Shown here: piece after piece, positions 1 to 64,000 of the stretch
How the letters are laid out: each line of letters opens with the position of its first letter
Numbering within the stretch: position 1 is the first letter of the stretch
Assembly: GCA_951406725.2 (NCBI GenBank)
Contig: OX597828.1
Location: forward strand, 1,426,001-1,490,000
DNA length: 64,000 nucleotides
Direction of reading: 5' to 3'
Source: Octopus vulgaris
Taxonomy: Eukaryota
Position numbers and translations under genes: made by a program
Notes under the pieces: model-generated
What the model was told of the DNA's origin: nothing
Database searches by the model: none
What the model saw: only the letters and a program-made list of their open reading frames with translations

Positions 1-84
1 CCCTTATCAGACGTGTGGTCATGATGGATAAACTGGGCTTCGTATATTTTACCCAAGTGTCACTTTGATAGCATGCTCTCACTC
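1..84 (+). repeat. 3' end of a second copy of the ~620-bp (TAA)n-associated non-coding repeat (see 1484-2106)
   Basis: cccttatcagacg...gtcatgatgg...gggcttcgtatattttaccc..gtgtcactttgat..catg..ctctcactc followed by (AAT)n; aligns by eye to 2017-2106. Confidence 0.85.
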
Positions 85-139
<55 letters not shown>

Positions 140-142
<3 letters not shown>

Positions 143-232
143 TTAGCAAAATGTGGAACCTGAAGACTAAAACAATACCTGTTGTCATAGGTGCCCTGGG
201 AATGATAGCAAAAGGGGCTGATTGCTACCTAG
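140..232 (+). mobile_element. Short R4/Dong-type restriction-like endonuclease C-terminal fragment
   Basis: Translates ISKMWNLKTKTIPVVIGALG, the same motif as the C-terminus at 5810-5880; starts directly after (AAT)n. Confidence 0.7.
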
Positions 233-1405
233 CAGTTAATACGTGGGTGATAACATCACTTCGGTATGGAGCGGGAATTATAAAATGGCAAAAGAGAGAA
301 GTGAAGAAAATGGATGCCAAGACCAGAAAAATGTTGACAGTACACGGAGTAAGAGTAACATCGATAGGCTGTACTTGTCGAGAAGAAAGGGTGGGAGAGG
401 TTTGATCAGTTGTCAGGGCTTTATCGAAGCAGAGGAAAACAGCTCAGGGCGGTATATAAAAAATGTCGTGGAGCCACTGTTGAAACACGTGAAGAAGACC
501 GGCGTCATCAAAACTGAAAATTCTGTAACGAAAGAAAAATTTAAACAAGAAATGAACAATTGAAAAAAAAAAAGAAAATGCATGGAAGGAAAAATGTACG
601 GTCAGTTTGCAAGAGATGTGAACACCAAGACAGGTTCAGAGAACCGGTGGCTATGGATGAAGGGGAGTGACCTTGAGACAGAGACAGAAGCACTCATATG
701 TGCAGCTCAGGAATAATCGTTAAGGACCAACAATATGAAGTGCAGAATAGACAACACTACCGATAGTGACAAATGCAGAATGTGTGGTGGGAGGGTGAAG
801 CGGTATGGCACATTGTTAGCAAATGCCCGAAACTGACACAACGCGAATACAAAAGACGCCATGACAATGTGGCAAGAATGATCCATTGGGAGCTCTGTGG
901 AAATCACGGCCTACAAAGAGAAAAGACGTGGTATGAGCAAACTCCAGAAGGAGTCACCAAAAATGAGAATTGCAAAATCCTGTGGGATGCAATGATCCAT
1001 TGCGATCACCTAACCAGACATCGGAAACCGGACATTGTTGTGGTGAAGAAAAAAGACAGAACATGTATGATTATCGACATAGCATGCCCCCGTGACAACA
1101 GGATCAATGAGAAATAAGAAGAAAAAATAAACAACTATGACAATTTGAAGTGGGAAATACGAAGGTTGTGGTCAATGAAGTAAGTAGACGTGATAACAGT
1201 TGAAATTGGTGTCGCTCAACTACCAACGTGGCTGAAAAAGATTGGTGCAAGTGTGAATGTAGAACACCTACAAAGATCAGCATTACTTCGAACTGCAAGA
1301 ATTCTTCGCAGGGTTCTTGAAGCATGACCAGTAAACAAGTGTCACCCTGGTCTGCTGGCTGTGAACAGCCAACACTTTCCGACAAAATAAGCTGTGAGTT
1401 TTCAT
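233..1405 (+). mobile_element. 5'-truncated, frameshifted R4/Dong-clade non-LTR retrotransposon (RT thumb, zinc knuckle, RLE)
   Basis: RLYLSRRKGGRGL; ETEALICAAQE; CRMC..HIVSKCPKL..REYKRRHDNVA; KPDIVVV..CMIIDIACP; LQRSALLRTARILRRVL; ends in GAT/AAT repeats. Confidence 0.85.
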
Positions 1406-1432
1406 ATAATGATGATGATACTGATGATGATG

Positions 1433-1483
<51 letters not shown>

Positions 1484-1486
<3 letters not shown>

Positions 1487-2106
1487 GCCCTGATGTAGTA
1501 CCAGGCAGTGGCTCTCAATGCCCTGATGTAGTACCAGGCAGTGGCTCTAAATGCCCTGATGTAGTACCAGGCAGTGGCTCTCATGGCTTCTGATCTTAAC
1601 TGATTGGAAGTGTTATCATGTACATTGTTTTGTCTTGGTATAAAAGATGGGCTACAGCAAATATTCTGCTCAATACCACAGATTTGCTTGTCAGTTGTTT
1701 GACCTTAACTAGTTGAGCATGTCCCTTAGTGGCTGACGATATGTGCATCTCTGATCACGAGCAGAAGTAGTGGGGGAGCATCATAGCCATGTGTTGAGAG
1801 GGATTCTTTGGGGTTTGAATAATTCACCTCTGGAAACATGGGTGGTTCTTTCAACATCCTTAAACAACCCTTATTCAGGGACCTTTTGAGCGGGATGGGC
1901 TACTCAACCTGAAGGAAATTCTAACTGGGCCCCACCTGCAAGGTCATGTGCTGTTTATATTGATATGAGATCACCATGTCGCGCACATATGGTTGTGATG
2001 CATGTGCCTGGTGTACCCTTATCAGACGGGTAGTCATGATGGGTATATTGGGCTTCGTATATTTTACCCCAGTGTCACTTTGATGGCATGCACTGCTCTC
2101 TCACTC
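1484..2106 (+). repeat. ~620-bp non-coding interspersed element flanked on both sides by (AAT)n, with its first 33 bp triplicated
   Basis: aatgccctgatgtagtaccaggcagtggctct(c/a) three times at 1484-1582; partial second copy at 1-84; no credible ORF; orientation inferred from neighbours. Confidence 0.75.
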
Positions 2107-5500
<3,394 letters not shown>

Positions 5501-5501
<1 letters not shown>

Positions 5502-6097
5502 GGAATATATTCACAGACATGACAGAGTTGGAACCTACATACACTGGAAGCTATGCCAACATTATGGAATAACAACAGAAAAAAGATGGTATAGGCACAC
5601 ACTAGAAAAGGTCACAGAAAACGAGAAAGCAACCATACTCTGGGATATGCCGATACACACAGATAGAGAAATTAAGGCCAACAGACCAGATATAGTTGTC
5701 AGAGATCATGAAGAAAAAAATGCTTTCTAATTGATGTATCAATACCGGCAGATGACAACGTGTCTCTAAAAGAAATGGAGAAACTTTCAAAATACAAAGA
5801 CCTGGAAATAGAGGTAACTAGAATGTGGAATCTAAAACCAGAAACAATTCCTATCATATATAGTAGGTGCATTAGGCATGATAAAAAAATATTCAGACAA
5901 ATACATAACAAAAACACCACGACTTACAAACACATATAACATACAGAAAATTGCACTACTAGGCACTGCACACATCCTACACAGAACACTTTCCATACAA
6001 TAACCATCAGAGCATCACAACAAAACACAGCACATACCCAAGGCACACAGAGCTGCGCTCGGTAGTGAAGTGAAAGCACGCTATAAAAATAAAACTA

Positions 6098-6100
<3 letters not shown>
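5501..6100 (+). mobile_element. 3' fragment of another R4/Dong element (RLE domain and 3' UTR) between (AAT)n tracts
   Basis: EYIHRHDRVGTYIHWKLC; RPDIVVRDHEEKKCFLIDVSIP; KLSKYKDLEIEVTRMWNL; IQKIALLGTAHILHRTL; followed by (AAT)n at 6101-6165. Confidence 0.85.
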
Positions 6101-6167
<67 letters not shown>

Positions 6168-6188
6168 CATACATATATACATACATGT

Positions 6189-6375
6189 GAAGGTGTATGG
6201 CTCAGTGGTTAGAGCGTCGTGAGTTTCTGAGTTCGATTCTCGTTGTGTTCTTGAACAAGACACTTTATTTCACGTTGTTCCAGTTCACTCATCTGTAGAA
6301 ATGAATTGCGACGTCACTGGTGCCAAGATGTATCGGCCTTTGTATTTCCCTTCGATAATATCGGTGTCGTGGAAG
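6189..6375 (+). mobile_element. tRNA-derived SINE, diverged
   Basis: A-box-like tggctcagtggttagagc, B-box-like gagttcgattc, then ttgaacaagacacttt core. Confidence 0.7.
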
Positions 6376-6750
6376 AATCGTTACCGTGTGGGACAAAATG
6401 CTTACCAGTATTTCTTCCAACTTTGCGTTCTGAGTTCAAATGCCCACAAGGTTGATTTTGCTTTCATCCGTTCGGGATCTATAAAATAAGTACCAGTTGA
6501 GTACTGGGGTCGATGTAGTCGACTAATCTTCCCCACAAATTTCAGACCTTGAGTCTATAGTAGAAAGGAGAATTATTATTCCAGTATCGAGCTGGTAGAA
6601 TCGTTAGCACGGTGGATAAAATGCTTTGCAGCTTTTCTTCCGGCTGATTCCCTTCTGAATTCAAATTCCACCGAGGTCATCTTTGTCTTTCATCATTTTG
6701 CGATCGATAAAATAACTACCATTTCAGCATTGGAGTCGATAGAAAGAATT
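6376..6750 (+). mobile_element. Two tandem copies of a second tRNA-derived SINE family
   Basis: gaatcgttag..aaatgct..gttcaaat..gaggtc..ttt.ctttcat..gataaaataa.tacc..ggggtcgat body at ~6376-6580 and ~6588-6750; same family at 42762, 59644, 61869. Confidence 0.75.
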
Positions 6751-6769
6751 ATTGTTATTTATGACTATA

Positions 6770-6995
6770 ACAGTTAGCAGGTATGTTGCCTTGAGGTTTG
6801 GTGACAACAAGACTCATCGAATCTTAAGAATCGTTCTTAGGATTCTCATAGAATACAGATTTGCACTTTCCTGCAGATCAGCAATGCGAGTTTCAATACC
6901 AGTATCCTTCAGCCGCTTAGGTAGCAGTTTAGATGTGCCAAGTTCACCAATCACCATAAAAATAATTGCCGTCAATCTTTTCATCGCTCTGGTTC
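6770..6995 (-). mobile_element. Old R4-type RLE C-terminal remnant
   Basis: Minus strand VIGELGTSKLLPKRLKDTGIETRIADLQESANLYSMRILRTIL. Confidence 0.6.
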
Positions 6996-7983
6996 ACTAA
7001 CTATTTGAATATTTTAATCAACCCTCTCCCGTTTTAATCTGCCCTCTCTTGTATTTTCAAAGCTCTTTTTAGTAAATCTTGTAAGTCTGACATAAACAAG
7101 ATATAATCACATTGTTATTGATAACTTTGGAGCAGGGATGTAGTGTAAGAGAAAGCGACAAAATAGAAATGACATTTAGGGAAGGTAATAGATAAAGTGG
7201 CTTAATGTTTTCAAAATGTTTCTGCTATAAAGGTGACCTGTGTTTATGTAGAAGTGCGTTTTGTATTTTCTGCCACTTTTGCTAGAGACCATTTCACAGT
7301 TGTTATATCATTAAAAGAAAAACAAAACATCCTTTACACCTTTTATTCTATAAAGTCGGCCATAATAAATATTGACAGAAAGCGAAAAAAGGGTTCATTG
7401 CCTTCATCTTTGCTAAGAAAACTCTTAACAACAGCAGGTCCTTTAACATCAGTTTCCGCCTAGCTGGACAAATGGAAACTTTTTTCCGCCTTTGCTCTGT
7501 TTATCTTTAACATTCTATTCAACTTTTACAACAAACTCTATGAATAGAATTGTTTTTGTCTTTTTTACCTTTTATTTGTTTTTACTTGTCGGTTTACCAT
7601 TTTGCTTATGATTGTTTATTGTTTCACTTTTCTTTTCATTTTTATTTCAGGTTGTGTATGAGTGTTATTTCTGCATAAGTTTTTCGTATCATGTAACGCG
7701 TATTAATTTCTCAGTGAACTGTTTTGAGTTTCAATTTTTTTATCCTTTTCTTTATTTCACTTAGGTATAAACAAAATAATAAAGTCACATTCATGTTTGC
7801 TTACAAATTCAAATCATGGTTCATACCGTTGTTACAAGCACCATTTCGCACACACGATGCCCTACTATCCGATTTGGAGCATCATTGGAAGCTATGTTAT
7901 CAATATCATCAGTAAAGTCATTACCATCACGGTTTCATTTAGGTACTCTTTGTATGTATATCTGAGTTTTCATGTCTATATTA

Positions 7984-8232
7984 CATGGAAAAATGCGAGC
8001 AAGAGAAATAATATTCTTAAGATTATAAACCTGGAAAATTGCAGGACAGGTTATTACATTTTGCAAAGTTCAGGACAAATTATTACATCTGGTAGAGTAC
8101 AAAACAAGAAAATTTTTACTTAAGATATTGCAGCTAAGGATAAAGTTTCAAATAAAATATTTAGATTTAGAAAATATTAGCTAAGGTTTATAATCTTAAG
8201 AATATTATTTCTCTTGCCCGCATTTTCCCATG
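7984..8232. mobile_element. ~250-bp MITE with ~50-bp terminal inverted repeats and TA flanks (Tc1/mariner type)
   Basis: catggaaaaatgcgagcaagagaaataatattcttaagattataaacct versus reverse complement of 8184-8232 (two mismatches); TA on both sides. Confidence 0.75.
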
Positions 8233-9582
8233 TAATTTATTTTCCCCCCAGGCTATGCTATTATGCTAATTAATAATGTATCAAATGTCTCAATTAGCGG
8301 TATCGTTGATATTTTTTTTCTTTACTTCAATCATGCCAGTGACATATAAAAGCCCCCTTATAGAACTATATTCATAAAAAAAGTATAGAAATATATTATC
8401 ACTCTCAAACTTGAGAAACAAACACTCATAACTTTTTTTTTAAAAACTTCATTGCATGAGATGGATACCATGAAATTCCTCGAATTGAGCTCTATCATTT
8501 AAGCTTAATTAAAATATAGTTTGTTTTTAAGATGTAAAAATTAATTATACTTAAATTAAAATATAGTTTGTTTTTAAAATAAGAAAGTTAATTACACTTA
8601 AATCCAATTTTCTGCCTTATATTTTTTCATGATATTTTACATCACAACTTTTTTGATACAAATTTTTGTTGCATGGGAACAACGCTATGGAATTCTTCAT
8701 GCTTTCTTCTATCATTGACGTTAAGATAAATATATTTTGCTTTTAAAATAAAAAAGTTATTTAGATCTAAACTTACTCTCTTATAACGTTATTACAAATT
8801 TTGATGCAAACTTTTTCTGCTGGATCATATCTCAATTTTTTTATGCCAAAAATGTAGCTAGAGACCAGTCTTCTTCAAAAATGTTAGCAGGTTTCAATTT
8901 GGTTAAGAACTGAATTAGTGACAAACTCTGAAGGTGCTGTGTATGAGTAAATTGCAGCCTTAAAAATATTATTCAACTACTACCGTAGTTGAATGTCAAA
9001 TAATTATATATTTTGCGCTAACTAACGGCTTAGTGGGTCACAACATTCAACTCTTCATTATAAGACAGATATTGTTTGCTTATGGAAAAAACCGTACATA
9101 GCTGTGATAGCCAAATTTGTTGGTTTCAACTTTTAGTTGGAACCGTTTCTCTTTCCATCGTGAATGTTCCTCGGTAAATGTATAAACATTAGGTTTGTAT
9201 TTCCTCGCTGAGATTAATGTGAGAAACCGGATATTTCCGTCTTCAACAAATGTTTTTTAAGAAAAGAAGACTTATGTTGTTTATTTATGGTAAGTATAGT
9301 TTAAAAATATAGACACACTGGCAAAAACAGAACTTGATAAGAGGAATGATATTTCAGTGTCAGTATCAGTTTCAGTTGTGATTTGACCATACCACACCCT
9401 CTGCAGTTGTGCTTGAGAAATATATGCCGACCATATATTTACTACAACGACTACGATGATAGCGATGATGAAAATTACTTTCTCTCTCTCTTTAGTCTAT
9501 ACCAGTGGTTCCTAACCTGGGATCCGCGGACTCCTGGTGGTCCGCAAAGGTAGTACTGGGGGCCCGTGAACTAAATTCAAAA

Positions 9583-9663
<81 letters not shown>

Positions 9664-9683
9664 CACACACATATATATATATA

Positions 9684-10976
9684 CGAGGGGCGTTCAATAA
9701 GTAATGCCCCTGACCCACTTCCCATAGCAGTAGAGCAACGAAACTTGGCACGGTTAGTAGTCTTTTTTTACATAGGAACCACACAGAGTTACGCATTTCT
9801 CCCATCGTTTGATGCAGTTCTGGAGACCGTTTTTGTAGAAGACCCCAGCTTAGTCCTCCAACCACGACTTGACTTCATAAATCAAGGCTGCATCATCTGG
9901 GAAACGCTTTCCTTTCAAAAACAACTTCATGGCTGAGAAGAGGTGAAAATCAGAGGGTGCAAGGTCAGGAGAGTAGGAGGGATGGGGGAGGAGTTCATAG
10001 CCGCACGCCTGTGCTTCTGATTTGGCGACACGCGAGTTGTGGACCGGAGCGTTGTCCTGCAGGAGGAGGATGCCTTTGCTGATCTTACCCTACCTCTTGA
10101 TTTTGATAACTTCTCTTAATTTCCTCAGAAGTGAAGCATAATAGGCTCCTGTAATTGTGGTACCCTTTGCCAGGAAATCTGTCATCACTACTCCATCCTG
10201 GTCCTAGAAGACTGTGAGTATGACCTTGCCAGCGGAGGGCTGCACCCTTGCCTTCTTTGGAGGAGGTGAGTCACGGTGCTTCCACTGCATTGACTGAGCT
10301 TTGGTCTCTGGATCATAGTGATGGACCCAGGTTTCATCCTGTGTAATCAGTCTTTTGAAAAATTTTGACTCATCTTCTTGGCACATCTCCAAATTCATCC
10401 TCGAGCACACGACGCGTTCTTGCTTCTGGAAAGGTGTGAGCAACCTGGAAATCCACCTGGCAGACACCTTTTGCATATGAAAATGGTCATGAATGATAGT
10501 TTCCACAGACCCGGTACTAATCTTGAGCTTATGGGCTATTTAGCGAATAGTTATGCGTCGATCTTCCAAAATGGCAGCCTCAACTTAACGGAGAGATGCC
10601 TCATCAATGGCAGAAGGGGGACGACCAGATCTGGGAGCTGTTTCCACAGAGTTCCGACCATGTTTGAATTCACGATGCCAGCGTTTTACAAGGTCATATG
10701 ATGGGGCTTCATCACCATAAGTTACTTTCATTTCATTAAATGTATCCCGTGGTGAGCGTCCTTTCAAATACAAAAACCGGATCACTGCTCGACACTCAAC
10801 AGGCTCCATATCACACTTGACTCAGTTCAAACACCTGTAAATCAGAAACCACGATTAATTCAGAGCTATAATTTACCACTTAATCTATAGAGATATAAAT
10901 AATTGCAGGTGCAAAATTTTAGCTAGATCAAACAACTGCAAGTGGATCAGGGACATTACTTATTGAACGTCCCTCG
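9684..10976 (-). mobile_element. Full-length (~1.29 kb) mariner transposon inserted in (TA)n
   Basis: TIRs cgaggggcgttcaataagtaatgcccctgacccactt and aagtggatcagggacattacttattgaacgtccctcg; TA TSD. Confidence 0.95.
9754..10809 (-). pseudogene. Mariner transposase pseudogene (HTH plus DD34D-type catalytic domain)
   Basis: MEPVECRAVIRFLYLKG..RSGRPP; KVSARWISRLL; ITQDETWVHHYDPETKAQSMQW; YSPDLAPSDFHLF; in-frame stops and frameshifts. Confidence 0.9.
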
Positions 10977-11039
10977 TATATATAAATAAATATAAATATC
11001 AATAAATAAATAAATATATATATATATATATATATATAA

Positions 11040-12033
11040 AGACCTCTCCGAGACAACCTCACTCGGGCTGAATTGATTGCCCTTCGCCACCTCCGTCGCC
11101 GCAATGACATTGTCATCAAACTGGCGGACAAAGGCAGAGCGGTGGTGGTGTGGCGCGCAGATCTATAGAGGGAGGAAGCGCTCAGCCAGCTTCAAAATCC
11201 CCTCTTCTATCGCCTCCTCCCCTCCGATCCCACCTCTTCCTACCAACAGCGAGTGTCCTCCACCATCCACGACCTCATCTCCTCTTCTGCTCTCCCCCCC
11301 ACCGCCACCAATCTCATCGTCCGCACACCCCGCACCTCCACCATCTATTTCCTTCCCAAAATTCATAAACCCAATAACCCTGGCCGCCCCATCGTTTCTG
11401 CCTGTAATTGCCCCACTGAACACCTTTCCCTGTACCTCGACCGCATCCTGTCCCCCTTAGTCGCAGCCCTCCCATCCCACATACATGACACCAACCACGC
11501 CCTCCGTCTCTTCATTTCCTTTTCCTTGCCTTCCAGCCCCTCACACCTCCTCTTCATCTTAGACATAAAATCCCTGTATACGGTAATTCCCCACAACGAC
11601 GGTCTCTTAGCCCTCCAACACTTCCTCGACCGTCGTCCCGACCTCACCCCCAGCACCCTCACCATTCTCCGCCTGGCAGAGCTCGTCCTCACCCTCAACT
11701 GTTTCACGTTCGCCGGGGAAACGTACCAACAGGTGTCTGGGGTCGCGATGGAAACGAGAATGGGCCCCAATTTCGCCAATCTATTTGTTGGCTACATTGA
11801 GGCCCAAGTATTCTCCCAATTCTCCGGGCCGACCCCAGAACTATACGGTCGCTACATAGACGACTGCATAGGCGCCACCTCCCTTTCCCGCGGACAACTC
11901 TGCCACTTCATCTCTTTCCTCTCTAACTTCCACCCCTCTCTACAATTCACTTCCACCATCTCCAATACCTCTGTCAACTTCCTTGATATCTCTCTCAGCA
12001 TCGACCACCCCTCCCACTCTCTCACCACCTCGA
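11040..12033 (+). mobile_element. Penelope-like element reverse transcriptase fragment, truncated at both ends
   Basis: DIVIKLADKGRAVVVW; YFLPKIHKPNNPGRPIVS; DIKSLYTVIPH; YQQVSGVAMETRMGPNFANLF; YGRYIDD; VNFLDI. Confidence 0.9.
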
Positions 12034-15010
12034 GATTGGATTAACAGCAATTGACAACTCAAAGCTGCCAGGTAAATATAAAATTTGGTGCTTACAGTTC
12101 GGCTTGTATCTGCGACTTTCGTGGCTACTTTTGATATATGATGTAGCACTATCACAAGTTCAAATCATTGAACAAAAATGTAATGTGGTCATTAGAAAGT
12201 GGCTAGGTCTACCTCGGATATTGAACAGTTCAACACTCTATCGTAAAAGAGGCTCATTGCAGTTGCCACTGGCGTCAATTAGTCGAAATTCATAAACTAG
12301 GGAACGTAGGAACGGTGATGAGGCTGAGAGAATAGAGAGACGTAGCAATCAGGCGTAATACACCAGATGTAAAAACGGTCAGGATGTGGAAAGTAGAAGC
12401 AGAGACCGATGACATTCTGTCTTCTCTTATACACCAAGATATGGTGGGTGCAATGCAATTTCATCGAAAGAGACTTGGTATTGCCGGTGGACTACATCTC
12501 GGCTAAGATGTAGTCCACCACCATATCTCATTCCAATCTATGATGTCTTGCCTTCGCCTATAAATCTAGTAAGATAGAACGTCTCAAAGGATGATGTATG
12601 CAAATGCGGAACGGTCGGAACACTGAAGCATATTCTTTCTAACTGTTCATTAGCATCGAACAGATATACATGGAGACACAACTTGGTTCTTAAGGTTATC
12701 TTCAATGCTATAAAGAACCAAACTACTCTCATCAACAGTGGAAAAAAAAAACCGATTGAAGAACCAACCAGAGATTTCATTACCTTCGTGTGCTCAGGAC
12801 AGCAGATCCGTTATAAGAACTAGAAGAAATTTCCTGTGAGCGACTATTGGCAGGTGGCTGCAGATTTATCAGGGTGCCAAGGATTCTTTCCCATCTCAGT
12901 TGCGAAAAACTCGGATATTATAATGTGATGTGAAAGAAAGTTGTGAATCTAGTCGATGATCTTTTTTATCAACCATAAAAGGTATTACATAGAGGGGACA
13001 CTACAACACATTGGGGACACAAAACATCAAAAAAAAATTATCGTATGATAAAATGAGAGAAAGGGTGATAATGAAAGATGAAAGTGATGTTAACTGCCCC
13101 ATCAGTCAACATCGCTTACTTGTCCTTTTTTTTTCCTATTTTACCTCGAAAATCATAAAGTCTACAAATTTAACCTCCTATATTTCTTTTAGTTTATTCC
13201 TCTTTCCCGGTGCCAATGTTCTTCTTATTAATGTATATTCATCCTCAAGTTCCTTTTCAAGTTCTTCAACCTGATTTTTTGACACTACTATAACCATTTT
13301 CTGATGCCAGCCATCTGGCATTTCTATCTTTCCCCATATTTTCAATCTTTCATATAAATATTCTTCAGGGTGGAGGCTTTGTGTTATCGCTTGTTTGTCT
13401 GTTTTCTGTTTTCTTGTTGGTGAGGAGTGGGTGGAATTGGTGTCTGCAGGAACGGGGAAGGACACAGTGGGTGAGGGTGGTGCTGGGGTGGATTGGGGTG
13501 CACAGTTACTTGCCTTTTTTCTTTTCCGCTGTTTCTTTTTCCCGGGGTTTCCCACTCTTTTCCGTCTTCGTTCACTTGACTCTCCTTTTCTTCTGTTTCC
13601 TTCTGTTCCTTCTGGGGTGCTACCGTTTCCACTGCTGTTTTCTTGGTTATCTGTTCCACTGTCGTATTACAGTTTGCTCTTATGTGGCCCTTCAGGCCAT
13701 ATTTATAACAACGAGGGGCTCTGCCCTCCACCCATACTTTCATCGTTATATCATTTGTCATAATCGACTCCGCCAAATTTTGTAGGGTTTCCATTTCTGC
13801 TTGGACGCTCATTTCCAGCGTCGCTCCTCTCTATCCTTTATCTTCTGTTATAGTCGCTTGGACAATGTCGACCTTATCTTCATTATCGCAAATAACCGCT
13901 GCTATTACTAATTCTGCCTTGATATCCGGTGGAATTCCCTCCACCCTAATTCTTGATGTCCTTCTCCCCAGATAAGTGGGTAGAAGTGTAAATTTTCCAT
14001 TTTTTATCGTCTTTGTGGCCATTCTTCTAGCAGTTTTCTCATTTATATACTGCACCACTACTGTGGCATACTTATTTCCTCTTGCGAGGAATACTATTTC
14101 TTCCTCTGTTGTTCTTAATGCCCCCTCTATCATTTCCATGTTTATTATGTATGTGCTGTTCTTGTCGTTTGCTAATACTCTGTATATTATTTTCTTTTTT
14201 TCCATTTTACTTTTTTTCCTGTTGGGCAACAACAACTCCACCTCTCCGTTCACTCTTTTTATCTTGTCCTGGCATTCCGGTAATTTTGCCAGATTTATTT
14301 CTTTTTTCACCTGCGTATGTCCTTTTCTGTAGTACCATGTCCATTCTTTCTACCGCCTCCACTAATTCTTCTTCGGAAGACGACATGTCTGACTCGCTGA
14401 ACATTCTTCTTGTTCTCTCCATTCTCAATGAGGAAAAACTAGCCGAATTAATGATTCCTTATGAAGACAACGTGGACGCCGCTCGGGCTCTAAAGATTGA
14501 CCGTTATATAAACCTCCTCGAGGAATGTGAAGACGCAGGCTGGAAAGCGGAGCATTTTCCAATCGAAGTCAGATGTAGATTTGTTGGACACAGTGTGAGG
14601 CGACAGTTGTTATCGTTAGGCTTAACTCATCGTAAAGTCAATACCACTATGAACGATATCCAAACTACAGTGGAGAAGGCTAGCCACTGGATTTAGTTAA
14701 AAAGAGACAATGAGCGATGGCTAGAGGAATATTGGGCTATATTTAATAACCAGTTGATCTAGCAAGCAGAGCCGCATATCAGTGAGGTGGGGCCGGTACT
14801 CAATGATACCGCCGAGAGGTAGGCTCCGAAATGTCGCGCATTCTCTCGTGATGACCCCATACATTTGCTGGCTTCCAGTATGTGGAGCTTTCGACTGGTA
14901 GCACTTGCATGAGCATATATATGAGAATATATATATGGTGGCTGCCCCCTCGTTATCGAGTATGGCCATTGCACGAAGCTTAATCAATGTTGTTATCGTG
15001 CAATGCCTGT
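12034..15010 (+). mobile_element. Hero-type (R2-like, RLE) non-LTR retrotransposon 3' part, interrupted at 12957-14438
   Basis: LPGKYKIWCLQFG; RKWLGLPR; YDVLPSPINL; CKCG..GTLKHILSNC..RYTWRHNLVL; RLE motif restored across the insertion as VVNLVELMIPYEDN..KIDRY..FPIEV..EKASHWI. Confidence 0.8.
12957..14438 (-). mobile_element. ORF1-only (gag-like, HAL1-like) non-autonomous retroposon, copy A
   Basis: Frameshifted ORF ~14404-13178 with LARGNKYATVVVQY, LLPTYLGRRTSRIRVEGIPPDI and zinc knuckle VEGRAPRCYKYGLKGHIRANC; no RT; 8-bp TSD ctagtcga/ctagccga; A-rich 3' end. Confidence 0.8.
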
Positions 15011-15029
15011 GCAAGAAGATTTTTTTAAA

Positions 15030-15458
15030 GTGAGGAAAGGCTGTGTCAATCCCACTCACTAAGCCATAATCCGAAAAGAAGAACAAGTCGACATCATCGG
15101 TAACCACTGAGCCGCAGGTTTTATGTCGGAGTTATCCCAGTTACCTGAGTTACCTTCTCCTTGAAGGATGCCCTAACAAAGGCTAGGAGTCCTTCACTCC
15201 CAATGGTTTAACCGCGCGATCGGGTATTCAGGCCGATTATTTCTATGTCCCCGCGCATGATACAGCCTTAAGACATTTATTGGATGGCCGTTGACTCTCA
15301 AGAGTTCCTCCGCCCTTTGATGGGTTTTGTTTTTCATCCCGCAGGGTGTCCAGTAAACACCCTCCTCACCAAGCAAGCTTGGTAGGGTTGCCGGTTTTGA
15401 CGCCGACGGCCCGACCATGCAACAGGTTGTACTGGGTTACATGTTACCAGTAGCACTC
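15030..15458 (-). mobile_element. Structured 5' UTR-like segment of an RTE-clade LINE
   Basis: Minus strand ggactcctagcctttgttagggcatccttcaaggagaaggtaactc resembles a motif I recall from RTE 5' UTRs; several hairpins; no ORF. Confidence 0.45.
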
Positions 15459-15462
15459 AAAA

Positions 15463-15534
<72 letters not shown>

Positions 15535-15759
15535 ATAAGCATATTAAAAGGGTTGGGAACCACTGGTCTATGCCTTATCACTCGTGAACGTCGGCTCGAA
15601 CTCGGAAGCAAATTTCCCTTCAGGCTCTGTGAGATGACATTGCGCGTGCCAACTCTGAGGCACTGTACAGTCCGGTGTATTGCATAAGCTCGTGAACGTA
15701 CGTCATGCAGACCTGACCATCAGACTTGAACTTACCCACGGGGTTTATAAAAGAAAAAA

Positions 15760-16020
15760 TCTCAGTGATAGGATGATCTATTCGGCGAAAACAGTGGCAT
15801 TCGAATTATTGCCATCTTTGATTGTGTGATCGACAGACGGTAAAGATCCGTATAGCCACTTATTTGATACATTGTCGGTATAAGTGATGTTAAAAGCCTT
15901 GTGTAGAAGCCGAGAATATATGCCGTTTAGTGATCGCTGCTGGACGGCCATAAGAGACCAGTATTCAGGGTCGTAGAGCAGAACATATTCAACCGTAGCA
16001 CGAAACAATGGGTGAACTAC
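15760..16020 (-). mobile_element. RTE-clade LINE RT C-terminal remnant
   Basis: LFRATVEYVLLYDPEYWSL..LNGIYSRLLHKAFNITYTDNVSNKWLYG. Confidence 0.75.
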
Positions 16021-17319
16021 TTTGGAGACTTGTGTGCAGAATATAGAAAAAACGTGCCCAAAAGGACAGTTTTAGTCAACCGCCTATTTGTTTCTGATGG
16101 GTCGGGAGAGAAACATATATGTTGCCAGAGGTAGTTGGTATATCAGCTGAATTAAAGTACATAAGTTGTGTGGTGTAGGATGTGTTGTGTGATATGTGAA
16201 TGTATGTTGGGTGGTGGAAATGAAGTAGTAATTGGTTAACTAGATACATGCAAAAAGTTATAGTTTGATACAGTAGACAGTTATGGTTCGTTTTGATTTG
16301 AAGATGAGAAAGAAATGAAAAAAGCTTATAATATCTGGGTGTTGACCTGAAATAAATGAAAGGAAGGAGGCAAGTTGATAAATAGAGTTGAGAGTTGCAA
16401 CGATATGTTACCCATTAAATTTCTTGCGTGAGATTTCTTAGCATCATGTATAAGTCGCTTCCTTAAATTTTGTCAGTATGCCCTAGTAAATACAGCACAT
16501 ATTTAAATATGAGAAAGCTTTTAACTGTGAAAATAAGTTATAAACACATTTCTTTTATGCTTTCGATGTGCGAAAAAAGAAAAATAGACGTGAAGGAATC
16601 GCCTGATCGATGTAGTCACTCTCCTTCCCCAGTCGATAACTTTAGTCGGTAATTAAGTGATTACCGTGGTGGATGGCTAAACTTGCATATTTATACTCTA
16701 GGCGGTTCTTCTAATAAGCAATTATATTCTATGCATAGTACTGCGTAAATCTGGAGTATTGAAATGAATTTAGATGTGATAATAAACTATATAAATATGT
16801 AAACACATTCCTTCTACACCTTCAATGTGCGAGACTGCTGATTTACCGATTCATGATTTGCTAGTTGTTTCTCAGTGGTGACGTACACACTCTCCTTCTA
16901 ACGACAGATTAGAATGGTATCCAACTTCTGTATATAGTAGCCAGCAACTAAACTATTAATCGCCATACTTGCTTTAGACGGCTCGTTATGAAGTAAATTT
17001 ATGTATATTCTATGCATAACACAGCATAATTTAATAGGACCATACGCGATTTTTTCAAATGTCATTTTTATAACGGTAAATTCTGAAAATTTATTTCGGG
17101 GATGTAAGTGTAAATATTCCAAGAGATGCTGGCTTATGGCTGAGACCCAAATTGCAGGTAACCTTTCAACTTTCCCTGAAACGAAATGCCAAAAGGCAGC
17201 TGCGTTGAATGCTGTGGGTGGTAGTCGCAAACAATTGTCATGAAAACCGAAATGCACGAGGAGGTTATGGGTATAAAAATAATTTGAACCGCGTTCCTGG
17301 AATTCGTAATTTGGACATT

Positions 17320-18787
17320 CGCCTCCCTCACTTTTTTCGAGTTTGGTATTATTAATAAGGTTAGTTGCACGTGTTGTTGAGTCGTTAAACGTTGTTTTTG
17401 TTTGTTGAGATATTTCTGTTTATTGTTTGTCGCGGCCCGTTGTTCGATAAGTCAGTCGGCTTGCAACTCGGCACCTGGAGAGGCAAGTCGATACCTCCTA
17501 ACAACATCGTCGTGAGTTGGACGGAGGGCCTGGTTAAATTGCTAGGAGTCTGGTTAGGTCCGGACCTCCAGATAGAGAAGAATTGGAGCGAGGTGGCGAG
17601 CAGAGTGACCAACCTAACTCAGATCTGATCTGAGCGGTGGCTATCCCTGAAAGGGAGGGCGGAGGTCGCAAATATGTTTATCGCATTATCTACCGCCTGA
17701 CCGTCGTGCCTTGTCCCGATTCGTGGCTAAACAAAATGGAACGATTGCACTTCCGCTTTCTGTGGAAGGGCAGGAGTTCACTTGTAAGGCACTCTATCTG
17801 CTGCCAACAACTGTTAGGGATGCCGTGGCTAATGATGCGCAGATATGCGCTGAAGCTGAGGCATCTCTAGTTTTGGTGAATTGAAACCGTGGGTTAAGCG
17901 TAGACCAAAGTTGGGTGCGTGACTGGCCGAATGTCGGCAGGGACTCGTGCTTCTCTGCCGGACGGGTAATGCCGGTGGCGAGGGTTACACCTCGTCATTC
18001 TATAGAGGGCTTGTAGAGGCAAAGTGTGACGATGATCTGAGGGAAACCCTAGGCTTCAGCGAAGGTCAGCTTGCTGGTTTGTTCCGAAGGACATTCGGGC
18101 TAGGGACGTTGGACAACTTCCAATGTTACCGAGGAGTATTACCAGTTCGAGATAAACTCGCTAGGCATGGCTATTCATGCCAGTCCACTTGCCCAAGATG
18201 CGAGCAGTGGAGTGAAACTGTTCTGCACGCTATTGTGCAGTGTCCGAAAATTTCGGAAATGTGGGTCGAACGGCTGCTGTCACATTTGGGAAGAGTACAG
18301 TTGTCTTCCGAGTCCATTATAAAGATTGTTCCACCATCCTCCTTGAATAAGGAAGGCAAGGTTTGTTTTCGCGCAGTGGTAGTGATGGCGAAAGAGGTTG
18401 TTTGGAGGACACGTATGATGGGAGTGGCGACGGGTGCCTTAATCTCCGGCCCTGGTTTGCTCCGCTTGTTTATTTTCCATCTTAAAAGGAAACTAAGGCT
18501 GGAGAGGAAACGCTTGTCAGCCGATATATATGGCAAAAAAATGGAAGGAAGTGACGTGGATGTTGGGAGTGAATGAAGCCGCGTGAGTGTAAAAAATAAA
18601 GGAAACAAAAAGGTTCAGTGGTGGATCGGGGCTTGTGGGGTCGAACACGTCCCGCTCTCCATTGTGTTGTTTTTGTATTGTTCGTTCATTTGTTTATATA
18701 ATTCGTAATTTATCAACTGCTCATTTTTAATGTTTTATCATTCGATTCCCGACCCCTTTCATTTTGTATCGTCCTCTCTGTATTTAG
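17320..18787 (+). mobile_element. Tx1/L1-clade LINE: ORF2 C-terminus and 3' UTR, possibly joined to a 5' UTR by an internal deletion
   Basis: VKLLGVWLGPDLQIEKNW; WLSLKGRAEVAN; FRFLWKG; zf-RVT-like YRGVLPVRDKL..CPRC..ETVLHAIVQCP; T-rich 3' UTR. Confidence 0.85.
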
Positions 18788-18789
18788 TA

Positions 18790-19685
18790 TTCATGGCAGA
18801 AACAAAATCAATTCGTAATTTGGACGCATCACGTATGACTCGATTCTCAGAAGCGCAGAGAGAACAAGCTGTCGGCCGATTGCAAGCATGGCAGCGTGCT
18901 CTGGTTGTTGCGAAAGCGTACAATGTCCATGTCAACACCATCTATCGTCAGCAGCAGCGATACAACAACACCAACAGCACTGCAGACCGTGCCCGCAGTG
19001 GTCGCTCCCGAGTAACCACGCCCAGGGAGGACCGCTCCATCCACCTGCAACAGCCCCGTGATCGCTTCAGACCGGCCAGCGTGACAGCACGCGAGGCCAT
19101 TGGCACTGGACAGCGACCCATCAGCGACGACACGGTACGACGTCGACTGGCCGCCAACAACATGCGTTGCCGTCGTTCTACTCGGCGGCATGTTCTCACC
19201 CCTCGCCACCATGAGGAACGATCACAGTGCGCTACACAACACCGACATTGGTGATATCAACAGTGGAGATTGATAGTCTTCTCTGCTTTCAGCCCGGATT
19301 TGAACCAAATTGAACACATGTGGGATGAAATTTAGAGAAGCTGAACCAGGTGGTTCCAAAGCCGACAACTCGTGTGGAACTAGAGGCAGCTTTCCTCAGG
19401 GTTTGGGCACAGGTGCCAATGGCTTTTATGAACCGCCTCATGCACTCCTTGTACCAACAGTGTATGGCTGTTTTGAACACCGAGGGAGGGCATAAACGGT
19501 ATTGAACATTTCACGCCTACAATTTCGATGTGCTGGATCCGCCCACTACCAGAACACATGACAACGACACAAAGTGCATCCAAGAAATTGACTTTTTCAG
19601 ATTTATCAAAATTTATCTTTGACATAATGAAATTAAAACATATTTCACTGTCACACACGTCTCGCATTTCTTTTGCGGTTCAGTG
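18790..19685 (+). mobile_element. Internally deleted Tc1-like transposon (HTH retained, most of DDE domain lost, right TIR only)
   Basis: MTRFSEAQREQAVGRL..DRARSGRSRVTTPREDR..ISDDTVRRRL; SPDLNQIEHMWDE; ends ttttgcggttcagtg followed by TA. Confidence 0.85.
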
Positions 19686-20039
19686 TATAACCATAAGTAT
19701 CGATATTTGTCTGTCTTGAAACAACGTTACAGTTCTTCAAATAATTTTACCAAATTTTTGGGGAAGATAGCCCAGAATAATTCATGTACAAAAGAAAAAA
19801 AATCTCAGGTTCAGTATCTCCTTGGAGTAACACAACGTTGAGTAAAAAAAAGGGACGTAGAGGAACTGAAAGTTGTAGAGGAATAGAGGTTGAGGAAGAG
19901 TATTAGCATGATGTATAGATGAGCTGTCTTTGACATTACAAACTATTTTTCTCTCTCTTTAGCTTTTCTTTAATCTCTCTATCTCTCTCTTATAAACTTT
20001 CTCATCTTATATATGTGTATGTATGCATGCATGGAAATG

Positions 20040-20285
<246 letters not shown>

Positions 20286-20316
20286 CTTATTTAAAATAGT
20301 TCAATTCAGTTCGATG

Positions 20317-20365
20317 CGACATAAAGTTTCGTAGGCCTCTAATAGAAACCCGCCTCTTTCAGGCT
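20317..20365 (-). ncRNA. Degenerate minimal hammerhead-like motif (PLE pLTR)
   Basis: Minus strand gc-CTGAAAGA-ggc..gcc-tac-GAAAC-tttat-GTC-gc; core has one extra nucleotide. Confidence 0.4.
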
Positions 20366-20769
20366 TTAAATTACCGAATTAAAAAATACAGAAAGCTCAA
20401 GATGGGCTTCAATCTCTCTCCTTGCTGTCCTTCTCCAACCTTTGTGTTGAAATCTCCAATCTTGTGTTGAAAGTGGATTTGTTCGCCAGCGGTTTCTCTA
20501 GTTTTTGTAGGAATTTTTCACTCCGTTGTCTTCGCTTATATTTGTGAGTCCATAGGTTTGGATGATCTTCAGGGTGCATTTCTCGAGATACGAATGTTTA
20601 GCACTCCGATGCCTGATGAAGGCAATTAGTAAGAAACAATTTCCGAAGCCCATTCTTTGCTAGAGATGAACATTATAGAACCAAATGCAGGCTGATCAAC
20701 CCCTCTAAAAGTGAGATAAGTATCATTAGCAGGCGTATTCTCGATACTCTCAACTCCGACATCAGAAGA

Positions 20770-23120
20770 GCTACAGGCTTGACTCAATGGAACTCCAGCG
20801 CAGCTGTGATCAACTGGTTCCACGTTACCGAGAATAAATCGGCCAGCATATTAACCCAGTTCGACATTGTTGGCTTCTATCCTTCCATATCTAAGCCCCT
20901 CCTTCTGAAGGCCCTAAATTTTGCAGAGCAATTCACCAGCATAAACGACATTGATATCAGCAAATTTTTAGATATATTACTGAAACCTATTTTAAAATAC
21001 ATACCAAGCCTTGTAAGGGACGATCTGGACCTGTTAAACCACCTTCCAAAATTCATAAACAATAAATTGTATCTTTTGATGTGGTAGACCTCTATATCAC
21101 AGTCCCACACCGATATGGACTAGAGGCAATAAATTTCTGGCTTGAGAAATTCCCTCATGAAATTCCAGACAGAAATGAAAAAGATTCATCAGTGAAGGAT
21201 TCAAGTTTATATCCTAAAACAACTTTTTTGATTTCGATGGCAATATTTACAAACAAATATCTGGGACTGTGATGGTGACTAAAGCTGCTTCGACTTACGT
21301 CAATCCAGTCATGGCTTACATGGAGGTCCAGATATACGAATAGTCAAAATTAAAAAAATTCCACAAATATCTACTAGAAAACTAGAAACGTTACCTAGAT
21401 GACTGCCTAATCCTATGGACGCACACATTTGAACAATTTATAGATTTCAAAAATCTAATCAACAGCATAACCCTAGCCCTAACCCCAACCCTAACCTTAA
21501 CTTCACCATGGAATACAGTTAAAACTCAATTACCATTCCTGGATATACTAACCATAAGAGATAAAAACATTGAAGCAGACATTCACTTCAAACAAACAGA
21601 TTCTAAACAATACTTATTGTTCTCCTCATGCCATCCCAAACACACGAAGAATACTATTCCCTTTAATCTAGCAAGAAGAATCTGCACAATTGTCTCAAAC
21701 CCTGAAACTCGCAATAAAGTACTCCTTGAACTAAAACAAATACTACTCTTAAAAGACAATATCCATTAATTTTGATAGACAACTGAATAGAGCGTGCCAA
21801 AGCAATAAATATCAAAGAACTACGAAAAACGAAAAAATCACTACAGAAAATCAAATAATCTACCCTTTATTACAAGACGCAATCCAAGAAATACAGAGAT
21901 TTACAATATTATCCACCAGAACATTCCACTACTAAGACAAGACCCAAGAATGAAACAAGCATTCGAAAGTCTTTCAAAATTTCCCACAAGTGCTAAATTG
22001 CCTTCCACAGCTCCTACACCAACAGTCAAAAAAGTGTGGCCACCCCAATTTTGGGGCCTGCATTAGTCTTATTGACGACACAACATACAAATTCAAATCA
22101 GGATTGATTTTTACCGTAAAAATCACTTTAATGTTCTTCAAGGAATTTAATATATGCTATCAAATGTCAAGAATGTAATTAAGAAATAGACTGACCATTC
22201 ACCGACAACAAATACGAGACCCCAGTACTAGACAGATTCCACTGAGTGGACATAGACATATGTACAAAAATAAACCCCCAAATTCCAGGTCTTCCCACTC
22301 TATCTATATACAGTGAATACCACAGATGAAGCACGGATAGACAAAAGAGAATACTTTCATACAAAAGTACAAATCCAGACTTAACAAACTTTAATATAGT
22401 ACATACTCAAATAACTATTCACCACAAAACTCATTCTGTCATGAGGAACCTGCACAGCTAACAACCTAAACTTTAGCCACTGGACTACATACAAACAACT
22501 CCTGTATACTCTCCCACCAGACAGATTAAGTTTGGAGTGCCTTGATTGTAATTAAATATGTTCACTCAACTGTGAGGCCTTCATTTTAGGCACAAAATAT
22601 ACTGCCACGAGACACTAATGCAAGGACGTAGCGGGAAACGAATAGAAAGTTCTAAATTTAATCACATGTTCATTCTTTACAAACACTCGTCAGAAAACAT
22701 TCAGAGTATTGATTGTTTAGTACTATCACTAGACTTGTTCAGTCAACCATGTCAGCCGTAGCTTATGACGCTAAACATTGTCACTTGATACTAACACACG
22801 GACGTAGCGGGAAACCTACAAAAATTTCCAAGACCAGTCATGTGGCTATCTTCTACCAATCAATCCCTATTCAAATCATAAACTAATTTGACCAATGAAC
22901 CCCTATAAAAATAGGACAAGCTTCAAACACTACTCAGATGCAAAACGGCTGCGACATAAGCCACGTCTTTCTATTTCCAATTTTTGAAGATTTGTGTAAG
23001 CTCTGAAACTGGTTAAATCTTTAGATATAGTGATAAAAGATATTTTTACTTTTCTCAGTGCATTTTCAACTTCTATTTTTCCTATATTTCTACCTGTGTG
23101 GAATAAAATAATTTTATTTA
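20770..23120 (+). mobile_element. Decayed Penelope-like element (RT, GIY-YIG remnant, 3' region); 5' part comes from a different PLE family
   Basis: LTQFDIVGFYPSIS; SKFLDILLKP..VRDDLDLLNHLP; YKQISGTVM; KRYLDD; LPFLDI; CHPKHTK..IPFNLARRI; CGHPNFGAC; degenerate hammerhead-like motif at 22981-23017. Confidence 0.85.
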
Positions 23121-23147
23121 TCGCTCTCTCTCTCTCCTTCCCCCCCT

Positions 23148-23525
23148 CTGTGGTAAGTAGCTTGCTAACCAACCACATGGTTCCGGGTTCAGTCCCACTT
23201 CGTGGCACCTTGGGCAAGTGTCTTCTGCTATAGCCCCGGGCCGACCAATGCCTTGTGAGTGGATTTGGTAGACGGAAACTGAAAGAAGCCCGTCGTATAT
23301 ATGTATGTGTGTGTGTTTGTGTGTCTGTGTTTGTCCCTCTAGCATTGCTTGACAACCGATGCTGGTGTGTTTACGTCCCCGTCACTTAGCGGTTCGGCAA
23401 AAAGAGACCGATAGAATACGTACTAGGCTTACAAAGAATAAGTCCCGGGGTCGATTTGCCCGACTAAAGGCGGTGCTCCGGCATGGCCGCAGTCAAATGA
23501 CTGAAACAAGTAAAAGAGTAAAGAG
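23148..23525 (+). mobile_element. tRNA-derived SINE (abundant octopus-type family with internal (GT)n)
   Basis: gtggtaagtagcttgct..ccgggttcagtccca..ccttgggcaagtgtctt..acggaaactgaaagaagcccgtcg..ggcggtgctcc.gcatggccgcagtc..gaaacaagtaaaagag; several further copies in window. Confidence 0.85.
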
Positions 23526-23562
23526 TATATACATATATATATATATATACATATATATATAC

Positions 23563-23680
<118 letters not shown>

Positions 23681-23693
23681 ATATATATGTATA

Positions 23694-23751
<58 letters not shown>

Positions 23752-23820
23752 GGAATAAACACATAAATGTGAAACAAGGTCGAAAAAGGAGTACTCAAAT
23801 ACCAATGGTAGAGTAATATG

Positions 23821-23976
23821 CTTTATTTAAAGCAGCAGAAAATTCAACAAAACGTGTTACTCTGAGTTTCCCGTTGCCGTTCATCGGACAGTTTTTCTAG
23901 CAAAAACTGTCCGATGAACGGCAACGGGAAACTCAGAGTAACAGGTTTTGTTGAATTTTCTGCTGCTTTAAATAAA

Positions 23977-23977
<1 letters not shown>
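23821..23977. repeat. Palindrome with 76-bp arms (one mismatch) and a 5-nt loop inside (TA)n; inverted PLE terminal repeats
   Basis: 23821-23896 is the reverse complement of 23902-23977. Confidence 0.95.
23907..23944 (+). ncRNA. Minimal type I hammerhead-like motif with CCGA core (near-identical copy on the minus strand in the left arm)
   Basis: ctgt-CCGATGA-acg gcaa cgg-GAAA-ctcaga-GTA-acag; stem I ctgt/acag; near-palindromic stem III actc-a-gagt. Confidence 0.6.
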
Positions 23978-24045
<68 letters not shown>

Positions 24046-24674
24046 TGTTGTGCTTTAGCCCACATTTTGACAAACTAGTATAAGAATAAGTCAGAGTAGG
24101 TTAGGTTGATCCGTTTGGTGTTAACTGTGAACCACTGCACTTCATCGCATGCAGGAAAATTGAGAATAGGGAGGGGATTCTAGAAGGTTGCAGTTCGTAC
24201 AAGGAATTGGTATGCAATTTATAGTCCAGAAAAGCAGAGGCTGTTGTATTAGTGGTAGAAGATGAAATAAAAATAGAACATTTGTGAGCCAGTAGTTGTA
24301 GTGTGTTGGTGAAACTATCAGCCGAATGGTTGTGTTTTGGATGTGATTTACATGCCTATTTCTGTGGATATATGTATGGATACACACATACATACACAGA
24401 TACACCGGCGCATGTGCACATCCACACATACACGGTCGTCTGTGCATATACGTATATGTTTAAGAATTACGAATACGCCACACACACACACACACACACA
24501 CTTACATACACACAACACACATACACATGTTCAAACAGGCACGTCTAACTACTTGAGCAAATGGCTTTTATTCAATCATCATTTAAGAACATACGCAAGC
24601 TTTTAGACACATATTACCTGAAATATTACACATACACACACAAACACACACACATGTATATGTGTATGCATATG

Positions 24675-24716
<42 letters not shown>

Positions 24717-25042
24717 CATTGCTTATACACACGCTGGTTTTAAATGCGTAGAAGTAATAGTTAAAATATATACAGACTTAAATTATATACAGACAGGTGG
24801 AACCATGTTCAGTTTAAATTAAGTTGCTATACACAGTAAAAGATTTCCTAGAAGATTTAACTAAGGAGAAATGTATATAAGTTTACATGATTCAGTGCTT
24901 GCAAGAAGAAATACGCGCACATGCATACAGACACAATCTCCCTCTCTCTTTCCCTCTCTCTCTCCCTCTTTCTCTCTCACATGTATACATAATTACACAT
25001 ACACACACACTTAGTTATTATGATATAGACATAGAGACGCAT

Positions 25043-25162
25043 TAAAGACATTATTATACATTGAAAGTGACCTAAGCATCGTCTTCGGGAAGGTTATTTG
25101 TCCCGGGAAATATTGCAACACACATACATACACGCACATACATGCACAGACATACGCACACG
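25043..25162. repeat. ~120-bp direct repeat, second copy at 26667-26786
   Basis: taaagacattattatacattgaaagtgacctaagcatcgtcttc.ggaaggttatttgtcccg.ga.atattgcaacacacatac shared. Confidence 0.9.
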
Positions 25163-26789
25163 CAGATACAAACACAAACGCGCGCGCACCTCTCCCACTC
25201 TCTCTCATACACACACATACACACACAGAAAATGCTATATACTCAGACACGCATACCAAACAAAATCTAGGTTAGGTTGAATCTCGGGAGACTGTGTTCG
25301 AAACAGTTTGTTTTTTCAAGATATTTTCATATAATGTCACTCACAGTTCGACTTGCAACTTTATATTAAAAGAAGGTATATATGTATTAAATAGAAATTA
25401 CGCACACAGTCATATACATATTGCTATGTTTATCTGGCATATAAAGATAAGGACCAGAGAATATTTAAACGAAGAGGCGAATATAGGTGTGATGTTGAAA
25501 ATTTACTGTTGCCCAAAAAACAAGCATATTCGATCTGAAACTCATTGATATATTCCTTGTAGCAGTGAAGAATGCAATCATGTTTTGATAAGCTATGCGA
25601 AACTGAAACCACTACCCGTTTTCTTTTCTTGGTTGAATGTAGCTTCTCTTTGGTTATGGCGCTCAAGCTCATAGAAATACATCTTCAACCATAATTTCGA
25701 GGCAGGAAATCCAGAGCAGTGACATTGCATTTTGTGTACATTCACTATGAGTGACAATCTCATAACAGGTTGATTTAGGAAACGTTTATAATAACACACA
25801 CAGTGTTCAGTATTTTTAACACATAAATAAATTTAAAACAATCATTCTTGCCACCCCTTCCTAATTACCAGTTTTGAGATCATTTATCAAATGAAAGTCT
25901 CCACCATGACCTTCTTAAAATATGAAGGGTAGGGGATATATCCAAGTTACTAGTTTAGTAGTTGTAACTTTTTTTAAACTATTACTTCTGGGATTATTAG
26001 TAATTTTTAATTATATTTTTCTCTTTATCCATATAAGCTGCGACTCAGGCTTTCACAATAATAGGTTAAGAAATGACTAACTTCGATTTCTTCGTTTTAA
26101 CTTTGCCACTTTGCCCCATCATTTCCCTTTTCTGTCTCCCTCTTTCTCACATAAGAATATATTTTCAAATTATATTTCCTACTTGTGTGTGTTGTTTTTC
26201 TTTTAAAATTATGTTTATACGACTTTTTCTGAAAGACAACTTGCTATGCAAGACTGCGAATTCATCAACAAAGGAGTTAGTTTTCAAAAGCTACTTGAAG
26301 TTTCATTGGTGCAATAAATTTAAAATTTCATTTATTGTATTTGTGTAGTTATCATTTTTACAGAAATTCGCATGCACAGACATACAAACGTACCATTTTT
26401 TAACAGTTTCAATCAGCGGGCTACTGTATTGATGCATCAACGTCAAACGTTTTAGTTCGTTATATCGACCCCAGTACTAACTTCAGTCGGGTACTTATTT
26501 TATCACCCCTGTTTGTCGAAGTGATTGATAGCTGGATATAGAAGGATATAACACAAACAATACCATAACACATGTATGCGCGGCGCGTACCTTTACACAC
26601 ACACACACACACACGCACATATTGGTGAAAACGGTAAGATAACAAAAGAAAGAAACCTCAATATAATAAAGACATTATTATACATTGAAAGTGACCTAAG
26701 CATCGTCTTCCGGAAGGTTATTTGTCCCGAGAGATATTGCAACACACATACATACAAGCACATACATGCACAGACATACGCACACGTAT

Positions 26790-29720
26790 CGTATAAAATC
26801 TAAGAAATTCCCTCCCAAGATCAAAGGCTTGGAAGATTTCGAAGCGGACCTACTGAAGCTTATGAATAAAATAAAATTTCGTAAGTCTTTTAACAATTTC
26901 CAACACAAACTGAAAAAAGATATAAACTACATAAAAAGCGGCACTTTTTTTCCGACAAAGAACTTGTAACTGGTAGAAAACAGCAAATATTCATAACTCT
27001 TACACAACAACATCGTTAATAATTACACCAAGGCTAGGCCACAGACCTATAACGAAATTAACAAGGAAGCTAGCGTTATCGCCGCTAGACTTAAATTAGA
27101 TTAAAAAAATAGAGGTTCTTCCCCAAAAAGAGGCCTTTATTACAATTAAAGACCACAAAGAGAACTTCCTTTCCAACCCTAAATGTAGGCTTATCAACCC
27201 AGCTGAGTCAGAACTTGGCATTATTAGTACAGAAATTTTAGATAAAATAAATGCGAAAATTAAGACTGCCACTAGGCTAGTACAATGGTCCAATAGTATA
27301 GAAGTCGTCGACTGGTTTAAAGCCATTGAGAATAAGTAAAAAGCGAGGTTTACACAATTCGATATTGTCGATTTTTATACCTCTATCTCTAAAGAACTGC
27401 TAGATAAAGCCCTCACCTTCGCCAGCGATTTCATAGAAATCAGTACACAGGATAAAGATATAATCTTCCATGCTAGAAAGACTTTACTTTTCAGCGAGAA
27501 CGCAGAGTGGGTCAAAAATACCGACACAGAGGGTGCTTTCGATGTGAGCATGGGGTCATATGATGGATCAGGCATATGCGATCTTATTGGATTATTTCTA
27601 CTCCATACGTTGGGTAAGACATTTCCTGACGTATATTTCGCCATCTACAAAGGTGATGCCCTCGCTTTAACCGCTAATACAAATGGACCAGCATAGGATC
27701 GATTTAGGAAGGATATTATCCATTTAATGAAAAACTTCGGACTTAGTATAACTATAGATACCAACCTGATGGTTGTCACATTCCTGGACGTATCCTTAGA
27801 TCTAAATAAGAACACTTATAAGCCTTATAAGAAGCCCAATGATAGACTTAGTTATATTAATGTAGGTTCATGCCATCCCCCTATAGTATTTAAAAATTTA
27901 GTTAAAAACATTAGCAAGAGAATTTCTAGCCTCTCCTCCGATAGGGACATTTTTAATAGCGTTGCCCCAGTATATAATAAGGCTCTAAAAGATAGTGGTT
28001 TTAGCGAAGAAATAACCTATACACCTATCACTAGCTCAACAATGAAGAAGAGGAGAAATAGAAATAGGAAGATCATCTGGTTTAAACCTCCCTACTCACC
28101 CGAGGTGACCTTCAATATAGGCAAATATTTCTTAGGACTGATAGATAGACATTTTTCAGTCAACCATACTTACAGGAAGCTCTTCAATAAACACAACTTA
28201 AAAATTAGTTTCAGCTCAACTACCAATTTTAAAAATATAATCGCACATAACACACAAAAGCCACAATACGAAAACAGCTGTTCATGCAGAGATAAAAAAA
28301 ATTGTGCCCGCTAAATGGAGCTTGCATGTCCGAGACCATCATCTACAAAGCTACCGTGGACTCTATACCCACTAAAGACACGGTTTCGACGAAGAAATAC
28401 GTGGGCCTTACAGAGGGTAATTTCAAGGCTAGGTTCAATAATCACACCTTGAGCTTTAAGCACTGGGACAAAAGGAAAACGACAAAATTATCCAGTCATA
28501 TATGGTCATTAAAAGATAAAGGTGTCAGTTACAACATCCATTGGAAGATTTTAGCCAAATGTAAGCCCTGCACCAACGGCAGCGGAAACTGCGGTCTATG
28601 CGACATGGAAAGATGGCTCATCTGGTAAAGCAGCTTAGACCCCGCTACATGTCTAAACTCAAGGATAGAACTTTTCGGATCATGTCCACATGTGACCAAA
28701 TTTTTTGCTACGTTTTTGGTCCCCCCAAGACTACAGATAGAACTTGCTTTCTATATTATATCCACGCACAATTTTTTTTTATCTCATTATACCTTTTACT
28801 TTTATTTTATTTATATATTTTTAATACATATATTATAGAAAATTTGGTTTATAGATATATATTTTTTACATATAATTTTTTCTGTACTCAACCTTCCACC
28901 CTGCATTTTACCTTATGCCTATATAGACGTGTATATGGAATCCTTTGTATGCGCGTGTGGATGTGTACGTGTGTGGAGGTATGTATGTATGTATATAGAT
29001 GTGTGCGTGTGTGCGGACATACGAGTACATATATATATAGACGTATTTTACTTAGCGTTTTTACAACTTTTCCTTTTTTTAGACGTATGTATAATCCTTT
29101 TTGTGCGTGCGTATGTGTGTATGCGTATATAGACGTGTGCGGGTACGTGCATATATGGGCGTGTGTGTGTGTGTGCGTGAATAAGGGTTATGTCCGTATA
29201 TGAACGTGGTTTACACTTTGTATACTTCCTTATGCCTTTTTTCTGTATAGTTACCCGTAACCCTGTTTTTTCTGGTGCTTGTGCGTATGTAGACGTATGT
29301 ATGAACTTTTATGGTGCGCGCGTGTGTGTGGGTTTGTATGTATATGCATATACATTTGGCGAAAGATGCGAGTGAAGATGTGTACGTTTTTCTAGTGAGG
29401 GTAGACGAATGTATGCAGACGCACGTGGGTGTACGGGCGCACATGTGTACGTATGAACAAGCGTGCTTACGCGTATACTATGAATTTTTTACCCCCTTAC
29501 CTTAATTAGCGGTCATTCGAATAGCGCTTTTGTCTAAATAGCCGTCAATAACATAGTATTTTCCCTTTGTATAATGGTCTTTTTTCATAGCGTTTTTCCG
29601 ATGGCCGGATAACCGAAGAGATGGTGGTGTGGATTTCCACCTCGGCATCCGAAACTCAGAGTTTTATCTTGGCTACCGAATATTTGTCACATATTACATT
29701 TACAGATATACATAGATATA
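26790..29720 (+). mobile_element. Penelope-like element (YRDD-type RT, GIY-YIG endonuclease, long 3' region), decayed
   Basis: AFITIKDHKENFLSNPKCRLINPA; FTQFDIVDFYTSIS; FDVSMGSYDGSGICDLIG; FLDVSLDL..YKPYKKPN; CSCRDKKNCPL..C..IIYKA..YVGLTEGNFKARFNNH..CGLCDME. Confidence 0.9.
29608..29668 (+). ncRNA. Type I hammerhead-like motif with CCGA core in PLE 3' repeat
   Basis: gataa-CCGAAGA-gatg..(gtgg attt ccac)..catc c-GAAA-ctcaga-GTT-ttatc; perfect 5-bp stem I. Confidence 0.6.
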
Positions 29721-29912
29721 AGAGGGAATTTTTTAACCACTATGTGGAAACCCTTATGCTAGAAGAAGATCCGCTATGGTCTTCACCACTAAGATTTGTT
29801 CTCCAGAAAAATTTAGCACACCAGAAACGTAAGCGAGCAAGACAAATGAAAAGTAACGAAAATATAGATTAATCATAAACAATTGTTTCACTATCAACAA
29901 ATTACGTAATTT
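29721..29912. repeat. ~190-bp direct duplication, second copy at 30265-30457
   Basis: agagggaattttttaaccactatgtggaaacccttatgc...aattacgtaattt, near identical. Confidence 0.9.
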
Positions 29913-30139
29913 TACTTACACAATTTATCTGTAGATCGTCAGTATGATCGTCTATGCAGAATATAATCCGCAGAACTTTACTCCAGATATCAACACGAGG
30001 TCAAAAATGCATGTAGTTCTACCTATTACATTTGCGGTTATTTTCAAAAGTCTTCGTTTAGGCGTGCTAAATTACCGGAAATAAAAACTGCATAAATAAT
30101 TCACTGCAATAGTTTTCGCCAGTTTGAGAACGTATCAAT

Positions 30140-30554
30140 TTAAAATTAAAATCAAAATGAGGGTGAAAAAATTGGATATTAATTTGATATCCTCAATTTT
30201 AACACCAGTGGTCTAGCATATAAAAAACTGAGATTCAGTAAATAGTATTTCATACATAAATATTAGAGGGAATTTTTTTAACCACTATGTGGAAACCCTT
30301 ATGCAAGAAGAAGATCCGCTTTGGTCTTCACCACTAAGAATTGTTCTCCAGAAAAATTTAGCACACCAGAAACGTAAGCGAGCAAGACAAATGAAAAGTA
30401 ACGAAAATATAGATTAATCATAAACAATTGTTTCACTATCAATAAATTACGTAATTTATCGTAAATATCATACTCTACTCTTCCAAATATAAGTACCATA
30501 ATAGCTAAATTAAATAGAAAAAATATTAAACTAGCCAGAAATATTGGAAATAAC

Positions 30555-30618
<64 letters not shown>

Positions 30619-32963
30619 GTAATAATAATAATAATATTAATATAACCAATAATAATAATAATATCAATAATATCAATGATAACATTAATAATGAGAATGG
30701 TGAGAAAAATTAGAAACAAATTAGCCAAAACCATAACTTAATATAATTATAGATAAGGGGAATACTATTAATGTTAATAATGGTTTTAATAATAACAATA
30801 AAAACAACTTGTTCCCAAATAATACTAATATAAAAAATCATCCCTCCCAGTTGTAATTGTAGAACCAGGTCTCACTGTCCGGTATCTGGTCGGTGTCTGG
30901 TCCAAAACGTAGTTTATAAATGTACAGTAATGACTTCAAATAATAGCTTTATTTATTTCGGTTGTACTATAGACCTTAAGAAGTGTATAAACAATCATTA
31001 TTCAAGTTTTAGACTTAAACAAAAGGCAGGTTGCACAACGCAATCTAATAAAATTTGGGAGTTAAAAGGAAATAATATTAGATTTAGTCTTAAATGGGAC
31101 ATAGTAAGAAAGGTACAGCCTTATAAAAATAGTAGAGATGGATGTGAGCTTTGCTCTATGGAGATATATGAAATTTTGAAACATAGGGATAATGTAAACT
31201 TATTAAATAACCGTTTTGAACTAGGAGTATCGTGCATACCTTGTACTACCTGTACCTTTAAATATTTTAAAGAATAGCATTCTTGTTATTCCTAAATTTT
31301 AAATATTAATGCTTTTTAAAATCCAATAAGGAAATAATATACCCCACTATTTTTTATTTAATCAACAATAGGTATTAAGAAATTTAGTAACATAAGCAAA
31401 TTGAATAAAGTTGAATAAAATTGTTTAAAAAATTTCTATAATTATTAAATACATTCTATATATCTAATGAAATTATTAAGTTGTATACCTAATCCACAAT
31501 AAGTTTTAAAGAACTGGTCATTTCCATATCTATTTCTGCAGGAATTCTACTCCCCCTAATTCTTTTTTTAATATTATAAATATTACCTCTAACTAGCCTA
31601 AATTATTATACCCCATAAAACCACACTTCACTCTTTAATACTAAATTTAAATATTCCAAATTTTAGGAACTTACATCTTGGTTGCCTCCCTTCCATTATA
31701 TTTTAAAGTTTTTTTTTATATGTGTGCCAATTAATACCTTATTTACTAGGAATATTCTCATTAAAAGTTCTTCTAATTCCCCTTAATTAATATTCAAAAC
31801 CTGATAAAGAATAGATAATAATATCTAGGTTATTTGCTTTTTATTTCTCTAAAACAACCCTACCCTCATGATCTTTGTATGTATTAGAAAGTTTTTAAAA
31901 TGGATTTTAAATAAAGAAGATAACATTTTACAAGTACCAATTAATAAATATAAATTAACATATAAGGAATGATAATAACTTTTTCTTAAATCTATAATAG
32001 AACCCAAAATTTTATAAAAGTCTTATTAATAATATAACTTTTACCCAATAGCTTGATCATTTCTTTACCCGATATTAAACACTAGTCATTCATGACAATT
32101 CCCATGATAAGTAAATATTAATTTTAATCTAGAAATTATAAAATTATAAGAGATTTTCTTATAGCAGCTTACCTCACCTATTAATATAAATAAGCTAGGT
32201 ATATTCTATAATAAGATTTTAGAACACAAATCTATTCTACCCCTTATCTATAATATTCTACAACAACTTTATATTTATTTTTCAACTCTCTAAAATGTAC
32301 CTATTTATTTCAAATTACCATTGGGATTATGGCTGTCAAATAGTTAAGTATTATAAGTTTTTACTCTCCCTACCCCATCAGCTTTAGCCGGCTAATTTTG
32401 GCTGGAATATATTCTACCGGACCCAAATGGTTTCTAATTCAAAGGGATCTTGATTTATGACTCTGTCACTTAAACTGTCTTTTTTACTCTATCCATAAAA
32501 GATAGATTCTTGTTTTCCACTAGACCTGATAAAGTAGTCTTAAACCCTCACCCCCAGTAGTAAATCCAAATAACAAAGTAAATCAATGATAAGCAGTTTC
32601 TTCACGAAATAAATATCAGTTACTACTATGATTTTGTTGATGAAACTTGTTCTCTGTCTACCTACTTACCCTCTTTGTGATTTTGGTTAATGGAATAACT
32701 ATAAAAATGAATCTTTTAAATTTAACTAAATTCTATATTTTTATGCAGCTGAAGATTGCTTTACATTTTAAAACTGATGTAATACTTGCATTGTTCAATT
32801 AAATGGAGTCGCATGAAACGAACGTACTACATTACCTCTGGTTATCCTCGTTGCTTATTTTGATTATAATCACCCCATTTTGAATTATATGGATAATACC
32901 ATACTAAATTCTGGTGCCTTTAACTTAAGTACCATAGTCTACTGAATCTAAATTTTTACTGAA

Positions 32964-32966
<3 letters not shown>
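30140..32966 (+). mobile_element. 5'-truncated Penelope-like element: inverted terminal piece, GIY-YIG endonuclease and long AT-rich 3' region
   Basis: ISYSTLPNISTII; CNCRTRSHCPVSGRCLVQNVVYKC; IYFGCT..KKCINNHYSSF; SNKIWELK..CELCSME; ends in (TA)n. Confidence 0.8.
32745..32830 (+). ncRNA. Hammerhead-like motif with long stem II insertion (PLE 3' repeat)
   Basis: gcag-CTGAAGA-ttgc...gcat-GAAA-cgaac-GTA-ctac. Confidence 0.5.
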
Positions 32967-33021
<55 letters not shown>

Positions 33022-33713
33022 CATATACATATATACAAACACCAGTTGCTGACGTCACGTAACTCTAGACCAATCAAAACCGAACTTCTGCAAATACAAC
33101 AAAATGACCCTTTAAGAGGATTAACCAGCCGGAACGACTGATGACCGTTCTTCACAAGGAAGCCAACCAGGTAGAACGACAAACTTGACCACCGGAAAAA
33201 CAAGACGTCACCAGTACTTTAATGAATCAGTAATTAGATCCGCTCGGATTCCAAAACACAGTTACAAACGAAAGTTCCCACACACGACGGAATGAGGATC
33301 AGAGAAATTGAAACCAAATCCTTATTTTTACTATCTTCACTTCTCCCTTTATTTTCCCTTCTTAACTCAGTACGATTCATTTCTTATCGACCACTACTAG
33401 CACTAATAAGCTTTGTAAATTCAAACAAATTGATGTACAGTTTTAATAATATTTTCAATATTATAATGTCTTTGATATTATTAAATGTTCATAAGAACAT
33501 TTAAACTTGTCAACATCAAAATGTTTGAACATGCTTTTCTAAATTTGTTTGTTATGAACATTTTAATTTGTCAACTTTGAAACCTTTAAAGATGTTTTTT
33601 TAAAATTCATAATTCTAAAAATATTATTGAAACTAGTTTGGTATATATGTAATTAAATTTATTTTAAACAATCACAAGTTTTTCAAATTTAGGTGCATTT
33701 TCAACAACAAATT

Positions 33714-33776
<63 letters not shown>

Positions 33777-33870
33777 CATTAAATTTAGGGTAAAAATTGA
33801 TATTTATCAATTAGAACCAGTGGTCTAGCATATTAAAGAAAGAATCCGAAGATTAAAATATTTATATATA

Positions 33871-34097
33871 CCAATTAAGGACTGAACACGAAAAAGTGGA
33901 CAGTCAACATGCTAGATATAGACGTCAAATCGCCATTCTCCACAAAAAGTCTATGTTCTCAGATCAAACTCAACACAAAACATCCTGTTTTGTGTTGAGT
34001 TTGATCTGAGAACATAGACTTTTTGTGGAGAATGGCGATTTGACGTCTATATCTAGCATGTTGACTGTCCACTTTTTCGTGTTCAGTCCTTAATTGG
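33871..34097. repeat. Perfect palindrome with 112-bp arms and a 3-nt loop inside (TA)n
   Basis: 33871-33982 is the reverse complement of 33986-34097; loop tcc. Confidence 0.95.
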
Positions 34098-34301
34098 TAT
34101 ATATATATATATATATATTCAGAAATATTAAATTTCTAAATCTCTCATAGAGATATGTACGGTGGTGGGGCGATAGAATGGTTATATTCTGTCAATCTAA
34201 CGTGAACGTGACAGTAGGGGGTTACACCACAGCTGTTTAGCCCTAGGAAGCATCGACGCTTCCTGCTGGCTTCGACACATTTTTCCTGTGTCCTTATATA
34301 C

Positions 34302-34381
<80 letters not shown>

Positions 34382-34734
34382 GGAGAACAGGGTAAATTTA
34401 ACTAACTAGAGTTCATCTACTTTCACTGAAGTACCCGCTAGGATTATATATCTCTATTAACCATTTTGACAAAATTTGTTTGATATATGTATATTTCTGA
34501 GAAGACTATAGTTTCAGGAATATGCACCATTATACAAAGACTCATTACGAAAAAGCGGTTTCAATGAGGATATCACATACTCTCCTCGTATTGATCTTCA
34601 GCATAACCAGAACCAACCATCAATGCTTTCGCCGACGTAAGGTAACATGGTATAACCTTCTACAATACTAATATAAAAACCTTCTCTAGAACTTTCTTCT
34701 CTTATCGACAACATTACTTCCACATTATCGTTAC

Positions 34735-34956
34735 TCTCTTTACTCTTACTCTTTTACTTGTTTCAGCCATTTGACTGTGGCCATGCTGGAGCACCGCTTT
34801 TAGTCGAGTAAATTGACCCCAGGACTTATTCTTTGTAAGTTTAGTACGTATTCTATCGATCTCTTATGCTGAACCACTAAGTTACACGGACGTAAACACA
34901 CCAGCATCGGTTGTCAAGCGATGTTGGGGGGACAAACACAGACACACAAACGTATA

Positions 34957-35048
<92 letters not shown>

Positions 35049-35190
35049 TACGACGGGCTTCTTTCAGTTTCCGTCTACGAAATCCACTCACAAGGCTTTG
35101 GTCGTCCCGAGGCTATAGTAGTGGGACTGAACTCGGAACTATGTCATTGGTAAGCAAGCTACTTACCACACACCCACTCCTACGCCTTGG
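34735..35190 (-). mobile_element. tRNA-derived SINE, same family as 23148
   Basis: Reverse complement of the 23148-23525 body with expanded internal (CA)/(TA) repeat. Confidence 0.85.
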
Positions 35191-35378
35191 AAAATTTCCA
35201 AAAGAACACAACACTTTCATTCTCAACCAAATCCACCTTAGAGTAGACTATTACTTTTACAACATTCTACAGTTTAACAGACATAGAACATACCTGGATA
35301 GCCCTAACAACCCCCAAAATAGAGCCTGTAACATTTTTGAAGCCACAGCTTTCCTCACTTTGTCCCAAGAAAAATTTT

Positions 35379-38300
35379 TGTGGGAGAGTCCTGACCACCT
35401 CCACGTGACCAAAAGTGGACCGACGCATTTCAATAAAATAAAATAACTGTGTGAACTGTAGGCAGTTGACAGTCTCCGTTTTTCTGTTCCGTTTCATCAT
35501 TTTTGATCGCTGTTAGACGTGAGTAACATTGTTTATTATTTGTTGAAGGTCTCCCCTCGTGGGTGTACCTACGATTGTTGATTGTTGAAATTGCTGGTTT
35601 TTTACATACGAGTTTGTTGATTTGTGTTTTTGTTCCCATTTAGGGGAGAACCTGAGAAGAGAAGAAAAATGGAAATTGAACCAGCAGAAGGCCACAGTTA
35701 TGCGGCAGCAACTGGCAGAGGAGTGGACTCGGATGCTTTGGAGGTTCGGAGGTTCGCGAAGTAAAAGTAGAACCGAAGAAGCTAAAAGAGTGCGTAAAGT
35801 TACTGGAAAACGAAGGCTATAACCTAAAATTAACGCCACCAGGTGAACTAACAAAGAGTGTAAGAAAGAGAACAGTGATATACAAAACATTGAAAGTGTC
35901 ATCCCGAAAAATTGAAATCGAAATTATCGAAGCCATTGAAGAGTGCCTAAAAGAAGTCAAAAAGTTCATGTTCATCACAAGAGGAAGAAAGTATGGCACA
36001 GTGGAGGTGTGATTCGTGACGGAAGACTCCACTGTAGCCATAAAGACGGAAGAGTGGGTACTTTTGCCAACATACTGTGGCAAGCTTGTTGCCAGGATGA
36101 GAGTAGGAAAATTGCCATCGGAAATAAACGAAACATGGTTGGTTGCAGCGATAATGTTCAATATGGAAGAAGACGCAAAACTACTGAGAGTGACGGGAAC
36201 TTTTAGTTGAATCAATAGGGTTATGGCATAGAGATGGCCATACAAGCAAGTTTAAGTGACCTAAACAAAATTGGAGAGGAAATAATTTTACCCGCGGATG
36301 TGAGGCTGAGAGTGCTACCTATGTGGAGAGAAAGGCTATATGAAGGCGAGGTGTCCCCAGAAAGAAAAGGAGGAACAACAGATGAAACAGTCTGAGGAGA
36401 GGGTGGACGAAGTGGTACCGGATGATGTGAAAGAGACGGCAATAACAGAGGAAGCATTCACAGTAGTTAAAAAAACGAAAAAGAAAAAAAAGAGTAATCT
36501 CTCCGTCGGAGAGGCAGAAAAAGAAGAAAGAAGTAGATAAGGAAGTTGTGAAGGCAGTTGAGAAGGAGGTTGAGAAGGTGGTTGAGAAGGAGCTTGAGGA
36601 GTAGCTCGAGGAGGAGCTTGAGAAAGGGGAGACAGTAGCAAGGAGAGGAGGAGGAGACAGTAGCAAGTGGAGGAGGTAGATTTAGGCGGTGTAGAAAGAC
36701 AACAGCATGAAGGTGAAACAGCGACACTAACGAGAAAGGAGGAGGATAAAGACAGAGAGAAGGCGCCAAGAGTGGAGCAAAGAAAAAAACAAACAAGCGA
36801 GAAAGCCGAAGATGCATAAGTGGAATTTCGTGACATACGCTAAGAGTACAACAACTAAAAGAAAGCTAACGAAGTTTAAATTCATAATAAGGGTTAAGTT
36901 GCCTACAGAGATTTACTCGGAAAATGTGAAGGCTATTGTAATTGATAAAGATAACAGGTTAAAGGAAATGTTTGGAAGGGATATTGATCCACTAGAAGTT
37001 TTGGTGGAGTCTGACGAACTGCCGCCAGTTAAGAGAACTGGAACCATTTATGAGATATTAAAAAAAGTAAGTAAAATTGTTTTTTAAAAAAAAAGAGAGG
37101 ACAAAAATGATGTTAATGGAAACAAAGCAAAGGACAGGAAAAGATCATAAACTGTGCGTAAAAACATTCAGATGGTACTGTATAAGAGTGAGGCTCATGC
37201 AGCCATTTCATTTTTTCATTATTATTTAACATTTTTCTTATTTTCATTCTTTTTGTGTTTTTTGTCCCCACTGTGGCTTTCTGTCTGTCCTTGTGCTGTC
37301 CCCGCTGTGTAAAAGCTTGAGTGCTTAAATAAAGAAAATAGTCGACAGTCAGTAGTTGACAGAGTGGATCGTTTATATTGGATTACTGTGTTAGTTTAAG
37401 ATCGTACTTAGGTTTGGCGTAGTACGGAGTACATTCTGCGTGAACATATTAATTCTGCAAAAGGTTATTCTAGATAACCATATCTAATATTTATTTGGGT
37501 AATATTATTCCTACACCAATCTACACTCCAACGTCATCATAACATTATTGGCGGCGAGGATATTCGAACCCAGACTGGATAGATTGTTGGTTGGAACATG
37601 GAAGAATTACTGGCTTCAGTAATTGAGTTACAGAAACAGCAGCTACAACAGCAACAACAGTAACAACAGTAACAATAGCAGTTGGTGGAATTGCAAAAGC
37701 AACGGCAACTGTTAATACAACTGCAACTCAATAAAACAGAAAATATATCGAATTCGTTCACTCCTGATATGGTCACAAACTCCATCGGTGATTTCACATA
37801 TAACCCGGATGAGGGTATTACCTTTCCTGCATACTACAGAATGTACGAGGAAACTTTTAAAGATGAGTGCTTGGATTGGCAAGATTAGGCAAAAACCTGA
37901 CTTGAGGTTGAGAAATTTGACCCCAGCCAAACACGAAAAATACTGCAACTCTATATTATTGAAGAGACCGGGGAAGTCTGTTTTAAAGAATCTGTTGAAA
38001 CCCTTTCAAAGATTTTCAGCGAGAAAAGCTCTTTATTTAATACGCGCTGGTAATGCATGAAAAAAAAGAGGACGATTTTATTACATACGGTAGAATCGTT
38101 AAGAGGGAATGTAGGAAATTTAAAATTAACGAACTAACACCAGACATGTTTAAATGTTTTGTTTTTTGTTCAGGAAAGACGCAGAAATTCGTAACCGAAT
38201 TCTGACTAAATTAGAACAGAACAAAAGCTAACATTATAAGAAATATCTGAGGAATGCCAGAGAAAAATAAACCTAAGGCACGATACGGAACAAATTGAAG

Positions 38301-41300
38301 TAAGAAACTCCTCCCATATAAAGTCCGTGTGACCGAAAGTAAGAAATGAAAAACAAAAAATTAACTCACATATACAATCGGTGCAACCGAAAGTAAGTAA
38401 TGAAAAGCAGAAAATTAACCCATGTTTTGGATGTGGAGAATTACACCACAGATTAAATTGGCCTTATAAAAATCGAAAATGCTTCAAGTGTGGTAAAATA
38501 GCTTATAAAAAATTACACTGTAAAACAAAACCTAAAAACGGTTCAACAGAAAGATCATGTAAACTGTTTATCGGTTACAGGAAATACGAAAGTGTCTCAA
38601 AGGAAATTTGTGCATGTAAAAATTAAATATACAAATGTAAAATTACAGTTAGATACAGACAGTGACATTACTTTAATTAATGAAAGCACATGAAAACAAA
38701 AACCTACACTGCAGAAAACATCGAAAATTGCCTGTGATGTCTCTGGGATAAAATTAATTTTTAAAGGCAAAATTATTTGTAACGTTACATTTCGCGGTAA
38801 GACGACAAAAACCAAAGCTTATGTATGAAAAAATACGGGCAGCCTTTTTAGAACTGACTGGATGGAACTGTTCGACTTCTGGGAGTTACCTGTAAATAAT
38901 TTTTCTAAAAATGCACTGGGGTTGCGCGCTAGTTCAAATACTGAGTCAGAAAAAAAAAAAATTTTAAAGAAGCGAAAAGATTGTTCCCTAGTGTTTTCTC
39001 GGATGAGTTGGGCCGATGCAATAAATTCAAAGCCAAATTTCAGGTGAAAGAAAATACATTACCAGTTTTCAAACCCAAACGTAATCTACTGTTTGCAGCA
39101 CTGGAACAGATAGATAAAGAATCAGACAGACTGGGAAAATGGGAGTTATTGAAAAGATCGATTACTCAGATTAGGCGAGCCGAAGCGTGTACGTTAAAAA
39201 GAATAATAAAGTACGTGTTTGTGCAGATTTCTCGATGAAGCTAAACGAATGTTTAAAACAGCATAACTACTCATTACCTAGCCCAGAGAAACTAAATGGT
39301 GGTAAATTGTTCTCAAAATTCGATCTGTCTAATGCCTATTTACAGATACAAGTAGAAGACGAATGTTCTAAGCTACTAACAATTAATACAAGTTTAACCG
39401 GCTTCCGTTTTGCATAAAAGTTGCTCTGGCTATATTTCAACAAGTGATGGATACGATGCTTGCAGAGTGTGACTTCGCGATGGCCTATCTGGATGATGTA
39501 TTAATTAAAAGTGTATCCCAGGATCAGCATATCGGGCATGTAAAATATGTGTTCGAAAAAATAAGAGATTACGACTTCACTTTGAGTGAGAAGTGTGAAT
39601 TCTTCTTATCTAAAATTAAATATAATATTTACGACAAATCATTGATTAAAAAAATGGTCGTCGACCGGATCCGTCGAGGGATCTTGCGATTGAAAATATT
39701 CCCTCTCCGACAAATATATCTACCTTACAAGCTATTTTGGGACTTCCCAACCATTATCAAATTTATATACCAAATATGCATAAGGTAAGAGCCCTACTAA
39801 ATAATCTACTGAAAAGAGATGTAAAGTGGAATTGGTCTCAAAATTTTCAGAAGGCGTTCGACGAAATTAAAAAGATATCAACATCAGATTTGTCTGCAGC
39901 ACATTTCGATCCTGCAGTGGAGATTGTTGTAACGTAACCTCAGATGCTTCTGGGTACGGTATCGGAGCAGTAATGCTGCATAAATATAGAGATGGTAACA
40001 TGAAGGCTGTGGTTTATGCTTCACGTTCGCTACTACCTGCCAAAAAATTATAGCCAAATTGAAAAAGAGGCTCTAGCGGTTATTTTGCCGTAAAAATTTT
40101 CATAGATGTTTATACGATAGAAATGTTCGATTACAGACTGATCATCGTCCATTATTATCTATATATGGGTCGAAGATAGGAATATCTACCCATACTACTA
40201 CTAGGTTGCAACGCTGGTGTACTATATTACTAAACTATAATTTTAAGATGGAGTTTATACCACTTAAGAAACTAGGACACGCTGATTGTTTATCAAGGCT
40301 GATTTCGAAAAATACTGGACTGTTGGAGGACACTGTGATTGCTGCGTTGCTAGCGGAAAATGAAACTAAAAGTGTTTTGTGTAATATACACGAACTACCA
40401 GTTACATTACAAGATATAAAATTAAAATCGGTAAACAATCAATTCATTTAAAAAATGAAAGAAATGCTGAGGGCTAAAAGAGATAAAATGTACGTTTTGT
40501 TGAACGCAAATTCGAACCTGTTCTCGATTTGTGACAATTTGTTAATGTACGCACAAAGAATCGTAGTGTCAGCCACATTACAGAAGTGATTATTGAAGGA
40601 ATTTCCCATTGGTCACCCAGGGATTTCAAAAATGAAATTGTTAATGAGATGTTCTGTGTATTGGCCAAGAATGGACTGTGAGATTGAAGAGTTAGTGAAA
40701 GCATGCAGAGGTTGTGCCTTAGCTGCATAGGCACCTCTCACTAAATGGCAACCGTGGCCCAAAAACAGATATTCCATGGTCCAGACTGCGTGTTGATTAC
40801 GCAGGTCCACTTAAATCGTTTTGGTGGACAGTTTTTCAAATTGGGCTGACGTGCATAAAGGTAAAAAGCCGACATCTGCGATTACAGTAAACTTTTTAAA
40901 CGAATTCTTCGTCAAATATGGTATTCCTGATACCATTGTGTCTGATAATGAAACCCAGTTTACGAGTTCAAAAAAGTATTTTTTAAAGTCGTATAGACAT
41001 GGTAAAGAAAGCTGGGAATACGGTGTAATTATTAAACAAATTTGAAAAACATTATTCCTGGTAAAAGGAAAAATATTCGAACATAAAAGACATATAAACC
41101 AACTTAAATAAAGATGTATGGAAGAAACGGTTATAAGAGATGAAATTCCCATGGAAGTACTATTCGAGACGTTTGAGGTACCAAATCCTAACAAATTGAA
41201 ACTACACGCTCAAGTAACAGAAAAAAGAAAAAAACGTAAATACTGGAATCAAACCCTAAACGTAAAGGATATTAAAACTCTGGACGGAGTTTAATTCTCA

Positions 41301-41627
41301 AAAAGTGGGAAGTTATAGGAGGCTTATTCTCAAAAACAGGGAGATATTGTGGCAGGAACTTGACCACCCCCACGTGACCAAAAGTAGACTGACAATAAAA
41401 TAAAGAAGCAGTGTTAACTGCTGGTAGTTGACAGTCAGCAGTTGACAACGCTTGTCTTTTGTATCGGATTACTGTGTTAGTTTAATATCGTGCCTATATT
41501 TTGCGTGGTACGGAGTACGTTCTGCATAAACATATTAATTCTTCGAAAGGTTATTCTAGATAACCATATCCAACATTTATTTGGGTAACACTTTTCCTAC
41601 ACCAATCTGCACTCCAACGTCATAACA
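35379..41627 (+). mobile_element. Gypsy LTR retrotransposon 1 (Mag/K02A2.6-like), decayed; 5' LTR 35379-37544 split by an insertion, 3' LTR 41348-41627
   Basis: TG..CA LTRs; PBS tggcggcgagg at 37549; gag FTYNPDEGITFPAYY with CCHC knuckles; protease LDTDSDITL; RT FSKFDLSNAYLQ, AYLDD; RNase H DASGYGIGAV; integrase GHPGISKMK..CRGC, VDYAGP, PDTIVSDN; purine tract before 41348. Confidence 0.9.
35475..37339 (+). mobile_element. ORF1-only (gag-like, HAL1-like) non-autonomous retroposon, copy B, inserted in the Gypsy 5' LTR
   Basis: FITRGRKYGTVEV; LLPTYCGKLVARMRVGKLPSEI; CYLCGEKGYMKARCP; VEKE repeats; no RT; ends aataaagaaaat; 11-bp TSD agttgacagtc/agtcgacagtc. Confidence 0.8.
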
Positions 41628-42526
41628 TTATTGGCGACGACATATTCAAACCCCTGAAGATATAACAAAAATATTGTCTGTAAATGTAATGCCAAAAACA
41701 CTCGTCCATCAGAGTATATATAGGATTCACCAGATTTAATCCATCACCCATATAAATTCCAGACTCCTGAAAAGAGAAGTACCACTTCACTCTCCAGACA
41801 TATTTGACATCGATTTTTTGTTTAATAGTTCTTCGCAGTGAATAGTATATCGAAACTTTCAGCCGTATATAAATTACAGGAGATTTCCAAATTCTTCTAA
41901 ACCACTACTTTCCACTTCCCTCATAGCCTCCCAACATCTTATGTAGCCTCTTATTTCTCTTACTTACCAAAAGTACTTAATACTACCCACACCTTTGGAT
42001 ACTAACCTGTCAACCTTTACTCCCTCCCAATTCACTTCCCTCTGTTCAATTTCATACAATTCTGCAAACCATTGCACTCCCCCTCCAGCACCAACCCAAT
42101 CCCTCTGACTCATTAACCACTGCTATATTGACTATAACCCACCCCACTCTATCCACCCCTCAATCTTCTCTCATACCTCTCTACATACCTTAGTAATCTC
42201 CTTCAGCCACTGACCCAGCTAAAACTTATTTCCCTCAAATAACGGCCATTTCCTTTCTCACTCTCTCAACCATCAACTCTATAACCTTCATACAAACTAA
42301 CACAATAAACTACCATTTACACACTACCTACAACACCCTCCCCCTTCCTTCCACTTTCCATGTCTACTACTTTAACTCCCTATCATTAACCCCTCACTCT
42401 TGATATTTATTTTCTCCTCTCACTATTCTCCATCTAAAAACGTCACCAACTCCCCCTCTAATACACTTAACTCTCCACAAAATCATTCCATCTTGTTTCC
42501 TCTAGCACCTCAAATGTAAGATCTCT

Positions 42527-42618
42527 TCGCTGAAGACAGAGGTTCGTTTCATCCTATGATGGAACCAAATTTACAAATACTATTTTGAACTGCCGAGTCC
42601 CCAGAAACAGCTGTTGGA
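42527..42618 (+). ncRNA. Hammerhead-like motif with long stem II and palindromic stem III (PLE 3' repeat)
   Basis: CTGAAGA...GAAA-cagct-GTT-gga; stem III acagctgt is a perfect palindrome; stems I and II decayed. Confidence 0.45.
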
Positions 42619-42761
42619 TTTGTAATACTTTTCTTTAACCCCTTTAATCCTCTATTTCACTTGTATTCTGTGTAAGTCAGACCTTTTTGCATGTAAACGT
42701 ATACATTTTTGTATATATATTGTTTTGCATTTCATGTATTAATATAATAAAACTTTATATA

Positions 42762-42987
42762 TTTATTTCTTTATTGCCCACAGGGGGCTAAACATAGAGA
42801 GGACAAATAAGGACAAAGAGATTAAGTCGATTACATCGACCTCATTGCGTACTTATTTTGTCGACCCCGAAAAGATGAAAGGCAAAGTCGACCTCGGTGG
42901 AATTTAAACTCAGAACGTAAAGACAGACGAAATATTGCTAAGCATTTCACCCGGCGTGCTAACGTTTCTGCCAACACGCCGCCTTAT
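42762..42987 (-). mobile_element. Full-length tRNA-derived SINE with Tx1/L1-like 3' tail
   Basis: Head ggcggcgtgttggcagaaacgttagcacgccgg; 15-bp TSD ataaaactttatata at 42747-42761 and 42988-43002; tail tgtcctctctatgtttagccccctgtgggcaataaag. Confidence 0.9.
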
Positions 42988-43050
42988 ATAAAACTTTATA
43001 TAATGATCTGTCTAAGTTGCTTATTCCTACATTTATTTCTCTCTCTCTTT

Positions 43051-43126
<76 letters not shown>

Positions 43127-44500
43127 GCACACACACATACACACACACACACTACTATGTATATGCACGCATATGCTTATACATATATACATACATATAT
43201 ATATATAAGGTTAAACAATATAGACACATAACAAAAATTCACGGAATACAAAATAAATTCGTAAATTGCTGTTTAAAACGTTGCCTGATAACTTCATTTA
43301 TGGTAACCATCTCTTCTCTTTCTTTACAATAATTCAGTAAGCTTGTTTGGTTCACATATAGTGTTTATCATACGTTTGTGAATTCTAAGTATTTCCTTCT
43401 TGCTTCATTGTTTAGTTCTACAGACTTGTTTATTTCTATGCCATTCCGGTATCTCTGTCCCTCTCACACTCGCAATGTGGTTTCCTTCCTCAATCAGAGA
43501 TTATTATCTATGACTCAAACTTATCTGTTTTACATGAAGCAAAACATATAATACCAGAAGACTTCACATGGCAGCGGACGTGACCGACTGCTGAGCTTCC
43601 CTTAATGTCTTAAATTTTATCTCTACGCAAGCTAGTCCTAAAACCCACTCCATGTCCTTTTTCTATCATCTGCCAATGAGCAAAAGTATAGACTGCCGAT
43701 AGAAATATGTTGTGATTTCACCGATAAGTAGTGCATGAAAGTCCTGATAAGCTTAAAGATACTGAAAATAAAGAAAATATTGGGTGGAAAAACTAAAGAT
43801 GTAGCTAAAAATAAAAATGAAACAGTTGCAAAAGAAAAAAGAACACCCAAAAGATGTTTCAAAATGAAACAAAAGTAGAATGACATAAATATTTACTGAA
43901 ATAAGGAAAAAAGAGAACTAACTGAAATACGGGTTGGTTATTCTGAATAACGAAGCAAACCAGAGGATTATGGGGACAGTATTCGAACTTGACAGCGTGC
44001 TTAACGCCAAACGTCTTAATGACTTGGCTACAATTAAATCACCAGGTTGTACTGGTGAAAATTTAAGTCTTGGTATGTAGTGTTGTGCTTACAATGCTAC
44101 AAGAGAATTTCAGTCTTATCACATCAACTGCTTTATTATTCATTGTTTTGCCTAATTCTAATATGTTTTATCAAACGCGTAGAGAGGCATAGCCACACAA
44201 TTGATACTTATCTAATGAAGAAACCTCTTAATCTTCCGTCCTAAATTATGTGACGACTGATGGGAAGTGGAGTGCCGATCTAGTTGTAGTGTGGAGCGTT
44301 ATGTATGGAAAATGTTTCCACGGATAGTGTTTTAGGTAACAAGTATATTTCATTTTACTATCGGGACTCGTGAACATTTCACGGAATTAATGGTAAACCT
44401 TTTGGGTTATTTCTGAAAACTTTATTCGAAAAACTTGAAAGTGTAGCCTGTGTTGTATCTGTATCGAAAGATAGTTGCTCATCTGCTACTCATTGAAAAG

Positions 44501-44847
44501 TGAAAGAAATTGGAATACGATGGTTACTTAAAGCACTTTATATACTTTATGCGCAATTTTGTAGACATATTACAAAACACTCATAAAATAAATATTCACT
44601 CTTATTTTTCCACTTCTTCTATAAACAACAACAAAATATCACGTAAATAAGCGTGAATATTTCACGGAGTCATATGTACGGGATATTTTTTTGTTTATAG
44701 GGGAAATGGAAAATAAGAGTGAAGTTTTATTTTATGAGTGCTGTGTATTATGTTTATAAAATTGTGCATAAAGTATATAAAGTGTGTATATATAAAGTGT
44801 GTATATATAAAGTGCATTAAGTAACCACCGTATTCCAGTTTCTTTCA
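44501..44847. mobile_element. ~350-bp foldback element or MITE with ~150-bp imperfect inverted arms
   Basis: tgaaagaaattggaatacgatggttacttaa...cactcataaaataaa..ttcactcttatttt pairs with the reverse complement of ~44673-44847. Confidence 0.75.
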
Positions 44848-45391
44848 TTTAGGCGCATGCGTTAAGTGATAGGTAATATAAAACACTTAGTGCAATTAAA
44901 AAATACTTTTCACTATCCAATCATCATCACCACCACCACCACCTCTCTCTTTCCTTCTCTCTCTCTTTTCTTCCTCTCTCTCCCCCCCTCTTACTCCCTC
45001 TTTCCCCCCTCTGCCTTTCTTTAACCCCACCATCAGAACATCACCCCTCTGCTAAAAATATTTTTAACGCCGTTAACTTTTTTAATCATGTAATAAATAT
45101 TACGTTTCATCTACTTCATATCGTGGACGCTTCTTTCTCCCCTTTTCTCCCTTCTATCTCACTCTTCACCTTATCCTCTTTTCTTTTTTCTTTTTCTTTC
45201 TGCTCTCCTTCCCTTCAATTAATCACGTGAAAGCGTTACCGACGGGCTAAGTAACGCAATGATAAACAGAATTATTATAAGATAGAAATGAAGAAATTAG
45301 CACCAACTACTAAAATAATTTATTATTACGCCCTTCTTAATCTATCTCACTCAGTATATGCATACATACATATATGTGTGTGCGTGTGTGT

Positions 45392-45430
<39 letters not shown>

Positions 45431-45485
45431 AGTGTGTGTCTGTATATTATATATATATATATACATACACACACACACACGCGCG

Positions 45486-45725
45486 CGAGGGGGTGATGAA
45501 AAGATCCTGGCTTTGAGTAAAAGAAAATACAGGAGGATCGTTTAACTATGATTTTATTCAGTATATTTCTCTCTCAGATTCACACACTTATTGCAGCGGT
45601 CCTTCAGTTCTTCTAATCTCTGTAAAAGGGCTTTTCTAAGCCCTGTAAAAGAACTCGGAAGGTTGGACCTCCAGCCAGGTCTTTCGTGATATCCTTAAAG
45701 CCAGGAACTTTTCAGCACTTCTTCG
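45486..45725. mobile_element. ~240-bp mariner-derived MITE
   Basis: TIRs cgagggggtgatgaaaagatcctggcttt and aaagccaggaacttttcagcacttcttcg; TA at right end. Confidence 0.8.
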
Positions 45726-45739
45726 TATATATCTATATA

Positions 45740-45990
45740 TATTTTTTGCTTTAGCTATTTGACTGCGGTGATGCTACAACACCGCCTTGAAGGGTTTTAG
45801 TCGAACAAACCGACCCTAGGACTTCTATCGGTCTCTTTGGCCGAACCACTATGTCACGGGGACGTAAGCACATCATCACCGGTTGTCAAGCGGTGGTAGG
45901 GACAAACACAGACACACACATATAGATATATACATATACATACATATATGACGGGCCTCTTTCAGTTTCCGTCTATCGAATCCACTCACA
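45740..45990 (-). mobile_element. SINE fragment, family of 23148
   Basis: ttgactgcgg..accgcctt..ggttgtcaagcg..acgggcctctttcagtttccgtct. Confidence 0.8.
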
Positions 45991-45994
45991 CGTG

Positions 45995-46445
45995 CTGTAA
46001 TCATCATGGACTCAGAACAATGCATAAACACTACCCTAACCCTCCTTCAAGACAATACCTACTACGAAAAAAACAACTACAGTCGATCCAAAACAATAAC
46101 AAAGCTTTACCGCACTTATCCATCAGTTCCAACAAGATTTAACGGAAAAGGAAAGGGAATACTTAACAAGATTTGACTACAAAACCAGCAACTTTTACGG
46201 ACTTACAAAAATCAACAAAAGTGAAAACATAAATGAAACCCGTAACAGATCAACTTCTTTAGTCATTAATATCCCACATCCGAGAGATCTCAAAATGAAG
46301 TCAATTGTGGCCGGTCCTTTCTGTGTGACACACAGGTTCAGTAACTTTATTGACGTCCTCCTAAAACATGGTCTTCAGCTAACTGATCTTCATAAGAGAT
46401 GACCTGGAGTTTTTAAACTATCTCCCACGCAAAACCAGTATAAAG
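45995..46445 (+). mobile_element. Penelope-like RT N-terminal remnant
   Basis: ATFYGLTKINKS; PRDLKMKSIVAGPFCVTHRFSNFIDVLLK; [13 protein letters not shown]. Confidence 0.7.
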
Positions 46446-46447
46446 AT

Positions 46448-47210
<763 letters not shown>

Positions 47211-47331
47211 ATTGCTATATTTCGGAATGGTCATATTGCCAGTTTAGCCAATAAAAACACACGCACTATATATTTGGTGTTATTTTGCTTCAGTGATATT
47301 TATTTTTTACATTAATCTTAATCTTATTTCG

Positions 47332-47374
47332 GCCAAAGTTCTTTCGTCACACTCCTGTGACCGCATCAGTGGTC
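47332..47374 (-). ncRNA. Minimal hammerhead-like motif with variant core CUGAUGCG
   Basis: Minus strand cca-CTGATGCG-gtcac aggagt gtgac-GAAA-gaa-CTT-tgg. Confidence 0.55.
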
Positions 47375-47876
47375 CTTTGTTTTTTGTTTTCTTCTCACTT
47401 ATTTGTGTCTCTCCTTACTAACCGTCAGCCATTTTGTATTTCTATTGTATGTCTTCATTTGCGCATGCTTATATCTCTATGTGCGTCTATGTTTATTTAG
47501 TGTGTGTGTGTGGGGGGATGCCTGTAATATTTGTATCTTCTGTTTATATACATTCTTGTAATTTGTATTTTGTTTTTGTTGTTGTTGCTTTTGTTCTAAT
47601 TTTAATTTTTATTCTAATTTTGTTCATGTGTTTACATCCACCCATTATTATCATTACATATGCTTGTATGTATGTATAACAACAATATTAGTAATAATAA
47701 TAATAAATCTAATCGAAAAAAAAATATATATATATATACACACACACATATATACACATATACATATATACATATATACACATATACATACATAGATATA
47801 TATACATATATATAGTTATTCATTTCTATTTGTTTATTTATCTGTGTATTTATTATGTTTTCAGGATCCTCTATCG

Positions 47877-48263
47877 TCATATGTTGTGGTGTGTGCTATT
47901 GTTCCATTCTAGTTTTCTATTCAGGCTAGGTTTATTTTCTATTATATGTGTAGCTTCTGTAATTTGTCTAATTGTTGCATCTGTTCTATGTGTGGACAAT
48001 ATCTTAATCTCTATGTTATTGATTGATCCCCCGTGTTCCTGTTCGGCGTGTTGGTACAGAATCGATGAGCTTTTACCTTCCTTGAGTTGTCTCCAATGTT
48101 CATTCACCCGCTCTCCAATGCTTCTTGCTGTTTCCCCTACGTATGTTACTGTCTTGTTACTGCATCGTCCCTCTATACATCTTATACTATAGACTACATT
48201 TCTGGCTTTACAGTTTGTTTGTGGGCTAAATCTACATACAGTGCAATAGTTATCCGTACAACA
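47877..48263 (-). pseudogene. Uninterrupted PLE GIY-YIG endonuclease domain fragment (no start codon)
   Basis: [23 protein letters not shown]....[44 protein letters not shown]. Confidence 0.85.
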
Positions 48264-48295
48264 AATATTTAAACGTACTATGTATATATAGATAT

Positions 48296-48358
<63 letters not shown>

Positions 48359-48393
48359 TAGATATATATATATATGTATATATGTATATATAT

Positions 48394-48437
<44 letters not shown>

Positions 48438-50379
48438 CCGGATTCAGTCCCACTGCGTGGCGACTTGGGCAAGTATCTTCTACTATAGCCTCGGACCGAC
48501 CAATGGCCACAGTCAACTGACTGAAACGAGTAAAAGTATATATAAAGATATATATGTATGTATGTATGTACGTATGTATGTATGTTTGTATGTATCAAAG
48601 CGAAGAAAAGGGATTAAGAGTCGTCAGAGAAAGGAAAACGTAAAGTACTGAATTTATGATGTCCATTTACATGGCAGGTCAGACATAGGAATGTATGTAT
48701 ATAGATATGTATATATATAGTACATAAGTAGTTCATTTTTGGTATGGTTTCATGTTTGAAATATGTTATAGAAAGAGCAAAAATTACATCTTATGGTGTT
48801 TGTTTGTTAATTAACCAACATGTTTGAGGTTCTAGGTTTGTTGTTCCTAGTGATGTTGCCATGTTATGTACGGTTGTTCTATAGGTTTTGTTCAATACGT
48901 TTAGTTCGTTAGTTCTGTTACAGTTTTTTAATCGTAATGTCTTTTGTGGGATGAATTTATTAATTTTTTGTTTATAAGTTAATACTATCTTATATTCGAT
49001 GTTGTTATTCACAATAACAAGCATATTATGCTCATATTTCGCTTCTTCCGCTTGTCTATTGATTCCCATGCAGCGTTTATGTCTTTAATGCTATTAACAC
49101 CACCAGATTAAATGGTACTGCCCAGGTGATACTGGCGGGCAACTGAAGATGGGAATATATGTTTCATATATTTGTGAATTTTTTTTCATATGTCTTGGGA
49201 TTTTGTTATTCTGATTTGCCATTCATACACGTAAGGTTGAACAGGTTTTTGGGTTCATGGTTTATAATGATTACATATATTGATATTGTTTGATTAACTT
49301 CATGGATAATCTTATTAGGCTAGAATAATACTTAATTGAAGGATTCTAGTTTGGGTAGGGTTTGTGGCACATATTTTTATCTAGCATCTGTCAAATGGCA
49401 AGCAGAGAATTGACATTTACAAAACCATCGAACCTTGCATTCGATGTCGAAATATCTGCAATCTCCACTTGTGACATGGTTTTGTTGTTCGCCTTTCTTG
49501 TTTCTTTCTGGTAACTCTGAAAGGAGTATAACCACACACACACACACACACACACACGTTCTATATGTTCTGTGTTTTTATTTCAAAGGCACTATTTTCG
49601 TGGTCCATTCCATCTAGATACAGAGAACAGAAATATTACGTGTTTTTATTAGCTTACTTAGTTGTATTCGAATCCCCTAATGATCAAAGCCTGTATTAAT
49701 TCAATATCGACATTCAGAAGACAATTTTTTGCAGCATTACTTCAGGAATTCCGATGCCCGACACAGGATTCTATGACAAACTATGGCATACGGATTATGT
49801 TGTTTCAGCTTTTCATCAATCAACAGCATCCGCATCTCTTTAACACCTCTGAAATTCGTGCACTGAGTTGATTAATTAATTAACATTGAGTGAATGTCTT
49901 TCAAATATATTCCGTTGACTTAACAGGAAATGAAATATATCGATGAATTAAATATAGATTCAGTAGTAAAATAATCTTTAACCTTAATTTTTGAACCCTC
50001 TGTTATCTGCTTAATTTTTAACTTTTGTAGATTTCCTGTTTTTCCTTTTCGGTTTATACGTCTCATCTTATCTTGCCTATCAAAGCAGTCCACGTATATT
50101 TGCTATAAGGCTCATTTTATAAGACCAATGCTGCATGCAAATGGCTGTCGAATGCAGCGTTCTGATTGTTTTATCAGTCTCCATCTGTAAACAAAGACGA
50201 AGTTGGCATTTTCACGCTGAATTACTGCCAATGAATAAAGAAAGGTTAAATGAAAAAAAAAAAAAGAAAAGAAAAAGGAAAAGCGGTTTCTGAACATGTG
50301 TATATCTATGACTATATGTATGTGGATGTTCGTGTGTTATTCCTGTGTGAGAGTATCTATACAAGTTATGTGAATTAAT

Positions 50380-50470
<91 letters not shown>

Positions 50471-51835
50471 TGTGTGTGTATGTATGTATATATGCATGTA
50501 TGAAAGTATGTAATTTTGGTATGATTGCGTATGTTTGTTTTTATGACACTGTACTTGTGATGCATACATACACATTATTATTCAAGCAGGATTTCAATTT
50601 ATACATACATATGTCTACCCACGCATATTTGCGCGCGCGCCCATACACGTTTTGTGAATGTATGAGTAGGTCTCTGTATGAAAGTGAAAGAAACGTGTCA
50701 CGTGTCTTTGAGTGTCTGTGTGCTTGTATGTATGTATGTATGTATGTATGTATGTATGTATGTATGTGTGTGCATGTGTGTGTATGTGTGTGTGCCTGCG
50801 TGTGCATTTAGACACATAAGTAATTTTTTGAGTTCATATAAGCATATATAAAATTTACTGTGCTTATGTAGAAACTTATTTACCTCCACACACACGCACA
50901 CGGTATAAACACACACACGTACACATATGCAAAAGCTACCGTATTGCAAATATACAGACCAATTCAATCAGAGCTAACCTAAGCTAAGCAATAGCAACAT
51001 TCAGACACACATACCCTTTCAACAGAAATGGCCAGCTCTGGTTAAATTTAGTAACCTGTGATATCGAAAGCCAAGTAATACAACTGAATACTTGTTCTAT
51101 TTTACCTTTCTTTAATTCTACGTAATTTCAATTTTTTTCCTACCAGAACTGTCCCATTCATTCACAAACAGTACGAACGAATGAATGACAGATGGGGGAT
51201 TAAAAAGTTCTGTCAACACTTTAGCTATCTTTTCATTTTGACTTGAATGCATGTGTCCCTATTTTAAGTACGTTTCACACAACTAGAATCCATAGAAAAA
51301 AAACACATATCCGGGATATTCTACATAAATATGAGTACGCACACGCACGCTTCGATACACACAAATACATATTCACATAGACAGCTATATAGGTCAATAA
51401 AAGATAATTTTGTTGTATATTTATTTACACCGTACAAGTTTTGTTACATGTACGACATGAAATTAATTCACCGAATTTTGAGTTGTTTCTGAAGATACAT
51501 AGAACTTGGGGAAAATTTTATGCTCAGATAGACTGCACATTTACTCTTCGTGTGTTTTCATAAATAGGGATACGATGATGACTTTTCGTTGTTATTTTAT
51601 GGATTATTTCGGCGATTGCTTCATTGCCAACTTAGTGTAGTTTTGTTCATATATCTATGATTTCGTCTCGTAAATGAATAACCTTTCTCAGAGTGGTACT
51701 CTGATAAAAGCTTCTGTTTCCACACTGGAATCGGTATATTTTAAAGGTGACACACAATTATATGTCTGGTAAGTGTTTGATATTTTAGCGATAGTGTATG
51801 CAAAAAAACTTCAGGGAAGCGCAAAAAAATCAAAA

Positions 51836-54800
51836 TGTGGTATTCGTGGAGAGAATTGCAGATGAGGTAAACGGAAGTGAAGACTGGAGGGGCCGGCGGA
51901 AGAGCCACGGGGGCATGCGTGGGCAGAAACCACGTGAGGCAGTTCGATGAGAGACAGCGAGTGTGGAAGGACATGTTTTTTTCTTGACGGCGATCGCTCA
52001 TTCCGCCTCGGTCAACAGGTAAGGTCTCTATTTCTTTCTCACTTTTACTTCTTTTTCTGTTGTCTTTTTCCTCCATCACTCAACAAGCTATTTCGGCCAA
52101 TAACAAAAAAAAAACAAAAAAACAAAAAAACAAAAACGATTGATGAGTGTTGTCCGTATTTCGAACGATATGGTCAAGCCGTTTTGTGGTGACACGGATA
52201 TAGTCACTTGGTTGAAGATGAAGTTGGTTGCGAACTCCACAGGATAAACGACTTAGCGAGTTTTATATCGCTGTACCTAGATGGTTCGGCGTTAGCGCTA
52301 TACCTAGAAATGGAAGAAAGGGACCAACTTAGCGCGGAAAAAATAGAAATCCGTTTGATGAGGGCCTTTGCCGAAGGAATGTTCGAAGCGTACGCTCGCC
52401 TGGGGAAAGCAAAGTGGACCGGCGAACAGGTCGACGTATTTGCCAACGAACTCAGGACATTGGCTAAACTGGCGGGATATGAAGGTGAATCACTGGACCG
52501 AACGGTTAAGTTAGCGTTTGTGACTGGCTTACGTGACCACATGTCGATCGAGTTGCAAAAGCTGCCGAACGTTAACTCTATGGCGATGGCAGACATTATA
52601 TCTTGGGCTCGCGTGCTAGTTTCGTGTTGCGGGATGACGCCGGTAGCAGCGACTGCAACAACGAAAAGTGGCCGAGCAAAGAGAGGGGTCAAACAAGGAA
52701 CGTGTGCGACCATTCAAAGGACAGTGTTTCCGGTGTCAGGGCTCACACATGGTACGAGACTGCAAGTCACCCAAATCTGAGATCATTTGCTACTGGTGTC
52801 GAGAAACAGGATATATAGCCAGCGAATGTCTGCGGGGAAACAGTCTGAGACTATTACACTGGTAGTTATCCCTTCGGATCAATAGAGGCGCGTTTATCGT
52901 TACCTGTAGTCGACATTCTGGTGGAGGGGAAGATGTCGCGAGCCCTTGTGAACACGGGCTGTACGACAACCTCGATGACTCCAGAAGTGGTAGAGACGTG
53001 GAGTGGAGTGAGCAATGTAAAGGCAGTTGACGGAAGAGAGGTACACTATGAAGGCGTTACAGACGCGCAGATTGTGGTGCAGGGAACAAAGCTGACGCTG
53101 CAAGCAATTGTAGTTGGCCACTTAGTGGACGAGACTGACGTGGTGATGGGGATGGATGCAATCTCCCGTTTGTGAGGTGTCACTGTCAACGAGGCCGGTG
53201 TAACGTTCGGGTTGCGGAGAAACCGTGTATGGCGAGGCCGTGCATTGGTGAGAACCGCGAAGAAAACTATGCTGCACACACCATTGAAGACCAGGACTTT
53301 CGGGCTGTCTTCGATGGCCAGAGATGGACAGTGGAGTGGCACAGGAAGGGAGAGCCCCCGACGTTAAAAAATAAAGTGGGCTGTTATAAGCGTACTCTGA
53401 AAGGAGATGCCAGAAGTGAGTTCGAGGGGGAGGCGGAGCGGTGGATTAAGGAGGGTATATTGATCCCTTGGGAAGAAGTAGAGAGCGGAGTCCTGGCGTT
53501 GATAGCAGTGATACAGCCCACAAAGCATAAGGTCAGGCCAGTGCTTGACTTCCGAGAGCTGAATAACCACGTATCATGTCATTACAGGCGACGAGGCCAC
53601 AGATGTCTGCGGAGACACCTTGCGAGGGTGGAGGAAGATGACAGGGGCATCCACGATCGTCGACTTGAAGTCGGCATACCTGCAGGCGCATGTGACTGAG
53701 AAACTGTGGAAGTATCAGCTTGTCAGGTATAAGGACCGGACATACTGACTGACCAGGCTGGGCTAAATTCAGCGCCAAAGATTATGGCAACAATTATCAA
53801 GGCCATCCTGGGAAAGGTGGACAGAGTAAAAAGGGCCACCAAGTCGTATATCGATGACATCCTGGTGGATGAAACCGTAATGCCAGCAACGGAGGTCATA
53901 GGCCACCTGAAGAGTTTTGGACTGATCGCCAAGCCACCAGAGGCAATGGAGGGAGGCGCTGCACTGGGTCTCAAGCTATGGAGAGACAAGGCTGGCGCGT
54001 TGATGTTCCGGCAAGGGAACGAGATACCCGAACTGGGCACCAGCATGAGTAGACGGGAATTGTTCTCGGTATGTGGGAAGCTGGTGGGACCACTACCCGA
54101 TTGCAGAATGGCTACGGACAGCATGTAGCTTTATCAAGAGACGAGCCGAAGGAGCGATGTGGAACGATAAAGGTGGGAAGAAGACGATACAGGAAGTCTT
54201 GGTCAGAGTGAGAGCAGAGGATCCAGTAAGAAGTTGGTGTATTCCCAAATCAAAGAGCGGGATCGTATGGTGTGACGCGAGTGGCATCGCAATATGTGTT
54301 GTTTTGGAAGTGGGAGGCGTCGTGGTGGAAGATGCAGCCTGGCTCAGGAAGACGGATGACTGCAACCATATCAATGTGGCGGAGTTGGATGTTGTACTGA
54401 AGGGAGTGGACCAAACCTTGAAGTGGGGGCTGCGCACCATAGAAATTAGGACCGATTCGGCCACTGTACTTGGTTGAGTGACGGCAGTCATCACCAATGA
54501 GCGGAGGGTGCGAACCAAAGGGGCCGCAGAGATGTTGGTAAAGCGTCGATTGGGGATACTGCGTGAACTAGCCGCTGAGTTCGACATGAAGCTGAGCATG
54601 ATCTTTGTGCCTTCCAAGAAGAACAGGGCAGACGTCCTGACCAAGGTAAAGCGAGCCTGGTTGCAGGTGCCAGAGGACGCGGAACAGGCTGTGGCTGCAG
54701 TATTCCGTCTGAGTAACTTGGAGTTGAGGAGATTGCATACCATGCATCACATGGGGGTGGACAGGATGTTGTTCCTAGCCAGAAAAGTTGACTCCGATGT

Positions 54801-56015
54801 AACAAGACGGAGCGTGCAGAGAGTGGTTAGCAGCTGTGACAGGTGCCAGTCCATCGACCCTGCTCCAGGCGTACATGAGGTGAGTATTATTCCAGTGGGT
54901 CACAACTGGAAACGACTGGCAGTGGACATAACACACTACCGGCAGGGGACATACCTCTCAATGGTTGACTGCGGACCGGGGCGGTTGGCCATATGGAGGG
55001 AGATGAAGACGTGAGAGTACTAAATGAGATATTCCTGGAACGAGGCCCTGTGGATGAGCTGCTTCTGGATAATGGCACTGTATTTCGCTCGGAGGTGCTG
55101 AAAGAAATGCTTGATGGGTGGCAGGTCAGCCGCTTCTTTAGGGCTGCCAAGTGGGAATGAGGTGGTGGAAAGGCATCATCGTACCATCAAGACTATGGCA
55201 GAGAGGGTCCACATTCCACCAATCGAGGCCGTATTTTGGTACAATATGTCGCCCAGATCAGGACAGGCTGAGGAGTCGGTGTCACACAGCAGAATATTCA
55301 GGTACGAGTGGAGGCATCCGTGTACTGCATCAATGCAATCCGGGGCAGAGGAAGAGCATGCCTTCGTGCAGGTCGGGAAGAAGTTTGGGTAAAACCCCCA
55401 TACGCACAGTGCACATCACGATGGGGAAAGGGAACAATAACCTTCATCAATTCGAAGAACAACATTTCTGTCGATGGTATGCCACGCCACGTTTTGGATA
55501 TACGGAAGATTGTCAATGCCTCTGAGGATGGAACCAGTAGCAGTGGGCAAGAAGATGAAGACAGCAGTAGTAGGCAAGATGATGAAGCAGCATGCCAGGA
55601 ACTCAGGCCAGTCCTAGGGTCGCACGGCGACCACAGAGGGAGCGGCACCCTCCTCTCTGGTTGGCTGATTATGAAACCAGTTAAAGTGTGAATTCGGGAG
55701 GGAGGAGTGAGTGGGAAAGCCTGTAGATCAGCGGGGGCGTGTGGTGCTTGTGGTGTTAAGGGCTGTGATGAGTTATGTGGTGTTCGTAGAGAGGATTGCA
55801 GATGAGGTAAACGGAAGTGAAAACTACAGGGGCCGGCGGAAGAGCCACGGGGGCATGCGTGGGCAGAAAGCACGTGGGGCAGTTCAATGAGAGACAGCGA
55901 GTGTGTCTTTTTCCTGACAGTGATCGCTCACTCATCCCTCCTCGGTCAACAGGTAAGGTCTCTGTATTTCTTTCTCCCTTTTGCTTCTTTTCTGTTGTCT
56001 TTTTCCTCCATCACA
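51836..56015 (+). mobile_element. Gypsy LTR retrotransposon 2, compact and decayed; LTRs ~51836-52085 and ~55776-56015
   Basis: LTRs share gcagatgaggtaaacggaagtgaa..ggggccggcggaagagccacgggggcatgcgtgggcagaaa; gag CFRCQGSHMVRDC, CYWCRETGYIASEC; protease ALVNTGC; RT VRPVLDFRELN, DLKSAYLQ, YIDDILV; RNase H WCDAS, HINVAELD; integrase HTMHHMG..CDRC, LAVDITH, LLDNG. Confidence 0.92.
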
Positions 56016-56027
56016 CACACTCACACG

Positions 56028-56142
<115 letters not shown>

Positions 56143-56399
56143 AGCAAAGCCAGAAACCGTCCGGGTTGAGGTTATCTTAAAGAAACTTGTGCAGCCAATT
56201 CGAAACTCAGAGTTATCTTTCAACTTTTTATATACAGGATGTCTCATATAAATATACACGCACATCGAATGATTACAAAGTTAGCTTTTACTAAAGTACT
56301 TTTCAATTTCAGAATTTAATAGACTCTACAGACGAGATTTAATTTTTTCATGGACACCGATTCTGAAACTGATTCTGATTCAGTGCACCCTGTGTGCAT

Positions 56400-57210
56400 T
56401 TCGTTCAGCCTTGTGTGCTGGGAACGCTGGGCTTGGAATTTTCCAGTATTAAACTGCATGTTATTGTCCTTAACCTACCCATGTATTGCGTCCAGCTACC
56501 GTTGCAGATGTGCAATATTTCCAGGGTTCTGTATATTTTGACAGACTTTTGTGTCAACTACATATGGTGGCTATCTGAACAGCTGGAAGCATGTCTGAGA
56601 AGGCCACTATGAATAGCAGTGGCCCTAAGGCAGTGTCCTGTAGAACACCACTCACTATTTGTATTTACTTTGAGGCGACTCCGTTGACCACCATTGCCTG
56701 ACTTGTATCTTTCAGAAAGTCGTGTAGCCACTCTCCAAGTTTTCCGACTATGCCGAGATCGTGCAGTTTGTAACATATACCAAGTGAAGATATACCACTT
56801 GAGTTATTGAGCAACTGCTTTAGCACCCAGTCGAAGTGCTGTAGGAGCTGTGTCAGGCAGTTTCTACCTTGTCTAAAACCATGTTAGGTGTCAGTCAGTA
56901 AGTCATTCTCTTCAAGGAACGTAATTAGTTTCTTTCGGACTATTTGTTCCACGACTTTACTGATGTGTGAGGTCAGAGAGATCGGACTAGTATTTTTAGC
57001 ATCTGCTCTGCTTCCCCTTTGTGGATAAGGCTTATTCCTTCCTTCAATTTTCCTGGGAGATTACTATTCTGAAAAAGAAGCTGCAATGGTTTTGCAAGGG
57101 ATTGTTTGCATGATTTGAGAAGGATTGCTGGGAATCCACCAGGACCAGTAACTGAGTTTGCGTCCACTTGATCTGTGACCAGTATTACATTTTCTTCTTT
57201 AATGTCGCTA
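56400..57210 (-). mobile_element. CR1-group LINE RT fragment
   Basis: TGPGGFPAILLK; PISLTSHISKVVE; HGFRQGRNCLTQLL; SGVLQDTALGPLLF; NNMQFNTGKFQ. Confidence 0.85.
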
Positions 57211-58419
57211 AAATCAATTATTATCTCATAATAATTGATTTTAGCGACATAATGGTTTTTCTGTTATAATATTCCGCCTGGAAATATAACTTTTTCATAG
57301 TGAGGCTCAGTTGAAGTAGGATCTTAAGTGTTGGGATCACTATGCAGGAGGTTGTAAATATATATTTCACCGAATAGAAGTAACTTTAATCATTTAATGG
57401 CCTGATGTCAAGCGATATGTCTTAGGTATAAGAGGTAAATATGAGTGGTAAAATAGTAGAACGATGGAATTCCCACAACAAAGCTTTGGAGTACCTAGAA
57501 CAAAAATAAACGAGTGGGTGTTGTCTATACAATGTTAATAGTTTTGTAATCATCTCTCATCATTATATTGGCCATTATTATCACAGATATTGCACGGTCC
57601 TTTAATGTATAGTCGTAAATAATACGTATAAAATCGTTAAAAACTTAGTCGGTTAAAACCTAAACTGGCAATTACGAATAAATCCTTTTCCACACCGTCC
57701 TTCAGGTTACCAAGTTGGTATACACTTAAAAACAAAAACAAATTTTCGCATTCATGACACATTATTACTAGTATTATACAATAACATTCTATATTTAAGG
57801 CGAAGAAAATTATTCTTGACAGATCAGGTATTGAAGTCAGGTAACCTAAACTCTAAATACAGGAATAGCAATTTGACAAACATTTGATTACTGTGTCAAC
57901 TTGAGTTAGTTGTTGAAGTAAAATATATTTCATTAGTACTACACCGAGTTATTCAATATTCACAGCTCTTAGATTTCCTTGAAGTTTGTTCGTAAATTTG
58001 AGTCGAAACCGGTTGGTTTAAGGTGACATGAAATTACCCAGAATTCATGCAATCAGATTACTCTGATGTTCACAAATTACTATGTCTACAACTTTTCCCT
58101 ATGTTCACAGATTGATCGTAGCATGCATACAGTATAGATCTTGATGTTCATTAGTTAACCAAGTAGACATACAAAACACAAAATTCAACCTCACAAAAGG
58201 ACATCCCACCAAAAACCAAACAAAAAGTGCATGTGTCCTTTATAGGCTCATATCAAACCCATGTACAGATTTGTTTGTACATGCTTTGCAATTTGACGTA
58301 ACATTTTAAATGGTAGGTGCATACGTATGCGAATCGAATGGGCCATTGTATCTCAGTATAATGCTTTAATCATCACATAAATGGGTACAAAGTTAGCCTC
58401 TTCTAGGATAAATAGAATT

Positions 58420-59000
58420 TTAGAATTAGGAGAAGCCAATATAGGGTTGTAAAGAGGTGATAAACTCTATACTACATAAAAGGAACACAACTGATATGAA
58501 TAGACTTAAGAAATATATTTAGACAGTTTAACCCCCAAATTACAATTAATACGAACTTAAAAATAAAAAATCATCTTGATATAATTTCGACTCTTAATAC
58601 AGGTAAATAATTATATCCATATCGTAAACCGAACAAAAACAATTTAAGCAAATAAAGACCCTAATCATCCACTGGTGATTGTTAAGAATATTGTACCTGT
58701 AGGCGCATCTCCAATCTATCGTCAGATAAATATATATTCTATTAGGCTGTCTCATACTAAAATAATGCATACAGATTTGACTCTAACGACAGCATACATA
58801 GAAAAATCAAGGGTTGCATAGAATTGTAACCGGGTTACAAATGTAACCGGGTTCTTCTTAACTCTAATAAGCGTTTACTTTCGCACAACCCATAAATATT
58901 ACAAAAATCTTTGATAAGTATTCCATGAAAGTAAGTTGTAGCTGTCTTACCAAGGAAGAGTCTCAGATATTAACTACAAAAACGTAGCTACAAATAACAC
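58420..59000 (+). mobile_element. Highly decayed PLE RT remnant (family of 26790)
   Basis: ITINTNLKIKNHLDI; YPYRKPN; patchy similarity to 27700-28250. Confidence 0.5.
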
Positions 59001-59643
59001 TGTTACTCTAACTATGATTCAAATGTAAGAAGACAGTCAGTTGTCTCTTTCTCAATAAATACCTTGAGAGAAAGGGAGAGAAAGGAAGGGTGACAGTGAG
59101 CATAGAATATATTTCGAGGACGATTGTCATAGAAAGAACTTAGCCTTTTAGACAATACAAATATTTGTTCAGGCAGAGGAATAAGCAATGTTTCCCTTAT
59201 TGTCAAAATACATTTGGCAGCTGAAAGACGGGTCAATTGAAATCATATAAATATAATGGGTATTGTAGCAACATATGATATACCCGTTTGTTGCAGTATT
59301 AAATATTTTCCTCAAAAACTGGTCGGAATGTAATATTTCAAAGTTTGAAAATCGCCATTTTTAATTCTTGTATTTTGATCACTCTCAATACAAAATATGC
59401 CTTCTTTGAATTGCGCAAGTTTTGTAAATTAATCTATGCTGTATCTTATGAAGTTTCCAAGGTCTTTCGTCTCCTTCGACGATCTGTATAACATATCATA
59501 CATATCCTTTGTTGCATTGATCAAGATTTTCCACAACGGATTAATCGATATTCACAATTACAAAGTTTGGAAATCGTTATTTTTAAAGTGAAGTGTGGCA
59601 AATTAAAAATTTTAAACTCTTTTATTATCTCCCATTTTAATAT

Positions 59644-59857
59644 TAGTTTCAGTTTTTTTTGCACAAGGCCAGAAATTTCGAGGGTGGACGTAAATCGATT
59701 ATATCAAACACAGTACTCAACTGGTACTTACTTTATCAAGCCCGAAAAGGATGAAAGACAAAGTCGACCTCGGTGAACTTTGAACTCAACGTAAAGATGG
59801 ACGAAATGCCGCTAAGCATTTTTCCCAGCGTGCTAACAAATCTGCCAGCTTGCCGCC
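59644..59857 (-). mobile_element. tRNA-derived SINE, family of 42762 with a different tail
   Basis: cccgaaaaggatgaaagacaaagtcgacctcgg..gaaatgccgctaagcattt..gctaac...ctgccagcttgccgcc. Confidence 0.85.
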
Positions 59858-59995
59858 ATCTTCATTTTTAATATGAAAATTTTGTGAATCATCGCATATT
59901 ATATTTCACTCTGAAGTTTTCTTCCTTTAATCATGGCGATCGGTACAGCATAAAACATAACTAGCTTACCAGCACTTAATATTCGTCAACATATT

Positions 59996-60510
59996 CAGGC
60001 ATAGCTGTGTGGCAAGAAGTTTGCTTTCTATTCACACGGTCCCGGGTTCAGTCCCACTGCATGACATCTTGGGCAAGTGTGTTCTGCTATAGCCTCGGGC
60101 CGGAAACTGAAAGAAGCACATGTTAATTCTTACCTGTATTCACTTGATTAAAACAGTTTTCTTTGCATCTGTCCATCAATAAAAAACACATCCGAAACAG
60201 TTGTAGTGAACCACAATCCATCTGTTATTATTGTTTATATATATATATATGTGTGTGTGTGTGTTTCTGTGTGTATGTGTGTGCGTGTGTGTGTGCGTTT
60301 GTGTGTGTGTGTATGTATGTGTTTGTTCCCTGCTACAGCACGGCAACTCTGTTGGTGTGTTTACGCCCACGTAGCTTAACGGTTCGGCAAATAGAAATCG
60401 ATAGATTTTTACAAAACATACTACATACTGGAATCAATTCGTTCGACTAAAATTCCTCAAGGCGGTGCCCCAGCATGACCAATTTAATGACTGAACAAGT
60501 AAAAGCAGAG
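59996..60510 (+). mobile_element. SINE of the 23148 family, rearranged or interrupted
   Basis: caggcatagctgtgtgg..ccgggttcagtcccactgc..ttgggcaagtg; 3' part ggtgtgtttacg..aaggcggtgccccagcatg. Confidence 0.75.
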
Positions 60511-61199
60511 ATAAAAAAGAAACGTTCGTTGATTCACTATATTGCAAAGTATAGAAATTGTCATTTTTTGGGCAAAATTCAGAAGTCTGAATTTTTTTAA
60601 GGCTAGATGGCCATATTACTAGCACAGCCGCTGGAAAAAAAAAAAAGAAAAAAACCAAAGCCTCAACATTTGCTGCCTGCATCGCTTCGAACGCTACACT
60701 GCAGGCACTCAGTCATACATTCCTAGACTCTTTACACCACCACAAAGATAATCTTCCTATGCAACCACCTCCTTCAACTGGACAATAACCCCTGGTGTCC
60801 CTTCCAGTACTTTTAGACAGAGGGTTTCAGATTTAGGACTTATGCTATCCAATCACTTTAATACTTCTCTTTTTACAAGAAACTCACAGAATCTCTTGAC
60901 ATACATGATAGTGTTGTTCCTTCCTGTACAGCAACATATACTGGTCGCTCCCGTTGGTTTTACCTATGAGTGTTTGAAAGAGAAGACTTAAAGAGGGTAA
61001 TAGAAAGAAAAAAAAACACTCCAAAAAGTTGCACCTATTTGTGATGGGTGCGTGAATGTAATTTGAGTCCAGGTATGGATTTTTCTATGAGGTCGCAGTG
61101 GGGATATTAATGATTTTGATTTTGCCGGGAATTGGGCAAATGTGTCTGTTGGTTGCAAGATATAGTTCTTCTATTGTTCTTTTTCTTCAACTCAAATTG

Positions 61200-61540
61200 T
61201 TCGAATGCATCATAACACATTTGACGGTATGCAGATCGATATGCAATGACTTACCCAAAATGTCAAGTTAATCTGTACAGATTTTAGTGATTGCTTCAAT
61301 TTATTCTTATACCTAAAGACGGGTCTTCCTTTGCCGCGATATCCTTCCACTTGTTGGCTATACAGAAGAATTTTTGAAATGCTGTCATTTTTCATTCGAA
61401 CATGTCCTACTCATCTGCATTGCATTCTTGTCAGCATGTTTTGGATGCTGGAGATATCATGCTTTTCTAAGATTTTGGCATTGAATATCTTATCTTGCCA
61501 TTTTATATTGCATATGTCGCGCAAACAGCACGATCCTACT
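61200..61540 (-). mobile_element. RTE/BovB-type LINE C-terminal remnant
   Basis: CLRDICNIKWQDKIFNAKILEK; ISKILLYSQQVEGYRGKGRPVFRYKNKLKQSLK. Confidence 0.8.
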
Positions 61541-61868
61541 AAATACTGACTTATCGCATCTAAAAAATGTCGGATTCCAGAAAAGGTAACGACCACGTTA
61601 ATCCCTATGAAACTCACTCATCACTTGGATCCGTATCAGCGCGGGTTCAATTGAGACATATTTAACGAACATGTATTCCCTATGCAATTCAATAGCGGTT
61701 CCTCATTCTTATGAAGAGTGTCGATTCTTCTAGTTAAATTGATAGAGCTCATCTTTGCAGTATGTGTCGGCAGATCCTTTCCCATAGAGATGCTATCAGC
61801 TCTAGTGTACTCCAATGTCCAACCAGTGATATTTCGGAACTGTACGCTCTGCTTATTAATATTAATGA

Positions 61869-62064
61869 CAAAGGCAAGCTGGCAGAAACGTTAGCACGCC
61901 GGGCAAAATGCTTAGCGGCATTTCGTCCGTTTTACGTTCTAAGTTCAAATTCTGCCGAGGTTGACTTTGTCTTTCAACCTTTCTGGGTCGATAAAAATAA
62001 GTGCACAGGGATCGATGTAATAGAATTACTTCCCTTACACGAAATTGTGCCAAAATTTGAAACC
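61869..62064 (+). mobile_element. tRNA-derived SINE, family of 42762 with a different tail
   Basis: ggcaagctggcagaaacgttagcacgccgggcaaaatgcttagcgg; 11-bp TSD aatattaatga at 61858 and 62065. Confidence 0.88.
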
Positions 62065-63199
62065 AATATTAATGATAGCCATACTGTTACTTCTAATACC
62101 ATCCATTTCCATGAAGGTGAAATAAGCCTTCACTCCTTAACCCTTAACACACGCATCAATATCAAACACCTTAGCAAAATTTCACCAGATACGCACTGAC
62201 TGCTTCTATGAATTTTACATTGTGATATCTCAAAGAAGCAATCATTACGCATACCAAAGAAATAATCGTAGAACCCATCCTCTTATACATGAACAACTCA
62301 CAAAAATTTTCAAAGTAATAAATCCTGGCTTCGCAGTCAGTGAAGCGATTGTATGAATCAGTGTTGCTTACTCTACACACAACCATCACATATTGCATCC
62401 AAAAGAACCCCATTTGATTGAGAAGCATATATTCACTCGCCAACAGGCTTCAAATGCTAGAATTACAGACTCATTGTTTCCTTCTTCCTCTTCTACCGTT
62501 CATCTGAATTCCTTCCATTCAGATACGACTTACTTATTTCTCCTCTTTGGACCCCTATTGTGTCTCAACTATTTGTTCCTAAACAAACCCTTTCCCAAAT
62601 CTTTCTTCCCACATCTCTAACTCTTAGGAATTCCTTTTCTGTTAACGTTTTACTTGCTAGCATTCACCTACAGGTGTCCAAATTCTGCATCAATTATTCA
62701 TCAATCTTACCTGTTTGCGAGGAACTACAATGGTCATGGGTATACTCATTCTACGGGATATTACATCTATATAATTTTTTTGCTATAGCTCTGTTTCGAA
62801 ATGTTTATTTTAAATATACAATGGTCCCGTTAGTCTTTCAGTTGATGGTATTGAGTCTTGAAACTGTAAAAAAATTCATATAACAATTTGCGAGCAACAC
62901 TCTCGGTAGTAACTGGTATACCACGATGCAATCACTGCTTTACTTTATTTTTTCAGGTGAGAGTGGCAAGACAGTGTCTGTGTAGGTTGGTGTAAAAGAA
63001 ATATCAACGGGCGACTTTCAAGAAAGAGCACTGGTGCATGGTTTCTATGTTTTTTTTTTACTGATGTTTAAATCCTTCGCCTACATACATAGACGGAAGA
63101 TGTACAAAGTCAATATAATCCAACACGCGCGCACACACACACACATACATACATACATACATGCATAATAATACATGCATACATACATACATCTGTGTA

Positions 63200-63356
63200 C
63201 AACGGATTTCTGAATAGTTTTCGCAAGTTAATCTGAAAATGTATTAGTCAAGACAAGGGTATGGTAGAAGACATTTTCCCAAAGTGCCGAAGTGTGGGGC
63301 TGAACCCGAAGCAACTTGGTTGTCGAGTGAACTTAACTGCACAGACATGCTGCGCT
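63200..63356 (-). mobile_element. Old SINE head fragment, family of 23148
   Basis: tagaagacattttcccaaagtgcc..gtggggctgaaccc. Confidence 0.6.
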
Positions 63357-64000
63357 CATTATAGAAATTTTGTTTTCGTGCAGATATTTTTGCTATTACT
63401 ACCACCACACATTGAGAAAACCCGTTGTGGCTGCAACTAATTACTGTCTGTCTATCTGTCAGTCAGTCAGTGTGTCTGTCTTTGGCTGCCTCTCTGTCTT
63501 CCTCTCTCTCTCTCTCTCTCTCTCTCTTTATCTCTCATAGTTTCTCGTTCTTTACATCGCTGTCTAATTTCTCCTGCTGTCTTGTTCTACACACGCAAAC
63601 ACACACTCACTCATACATATATACATGCTCTCTCACGCGCACATTAGCATGCAAATGAAGTTTACGGTCTATTTAGTAAAAACTATTTACCAAAGTCATC
63701 AGTCAGATTCTTGTTTCAGCTGCCATCTGTCGTTTATCCTATATAAAAAAAAAAGCTCCAATGCCACCAAGAACAACTTTAAGGCTGCGCTCTTCTCTTA
63801 ATGTTTATACATTTCTAATACTTATTTGACCTTCAGGACATATTTACAGTTTATTAATAAGTACAGTATTCCAATTAATAACTATGTATATCTAAATAAA
63901 ATTCTTCTGGCTTAATTGTAAGTCTTCGTCTCTCCTCCTCTTTCAGAAACACACATACTCTCATAAGTTAATACATAAATGTCTCAAAAACAACCTTCCA

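Follow-up and report, generated by a model that had tools for sequence, protein, structure and literature searches.

This locus raises the question of whether a short insertion in an octopus repeat, bearing a single decayed ORF, belongs to an ORF1-only family of LINE-like elements or is a processed or shortened copy of something else. The window is a 64,000-nucleotide stretch of the Octopus vulgaris genome (contig OX597828.1, positions 1,426,001 to 1,490,000), and the insertion, element A, occupies positions 12957 to 14438 on its minus strand (1482 nt). We consider it probable that element A is a dead copy of a 1.5- to 1.9-kb octopod element whose one gene encodes an ORF1 protein predicted to bind RNA, that lacks a reverse transcriptase (RT), and that was likely copied to this site by the ORF2 of a Tx1/L1-type LINE.

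Element A and its host

The initial annotation had described a 1.48-kb insert, which was borne out: excision of the element together with one copy of the flanking repeat rejoins the host reading frame and yields the peptide quoted there. An empty site was found in sequencing run X7, where a contig from a paralogous copy of the host joins 12956 to 14456 via 9 letters, exactly the number expected (14447 to 14455). The right junction is spanned by one listed contig per DNA run in 3/3 runs (X1, 14277 to 14594; X2, 14277 to 14579; X7, 14277 to 14533). The insertion of element A is confirmed.

The target-site duplication adjoining the 3′ end of the element lies at 12949 to 12956 on the plus strand (CTAGTCGA), and the same letters precede the joint in the uninserted paralogous host copy; its counterpart at the 5′ end lies at 14439 to 14446 on the plus strand (CTAGCCGA). 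The 8-bp duplication reported previously is present but imperfect, the two copies agreeing at 7/8 bases with one mismatch, and no exact repeat of 6 to 14 nt was found at the borders. Pairs of 8-mers drawn at random in the window match as well 0.1% of the time. Neither an LTR nor a terminal inverted repeat was found in element A. A DNA transposon, which the 8-bp duplication would fit as in hAT, was rejected because terminal inverted repeats are missing, and an LTR-element gag was rejected because there is no LTR and the fold is that of an RRM.

The flanking sequence is best read as a decayed RLE-type LINE, older than element A. Upstream of the insert (12030 to 12956, plus strand, left limit approximate), it comprises a linker, a CCHC knuckle, an RHN motif, and the start of the endonuclease; downstream (14447 to 14730, plus strand, right limit approximate), it comprises the remaining restriction-like endonuclease, which is high-copy in the sequencing runs. 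R2-Hero elements are abundant in cephalopods, and the host was named Hero from its motifs, an identity that we presume. Its pieces gave no Pfam and no PDB match. The translation runs from the CCHC knuckle into the restriction-like endonuclease, a single-ORF LINE layout like that outlined in PMC5678591. Element A is a dead insertion within dead repeat DNA.

The decayed ORF and its protein family

The single ORF of element A (13178 to 14422, minus strand) is spread over three frames, with 2 frameshifts (one near 14310, the other between 13627 and 13513), 1 stop (13831 to 13833), and ∼9 codons missing from its last domain in comparison with a relative, P0001. The earlier description of an element encoding only a gag-like protein holds in that there is one ORF and no ORF2, but that ORF is not intact. 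Two predicted RRM domains span 13730 to 14190 (minus strand; approximate limits, transferred from the model for a second relative, P0040). The CCHC knuckle of the initial annotation is intact in relatives but broken in element A, where a single degenerate knuckle (13669 to 13710, minus strand) reads C-x2-Y-x4-H-x4-C and escapes detection by Pfam. A linker, charged and then Pro/Thr-rich, follows at approximately 13400 to 13665 (minus strand), a low-confidence region in the family model, and leads to a C-terminal domain at 13181 to 13390 (minus strand), the start of which aligns with P0001. This domain was not detected by a profile of the corresponding domain of the second element in the window (element B, below), and no relatives of element A's own C-terminal part were found among 599 candidates of 285 to 2000 aa.

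No ORF2-like frame was found beyond the stop codon (13178 to 13180), where a 221-nt 3′ UTR begins (12957 to 13177, minus strand). It consists of an A-rich block, a T-rich block, and a terminal motif of two TGTCCCC units, TGTAA, and ATAAAAAA, which is common to element B. The initial annotation had the ORF pass directly into a 3′ UTR and an A-rich end; the UTR and a short A-rich end are present, but the terminus is GATAAAAAAGATCA, with no poly(A) tail. A possible ORF2 remnant in the UTR was matched by 8/2000 shuffles, yet the same stretch aligned to the UTR of a LINE elsewhere in the window. A conserved tail hairpin was rejected (z of −2.3 for A and 0.1 for B), and the 3 Rfam matches all fell far below the gathering score.

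For relatives of the element A protein, the predicted fold comprises two RRMs and a single CCHC knuckle, the arrangement of a type I LINE ORF1, with a small C-terminal domain after it, and the family is accordingly predicted by these models to be RNA-binding. The best Foldseek matches of the AlphaFold model of P0040 were tandem RRMs (IMP3 RRM12, E of 3e-4). Among the ESM Atlas neighbors of its N-terminal 250 residues was the RBD1+RBD2+knuckle portion of ZCCHC3 (PF23057/PF23058; score of 0.90, 161 shared features), a score to be taken as a lead only; plant L1 DUF4283 was also among the neighbors by structure, beneath the bar for naming. Pfam gave no ZCCHC3-type (PF23057/PF23058) or DUF4283 match for element A or the 150 relatives listed, and no Transposase_22 match was among the families listed for any of them; for four of the 150, unrelated multi-knuckle proteins, that list comprised the best 5. 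The C-terminal domain is predicted to be small and alpha/beta. The AlphaFold check proposed for it could be made on the B-type domain, at a mean pLDDT of 59.8, and produced no confident fold match: there was no Foldseek match at E of ≤0.001, all Atlas matches were under 0.9, and the best Z of 6.5, to ferredoxin-like folds, is a value typical of common arrangements.

The RRM part is matched by at least 117 clusters (117/150 of the clusters listed), and the family as a whole falls into 258 protein clusters when grouped at 50% identity; for 56 rows compared pairwise, the median identity was 26%. Thirty family clusters were looked up, of which 15 were named, all of them (15/15) from octopods. No longer or fused forms of the protein were found among 6123 candidates of 1092 to 3115 aa, which is weak evidence. 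Likewise, the families listed for the 150 matches included no endonuclease and no RT; ORF2 would be a separate frame, so this says nothing of ORF2. In Logan/ENA records with family proteins, 15/16 were on contigs of 1.1 to 2.2 kb; such contigs are short anyway, so this was not counted.

This diversity bears on the reading of element A as a processed copy of a host RNA-binding gene, or of a domesticated ORF1-derived one. The lack of introns, the target duplication, an AATAAA-like signal near the end, and the similar fold of the host protein ZCCHC3 would all fit such an origin, which we nevertheless hold to be very improbable: the number of clusters and their low mutual identity argue against it, no conserved single orthologue is apparent, poly(A) is absent, and pieces of the family turn up within gene models at unrelated loci (Helitron P0055, RGS P0068, and SNF2 P0095).

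A second element and further copies

Element B, a distant ORF1-only relative with 29% amino acid identity to A, lies at 35475 to 37339 on the plus strand (1865 nt). It has a 194-nt leader, a decayed ORF ending near 37087, a 3′ UTR of ∼250 nt that closes, as in A, with no more than a short A-rich stretch, and an 11-bp duplication matched at 10/11 positions (35464 to 35474 and 37340 to 37350). Judged against this leader, element A is probably 5′-truncated, because only 16 nt lie upstream of its first ATG. The label "copy A" had suggested a twin; blastn found none at the DNA level in the window, but the second element does exist as a distant relative, and a family profile gave no third member there. 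In a tree of 56 rows, a group of 33 rows (support of 92/93) contains A but not B.

Other copies were observed in the sequencing runs, so that element A belongs to a multi-copy family. Contigs in runs X1 and X2 differ from it by 7 to 17% over 210 to 290 nt, and the stop at 13832 is absent in all of the 8, 5, and 7 contigs counted at that point. Summed depth in X1 is between 64 and 107 near the 5′ end and reaches 1605 in the last 100 nt, non-monotonically (with peaks at 13411 to 13511 and 13613 to 13814) and not as a measure of copy number; single clean contigs have depths of ∼22 to 28. No contig of another copy across the junction of ORF stop and UTR was among those listed (24 of 2089 loose-end rows), so ORF2-bearing relatives may exist. 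Of 268 pattern matches in metagenome contigs and 92 in viral contigs, 0 were confirmed as related loci in either set, and the tail pattern had 0 matches in the metagenome contigs. No RNA run was among the listed holders of element A sequence. Run X10, labeled RNA by guess, held two near-identical pieces at a depth of 3 to 7.

Alternatively, the protein family could simply represent the ORF1 that autonomous Tx1/L1 LINEs of octopus normally encode, with A and B as separate short derivatives, their ORF2 deleted or skipped, that founded no lasting lineages. Internally deleted Tx1/L1-type copies do exist in the window (see below), autonomous relatives too would have the shared tail, what lies past ORF1 is invisible in protein collections, and the 117 clusters could be ORF1s from many LINE families. 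We regard this as unlikely, however, given that ORF2 is wholly missing in 2/2 family members of the window, with no endonuclease or RT encoded; that in both a similarly built UTR begins right after the stop; and that both carry the extra C-terminal domain. Depth in X1 does not drop at the element A stop (338 at 13310 to 13410, 250 at 13209 to 13309, and 408 at 13108 to 13208), though a full LINE would give the same picture through its separate parts. The initial proposal of an independently mobile non-autonomous family survives in part: an ORF1-only family is the best reading of the layout of A and B, their 3′ motif, the 7 to 17% divergence of copies, and the LINE-ORF1 fold, but copy A itself is now dead.

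The candidate partner LINE

An internally deleted L1/Tx1-type LINE at 17317 to 18809 (plus strand) retains the late part of ORF2 with a zf-RVT domain, followed by a 3′ UTR, and lacks the RT; it is flanked by an exact 16-bp duplication (17301 to 17316 and 18810 to 18825). Judging from sequence comparison, it is a candidate relative of the partner LINE. With the element A UTR as query against 1274 window tiles, the best non-self match was the element B UTR (100.8) and the second best was the 3′ UTR of this zf-RVT LINE (67.5; next unrelated tile, 56.3; 0/1000 shuffles). The tails of A and B aligned with a score of 57, reached by 0/2000 shuffles, where, as in the other tail comparisons, several gap settings were tried and the shuffles ignore A-rich/T-rich patchiness. 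Other comparisons gave less: the combined A and B tail profile reached the zf-RVT LINE tail only at E of 9.4 (rank 7), the short tails of B and this LINE were not significantly similar (115/2000 shuffles), nor were their 5′ ends (329/2000 shuffles), and A tied for fifth-best non-self tile when the search started from the LINE tail. The resemblance suggests a weak link between the element A tail and a Tx1-type tail.

It is also conceivable, if quite unlikely, that the family is ORF1-only but that its present partner is another LINE, of RTE, L2/CR1, Dong, or Hero type, with a 3′ end acquired or mimicked and a likeness to the Tx1 tail due to chance or age. The top non-self match of the A and B tail profile was a SINE-like repeat at 42762 to 42987 (E of 0.28), the tail of which is equally close to B (4/2000 shuffles), and according to PMC9115989, RTE elements were the only LINEs of full length for which transcription in octopus was reported. 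Against this, the ORF1 type agrees with L1/Tx1, and the whole element A UTR places the zf-RVT LINE above all unrelated tiles. L1-Tx1 elements are described as expanded in coleoids (PMC8967140).

With a Tx1/L1-type partner, the family would have arisen from a LINE of that type that lost ORF2, and would then have diversified. The leader of a source copy would drive its transcription, the resulting ORF1 protein would coat the RNA that encodes it, and the partner ORF2 would recognize the conserved 3′ end, nick the target, and reverse-transcribe from that end, leaving an 8- to 16-bp duplication and many 5′-truncated copies. Copy A would have landed antisense in the older RLE-type LINE and then decayed. 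More tentatively, and on balance doubtfully, the family may be an ancient octopod ORF1-only radiation of Tx1-type descent, with >100 lineages <50% identical (Octopus and Argonauta), in which a third, ferredoxin/RRM-like domain aids ORF2 capture and a preference for TCG targets is inherited. TCG occurs within the first 6 nt beyond the 3′ ends of A, B, and the zf-RVT LINE, a post hoc observation with n=3, and is absent for the SINE-like repeat. SINE/LINE partners usually have common tails, and many Tx1 families have a target preference, according to PMC4494074.

Relation to known ORF1-only elements

The initial annotation drew a parallel to HAL1, which stands for the way the element works, in that it too is ORF1-only and without ORF2, but the octopus element is not a HAL1 because its ORF1, with two RRMs and a knuckle, is of type I. 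HAL1 is described as non-autonomous, with ORF1 only, needing ORF2 in trans, and long keeping its coding capacity (PMC5753468 and PMC3627910). Its parent is mammalian L1, which has a type II ORF1 with a coiled coil, one RRM, and a CTD, whereas RRM plus CCHC is the type I arrangement found in Tx1 and plant L1 (PMC5203782). The octopus protein instead combines two RRMs with one knuckle and a linker and ends in a different C-terminal domain, and the family lacks poly(A) and is found in octopods; we infer that its origin was independent of HAL1. Tx1-clade LINEs share with it the RRM plus CCHC ORF1, a type not exclusive to Tx1, and, in the zf-RVT LINE, a weakly similar 3′ UTR, but the octopus element differs from them in lacking ORF2. 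HeT-A is telomere-specific, whereas elements A and B sit at unrelated dispersed sites. HeT-A (Jockey clade, Drosophila) and Ag-Sponge (CR1 clade, Anopheles) are of the same ORF1-present kind but come from other parent clades, and PMC5786205 groups them with HAL1 as bipartite non-autonomous LINEs.

The ORF1-only LINE kind is therefore already known from three LINE clades, in mammals, flies, and mosquitoes. Our literature search found no Tx1-derived ORF1-only family and no cephalopod report of the kind. If the preferred reading is true, the short list of ORF1-only LINE parasites would gain a fourth parent lineage, one of Tx1/L1 type whose ORF1 combines two RRMs and a knuckle, and, within the reach of that search, its first cephalopod member; if the ancient octopod radiation were also true, the family would exceed in both size and age every protein-coding family of LINE parasites that we found described. 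So diverse a family would lend itself to the study of why a parasite retains an ORF1 of its own and of the function of the extra C-terminal domain. RT-based LINE surveys are blind to ORF1-only elements, and ORFs of the family are present in Octopus gene sets as uncharacterized or misnamed proteins.

Insertion of element A into a decayed LINE

The ORF1-only retroposon A, a 1,482-nt insert on the minus strand (12957 to 14438), is bordered by the short repeats CTAGTCGA (12949 to 12956) and CTAGCCGA (14439 to 14446), which match at 7/8 positions. Agreement of 7/8 or better is found in 0.1% of random 8-mer pairs drawn from the window, the location of the duplication was set independently of the repeat match, and no exact repeats of 6 to 14 nt were found around the junctions. 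Taking out A and one repeat copy restores the host reading frame. Four of the 24 available sequencing runs were compared with the locus. A contig from DNA sequencing run X7 links 12956 to 14456 with 9 letters between them, the count expected of an uninserted paralog, and the right junction of A is spanned by one contig among those listed in each of three DNA runs (bearing two species labels), with differences of 10, 5, and 1 letters. The junction contigs and the uninserted paralog indicate that the insertion is not an assembly artifact.

From the 5′ terminus of A, 16 nt lead up to its first ATG (14422), and the ORF, spread over three frames, ends at the stop at 13178 to 13180. It is broken by a frameshift near 14310, an internal stop at 13831 to 13833, and a frameshift between 13627 and 13513 (all minus strand), and about 9 codons are absent relative to P0001, the closest relative of A. 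In the knuckle (13669 to 13710), which is undetected by Pfam, Tyr replaces the second Cys. The 3′ UTR is 221 nt long with the terminus GATAAAAAAGATCA; A has no poly(A), LTR, or terminal inverted repeat and matches no Rfam family. A is a dead copy, and since the stop at 13832 is missing in all contigs counted there (8/8, 5/5, and 7/7 in the runs), that stop is private to A. The initial annotation had described a clean insertion with an 8-bp duplication, a gag-like protein with a CCHC knuckle, and an A-rich end; the 1,482-nt insert and the frame restoration stand, but the duplication is imperfect, the ORF is broken, the knuckle is degenerate, and the end lacks poly(A).

The translated flanks of A (approximately 12030 to 12956 and 14447 to 14730) are the end of a restriction-like-endonuclease LINE, comprising a linker, a CCHC knuckle, RHN, and an endonuclease motif, which is the part split by A. 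From its motifs, this host may be a "Hero" element. The order of its parts is as in the relevant portion of PMC5678591, and R2-Hero is described in sections of PMC10294476 as nearly confined to cephalopods among molluscs. Stops and frameshifts also disrupt the host LINE, and its pieces had no match in Pfam or PDB. Directly after it lies a very high-copy repeat (14926 to 15300), with a summed depth of up to 7.9 million in X7 and a 536-nt contig of depth 1055 in run X10. A GC-rich open frame of 291 codons (11169 to 12044, plus strand) also adjoins the host; it has a weak reverse transcriptase match (E = 0.12) and is presumably Penelope-like.

A second element and a diverse ORF1 family

A distant relative, B (35475 to 37339, 1,865 nt, plus strand), shares 29% protein identity with A, and blastn found no similarity between the two. 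It consists of a 194-nt leader, a decayed ORF built like that of A, and a UTR of approximately 250 nt, within an 11-bp duplication with one mismatch. The B target (35464 to 35474 and 37340 to 37362) is itself repetitive, with AGTTGACAG recurring at 37354, 14 nt past the right duplication copy. In both A and B the tail contains TGTCCCC twice as well as TGTAA and has an ATAAA terminus; their alignment score of 57 was equaled in 0/2,000 shuffles, and B was the top non-self match when the A UTR was compared with 1,274 tiles.

ORF2 is missing from both family members in the window, where a family profile search found no third. In the runs, parts of the A ORF are covered by other copies diverged by 7 to 17%. 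Summed depth in X1, which is not a copy number, is 64 to 107 at the 5′ end and 250 to 408 over the stop; the final 100 nt reach 1605, single clean contigs have approximately 22 to 28, and additional peaks lie near the knuckle and linker. Among the listed contigs, none from another copy passes from the stop into the UTR. We consider it unlikely that A and B are one-off derivatives of ordinary LINEs.

A word-index search with the A protein yielded two relatives out of 486 candidates, LOC118767527 of Octopus sinensis (57%) and A0A0L8G4Z0 of O. bimaculoides (39%). With the latter as the query, 258 clusters (50% identity level) were matched, and 117 of the 150 listed matched at least 40 profile positions before the knuckle. 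An organism name was present on 15 of 30 entries looked up (14 Octopus and 1 Argonauta hians). Median pairwise identity across 56 tree-length rows was 26%, a value that includes the decay of dead copies. In the midpoint-rooted tree of these rows, in which 21/53 inner branches lack resolution, P0001 is the sister of A (100/99), and the two belong to a group of 33 rows (92/93) from which B is absent. Pieces of the family (P0055, P0068, and P0095) are incorporated in the models of unrelated genes (Helitron, RGS, and SNF2 helicase), and misleading names such as EPM2A-interacting-like and ABC transporter F-like occur among P0009 and P0021.

Two alpha/beta domains are modeled with confidence in an AlphaFold prediction for the full-length family protein P0040 (44 sequences; mean pLDDT, 72.9), and tandem RRMs lead its Foldseek matches (four at E ≤ 0.001). 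ESM Atlas neighbors include the ZCCHC3-type RBD1+RBD2+knuckle, with DUF4283 under the naming bar. The family protein is predicted to carry two RRMs and one knuckle; type I LINE ORF1, as outlined in parts of PMC5203782, combines RRM with CCHC and occurs in Tx1 and plant L1. A retrocopy of a host gene, to which the ZCCHC3-type neighbors might point, is a very improbable origin for A beside the many clusters.

A conserved domain of approximately 85 residues closes B and about ten relatives. Its model is poor (pLDDT, 59.8), with the order beta-alpha-beta-beta-alpha-beta, and its best structural match is to ferredoxin-like folds (Z = 6.5), a likeness that may reflect merely a common arrangement; the domain is possibly RRM-like in degenerate form, the third such domain of these proteins. 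The B-type profile does not detect the final 70 residues of A, of which the start alone aligns with P0001, and a search among 599 candidates of 285 to 2,000 aa found no relatives of them. The modeled fold should not be transferred to A on present sequences.

A candidate partner LINE and comparison with known systems

The element at 17317 to 18809 (plus strand), with a leader-like start, a late ORF2 with zf-RVT (E = 3.7e−7), a 3′ UTR, and an exact 16-bp duplication, is an internally deleted L1/Tx1-type LINE. Among non-self tiles, the UTR of this LINE ranks second in similarity to that of A (67.5; next unrelated tile, 56.3), a score reached in 0/1,000 shuffles; for the short tails, the score was 30.5 (1/2,000 shuffles). 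Several gap settings were tried in these comparisons. The short tail of B had no significant match to this LINE (115/2,000 shuffles), nor did their 5′ ends match (329/2,000), and an A+B tail profile found it only at E = 9.4, below a SINE tail (E = 0.28). These latter results speak against the link to this LINE. The partner of A and B is likely a Tx1/L1-type LINE, and we regard an ORF1-only family with a partner from another clade as improbable. Shared tails are usual between partners according to passages of PMC4494074, and an L1-Tx1 expansion in coleoids is noted in parts of PMC8967140.

TCG lies within 6 nt past the 3′ end of A, B, and this LINE (duplications at 12949 to 12956, 37340 to 37350, and 18810 to 18825), and TCGAC is in the target duplications of both A and B. 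With a TCG background of 0.8% per position, this pattern of three elements, noticed post hoc, offers a lead to a possible common target preference.

ORF1-only LINE derivatives have been described in Jockey (HeT-A), L1 (HAL1), and CR1 (Ag-Sponge) (portions of PMC5786205), and HAL1 has several origins within mammals (portions of PMC5753468). A resembles HAL1 in its way of working but differs in ORF1 type and is therefore not a HAL1. The literature searched yielded no ORF1-only family that is cephalopod or Tx1-derived, and term searches of PMC9115989, PMC8967140, and PMC10294476 likewise found none; Repbase, Dfam, most subscription papers, and the supplements of these three may hold one. Within this known kind, the A family stands out in being octopod, in its type I ORF1 and unusual diversity, and in its added C-terminal domain.

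A is probably a member of an ORF1-only nonautonomous LINE family, likely copied by a Tx1/L1-type ORF2. The initial proposal of an independently mobile nonautonomous family borrowing ORF2 survives in part; the insertion with its duplication, the single ORF, the absence of ORF2, the shared tail, and the multiple copies are observed. By analogy with LINEs, the leader would drive transcription, the ORF1 protein would bind the element's own RNA, and partner ORF2 would be captured at the 3′ end for copying by target-primed reverse transcription. Multimerization of such ORF1 proteins with those of the partner has been suggested (in part of PMC5786205), as has a need of HAL1 for both ORF1 in cis and ORF2 in trans (in part of PMC3627910).

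Several other repeats were observed. A SINE-like repeat with a 15-bp duplication (42762 to 42987, minus strand) has a tail resembling the A/B motif (4/2,000 shuffles versus B), and related repeats lie near 6360 to 6730, 59660 to 59860, and 61870 to 62030. The insertion site of the zf-RVT LINE is immediately upstream of a transposase frame of Tc1/mariner type (18709 to 19254); Mariner is the preferred target of the Tx1-Mar elements covered in passages of PMC4494074. A GC-rich LTR-retrotransposon-like block (approximately 51800 to 56000) contains gag-, reverse transcriptase-, and integrase-like frames between direct repeats that are 86% alike (51835 to 52082 and 55775 to 56017). Decayed transposase frames at 9850 to 10830 (minus strand) are, from their motifs, presumably mariner-type.

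Follow-up and report, generated by a model that had tools for sequence, protein, structure and literature searches.

An ORF1-only LINE fossil inside a Gypsy LTR of Octopus vulgaris and its large uncharacterised protein family

Introduction

LINEs that are non-autonomous and carry an ORF1 only are an already described class of retrotransposons. HeT-A (Jockey), HAL1 (L1) and Ag-Sponge (CR1) are named as bipartite non-autonomous LINEs that keep ORF1, the cases described coming from mammals (HAL1) and insects (HeT-A, Ag-Sponge), and the protein of this ORF1-present class is thought to multimerise with proteins of the helper (PMC5786205). Several independent origins are reported for HAL1 (PMC5753468), and the guinea pig HAL1 is described as having kept the coding capacity of its ORF1 for ~29-44 Myr (PMC3627910). 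Such elements touch the question of why an element that borrows its ORF2 retains an ORF1 of its own, and an independent, deeply diverged case from a cephalopod would permit a comparative test of a cis-acting ORF1. An RRM combined with a CCHC knuckle defines the type I LINE ORF1, listed for I, Jockey, R1, Tad1, plant L1 and L2 elements (PMC4120745), and in animals other than mammals type I-like variants are described as accompanying the Tx1 group (PMC5203782). The open literature that we searched gave no report of ORF1-only LINEs in cephalopods or molluscs; the family may already be catalogued in Dfam, in Repbase or in the octopus repeat library on Zenodo. Here we describe element B, a well-bounded fossil of an ORF1-only LINE with a large uncharacterised protein family, found in a window of 64,000 nt of Octopus vulgaris contig OX597828.1 together with a distant second copy, element A.

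Results and Discussion

Element B is an insertion in a Gypsy LTR

A first-pass annotation of this DNA had proposed a 1.86-kb insert with an 11-bp target-site duplication that splits a Gypsy LTR, and its coordinates, size and duplication all proved correct (Table 1). The duplicated flanks of the 1,865-nt insert, AGTTGACAGTC on the left and AGTCGACAGTC on the right, are identical at 10/11 nt, and among 1000 random segments of equal length 18 had a repeat as good as this no more than 15 nt from both ends. Stronger evidence of insertion than the duplication itself comes from comparison with the uninterrupted LTR downstream, which serves as the empty site. When the two halves of the interrupted LTR were aligned separately, the left half matched 41347-41436 of the downstream LTR and the right half matched it from 41425 onward, so that the overlap comprises only the duplicated 11-12 nt. 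The host is labelled Gypsy from Pfam matches in the body downstream of B (RVT_1 and RT_RNaseH) and from the domain order as read in the sequence. The two Gypsy LTRs differ at 45 of 294 sites (JC 0.17), which at 0.0036 per lineage per Myr gives a rough figure of ~24 Myr as an upper bound for the age of B. They are perhaps not a matched pair, since a TGGCG primer-site-like motif follows each of them (at 41633-41650 in the downstream case); that the motif stands after the downstream LTR as it does after the upstream one suggests a former tandem arrangement. Self-comparison of the window gave no terminal direct repeats of B's own, the LTR pieces being those of the host element.

Table 1. Positions of elements A, B and C, of their target-site duplications and of the interrupted LTR, counted from the first nucleotide of the window
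Feature	Position	Strand	Remark
Element B	35475..37339	+	1,865-nt insert inside Gypsy LTR
Left target-site duplication of B, AGTTGACAGTC	35464..35474	+	single copy in downstream LTR
Right target-site duplication of B, AGTCGACAGTC	37340..37350	+	
Interrupted Gypsy LTR, left part	35378..35474	+	74 matches, 16 mismatches against downstream LTR
Interrupted Gypsy LTR, right part	37340..37560	+	175 matches, 29 mismatches over 37351-37560
Downstream Gypsy LTR	41347..41632	+	uninterrupted, empty-site control
5' UTR of B, T-rich	35475..35668	+	194 nt; presumed internal promoter, from sequence and composition
Single broken ORF1 of B	35669..37087	+	~470 codons; start by P0031, end by P0005
First RRM-fold domain	35866..36081	+	boundaries carried over from model of relative P0017
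Second RRM/ferredoxin-like domain	36082..36312	+	P0017 model; broken by stop and frame changes
Single zinc knuckle	36313..36354	+	CCHC in relatives; His to Tyr in B
Lys/Glu-rich low-complexity linker	36355..36808	+	
Conserved C-terminal domain	36809..37084	+	~90 residues, no Pfam family; similarity to P0005
3' UTR of B	37088..37339	+	252 nt; alignment to A
Element A, ORF1-only	12957..14438	-	1,482 nt; ORF ~14422-13136
Target-site duplication of A	12949-12956 and 14439-14446		8 nt (7/8)
Element C, LINE remnant	17317..18809	+	3' part of ORF2 with zf-RVT, T-rich 5' end
Target-site duplication of C	17301-17316 and 18810-18825		exact, 16 nt

B carries one complete but broken ORF1

The ORF of B opens with an ATG and contains six frame changes and three in-frame stops, so this copy is dead. 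Its extent is complete, because two independent relatives fix its limits, P0031 matching the start at 20/33 residues and P0005 matching the end (43% over 99 aa, E 3e-23). P0031 is not the B locus itself, since it carries another family segment, to which nothing downstream of B corresponds. A scan of all six frames of B returned 0 Pfam families at E<=0.05, and thus no endonuclease or reverse transcriptase remnant; between the ORF stop and the end of the element there are 252 nt only. The 3' UTR passes from a purine-rich stretch to a T-rich one, then to GTCCCC motifs and an A-rich end with AATAAA, its terminus being AAATAAAGAAAAT, a 13-nt A-rich stretch and not a true poly(A) tract. No Rfam match was obtained in 35300-37700. 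B itself is a fossil and shows no sign of a function in the host.

The ORF1 protein belongs to a diverse family

A word-index search with the core of A gave a single match, UniRef A0A0L8G4Z0 of Octopus bimaculoides (P0005), an intact 386-aa gene model called "CCHC-type domain-containing protein" and the sole named relative. It falls in the same family as A and B, with 39% identity to the core of A and 43% to the C-terminal domain of B, and differs from B in being an intact gene model, annotated by its knuckle alone. In a set of 1.84 billion representatives a three-sequence profile then matched 628 clusters at E<=0.001, of which 196 reached 1e-10, a count that exceeds the number of lineages because the clusters are mostly fragments and include further knuckle-repeat proteins. 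Among the best 150 relatives 148 match the core profile, and P0007 and P0052, which are knuckle-repeat proteins, were dropped. Intact ORFs of 386-623 aa are present, and B-like proteins at 52-74% identity occur elsewhere. The zf-CCHC match of Pfam marks a single knuckle after the RRM pair; 29 of 147 relatives have one, 118 (mostly fragments) have none, and no relative has more. Neither endonuclease nor reverse transcriptase was among the Pfam matches listed for the 150 best relatives (at E<=0.1 for 29 of them, and the best five at E<=0.001 for the other 121), which is a weak indication of absence because no more than 17 members of the family are as long as 300 aa, and an ORF1 is normally separate from its ORF2. 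Fused or longer forms of 516-2000 aa were not found among 8000 scored candidates, again weak evidence, and 440 pattern matches in prokaryotic genomes included none that was confirmed as a family member.

A sequence search of the PDB with the core profile returned zinc knuckles only, and the fold was approached through P0017, an intact relative and not B itself, modelled from a 90-sequence alignment with pLDDT of 84-96 per block over residues 21-230. Foldseek placed tandem-RRM proteins on top (best E 7.9e-5, with low whole-chain TM), and VIA-align aligned residues 64-141 with RRMs (Z 8.1, rmsd 2.1, 71 aligned) and residues 142-225 with ferredoxin-like ACT/S6 folds (Z 8.1, rmsd 2.5, 79 aligned), both middling values. 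An ORF1-type fold is thereby predicted for the intact relative and, carried over from this model, the ORF of B is read as a type I LINE ORF1 in which two RRM-like domains and one knuckle are followed by a charged linker and a C-terminal domain that has no name. The Atlas look-alikes, to be read as leads only, were unnamed CCHC clusters (0.90-0.92), ZCCHC3-type clusters (0.87-0.89), PRE_C2HC clusters (0.87-0.90) and DUF4283, with structural TM values of 0.37-0.54 for ZCCHC3 and 0.42 for DUF4283. We take the ZCCHC3-type, PRE_C2HC and DUF4283 look-alike clusters to be LINE ORF1 families.

The C-terminal domain of B is common to P0005, P0017 and P0026 (E 1e-20 by a profile built without B), and its link to the C-terminal domains of a second group of relatives is weak (hhalign 58%, 27 columns). 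Its own model is a low-confidence alpha/beta fold (pLDDT 64) with no Foldseek match at E<=0.001 and a best Z of 5.8 to ferredoxin-like folds, which is uninformative; in the full-length model the domain is mis-folded owing to a poor alignment there. Apart from the knuckle, the family has no Pfam model and is uncharacterised. This matters for annotation, as such ORFs enter gene models and classifiers based on reverse transcriptase cannot place ORF1-only elements. The gene models P0089, P0062 and P0097 fuse the ORF1 to WD40, LDL-receptor class A or C2H2 arrays; these fusions and the double segment of P0031 are probably prediction artefacts or, conceivably, products of exonisation.

B is like HAL1 in having an ORF1 only, no ORF2 and LINE-type ends. 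HAL1 as described, however, is a mammalian, L1-derived element with a type II ORF1 (coiled coil-RRM-CTD), whereas B is an octopus element with a type I ORF1, in which one CCHC and a C-terminal domain that has no name follow two RRM-like domains; Transposase_22, the Pfam family of the type II L1 ORF1, was not among the matches listed for the 150 relatives. B is therefore not a HAL1 in the strict sense, its ORF1 being of type I. HeT-A and Ag-Sponge are insect elements as described, and belong to clades other than L1/Tx1, the presumed one of B; HeT-A is telomere-targeted, unlike A and B, which lie inside other transposons and are flanked by duplications. The type I ORF1 proteins of the Tx1/L1 group (ZCCHC3-like, DUF4283) have the same RRM-RRM-CCHC order as the family of B, which differs in never having more than one knuckle and in lacking RBD_ZCCHC3 and DUF4283 among the Pfam matches listed.

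A second, distant ORF1-only copy lies in the same window

When the core profile was run against 858 six-frame segments of the window, it found only A and B, neither followed by an ORF2; no autonomous element carrying a B-type ORF1 was seen. A gave no endonuclease or reverse transcriptase match to Pfam in its three sense frames. Over 116 aa the protein cores of A and B show 31% identity (E 6e-17), and all six of the motifs that had been claimed as shared are present, at 35977, 36061 and 36313 (+) in B and at 14085, 13986 and 13710 (-) in A. DNA similarity outside the 3' end, described earlier as scant, is indeed limited to a 39-nt patch (32/39) at the RGxKY motif. The "same architecture" attributed to the two copies applies to the core and the tail; it does not extend to the C-terminal region of A, which matched neither the B-type and second-type profiles nor the relatives of B, or to the 5' UTR, of ~17 nt only in A as against 194 nt in B. 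The knuckle is mutated in both, with Y for H in B and Y for the second C in A. The host of A, at ~11100-12956 and 14439-14750 (+), is a decayed LINE whose only Pfam match is RVT_1 (E 0.12), upstream; we take the C-terminal region of this LINE to resemble a restriction-like endonuclease domain, which A would split.

Both elements show TCGAC at the 3' junction (37342-37346 for B; 12952-12956, minus strand, for A), and the sole mismatch of each duplication lies within this pentamer. In the duplication of element C, a LINE remnant described below, TCG stands near the start (18813-18815). In A, B and C alike, TCG thus falls no further than 6 nt into the 3' duplication, a regularity of three junctions noticed post hoc. 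TCGAC at the junctions may possibly reflect a shared target preference or an element-encoded end; the Tx1 clade is described as often preferring particular target sequences (PMC4494074).

The 3' tails of A and B are related, and that of A resembles the tail of a candidate helper relative

The 3' UTRs of A and B align with a score of 106-113, compared with 45-47 for dinucleotide shuffles (0/1000) and 67-71 for block shuffles preserving composition (0/1000 with each of three block sizes), and the junction of ORF1 to 3' UTR is the same in these two copies from distant branches. Element C retains only the C-terminal end of the reverse transcriptase and came to notice through its zf-RVT match (E 3.7e-7), a Pfam family that another LINE also matches weakly (E 0.002). 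The whole 3' UTR of A, from the ORF stop, is collinear with that of C (0/1000 dinucleotide shuffles, 3-4/1000 block shuffles), and across 2552 windows the best non-self matches of A were B and then C, and the best of C was A. The comparison of the B and C tails gave 1/1000 with dinucleotide shuffles and 50-81/1000 with block shuffles, which is not significant; C is not within the top 7 non-self windows of B, B and C show no relation at their 5' ends (423/1000 shuffles), and an nhmmer profile made from two sequences of the terminal 100 nt did not find C. A motif search matching all of A, B and C is not independent evidence, as these three were the source of its motif. The tail links are accordingly firm for B and A, moderate for A and C and indirect for B and C.

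On this sequence evidence C is a candidate relative of the helper. We take its ORF2 motifs to be Tx1-like; PDB sequence searches with the C ORF2 gave no relevant match and do not confirm this likeness. For O. vulgaris, 80 L1-Tx1 families are reported, 13 of them recently active (PMC13282606), so potential helpers exist; these 13 average ~5.4 kb (2,288,644 bp / 421; data PMC13282606), and CR1 and Dong/R4 are likewise given as (recently) active in this species (PMC13282606). The T-rich 5' end of C is joined to the 3' part of its ORF2, and C is itself perhaps a bipartite element with an internal deletion. A Tc1-like transposase (HTH_Tnp_Tc3_2, E 4e-6) either contains C or lies just downstream of it.

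ORF1 diverged under constraint

A quick tree covered 68 of the 151 rows, P0005 not among them, and left 36 of 65 inner branches open; in it B belongs to a group of 31 rows with an SH-aLRT support of 97, A lies outside this group, and the best identity of A is 37%. Over 114 codons A and B are identical at 0.57/0.60/0.38 of first, second and third positions, against 0.32/0.27/0.31 expected from composition, with the qualification that a protein-guided codon alignment inflates positions 1-2; 21 of 37 identical residues are encoded by different codons. From the codon-position identity and from the differing codons at identical residues we conclude that the ORF1 protein diverged under constraint. 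This pattern says nothing on whether ORF2 had already been lost while the constraint acted, and would be equally expected if A and B had each come separately from a different autonomous LINE. The earlier proposal of an old, diversified group lacking ORF2, with its ORF under selection, stands as regards the ORF1-only copies, their distant branches, the large diverse family and the constraint; constraint after the loss of ORF2 and a single ORF2-less ancestor stay conjectural. A single old ORF2-less lineage under selection would be plausible; repeated origins are the known pattern.

A stronger form of this idea, which we hold to be rather unlikely, is that A, B and their relatives make up one ancient monophyletic octopus clade without ORF2 that went on radiating into dozens of lineages, its tail staying conserved while helpers and C-terminal domains were swapped. 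Were it true, there would be a lasting lineage of ORF1-only retroposons and not a series of recent deletions, and the ORF1 might sequester or restrain the RNP of the helper as a selfish or domesticated LINE regulator.

Origin of B

B has the anatomy of a retrotransposed insertion with a target-site duplication, a single ORF, no trace of an ORF2 and a tail in common with A; in its insertion anatomy, its LINE ORF1-type protein and its lack of ORF2 it agrees with the ORF1-present bipartite class. We regard B as quite likely a dead full-length copy of a non-autonomous ORF1-only LINE of the HAL1 type, moved in trans, probably by L1/Tx1, which would imply a multi-copy family that lost ORF2 as a family. 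The source copy would have been transcribed from its own 5' end, and its ORF1 protein, with two RRM-like domains, a knuckle and a C-terminal domain, would have bound and packaged its own RNA. The ORF2 protein of an autonomous LINE, most likely L1/Tx1, would have recognised the conserved 3' tail, and target-primed reverse transcription would have placed the copy in the Gypsy LTR and left the 11-nt duplication, the inserted copy decaying afterwards.

That B and A are instead one-off, internally deleted copies of two autonomous LINE families, produced by template jump or later deletion, with the protein family being the ORF1 of ordinary octopus LINEs, appears improbable. It would need two independent clean losses of ORF2 within 64 kb, each sparing a complete ORF1 and a complete 3' UTR, and the only two matches to the core profile in the window have no ORF2 after them. 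Element C does show that LINE copies with internal deletions or truncations are present here, but C retains a remnant of its ORF2; the 628 clusters, for their part, are known without genomic context, and many of them are perhaps ORF1s of autonomous elements.

We are more doubtful still of a reading of B and A as processed pseudogenes, copied by L1/Tx1 machinery from L1TD1- or ZCCHC3-like host genes that had been domesticated from a LINE ORF1. A UTR-ORF-UTR order, AATAAA, an A-rich end and a duplication fit the anatomy of a retrocopy too, and the intact ORFs among the relatives and the ZCCHC3-type look-alikes agree with it; yet the tails can still be aligned while the proteins are 31% identical, the tail of A resembles that of an ORF2-bearing LINE, and the family shows great diversity and consists mostly of fragments, as mobile elements would.

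Least probable of these readings is an ORF1-only family that came from, and was moved by, another LINE clade (CR1/L2 or the I/Jockey group) and not L1/Tx1. CR1/L2 LINEs typically end in a microsatellite tail, whereas B has an A-rich tail with AATAAA, and its sole tail relative in the window, C, bears zf-RVT. In favour of such a clade are the type I ORF1 described in I, Jockey, R1, Tad1 and L2, the reported origin of Ag-Sponge from CR1, the reported recent activity of CR1 in O. vulgaris, the PRE_C2HC clusters among the Atlas look-alikes and a B-C tail link that is not significant. With its duplication, its A-rich end and no terminal repeats, B is neither a gag-only LTR element nor a Helitron, and we rejected both.

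Other mobile elements in the window

A further decayed LINE at ~2214-5445 (+) matches RVT_1 (E 4e-9) and has (AAT)n arrays on both sides; we take it to be of Dong/R4 type. A second, GC-rich LTR retrotransposon lies at 51835-55963 (+), with LTRs that are 85% identical and an integrase zinc-binding match. Palindromic MITE-like elements, near-perfect or diverged, were seen at 33845-34123 (96%), 23816-23982 (97%) and 44534-44784 (80%).

Follow-up and report, generated by a model that had tools for sequence, protein, structure and literature searches.

Four retroelements of three kinds, namely a tRNA-type SINE, two elements that encode only an ORF1-type protein (A and B) and an L1/Tx1-type LINE, end in a homologous tail of ~40 nt in one stretch of Octopus vulgaris DNA (the window: 64,000 nucleotides, positions 1,426,001 to 1,490,000 of contig OX597828.1, assembly GCA_951406725.2). 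The tail consists of a pyrimidine core led by GTCC, a short self-complementary stretch closed by a C-G pair, and an A-rich end without a long poly(A). A 3' module common to the SINE, the two ORF1-only elements and the LINE is supported by the position of the core, by profile scans and by comparison with shuffled tails. As judged from their sequences, the four elements likely represent an animal L1/Tx1 system of the stringent type, whose dependants are partly protein-coding and partly non-coding. Common SINE/LINE tails, ORF1-only LINE derivatives and Tx1 LINEs that target DNA transposons are each known separately.

A shared 3' tail

The elements and their tails are as follows, in window coordinates.

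12957..14438, minus strand: ORF1-only element A, ~1.48 kb, with a broken ORF1 (14422-13178) and a 3' UTR of ~220 nt
12949-12956 and 14439-14446, flanking: target duplication of A, 8 bp with one mismatch, which defines the ends of A
12957..13019, minus strand: tail of A, with core 12984-13000, stem-loop 12972-12983 (3 bp, 6-nt loop) and an A-rich end without an exact AATAAA
17317..18809, plus strand: L1/Tx1-type LINE copy, internally deleted, with both flanking duplications, the C-terminal part of ORF2 (17446-18576, zf-RVT) and a 3' UTR of ~230 nt
18770..18809, plus strand: tail of the LINE, with core 18770-18786; judged against most related contigs, three substitutions have decayed the stem-loop (18787-18797) and AATAAA
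35475..37338, plus strand: ORF1-only element B, ~1.86 kb, with a 5' UTR of ~195 nt, a broken ORF1 (35669-37087), a 3' UTR of ~250 nt and an 11-12 bp duplication
37279..37338, plus strand: tail of B, with core 37297-37313, stem-loop 37313-37326 (4 bp, 6-nt loop) and AATAAA
42762..42987, minus strand: full-length tRNA-type SINE in AT-rich DNA, with duplications of 14-15 bp (42747/8-42761 and 42988/9-43002)
42762..42830, minus strand: tail of the SINE, with core 42789-42805, stem-loop 42776-42788 (4 bp, 5-nt loop) and AATAAA at 42770-42775

The 3' ends were set from target-site duplications, independently of the motif, and are uncertain by 1-3 nt in the A/T-rich junctions. Duplications flank all four elements (A 8 bp, B 11-12 bp, SINE 14-15 bp, LINE 16 bp). 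Measured from these ends, the opening G of the 17-nt core lies 39-43 nt from the 3' end in 4/4 elements (40, 41, 42 and 40 nt at the chosen cuts). A 17-column profile built from any three of the cores, in a frame picked by eye, placed the left-out core at rank 1 of 127,963 non-training positions in 4/4 trials, with a thin margin for the LINE core (14.7 against 14.6, 0.1 bit). The earlier note on this DNA had proposed the likeness from the SINE, A and B tails and a Tx1 17-mer. All of these were found where it placed them, together with the stems at 42776-42788, 12972-12983 and 37313-37326, and the leave-one-out ranks put the similarity of the four tails beyond chance.

Pairwise alignments were compared with block shuffles of the last 44 nt (12-nt blocks), from one tail each for A, B and the module-bearing SINE type. 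Five of the six element pairs are above chance (1-22/2000 shuffles reach the score), among them SINE and LINE (17/2000, with the decayed window copy of the LINE) and A and B (2/2000), the latter despite ORF1 proteins just 27-33% identical. The similarity of the B and LINE tails is not significant (122/2000, or 185 with 8-nt blocks), nor do these two elements align above chance at their 5' ends (433/1000 shuffles). Homology of whole UTRs, suggested by plain shuffles (0/500), was mostly lost under block shuffling and is largely compositional. When the tail pattern was scanned elsewhere, it gave 0 matches in viral contigs, 12 in metagenomes and 2 in prokaryote genomes, and 0/14 of these loci resembled the window.

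The LINE copy and its family

The LINE had been described in the earlier note as truncated before the hairpin. It is bracketed by a perfect 16-bp duplication:

17301..17316, plus strand: left copy of the duplication, inside a Tc1-like element, with a flank that resembles the empty-site loose ends of related contigs
18810..18825, plus strand: right copy, a perfect match to 17301-17316

The element thus extends to 18809/10. Public contigs from 4 of 24 listed runs were compared over 18200-19000, and 32 of 2,126 contig pieces were listed; 16 of these cover 18788, including the locus of the window itself, and among the listed pieces none of the 15 others (the non-self contigs) stops at 18787. A deletion junction at 18788 is ruled out by the contigs that run through it and by the duplication at 18809/10.

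The summed depth in the four runs favours C at 18788 (77/77, 220/276, 38/38 and 88/101), C at 18789 (77/77, 169/276, 31/38 and 71/101) and T at 18803 (102/143, 273/381, 43/43 and 106/106). These majority letters restore a 3-bp stem around a 5-nt loop, plus AATAAA. When the last 60 nt are folded with them, the stem reaches a pair probability of 0.84 and a possible lower helix ~0.5; the stem letters are those of the SINE stem, which has one extra inner pair. We infer from the listed differences that the other stem letters of the family are unchanged, there being 509 further difference rows beyond these. Because most related contigs read the restoring letters, the window copy is taken to have decayed in stem and AATAAA. 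The absence of motif and hairpin from Tx1 ends, which would have told against a common tail, is not what these contigs show. An untruncated LINE with the family stem strengthens the case for the shared tail.

The window copy is not itself autonomous. It consists of ~130 nt of T-rich 5' sequence (17317-17449) followed directly by late ORF2, beginning where the RT ends; such a copy may stem from a single deletion or belong to a bipartite non-autonomous form. An L1-type reverse transcriptase with a C-terminal zinc motif is supported by the zf-RVT domain of the copy and by a relative, P0003 (56-67% identical), which carries RVT_1 and zf-RVT domains and matches human L1 ORF2p at 1e-21 and R2 at 1e-12, human L1 ORF2p being the closest among solved structures. 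The Tx1 label would follow from the domains of P0003 and its match to L1 ORF2p, together with the target behaviour described below, and not from a tree. No named Tx1 reference was among the protein matches returned, and the protein-atlas neighbours are eukaryotic clusters. A scan of metagenomes with the LINE protein confirmed 0/367 candidate stretches, and no RNA dataset containing the LINE stretch was among the public runs listed.

An exact 12-nt copy of the LINE target sequence lies inside the LINE's own 3' UTR (18700..18711, plus strand), 110 nt before the junction, and related contigs pass colinearly through it. A short tailed element that inserted at the target beside an older LINE may have left it as a scar.

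Insertion of the LINE family in a Tc1-like transposon

The sequence that follows the LINE is its target:

18826..19690 (right end approximate), plus strand: right part of a Tc1-like DNA transposon, with an HTH_Tnp_Tc3_2 match (E 4e-6) and high contig depth

The Pfam match, at E 4e-6, is below the curated cut-off. Among the listed contigs, 14 of the 15 non-self ones run past 18811 into the same Tc1 target, nine of them by at least 31 nt; after three records of one locus are merged, these nine represent at most 7 distinct loci, one possibly an orthologue. In each run, 17-24 contigs have loose ends ahead of 18811, which mark the empty Tc1 site. In two records of one locus the match breaks off at 18825, where the duplication ends, and ~0.9-1.3 kb of other sequence follows, which suggests a tandem insertion. 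Another type of tail is found at the same Tc1 site in the consensus of 6 contigs in one run (agreement 0.69), where the upstream sequence is unlike that of the LINE and is followed by core-like sequence, a stem, a similar loop and an A-rich end. The insertion site lies upstream of the transposase frame.

These observations favour a preference of the LINE family for one site in a Tc1-like transposon, as described for Tx1-Mar in Mariner-N4_AMi (PMC4494074). Some room is left for a single LINE-Tc1 composite spread by the transposon (hitchhiking) instead of targeting, as the contig comparison covers the 3' part of the LINE and the start of its target (18200-19000).

ORF1-only elements A and B

Each of A and B has an ORF1-type protein, no ORF2, a LINE-type 3' end and a target duplication, which is the layout of an ORF1-only non-autonomous LINE. 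No ORF2 remnant was found in either at E<=10. B is inserted in an LTR whose twin (41347-41653) preserves the site without B; the two LTRs belong to an old LTR retroelement (35378-41653, LTRs ~85% identical, B in the first) with primer-site-like sequence past the first LTR. A is inserted antisense in the nuclease region of another LINE (12600-12956 and 14439-14760), which has a zinc motif and a restriction-like nuclease motif, the latter split mid-motif by A. Presumably this host belongs to an RLE-type clade, as its motifs suggest; Pfam gave no match.

The ORF1 proteins seed a family of 575 protein clusters (50% identity; E<=0.001). Species names were available for 14 of 20 homologues looked up, and 14/14 are octopods (Octopus vulgaris, O. 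bimaculoides, O. sinensis and Argonauta hians). The predicted structure of one member, P0008 (40-row alignment, mean pLDDT 77), contains two RRM-type domains, with Z 8.9 at 46-134 (rmsd 2.6 over 82 residues) and Z about 8 at 133-217, and tandem-RRM proteins are the top Foldseek matches of the model. L1 ORF1p is absent among the fold matches listed for P0008, an absence that excludes nothing. A zf-CCHC domain was detected in 10/40 family members and Transposase_22 in 0/40 (E<=0.05). On the predicted fold, the ORF1 of the A/B family is of type I (tandem RRM fold plus CCHC knuckle). ORF1s with RRM and CCHC have been described for the Tx1 clade and also for several others (PMC5203782). EN or RT domains were found in 0/18 scanned ORF1 matches, and no ORF1-ORF2 fusion was found among proteins of 1092-3115 aa in a word-based, weak search that also yielded no longer ORF1 relatives. 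We regard A and B as possible "half-Tx1" elements, whose ORF1 would be of Tx1 origin.

Pieces of the ORF1 family are also contained in the octopus gene models P0024, P0059, P0069 and P0127 (WD40, LDL-receptor-A, C2H2 zinc-finger and another). These are probably mis-joined models, and possibly cases of exonisation. Within the elements themselves, the start of the B 3' UTR (37087-37103) closely resembles the core in reverse complement and came second in 3/4 profile scans, and a second, upstream copy of TGTCCCC is present in both A (13019) and B (37263).

The SINE and its sister copies

The SINE is of the tRNA-derived type, with Pol III A and B boxes (read by eye) in a tRNA-like head, and is short, non-coding, repeated and flanked by a target duplication. 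Neither ARAGORN nor Rfam finds an intact tRNA in it, and no Rfam family matches it. The window holds five copies with a common head and body, four of which have other ends:

6362-6580, 6590-6740, 59630-59857 and 61873-62075: sister SINE copies, with head and body in common with the SINE at 42.9 kb

Three of the sisters end in another tail (ATT-like end), which the fourth apparently lacks for the most part. The same SINE body thus comes with at least two tails and probably has two partner LINEs. Since the module is present in 1/5 copies, the change of sequence falls near 42826, and the SINE upstream of the tail does not align to the LINE, A or B UTRs (371-448/500 shuffles equal), the simplest reading is that the SINE would have gained its tail by a tail swap. 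Separately, SINE positions 42801-42811 are predicted to pair with a body segment at 42852-42862 (5/500 block shuffles do as well), and a C that completes a G-C pair in this helix is T in the four sister copies.

SINEs are reported to make up 11.6% of the O. vulgaris genome, and the octopus SINEs OR1 and OR2 are cited as CORE-SINEs. The octopus families OK, OR1 and OR2 are abundant and tRNA-headed, like the window SINE; no partner LINE is given for them in the literature examined, so far as it covers them. These tRNA-derived families were reportedly described by Ohshima and Okada in 1994.

The hairpin and its possible covariation

Aligned by eye and in register, the stems of the four tails share a C-G closing pair. 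The next pair is C-G except in B, where it is G-C, and the third is A-T in the two ORF1-only elements and G-C in the other two; the loops are of 5-6 nt and end in T. In this by-eye register there are two double changes, at the second and third pairs (A and B). The earlier note had described a covarying hairpin in which pairing is kept. Stems are indeed present in the SINE, A, B and the majority letters of the LINE; the covariation itself is not significant among four sequences (8/12 cells pair; 254/500 shuffles equal), in an alignment that held the decayed window copy of the LINE and had the SINE stem set one column off. A 3-bp stem at the tail position arises in 12-24% of shuffled tails, in a test tuned after the data were seen. 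Pair probability in the last 60 nt is ~0.33 for the SINE stem and below 0.3 for those of A and B; the B stem appears in the whole-UTR fold of B. Folding of the entire UTR gives A, B and the LINE no advantage over shuffles (z -0.59, 0.33 and 0.08). Thus, the hairpin is marginal and its covariation suggestive. A long-range helix between UTR start and tail was considered and is not claimed (A 10/500 and SINE 5/500, but B 144/500 and LINE 139/500).

Proposed mechanism and alternatives

The tail is probably an RNA handle. ORF2 proteins of a group of Tx1-type LINEs would pick their templates by it and start reverse transcription there: with core and hairpin bound, ORF2p would begin priming ~40 nt downstream of the former. 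A and B would make ORF1p themselves and depend in trans on the ORF2p of a LINE, and the SINE would have taken its tail by swap from a LINE close to the one in the window. Stringent LINEs bind their cognate 3' stem-loop, and zebrafish L2 proteins discriminate by the loop (PMC4176376); in one plant L1 lineage an end of ~45-50 nt with compensatory changes is common to LINEs and SINEs (PMC3472496). Several related LINE families, each serving its own dependants, would be likelier than one enzyme, because targets, duplication lengths, stems and loops differ.

The chief alternative, which we consider unlikely, is that the tail was kept by descent as a signal for 3'-end processing (upstream UGUA plus AAUAAA), the hairpin being incidental and the enzyme relaxed. 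UGUA and AAUAAA act in polyadenylation, and the tails do contain such elements: all four have AATAAA or a near form, and three cores (A, B, LINE) contain TGTA. The weakness of the stems and the non-significant covariation also fit this explanation. Ordinary cleavage, however, falls 10-30 nt past the hexamer and is followed by poly(A), whereas the junctions here lie ~3-9 nt past it and no long poly(A) has been copied. Moreover, the conserved core is longer than such signals, and the SINE, without TGTA, retains both core and stem.

It is also quite unlikely that A and B are not halves of the Tx1 group at all, their ORF1 having come from another RRM+CCHC clade, or the elements being LINE copies minus ORF2, with a similar tail gained or kept separately. 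The occurrence of this ORF1 type in several clades agrees with such an origin, as do the finding that 0/20 homologues looked up are named as Tx1 ORF1, the fading under block shuffling of the similarity of the A and B UTRs to the LINE upstream of the tail (30-115/600), and the fact that the ORF1 homologues were compared as proteins. Against it, two divergent elements both pass from the ORF1 stop to a short UTR without a trace of ORF2, the 3' UTRs of A and B align with each other above block shuffles (14-15/600), and the Tx1 clade is among those for which the ORF1 type is described. Four Logan contigs of one ORF1 cluster are 1849-1930 bp long, near the 1.86 kb of B, a weak point that concerns lengths only.

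The earlier note had joined the elements into a three-tier system using one signal. The shared module stands, and a single driver appears doubtful, given unlike targets and duplications and stems in A and B that differ from those of the SINE and LINE. It is accordingly improbable that the LINE, A, B and the SINE are all moved by a single Tx1 ORF2p that chooses its targets loosely, even though module and spacing are the same in all four and the targets of A and of the LINE have a common hexamer within 1-2 nt of the junction. Loose choice has a parallel in the crocodilian SINEU-1 and -2, which show a preference of only 13-23% for the target of their Tx1 partner (PMC4494074). The four targets here are unlike and the duplications range from 8 to 16 bp, as given above, while the LINE family itself enters one target in nearly all the listed non-self contigs (14/15). 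The loops also differ, a feature by which the zebrafish L2 proteins discriminate, and 80 L1-Tx1 consensus families are reported for O. vulgaris; 421 insertions in 13 L1-Tx1 families are listed as recently active. A chance resemblance between pyrimidine-rich, A-ending UTRs is scarcely credible and already largely refuted: the wider UTR similarity is largely compositional and the Tx1 core came first by 0.1 bit only, but all four left-out cores ranked first, their distance from independently set ends is fixed, and the LINE family letters shift the LINE tail towards that of the SINE.

With the tail read as an RNA handle, a broader and quite tentative picture can be drawn from the sequences. Octopods may host a stringent animal L1/Tx1 lineage with a conserved, structured 3' tag instead of poly(A). 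Target-specific ORF2 proteins would read this tag, and both a major SINE and a radiation of "half-Tx1" families, ORF1-only and numbering hundreds, would exploit it, the stems and loops of the latter co-evolving with their helpers. The copy at 18700-18711 might then mark the gain of the tag, by insertion of a short tailed element at the target beside an older LINE.

Comparison with known systems

In the stringent pairs UnaL2/UnaSINE, ZfL2, CR1 and RTE, as described in PMC4176376 and PMC3747384, a tRNA-type SINE carries the short tail of the LINE with a predicted stem-loop, as it does here. The octopus case differs in its L1/Tx1-type partner, its stem of 3-4 bp, the lack of a terminal microsatellite and the presence of the tail on ORF1-only elements. 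None of the 58 SINE/LINE pairs in Table 1 of the survey names Tx1 or octopus, and the L1-tailed SINEs in that survey are only three, all from green plants or algae (PMC3747384). In these, namely monocot L1 lineage 1a (LINE1-1_ZM) with ZmSINE2/3, and Chlamydomonas L1-1_CR with SINEX-3, the LINE is of the L1 clade, and its conserved end, ~45-50 nt long and variable in the letters of the stem, is also carried by SINEs (PMC3472496, PMC3747384). Compared with them, the octopus case is from an animal, shows a target preference and has a weaker hairpin.

Like A and B, the elements HAL1, HeT-A and Ag-Sponge have one ORF1 protein, a LINE-type 3' end and target duplications, without ORF2; the parents given for them are L1, Jockey and CR1, and Tx1 is not among these (PMC5786205, PMC5753468). 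Mammalian HAL1 proper has a Transposase_22 (type II) ORF1 and poly(A). The A/B family, with Transposase_22 in none of the 40 members and no long poly(A), is not HAL1 proper.

Crocodilian Tx1-Mar with SINEU, and Xenopus Tx1L in Tx1D, resemble the octopus case in that a Tx1-type LINE resides in a DNA transposon and a SINE is inferred to depend on it (PMC4494074). SINEU-3 in Mariner-N4_AMi has a 16-nt duplication, like the octopus LINE, and tandem insertions around it, which are likely for the octopus LINE too. SINEU is tied to Tx1-Mar by its target, whereas the octopus SINE is tied to the LINE by its tail and its target differs; the same account reports that no LINE with the 3' end of SINEU-1 was found (PMC4494074). 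The openly accessible full-text literature that was searched gave no report of an animal L1/Tx1 LINE whose structured tail is shared with a SINE; Repbase and Dfam may already annotate such families.

The ancestral state of L1-group LINEs, either stringent (reading a specific RNA end) or relaxed (reading poly(A)), has been argued from the three SINE pairs of plants and algae (PMC3472496). With its short tag and natural variants of the stem, an animal L1/Tx1 case would make the question testable. An octopus SINE would also gain a partner LINE, Tx1 would join the likely parents of ORF1-only parasites, and many octopus proteins now called "uncharacterized", some of them fused into host gene models, are explained as retroelement ORF1.

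The window as a whole is repeat-rich animal DNA. A second LTR retroelement lies at 51835-56017, with direct repeats at 51835-52082 and 55775-56017 that are 86% identical, and with a match to an integrase zinc-binding domain.
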